A DNA stretch of 64,000 bases from NCBI GenBank assembly GCA_965287045.1, contig OZ336887.1, positions 44,888,001-44,952,000 of the forward strand, written 5' to 3'. Made by a program: the position numbers and the translations under genes. The notes below the pieces were generated by a model. That model did no database searches, was not told the DNA's origin, and worked only from the letters and a program-made list of their open reading frames with translations. Positions 1 to 64,000 of the stretch are shown here, one piece after another. Positions within the stretch are counted from its first letter, which is position 1. Each line of letters opens with the position of its first letter. The DNA is from Carcharhinus amblyrhynchos. Lineage: Eukaryota.

Positions 1-182
1 GAGAATTTAGCGCAGCCAATGCATATAACCAGCACGTCTTTTGGATTGTGGGATGAAACTGAAGGAAACCCATGCAGACAGAGGGAGAAACGTGCAGACT
101 TCGCACAGGCAGTCACCCAAGCTGGGAGCCAAACCCAGGTCCCTGGTGCTTGAGGCAGCAGTGCTAACCACAGTGCCACACG
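1..182 (-). mobile_element. V-SINE/HE1-like tRNA-derived SINE (truncated by window edge)
   Basis: Minus strand head gtggcactgtggttagcactgctgcctca..gggacctgggtt and V-domain gtctgcatgggtttcc. Confidence 0.85.
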
Positions 183-216
183 TTACCCCAGTTAAGGCAG
201 CAATTTTTGTAGCTTA

Positions 217-460
217 GTCATGGTGGAAGATTTGGCCCTTCGAGCCTGCTCCACCATTCATTACAATCATGGCTAATCATCCAACTTAGTAGTCTAATTC
301 TGCTTTCTCCCCATAACCTTTGATCCCATTCACCCCAAATGCTATATCCAGTTGCCAATGTTTTGGCATCAACTATTTCCTGTAGTAATGAATTCCACAA
401 GCTCACCACTTTTTGGGTGAAGAAATCTCTCCTCACCTCTGTCCTCAATGGTCTACCCTC
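217..460 (-). mobile_element. CR1 LINE 3' fragment
   Basis: ORF 218-448 'FFTQKVVSLWNSL' matches the CR1 ORF2 C-terminus; followed by a CR1-type 3'UTR. Confidence 0.85.
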
Positions 461-730
461 TGAACCTGTACAGAAATGTAGTCAGTGTTTTAATTTGGCA
501 CAGGACAATCCAGATCAGCCTGGAAATTGTCCCTGCATGAATATATTTCCTGATAAATGCTCTGGAATTTGGTGCCCTTGCCTCAGGGGTGAGAGTATTG
601 GTAATGAATAGTATCAAGACTAATCATAAAACCTCTATCAACAAAATGAACTCAAATATTTAAATCCCTAGGTTTTCAAATCTTGGTCTATCAGCTGAGG
701 TCAATAATATGAGGAGACTGCTGCCTGTTT

Positions 731-1032
731 GGGCGGTATAGTAGCACAGTGGTTAGCACTGCTGCTTCACAGCTCCAGGTACCTGGGTTCGATTCCCAGC
801 TCAGGTCACTGTCTATAAGTTTGCACATTCTCCTCATGTCTGCGTGGGTTTCCTCTGGGTGCTCCGGTTTCCTCTCTCAGCCCAAAGATAAAATTGTCCC
901 TTAGGGTCCCAGGATGCGTAGGTTAGAGGGATTAGTGGGCAAAATATGTAGGGATATGGGTGGGATTGTGGTCGCTGCAGACTCGATGGGCCGAAGGGCC
1001 TCTTTCTGCACTGTAAGGTTCCATGATTCTAT
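731..1032 (+). mobile_element. V-SINE/HE1-like SINE, near full length
   Basis: A/B boxes (tagcacagtgg; ggttcgattcc), V-domain tttgcacattctcc..gtctgcgtgggtttcctctgggtgctccggtttcctc, CR1-like tail gggccgaagggcct..atgattctat. Confidence 0.9.
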
Positions 1033-1864
1033 GAGAGACACAATTGGTTAACTCTAAAATGTCAACTAAACGCAGCAAAAGTTAAACGAGTCCTTGAATA
1101 ATGTGATACTCTTGCCATAGTTTCTTACAATTGATTAATGGTTTGAGAATTCACCCGCAGAAATACCTTTCCGCTTTTCAGAATTTATGAGGCATTGAAA
1201 GTGCTGAAACTATAACAGGAAATACTCAGAATTCTGGAAGAGTCCGTAGCTGGAACATTAACTGAGAACATGGAAGTTCCTTCCCTCCAAGTCACCAAAT
1301 GATTTGGCATCACCTTATGTTTTCATTCAAAGAGAATAAGGAGGAAATATTTCAAAGACATGTTTATATATATATTTAAAAGTTACAGAAATCTGTCACA
1401 TCACCTTAAGATGCATTGTTATGTAAACACACGAGTTACAAATCCACCCAATGACATGGGCAGCGACTGAGGATAGATAAATAAGCTAAAAACGTAAGCA
1501 CCCTGCATTTTAAACCAAGGTTTTAGCTGGACAATTAAACAAAACAAATTTCAATTTGTTAATGCAGTTCAAAATAGCACACTGTAAACTGTGCCTTTCA
1601 CAGCAAGTGCCCCGCAGTACATTCTGTTTGTGTTGAACTTTGTAGCTAATAAATATACAAGGGAAAAAGCAAGTATGCTACCAAGTGGCCAAAGGCTGCA
1701 TGACATGAGGATAATGCAAAAGCTGATGACTATGAAAAGTCACAAAGTGATGCAAAAAGACAAGACCAGCAAAGATGAGAGTTGTAACCAATACTAAGAG
1801 AGAAAAAGGGTTTTTCTAAGTAATAGGGATAGTCAAATTTGGAGACGGTCAAGCTTTTTAGAAA

Positions 1865-2200
1865 TGTTCTTTCATGGGATATGGGCATTTTTGGCAAGGC
1901 CAGCATTTGTTGCCTTTGAACTGAGTGGCTTGCTGGGCCATTCCAGGGTAGAGTGACTCTAGGCTTGCATGGAGTCACAATAAAAATGGCACATTTCCTT
2001 CCCTAAAAAGGACATTAGTGAATCAGATAGGTTTTTCCGACGATCGATAGGAGTCTCATGGCACCATTACTGAGACCAGCTTTCAATTCTACATTTTTTA
2101 ATCAATCACATGAATAACTGTCATGGTGGGACTTAAACCCACGTCCCCAGGGCATTAATTCTGGTTTACTAGTCCAGTGACAGCAAGATTACGTCCCCTT
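1865..2200 (-). mobile_element. tRNA-derived SINE, second family
   Basis: Minus head gtcactggactagtaa..ggggacgtgggtttaagtcccacc, core ttcactaatgtcc..agggaaggaaat; similar copies at 5335 and 15975. Confidence 0.8.
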
Positions 2201-2777
2201 TGCTAACAATCTTGTGCGAGAACGCCTGGGATGGTAGAAATGCATTTTCCAACATAGGAATTGCCAGCCCAGATGTTGGGTGATAAATGGGAGTTGGTTG
2301 AGTGATTACCTTTCGGAACCTAGATTCCAAGTCACCTGCTGCTCCAAGAAAAGTGCACAGACTGCTCGTCATGACTCAATATACTTGTGCACTGTGTACC
2401 AAAGGGTTATTTTTTGAAAGAAACCCAACTGCATTTGAATGAATCAATGCCAACTGCACACTGAATATTGGCAGGATATGATGAAAATTACTCCGCACAG
2501 ACAGGATCAACTTACAAATGCCAATGTGTTGGGTGCACAGTGTCCTTTCATGCTAGCTACATGACTCAGGCAGTTACTTACAGAAGGGAAAATATTTTGG
2601 AAATGGGCAAACCACTAAAAGAAATTGGAACATCCATTTTCAGTAAATAGGCAAGCCATTACATAGGGTAGACACTAACTTCAAAAAGTAGATAATTTAG
2701 CAATCTCAATTTGGGTTCAAATTAATGGAATATTGGAAGCACAGACAAATCAGGAAAATCACCATTAATTAGTTAGC

Positions 2778-3001
2778 ATGGAGATGCTGGCATTGGAATG
2801 GAGTGGACACAGTAAGAAATCTCAATACCAGGTTAAAGTCCAACAGGTTTATTTGGAATCTCAAGCTTTCGGAGCACTGCTCCTTCATCAGGAGTGTGGC
2901 TTGTGAGGTGACTCCCAACTCACTTGAAGGAGCAATGCTCTGAAAGCTTGTGATTCCAAATAAACCTGTTGGACTTTGACCTGGTGTTGTCAGACTTCTT
3001 A
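2778..3001. mobile_element. Penelope-like element terminus in inverted (fold-back) arrangement with hammerhead-like motif
   Basis: ~75-bp arms accaggttaaagtccaacaggtttatttggaatc..ctccttca / tgaaggag..gattccaaataaacctgttggactttgacctggt; another partial copy at 61931-62013. Confidence 0.75.
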
Positions 3002-3279
3002 GTTAAGCAAAGCTTATACTTGACTATTTTAAGACCGACTTCCAGGAAACTCAAGATATGAAAAGGAAATATAGGAAACGCCAATTATGGATTTTCAAAA
3101 GATGTTTGACAAAACGTCATACAAGTTGCTAAGAGGAAGAGTAAAGTCTGGAGAACAGAATGCAGTGAAGGTAGAGGCCTCTTGGATGTGGGTAGTTGCG
3201 CACTTCCGAGATCTATGCTGGAGCCCCTTCTGCTTTCCATTTATACAAGTGATTAGGTCATAGCCACACACTTTCACAA

Positions 3280-4530
3280 CCTCAACGTTCATTCCATCAA
3301 AAACATACCATTGCCGCAGTGTGTGCCAACCACAAGGTGCAATTCAGCAATTTGTCAAGGTTCCTTCCAAACCTACAAGAACATAAGCAGCAGGCACATA
3401 GGAATATCACCACCTGCTAGTTCCTCCCCAGCTTACACACCATTCTGACCTGGAACTAGAGCACAATTCCTGTTCTGCAATAGCACCGTCTTCTTTGACA
3501 GTCCCTCAGAGTCAAGGACTTACCCCCATTCTGGGGAGATGGGTTCTGCTGTGGCTGAGCTGTCCAGTCCTGGAGCCACAGGATTGGGACGGGGTGTTTG
3601 ATGAGATGGGTGGGCGAGACGTTCTAGATTCTGCACTCTTTCCACTGTTTATCTTTGGCCTCTGAGCACTCCAACCAGTGACACTCAAGATGGTTGGCGC
3701 CTTTGTGGATGTTTCTTCTCTCGTCCATGCGTTCTCAAGCAAACTATTCACATGTTGATGGGGATGTTGCATTTATTTAGGGAGGTTCAGAGCACTTTCC
3801 TCTGCCCTCAGTTATTGCTCGCCACGGTAGAGCTCTGAGAGCACTTGTTGCACATGGGGAATCTGTCCCGCCCATCGCAGCTGGTCAAGTGTGACTAATG
3901 CCTTGATGCTGGGGATACAGACGTGGGAGAGGATAGACATTTGTACGTCTATCCTGCCAGTGGATTCGCAGAATTTTGCAGAGGCAACATTGGTAATATC
4001 TCCCCACGTGTCTGCTGCACATTGTCCATATTTCTGATCTATACAGGAGGGAGAGAACTACAGTTGCTCTGTAGACCATGCGTTCTGTGCTGAATTGAGG
4101 TCTCAGCCTTTGAACACTTTCTCAGGTGTCTGAAGACTGCACTGGCCCATTGCAGTCGATGCTGGGTTTCATCATCTATGTCTGCCTGTGCCGAGGGGAA
4201 GCTCCCATGGTACGGGAAAAGATCCACATTGTCCAGGGGCTCACTGTGGATCTTGGTCAGGGGGACAGTTGTGTGTGGCAGGAGCAGGCTGGTAGAGAAC
4301 CTGTTTTCTGGATGATGAGCCTGAGGCCCAATCTCTCATAGGCCCCAGTGAAAGCATACTGCAACTCAAATGATAGAAATTGGCATGGACTAACCTGGAG
4401 AAATTTCAGCAACACCACAGGTGTACCTCCACCACATGCTTGGCAGTGGTCCAAGGTGCCATCACACTACCTTGAGGGAATTTAGATATGGGCAAATAAA
4501 TACTGGCTTTGTCAGCAACACATTCCTATA
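3280..4530 (+). mobile_element. CR1/L2-group LINE 3' fragment split by a nested RTE insertion (pieces ~3280-3487 and ~4390-4530)
   Basis: Both pieces are collinear with copies of the same family at 32690-32985, 56120-56380 and 62630-62920. Confidence 0.7.
3488..4365 (-). mobile_element. RTE-clade LINE, 5'-truncated, degenerate
   Basis: 'VYRATVVLSLLYRSEIWT..CLCKILRIHWQDRRTNV' and 'ADIDDETQHRLQWASAVF' are typical RTE post-RT motifs; 3' end gagggactgtcaaagaagac. Confidence 0.85.
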
Positions 4531-5334
4531 ATGATTGAAGTTTAATAAGGCAAAAGGGGTATGATACCCAAACTTAATACCACCAAATTGAGGGTGGGGC
4601 AGGGAGTGTGGTAGATGTGAGTAAATTAGATCCAATATTTAAAAAGAAATATCCTAGAGTTTAAGCCAGAAATCAAAGCAGATAAAATTAAAGTGAGATA
4701 AAAAGGCCTCTTAACTGGACAAAAAGCTGTGCAAACTGTTTGGCAATAGTAGGTGATGATTTTCAAACATGAGCCGGATAAAGAACAAGGTATTAAGAAT
4801 TTGGCCAACGAACACAACTGTGTTTAAATAAACAGCCACATTTATTGGCCAAAAGCACCACTGTTATTCATTTACATTACTGACAAATTGAAAGCTGTCA
4901 TTACAGCAGAATGCTGTGTATCTTCGGCAAAAACAGCCATGCCTGTCCACGGATTCACAATATACTCAGTATGAGGCGAACAATCTGCATGAGAACAACC
5001 TTGAACCCTGGCTGGATTGATCATGAAACCCAAGAACATTCCAATTCAAATGATTTAAAATAAAACATTTTTAGAGCAGACAGAAGAATTCCAATCAAGT
5101 TCAGCGTTCTTAATTCGAAGCTCCCATGTTCTGCGGAAGTGATGACACTGGCTCTGTTTTGGGCATGCACGCACCAGGCTATGTCTAATGTTATACTGAT
5201 AGCTTTGGTTTGATGCCTTTCAATGAAAACGCTCATCGTGTTCTCTTCAGTCCCAGTCTGATATTCTTAGTCTTCACACCTCCGATATAGTCAACTTATC
5301 GTTTAACTTCCCTAAACTAGATTTTCTCCAGCAC

Positions 5335-5692
5335 TTTTTTTATTCATTTGTGGGACAGGGGCACCACTGGCTGGCCAGCACTTTTTCCCATCCCTAGTTG
5401 CCAGAGGGCAGTTGAGAGTCAACCACATTGCTGTGGCTCTGGAGTCACATGTAGGCTAAAGCAGTTAAGGACTGCAGATTTCCTGCAGTAAAGCACGTTA
5501 GTATAGTGAAGCAGATGGATTTTTCCAACAATCAACAATGGTTTCATGGTCATCAGTGGATTTTTATTTTCAGATATTTTCTTTTATTGAATTTAAGATC
5601 TCTCCATGGCAGATGGTGGAATTGAACCCAGAACACTGACCGAGTTTCTGGATTAATAATCTAGCGATAATACCACTAGAACATCACCTCCA
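5335..5692 (-). mobile_element. tRNA-derived SINE, second family
   Basis: Similar to 1865-2200 (gactcttaactgccctct-like core, 3' ggccagc..cccacaaatgaataa). Confidence 0.8.
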
Positions 5693-6477
5693 TGTATTTA
5701 ACTCTCCTCAGCAATACCAAAATCCCTGCATCCATCACTGAAAAGGTCACTATTTCCCTTTGCACCCACGTAACTCATGATCTACCTCAGGCCATCAAAG
5801 GAACTAGTCTCAGCTTTTTGATGTCTGGCCTTCCACTTCCCATGACCAAACGCACAAGCAACTTTTTTTTGAAATATGTCCAAACGGAATATTTAAAGAG
5901 ACCGTCTGCCCTTTATCCTTCTCCTCTAAGAAAAGCTGAAACATTCCAGCTTCAGCTGCTGCATCAAAGACTTGTTCCCAAACGTGAACTGATGCAATTT
6001 TGATCTGCAATGCACAACTACTTTCACCATCCAAGTGAACCACTAACCGGTGTACCAAGTAAAAAATCCTGTGCCAGTTTTCTTTTAGCTTGACTTTGAA
6101 TCACATATGCAGATGAACTCCTTAATGCAACTTGTCTGCCAATTTCCAGCCAGTTGTTTACTTCACTGAAAAATCATTTGAAACCCAGAGAAATGGAAAT
6201 CAGCCCAAACATCCCCTCACATATTTTCTGGCTGTGTATACTATAATGCCTTTTTCCAACCTAGCCTTTAAATACATCTGCTTTGAAACCATTTAAGAAT
6301 TCTAAAGACCCATAGACAATGGGTCAGAAGTCCTGGCTCATTTGGGGACAAATTAACAGGAATACAATTAAGGGTTCCGCCATTTAGAGTATTGAGAGGC
6401 ATTAGGATTTGGGTGTACAGGTACACAGGTCACCGAGGAGAGGGAACAGCTGATGTTGCGATACTAGATGACTGTTT

Positions 6478-6602
6478 GGAAGGTCATCTGGACTCAAAAC
6501 ATCAGCTCTTTTCTCTCCTTACAGATGCTGCCAGACCTGCTGAAATTTTCCAGCATTCTCTTTTGGTTTTAGATTCCAGCATCTGCAGCAATTTGCTTTT
6601 AT
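6478..6602 (+). mobile_element. Penelope-like element terminal repeat fragment
   Basis: acagatgctgccagacctgctga..ttccagcat..gattccagcatctgcag motif; second degenerate copy at ~11195-11300. Confidence 0.6.
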
Positions 6603-7233
6603 CAAGGAAGTCGTTGCCAGCTATCTCCTTTGTTTGATCTCAGCAACTCAACTCCACAATTTGTCACTGATTATAACTCTGTCTACTGAATATTCTACTA
6701 AAATAGTTACAGCTCTAGAGTTAAGAAAACCACAAGATGAAAGGCACAAAATGCTAGTCCACAATTAACAGCCATTTAGGAATACCAATTTAAACACACC
6801 GCAAACAGCACTGCCAAGAACTGTGAACACATCACACCTCAGCGAAATTTAAATTGATGTTTGATAAAAAAAGAACATGACAAGGAGAGCCGTGCAACAA
6901 AGTACGTGTTATAAAGCAGTTCAAGTCAATAAGTAAAATTACCATGAATGCAGAGTTTGACAAGTAGCTAAGGAAAAAGTACAAAACAGTTCAAACATTG
7001 CTAATTATCAGACGTGATGCCGTTACCAAAGTAATCTAAGAAACAAAATGCTGCTTGAGCCCATGTTTTGGTCTAAATCTACTTTATAATATTTAGCATT
7101 ACAGAAAAATCTCCAAACCCATCTGAACATGTTTTTCCAGGTTAGAACACTTAACCAAAAAAACTAGCCCAAAATAATCATACTTTGTGGGTACACAAAG
7201 CAAAATAAATACAACAGATTTTTTATAGAAAAT

Positions 7234-7239
7234 TTTATT
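7234..7239 (-). terminator. Distal polyadenylation signal AATAAA of USP7
   Basis: Minus strand GTTG-AATAAA-ATTTTCTATAAAA followed by CTGTTGTATTTATTTTGCTTTGTGT downstream element. Confidence 0.75.
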
Positions 7240-7476
7240 CAACATACAACATTTTCCAGCAAAAAGGCAATATACAGGAAAAAGATTTCATACACTGCTA
7301 CGTGAATTAAAAAGATAAGAGGGAAGAGAAATTAAAAGTTGTGAATTGCAGATTCTATTTTACTGCACTCAACTAGACACGCTGCTGCAATTAGCTTAAA
7401 AAAACCAGTCTGAAATAAAACTACACGCAATGAATATCAACATCAGTGACTTTACCTGCAGACTCCTCCATGGGAA

Positions 7477-7482
7477 TTTATT
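7477..7482 (-). terminator. Possible proximal polyadenylation signal AATAAA
   Basis: Minus strand GG-AATAAA-TTCCC inside the 3'UTR; use not demonstrable from sequence. Confidence 0.35.
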
Positions 7483-8595
7483 CCTTCGAGTGTTAAAATT
7501 GTACATGTTCATCATTAAATATACAATTTTTTTTGTATTTTTTAAAATTTTTACAAAGTCAACAGCTTACTACTTACGTTATTGAGCATGCCCTCTGTGC
7601 TAAAGGCTGTGTTTTGTCATGTTATAACTTTTCACATCTCACCATGACAAAATAGAACACATTCAGATTTTTCAACTTTGCCCTTTCCAGCCACCATTTG
7701 TGTCTCAAAACTGGTTCCCACAGGCAGCACAGTAAACCCCACCGACTCCAGCCAGTTACCATTAGGAAGTACTAACGGCCATAGCATCAAAATAAAACAA
7801 GCATAGCCAGACCTACAAACTCGCACCAGGCAGGATACAATGAGTACTGATTTATTATTATTGCCAAGGTGTTCTACAAAGAGTATGGGATGAACAAAAA
7901 CCCAGATCATGTTTAAAAAAACAAATCAAAGACCACATTCAGCTGGGAGGAAAAAAAATGCATCTCCGTAATATTAAGTGCCAACAACGTGCAAGATGTA
8001 GTACAGACACCATTTATTAATGCTGTGAAAGTTGGTGGTGTTTACAAATTCACAAAAATTCTGAATTCATCCAAACTACCTAAATAAAGAAAAACTATCC
8101 AAATGACTGTAAACATGAACATGCTAGCTGCTGAAGTGTTTGAGAAGTTTCACAACACCTATAATTAGCAGCCAGCCAGAGATGTGAATCCTATGCCATC
8201 TGCTGTGGGTTATTCTAAAGGCATGGAACCATTTAGCGAATGACTAGCTGTTTTCTTTACTACTCAGCTCCTTCGCTATGCTGCCACATTCCGGCCACAT
8301 CTTTTCATCTTTAAAACAAGCAAGAATTCACATCCAACTGCATTGCTCTTTGAGTAGGTAAAACCATATCGTCTTTCCATCTGGAAAATAGGCAGTCAAT
8401 AGATAGAGAAGCCAAACTGAACAGCCTCAACAAAATAAAATTAGCATCAGCAGCAATCCTGTCGCTGAAGACTTCTGACAAGGTGCACGTGTACCAAAGT
8501 TCATTTTTACTGCTGTTGAATGGGTGCACACACTGTCTTTTTAATTTTTTTAAATTTTTTTAAGACACACAATCCTGACTAGTCGGGTATTGGTG

Positions 8596-56805
<48,210 letters not shown>

Positions 56806-59036
56806 TTAATACAACGAAACAATTTTAAGATCAACAACTTGCCTCATTTAATGGCATCTAAATCAGATTTGTGGCTTCTCAGAGCTAGCAGAATTCTAAG
56901 TCAATACTTTGACCATCTGACTGATGTAGTGCAAAAGTTACTTTCACCAGCAAGCCATCATAATTCCTGCATGTTGTGAAAATATCAGCATCCAATTTTT
57001 CAATTACAATTGGACATTTTCAAAATGTGAATTTCAGCTTTTCTTATAGACTCCCGTACACCTACACTTGTGTTTTTTGGGAGGCAAGGTGAGGCAGCTT
57101 GTCTCCCAATTTCAAGCATCAGTCTCTACTCAACGTTCCACCTCCACAAGCAATGAATTCACTTGATATCAAAATGTGCAAAAATGCATAGGAAGTTCAC
57201 GAGAACTATACAATAATAATGATCGATTAGGAATAAAGACACTCCTTTCCAACTTTATCATTCATACTAAGAAAAATGCCATCCAAAAGAGGAGCTTGAA
57301 GTAAATAGTGGATACATTGTTGTGGCATTTGCTCTCCACTATTACTTACCGTAGCTACTGCCTTCCTCGTTCTCAAAGATTCCTTGCACAAACAATTTGG
57401 GAATGGGCAAAATAGAACTGAGATACTGTTCCTCCAGAAAACATCTCACCCTGAGACATTAAATGGTCTTTTCCCATGACGCTGCACGCAAGATACCATT
57501 ATTTGCTTGCAGGAGGCTGCTCCAAGTTGCCAACAGCAAGAATATGGAAACATTATCACAAAACATGGAAGGTCAGACATTTGGATCAGGCCTATCAGGA
57601 GTTCTGTAGGCAGAGGTCGAACCTCTTCAAAATTTAAGCCGATTTCCACTCTAGGTAATTAATATTTTCCTCGTGCTCTACCTCCACAAGTAAATAGTAA
57701 AGGACAACAGTATAAAACATCTTCTAGTGAAATATTGAGGAAGCAAACGACATTTCATGTATGGTATAGTGGCAAAAGATTCACATCCTCACTTCAACAA
57801 GTGATCCCTGGAAGTACAATGCAAGACAGCATCACACTAATGGATGCCTTTCATATAGGTCTTAATAAGGGGATGGGTGTTGCATGACTCAAGACAAGGT
57901 CCTGCAAACAGAAGATGTGAAAGGGGAAATAGAAAGCCATTCAAGGGTGTAATGGCTTCAAAAGAACAATATCCCAGATGTCCTTTTCACCACAATGACA
58001 ACATTTCATGGAAGTTACAGAAATAAACTTTAAAACATTCTTCAGACACAAACACAGTTTTTTTGGTAACAGACAGAATTCAAGGAACCCAGATTTATCA
58101 CGTACAAGAACAATACCAAAGAATAAAATAAATCAAATCAGTGATCAAGGAATGAGAAGTTTAGATTACACAAGTCTGCAGATTTAGGAGTAAGGAAAGA
58201 GAAATGAGTTAAGGAGATAAGGATTATACAAATGAGTAACAGTGCTTCGGCACCTATGATTCACGGTTAGCCAAGATGACTTGAAAATTCCCAACATTTT
58301 CAATCCCCTGAGGGCCTATCCCTCTCGTCTTGAATCTCATTCAGCCCCACAACCCTCCCAGATATTCTCACTCATCCAATTGTGAAGTTGAGCATGCCCA
58401 ATTTTACCTGTTCTACAATTGGTGGCAATGCTTTTGGCTGCTTAAGCCCAAGATTAGAAATCTCTCTCTACCCCTCTATCTTTAAGGTATTTCTTAAGAC
58501 TCGCCTGTTTGACCAAAGTTTTAGTTATCTGCCTTAACTGTATGGTTCAATATAGCATTTTATTATTACTGTGAAGAATCTTAGGTGTTAAAGACACTAC
58601 ACAAACACACGTCGTTTCATTCTCAGCACGGTGAAGATTCAATGTAAGCAAGTAGTAAGGAATAGGAGCTGGAGATGGCCATTCAAGGCAATGGCTGATT
58701 TGTTACTTCAGCTCCACCTTCCTGAATTATCCCCATATTCCATTAGTGTCTATAAATATGTCAGCTTCTGTCTGGAATATACTCAATAGCTGAGCACACA
58801 TCTTGGGGCGGGCAGGGGGCGTAAGTATTAATGATTCATTATCTTCAGAGTGTAATCTCTCTCATTTTAGAGATAAATGGATGTCCCCTTATTGTGAGGC
58901 AATGAACCAGTGCTCTAGACAGACTCGGTCATCTCGCATTTTTCTAAACTCGAGGGATTGTAAGCTTACTTTATTCGATCTCTCCTTAGCCTATCTCGTG
59001 AATCTTTATTGCACTTCCTCAAGGTGAAATGCATTT

Positions 59037-59523
59037 AAAACTTTTCATCTTGCACTCATCAGGAGGGATGCAAGAATACCAAACATCAAAGGGAACAACT
59101 GATGAGCAAAGGGGTGCCAATTGGCTGGCAATTTGGCTCTGAATGGTCAAGAGTTACCATGGCGAATACACCATTAGATGTGATTGGGCAGCATTTGCTG
59201 AACAATCCCAAATGGATTAACATTTAGAAAAACCAATTTAAGATAACAGTCAGGTTTACAATGTCACTTTTGCTCATCTTCTGCAGGCAAAAGGAACATA
59301 TCCAGACATGGAAGTTTTTAGAATAAACAAATGAAACGGAAAATAGCTTCCTGTGTATGTCACCATGGTAAAGTAATGACCAGCTGGTTGGTTGACTTGC
59401 CAACCAGTCAACATGCCTTTTCTCATGCATTGTTGTTTCCTTTCAAATTTGGTACATTTCCATCTGTCCTGATGAGTGAAAAATGAAAAGCTTCAACACT
59501 GTCTCTTTTCTCAGCAATACTTA
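59037..59523. mobile_element. Penelope-derived element with inverted terminal repeats and a GIY-YIG remnant
   Basis: cttttcatcttgcactcatcagg..aaagggaacaac / gttgtttccttt..cctgatgagtgaaaaatgaaaag; internal plus 'IGQHLLNNP..NQFKI'. Confidence 0.75.
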
Positions 59524-60710
59524 ATGTATTTATTACCAAGCAACTGTAGGACAAGTATGCTGTTTCTTCAGATGAGAAGAAAACTCACCACAGTAACTTC
59601 AGGTGTTTAACCTCAATACTCTAGTTGCGGTTAAAAACAAACATTGTTAATACTCCAATTCAAAACAAATGGTAACATATCATCTGCCTTCCTGATTGCT
59701 CACTGTAATTTCACGTACAAGGACATCAGGTCCCTCTGAATATAAATTTTCCCAATCTTTTGCCATGCACAAAATTATTGCCCAATTTTATTCCCCGAAC
59801 AGAATAACTTCACACATTGCCATTTTTATTTCAATTGACACGATATTGACTAATCACTCAGCCTGTCTATACCCCCCTGCATATTTTTCTTGTGCCTTGC
59901 CCAAGAGCAAAGGTTCATAATTTGAGAACATTAGAGTTTCAGTTTAAAAGAAAGTCAACTGTTAGTGAGGGAAAAGTAACTTGTTACAAAAGCAGATAAA
60001 CATTTGTGGTAGTTTTAGCAATTAATTACATTAGGTGAGATGTATCAAGAATGTGAATAGATGAAAGGACTATAGAACTGAAAGGACTAAATAACTTGAA
60101 AGTTATGAATGTGATTTAAGAAGTTGCAACAAGATTTTCACTGTTCAAAGGACAATCAAAGCAGCCATCCATGCAAGTGGGAATACAAACAGCAAACACA
60201 ACAACCATAAAATCATGCAACACATTAACCAGAAAAATATGATGAGTAATCGCAATAGTCCATCCCCATTTGCAACAGCAATGATGCATTTTGACTTATT
60301 AGCTGTATTCTAGTTAGAGCTATTAATGTGAATAGTACATGGAATTGCACTGCTGTCAAATTCATTTCATAAATTGGGGGACTACAGGATAACATACACC
60401 TGGTTATGAATGCAGGATCCAATTAAAAGGCAGGCAAGATCTAAAAAAAATTCAAGAAATAACATGATTGGGACTTTCTTGCCTCCGAGGCAAATTTACA
60501 CATGAAACACCACTGCTTTTCAAAACTAGGTCAAATCCCCTACTGACCATCTAATACCTACTATTCATCCTTGTCCACAGTAAATGATAACAATTCTATG
60601 ACTATATGCATTCTTCAAAGAAAATCTACTCTTCAAATAAAATCAGCATTAAAATCATTCTATTTGTTATCAGCTACAACCTAATCATTTACAAAAGGGA
60701 ATATTACTCA

Positions 60711-60932
60711 CTGTCATAACTCACCATTTCTCCACAGAGAGTCTTCCACAGACACAAGCGTTAATCTGCACCAATCCAGCTAACTGGAATATTGAAGATT
60801 GCATGCACCACTTGCTGGTAGTTCTAAGAACAGCCGAGCTAAAACAAAATAGTTAAGAGAACAGAAGAGGACGGTGGGTGGTTTATGTCTGTGTGGAAGA
60901 TTCTCCTTTAGAGAAGTGGGAGTTATTACTGC
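60711..60932. repeat. Imperfect ~50-bp inverted repeat (arms 60711-60759 and 60881-60932)
   Basis: ctgtcataactcaccatttctccacagagagtcttccacagacacaagc vs reverse complement gcagtaataactcccacttctctaaaggagaatcttccacacagacataaac. Confidence 0.85.
60725..60838 (-). other. USP7: Candidate stop-containing (poison) cassette exon in USP7 intron 2
   Basis: Pyrimidine tract + CTTAAC branch-like motif + ttttgttttag| acceptor; ATG|gtgagt donor; 114 nt, phase 1/1 like intron 2; in-frame TAG at 60780-60782. Confidence 0.5.
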
Positions 60933-62199
60933 AATGCTTTTTTTTAAAATCAGATCTTTCACAGACAGACATTTTCATAATGGTACCACTTAGAGCGCTA
61001 ACGATAGATACGCATGTCAACATTATCTTCCTCAAAGAGACCCAATGGCAAAGTAAAAATGCACAAGAAAAAAATTATAGCAATTTGCAAACATTTATTT
61101 CTAATATTTACTTACCAGCCACAGTTTGTGTAAACAAAGTGCATGCTGCCAAAGCTCTTATTTTGCCCAATATCTTTGTTTTTTTTAATTGACAAATCAC
61201 AAATTGCTTCAAAATATTTTCTCACGTAGTCTCAAAATACCAATCAAACCAACTGGAGTAAAATAATTTTTTTTAATCACACTTTCAATAACCTATTTAA
61301 AGCACTCAGTTGCCATCCCTCTTCTGTACATTCTGGCCTCATGAAAAGTGGGGTATGGGAGACGAAAATGTTACTGCAGAGTCCAATTTCTTGGCGACAT
61401 CCCTACGCGACCCCACAATATACTGAAATGCGCGGTCTTCATCAAGTCACTGGCTAAGACCAGAAGGGACTCAACAGCTTCTTCCTGCCACTACAGAGTT
61501 ATTTGGATCAATGAAAACTCATGCTCAAAGCGCAGAGTTTATCTCATACAACAGAATGTCTAGACCCAGGAGATATCATGGTAATTGACTTCCATCAACT
61601 GTAGAGCACAGATGCTACTCAACTTAGTTTTACTAACAAATGTTCTTCTCCCAGGTACTATAGCGCCTAACGTTGCCTTCCCATGTTTATGTTGTGCCTC
61701 TGCACCTTTGATGCTGGGCAAATCCAAGAGGTCCACACATCAGGATTTTGAACCACTTGAACATGCAAGGCTATGACAATTCAGCACCTGTCCTGTGGGT
61801 CAAGTCTGCCACAACTGACATTAAGGAGTGAAGGGAAATAGGAATAGTAGGGAACACAACCGTCAACATGTTTGATAGTTTTTAACTTTTTGTTCCTCAT
61901 GGCAGTGATACAAAAGAAATGGGTTTACTATCAAACAAACCTGTTGGACTCTAACCTAGCGTTGAGAGACTTCTTACTGTGTTTACCCCAGTCCAACACC
62001 AGCATCTCCACATTAGGATAACAAAGCCAGCCAATCTGACAGGGTACACTATTTCTTTTTAACACTTCCACCTTCATCTGGAACGAGAACACACTTGTTC
62101 TGTAATTCAGCTCAAAACCAGGCATCACTGTGGTTAATCGGCACCACTAATGATACCACAAAGTGTCATTAGCTTTTAAAGGAGATAGCTCTGGTGAAA

Positions 62200-62470
62200 C
62201 ATTCACATTATAAAAGGGTGGTGAGGAATCCCTTCTCTCAGAGGGCTGTTTGTCTTTGGAATTCTCTTCCACAGAGCTATGGAGGCTGGGTCATTGAACA
62301 TATTCTAAGTGGAGATAGAGTTATCAGCTAAGGAGTCAGGGGTTACATAGGTGGGCAGTCAGGAAATGGATTTGAGGTCACAATCAGATCAGCTATAACC
62401 TTACTGAATGACAGAGAAGGCTCGGCAGACTGAACGACCTACCCTGCTCCTATTTATGATCTTATGACTT
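62200..62470 (+). mobile_element. CR1 LINE 3' fragment
   Basis: ttctctcagagggctgtt..tggaattctcttccacag (FSQRAV..WNSLPQ) and CR1 3'UTR. Confidence 0.8.
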
Positions 62471-62629
62471 ACGGGAAGCTAACGCAACCAGATGTCACAC
62501 GGAATCCTGTAAACCAGGAAGTATTACAGAGATCTTAGAAATTTTCAGAGACGAACCCTTGGTCCAATATTTTGCTTTCACATTTGAGAAAAGGAAATTA
62601 CACAATTATTCTAATATACTCATCCACTA

Positions 62630-62920
62630 AGAATTCAACAGCACCTTCCAAATCTGTGACCTCCCCACCCCACCCAGAAGGGCAAGAACAGCAGAGATAT
62701 GGGCAATTTCTCCTCCAAATCTCACACTACCTTGACTTGAAACTGTAACACTGTTCCTTCACTGTCACTGGGTCAAAATCCTGAAATAACCTTTCTAATA
62801 GCACTGCGATAGTACCTGCACACATGCACTGCAGCAGTTCAAGCAACTCATCACCTTCTCAAGGGCAATTACAGATTGGCAATAACTCAATCCATGAGCA
62901 AAGAAAGAACGAAGCATTCT
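62630..62920 (+). mobile_element. CR1/L2-group LINE 3' fragment
   Basis: cagcaccttccaaa..ctgggtcaaaatcctg..caccttctcaagggcaatta. Confidence 0.75.
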
Positions 62921-62999
62921 ATGCTCCATGAGCAACAACACCTGAAGACACAATAAAATGCAAACAGAATACAATGGCCAAATATTAACATACTGGGGG

Positions 63000-63043
63000 T
63001 TGCCACTGACCAGAAACCCAGTCAGATTTCTGGTCAGTGGCAA
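63000..63043. repeat. Perfect 17-bp inverted repeat with 10-nt loop
   Basis: ttgccactgaccagaaa-cccagtcaga-tttctggtcagtggcaa. Confidence 0.9.
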
Positions 63044-63944
63044 ATGCAGTATCACCAGGACAGATGCAATATTATTAGGGCAGGTTAAACATCGGGTGGT
63101 TCAATGGCAATCACCTCCACATCCTGACTCCCCCAAAACCTCTCCATAACCTGAAAATCAAACATCAGAAATCCAACTGAATTCTGGTCACATGCTTGGG
63201 TGGGTTCAGTTACAAAAACTGTTGAGTCAATTTTACAGCACAAAAAGTCATTTGGTCCTGCGCCAGCCATCAAGCATGTATCTATCTATACTAATCCTTT
63301 CACTCCCTCCACACGTGCAAGCTATCCACAGGATCGACTGCAGCAACTTGCCAAAGCTTTTTTAGTCCCAAACCTCTGATCTCCACCAAGAAGGTAGCCA
63401 AGGACAGTGGGTGATCAGAACACCAAAACATTCAAGACACATGCCATCACTCCACCACTGATTGGTCAACTCCTGCTGACCACCACTTTGGAAACACCAT
63501 CACCTGAACAGCAACAGACAAAGGCAGTTCACTACTACATTCATAAGTGTCACTAGAGATGGGTAATAAATGTGAGCAACACCAGGAATTGAAGTATCAA
63601 ACCACAGCTACCACATCCGGCTTGTTGATTAACATCAAAAGACATACAACTTCCCAGATGTTGGTCAAAGACATCAATGACATTGCTGGTTAATTGGAGG
63701 CAGCACTGGGCAATTATCCAGATGATAAAACAGAAATTCAGCGTTTTATCCTTGATCATCAGCACCAAACACAATTTGGCCACTGCACCTCTTCACTAAT
63801 TCACTTCCTGTCTGGTTGCAGTTAGCAAAACTGGAACTCTGGGTTTCTCTTTACCAGAGGAACCAAGCTTTAGAATGCAATAAATGACTATTCCACTGAG
63901 TGCTTTCACAGATGTGTGTTTCTTTTTGTGTTTCTCTTTTGTTG

Positions 63945-64000
63945 GGGAGCACAGCAGCAGAGTGGTTAAGCACTGCTGCCTCACGACGCCAAGGACCTAG
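63945..64000 (+). mobile_element. V-SINE head (truncated by window edge)
   Basis: cagagtggttaagcactgctgcctcacgacgccaaggacc. Confidence 0.75.

Follow-up and report, generated by a model that had tools for sequence, protein, structure and literature searches.

In Carcharhinus amblyrhynchos, USP7 occupies the - strand of the window (the whole stretch of DNA analysed, 64,000 nt), and the ray USP7 protein maps onto the gene in 29 blocks. The start of exon 1 is at 88062, and exon 2 falls just beyond the window (window-equivalent 66273-66169); exon 3, the downstream constitutive exon where the TRAF/MATH domain starts, is at 56783-56585 and encodes 65 residues near-identical to human USP7 structures. 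Thus the candidate exon described here sits in USP7 intron 2, which is 9.4 kb long. This USP7 begins MNHCTKP..., an N-terminus that, among the vertebrate USP7 proteins compared, is similar to the one of Mobula. For scoring of splice sites, matrices were derived from the gene itself, based on 22 donors and 23 acceptors of USP7 (23 of the 28 junctions were resolved, and one doubtful donor was dropped).

A 36-nt exon-like segment (12317-12282, - strand; AG ... GTAAGC), situated between the final two large exons of USP7, matches an insert in Mobula isoform P0051, and the other vertebrate proteins compared are without the insert; judging from these matches, cartilaginous fishes probably use the segment as an alternative exon. 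Moreover, ray, frog and salmon USP7 (P0051, P0020 and P0067) carry differing short inserts at the same catalytic-domain junction, after GDGK/GEGK; the ray insert found no match in USP7 intron 39665-36692 (best score 16).

The candidate cassette exon (60725..60838, - strand; 114 nt, phase 1 at both ends) was delimited by its sites, translation and matrix scores. Upstream of it are a branch-point-like CTTAAC (60852..60858, with CTTAAC at 60857-60852) and a pyrimidine tract with the acceptor AG (60839..60851, AG at 60840-60839; 8.0 bits), while its 3' end carries the main donor ATG GTGAGT (60719..60727, after 60725; 7.4 bits) and, further on, a second donor ACA GTGAGT (60706..60714, after 60712; 4.8 bits). 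These signals are ordinary for the gene: 16 of the 23 true USP7 acceptors score lower than the candidate acceptor, and 12 of the 22 true donors lower than the main donor. UGCAUG, the RBFOX motif, occurs once in the exon (60802..60807) and twice downstream (60170..60219; 60219-60214 and 60175-60170). USP7 introns hold 43 UGCAUG in 63.6 kb (0.68 per kb), so three within 640 nt are a mild excess, noticed after the fact. A sequence-only reading of this DNA had placed the CTTAAC, the AG, the exon start, both donors and the three UGCAUG, and every one of these positions was confirmed on the - strand.

If the exon were included, the frame would read A-RLFLELPASGACNLQYSS-stop: the in-frame TAG (60780..60782, - strand) is codon 76 of the included form and stands 55 nt before the donor, translation ends after 75 codons, and downstream of the premature stop lies the rest of USP7, i.e., 28 further aligned blocks with exon junctions. 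Translation thus bears out the claim of the same reading that a 114-nt exon with phase-1 junctions and an early TAG lies in intron 2.

In 63,572 intronic nt scanned (intron 1 covered in part only), 36 of 3948 GT and 52 of 4149 AG were as strong as the candidate sites, and there were four distinct places, candidate included, where both sites of this strength stand 30-250 nt apart. The other three (11111-10907, 34414-34220 and 51441-51270, - strand) score at least as high as the candidate for acceptor and donor.

The exon is embedded in a predicted stem, the 5' arm of which (60883..60937, - strand) lies in the intron upstream of the branch site, while the 3' arm (60706..60757, - strand) comprises the last 33 nt of the exon and 19 nt of intron. 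Folding yields 44-46 pairs with bulges (60937-60883 with 60757-60706). The sense-strand fold reached -75.6 kcal/mol (z -4.45), and none of 200 shuffles was as good; the duplex of the two arms reached -53.2 kcal/mol, compared with a shuffled mean of -21.2 +/- 4.2 (best of 1000 shuffles: -36.5) and with -35.0 and -36.6 for the best other partners of the arms sampled in intron 2. The stem was absent from all 14 pairs listed by an ungapped inverted-repeat finder, which missed it because the stem is bulged; the ~50-bp inverted repeat noted earlier exists, in an imperfect form. The opposite strand folds equally well (-80.6 kcal/mol), as that of any DNA inverted repeat would, and thus folding alone is no proof that RNA is the working form.

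The predicted fold buries the 5' splice site and leaves the acceptor in the loop, as had been proposed from the letters. Seven of the nine nucleotides of the main donor are paired, and the predicted cost of opening it is 13.1 kcal/mol at 37 C (18.8 at 15 C); the 22 true USP7 donors have a median opening cost of 3.65, and only one of them exceeds 13.1. A U1 duplex at this donor is worth -9.2 kcal/mol, less than what opening costs. On the other hand, the branch site, located in the loop, and the tract are predicted to open for 1.5 and 4.0 kcal/mol respectively. By the prediction, the inner stem has fully formed (-66.5 kcal/mol) once transcription reaches 60730, with the donor still to come. When the four A residues opposite the donor were forced open, as a crude proxy, the donor cost was halved, from 13.1 to 6.5 kcal/mol, and so came to less than the U1 duplex returns. 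A further acceptor-like AG (before 60905; 7.7 bits) is concealed in the 5' arm; it is lost in organism H, one of the divergent organisms compared below.

Several other structural roles were considered. A search of 56000-64000 against Rfam at E up to 5 gave three sub-threshold matches, none overlapping the element. An H/ACA snoRNA came into question because an ACA stands 3 nt before the end of the organism A match; it was rejected, since the two hairpins of that class are lacking and organism C has changes in both the ACA and the H-box-like AGAUUA. Competing pairing between the element and six flanking conserved patches was unconvincing (best z -2.57, the other five -0.8 to 1.6).

The element is single-copy at the sensitivity of our search. 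One candidate each in the 2.9 Gb genome was found for 60600-61050 (E up to 0.001), for the 5' arm (E up to 10) and for the flanks 60000-60700 and 61000-61700, by a copy search that skips common words and that very old copies would escape. Control hairpins in other USP7 introns, which are stronger than the element, had 2016 and 860 genome candidates. Thus the statement of the sequence-only reading that no TE was recognised agrees, at that sensitivity, with one candidate each for element and both flanks, and the multicopy MITE with TIRs, which it had named as the finding that would speak against its proposal, was not encountered. The single copy rules out a recent MITE and is compatible with a very old one.

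Folding better for its composition than the element was observed in four of 1152 windows of 232 nt, at three loci (the others being taken on a 60-nt grid, the candidate window being placed on the hairpin); two of these loci were searched, and both are repeats (2016 and 860 candidates). The strong hairpins at 29410-29700 and 48430-48720, in other USP7 introns, are built from multi-copy repeats. Two more windows with better-than-composition folding are L003 ~1950-2180 (window-equivalent 65949-66180) and L003 8670-8900, one of which follows directly after the exon 2 donor.

Words of 60650-61000 were present in 22 runs from 11 organisms, and four of the 22 runs were aligned: three divergent putative RNA runs (organisms A, C and H) and one close DNA-like run. 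No run registered as RNA contained the stretch, which is neutral as to use of the exon. Of the differences in the run alignments, 40 of 112 substitutions and 12 of 31 indels are listed, those near the ends partly; the gaps of the three element-covering contigs (A, C and H) are all accounted for. In organism A, a 3954-nt contig matches at 96% over exactly 60709-60930 (8 substitutions and one gap), and in 1.7 kb outside the element only two patches align (38 and 48 nt). Organism C has 7 listed substitutions in the 213 nt inside the element vs 6 in the next 69 nt, and organism H has 14 in 232 nt inside vs 11 in the next 69 nt. Loop and arms are conserved about equally. In one or two of the divergent organisms, patches at 61300-61355, 60206-60243, 60265-60316, 60358-60432 and 60065-60155 also align; A and C share the alignment of 61306-61335, at a similar spacing, and 60206-60243, near the downstream UGCAUG motifs, aligns in organism A with 6 differences.

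The exon signals were retained to different degrees. The acceptor AG has no listed change in any of the three divergent organisms, the branch-like site became CTCTAAC via a 1-nt deletion in A and H, and the in-frame stop is kept in all three (TAA in A, unchanged in C and H), with no indel between acceptor and stop. The main donor is retained in two of the three: in A, 7 of the 8 substitutions could be placed and none falls in the donor; in H no change is listed there, differences near the alignment ends being incompletely listed; the C alignment stops at 60725, beyond which comes homologous intron lacking the GT of this donor, and a shifted GT there reaches -4.1 bits. Therefore the conservation expected by the sequence-only reading was found for the island, whose borders coincide with the stem ends, and for acceptor, branch-like site and stop, but was broken for the main donor in C. 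Among its minor features, A (-1.4 bits) and C have lost the second donor, and H, alone of the three, has a changed exonic UGCAUG. A coding role for the exon was rejected, as the stop is retained and four of the six listed changes 5' of it alter the residue.

At paired positions of the outer stem, five of the seven listed changes keep the pair (60937, 60931, 60906, 60902 and 60888), and two break it (60889 and 60749), where by eye organism H can re-pair in a shifted register; the altered 3' arm of organism C, again by eye, still pairs with the 5' arm. The small helices inside the loop are broken by most listed changes and are unconserved. The compensatory stem changes that had been anticipated did not appear: among the listed differences in A, C and H none is two-sided. 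The changes lean to sense-strand G.U (5 vs 2, not significant), and five of seven for one-sided transitions is about what chance would give. Thus, as far as the listed changes tell, the outer stem is tolerated in every organism compared, with no sign of covariation.

Given the splice sites, stop, complementarity, single copy and conservation observed for the USP7 intron 2 element, we tentatively read this single-copy conserved island as a candidate poison exon masked by structure, a reading to which we grant a little under an even chance. Its operation would be as follows: i) the inner stem is predicted to form before the donor emerges and then to zip over the donor; ii) by default the exon would remain undefined and be skipped, giving full-length USP7; iii) a helicase, an editing enzyme or a binding protein might loosen the stem, upon which the exon would be included; iv) inclusion would place a stop after 75 codons, and by established NMD rules the message would be removed. 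Default skipping is likely.

The splicing/NMD rheostat envisaged by the sequence-only reading is thus backed by the single copy, the island, the stop and the masked donor, but not by two-sided covariation, and its donor is broken in organism C. Donor loss in C, loss of the second donor in A and C, and the lack of compensatory change are, in the sequences compared, counter-evidence to a poison exon. With the GT missing and the 3' arm, by eye, still able to pair, selection in organism C seems directed at the stem and not at the donor. As to prior expectation, of the intronic nucleotides conserved in human, known cassette exons account for only some 0.1-0.2% (PMC11632617). At the transcript level, no splicing at 60838 or 60725 was found in the contigs of the three putative RNA runs, all contigs being unspliced through the element; since contigs drop rare forms and show presence rather than absence, and since the RNA label of the three runs is a guess, this is weak counter-evidence.

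The open sites of decoy exons engage the spliceosome and detain the intron. The element may likewise serve through its acceptor: with the donor locked, the open branch site and acceptor would engage the spliceosome, so that intron 2 would be slowed or detained, or a terminal exon begun, and no cassette would be included. Retention of the acceptor in all three divergent organisms vs two for the main donor agrees with such a role, as does the unspliced course of every contig across the element (one of them of 3954 nt), although DNA or nascent RNA would yield unspliced contigs as well. Frequent retention around conserved cryptic exons, described in PMC11632617, also points this way. However, stop and frame are kept in all three organisms and would be superfluous for a pure decoy, and we consider this role unlikely.

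Equally unlikely in our judgment is a function at the DNA level (such as an enhancer) derived from an ancient hairpin-ended transposon, with the stem as a TIR relic and the splice signals due to chance. Conservation that stops at the repeat ends, as in an exapted element, the like folding of both strands, the lack of two-sided covariation among the listed changes and the three other equally strong pseudo-exons in USP7 would all be accounted for. On the other hand, no second copy was found in 2.9 Gb (E up to 10 for the 5' arm and 0.001 for the whole, with very old copies escaping), the stem changes favour sense-strand G.U (though 5 vs 2 is not significant), and a strong acceptor, a strong donor and a donor placed in the stem are jointly unlikely, albeit judged after the fact.

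ADAR prefers A.C mismatches, and the long bulged duplex of 44-46 bp contains two of these in 1x1 form (A60901 with C60741, and A60727 with C60916, - strand), which are putative editing sites. The stem may therefore be chiefly a site-selective ADAR substrate, with editing as the conserved event, with or without an effect on splicing; at 60902, the A of the window is shared by the DNA-like run, and each of the three putative RNA runs has G. Yet a change from A to U at 60816, which cannot be editing, is common to the same three runs, so that the shared differences, 60902 included, are explained by descent. Moreover, the mismatched A at 60901 and at 60727 are listed as G in no run, and the searched supplementary files of a mouse editing map contain no Usp7 entry (PMC6724681). 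We regard this explanation as improbable.

Very improbable is a short-protein switch. In it, the second donor would join the ATG of the exon (60727; G at both -3 and +4) to exon 3 without a frame shift, as computed, to give a predicted USP7 minus its first 57 residues with the whole TRAF domain remaining. It would require re-initiation after a 75-codon upstream frame, as well as a second donor that scores a low 4.8 bits and is missing from A (where the place scores -1.4 bits) and from C; via the main donor, the ATG is out of frame (25 codons). This exonic ATG with the second donor is the sole in-frame restart found, and the restart at a Met in exon 3 suggested earlier gained no support.

To return to the structure-masked poison exon, the host gene itself offers a conceivable regulator. 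In human cells, USP7 stabilises ADAR1 (PMC13376933) and the RNA helicases DDX24 and DHX40 (PMC6203733), which makes a feedback route from protein stability to splicing conceivable. The stem might then act as a sensor of USP7's own activity: at high USP7, ADAR1, DDX24 or DHX40 would edit or unwind the stem, the donor would be exposed, and the poison exon would lead to mRNA loss. We hold this extension to be improbable; if true, control of protein stability would feed back negatively on splicing, through an ancient loop, in a gene whose product does not bind RNA. More generally, a conserved splicing brake on USP7, a hub deubiquitinase, would be a new control point, and a donor locked by the upstream intron with the acceptor in the loop would offer a compact test case for structure blocking exon definition. 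In Hao-Fountain syndrome the usual mechanism is USP7 loss of function (PMC10996728). Should the element extend to mammals, it would offer a place where deep-intronic disease variants might fall and an antisense target for up- or down-regulation of USP7.

No description of such a USP7 exon was found in the literature searched; GENCODE and VastDB lay outside that search, with which an annotated human counterpart would be compatible. USP7 was likewise not found in the searched supplementary files of PMC8052449, PMC7347940, PMC11632617 and PMC6724681. The element resembles the human conserved cryptic poison exons, which combine an intronic conserved element, exon signals and a stop and 25% of which have flanking complementary regions; USP7 has no hits in the table of these exons, which omits GENCODE/RefSeq-annotated ones (PMC11632617).

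It is also similar to pseudoexons of ATM and CFTR, in which a good donor is silenced in an RNA stem and exposure would cause inclusion; these are pathological and activated by mutation, whereas the USP7 element is a conserved island (PMC1935003). Such conservation suggests a selected role. Among the structured NMD motifs of plants (DEAD, 45ABC and BPM1&2), BPM1&2 lies in a ubiquitin-pathway-type MATH-domain gene. These motifs, like the candidate USP7 element, place a hairpin over alternative splice sites of a PTC cassette; alternative splicing has been shown or annotated for them, and the likeness to USP7 is one of description (PMC12218528).

Closest in kind are BRD2 exon 3b and BRD3 exon 5b, where a conserved intronic island holds a stop cassette and pairing represses inclusion, and where the hosts, like USP7, are not splicing factors (PMC10789245). 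For BRD2/BRD3, inclusion, NMD and compensatory rescue have been shown, whereas the USP7 exon is known from sequence and predicted fold. The architectures differ: in BRD2/BRD3 both arms lie in the flanking introns and the exon is looped out, whereas in USP7 one arm is the 3' end of the exon with its donor, and the loop, unlike that of BRD2/BRD3, contains the branch site and the acceptor (PMC10789245).
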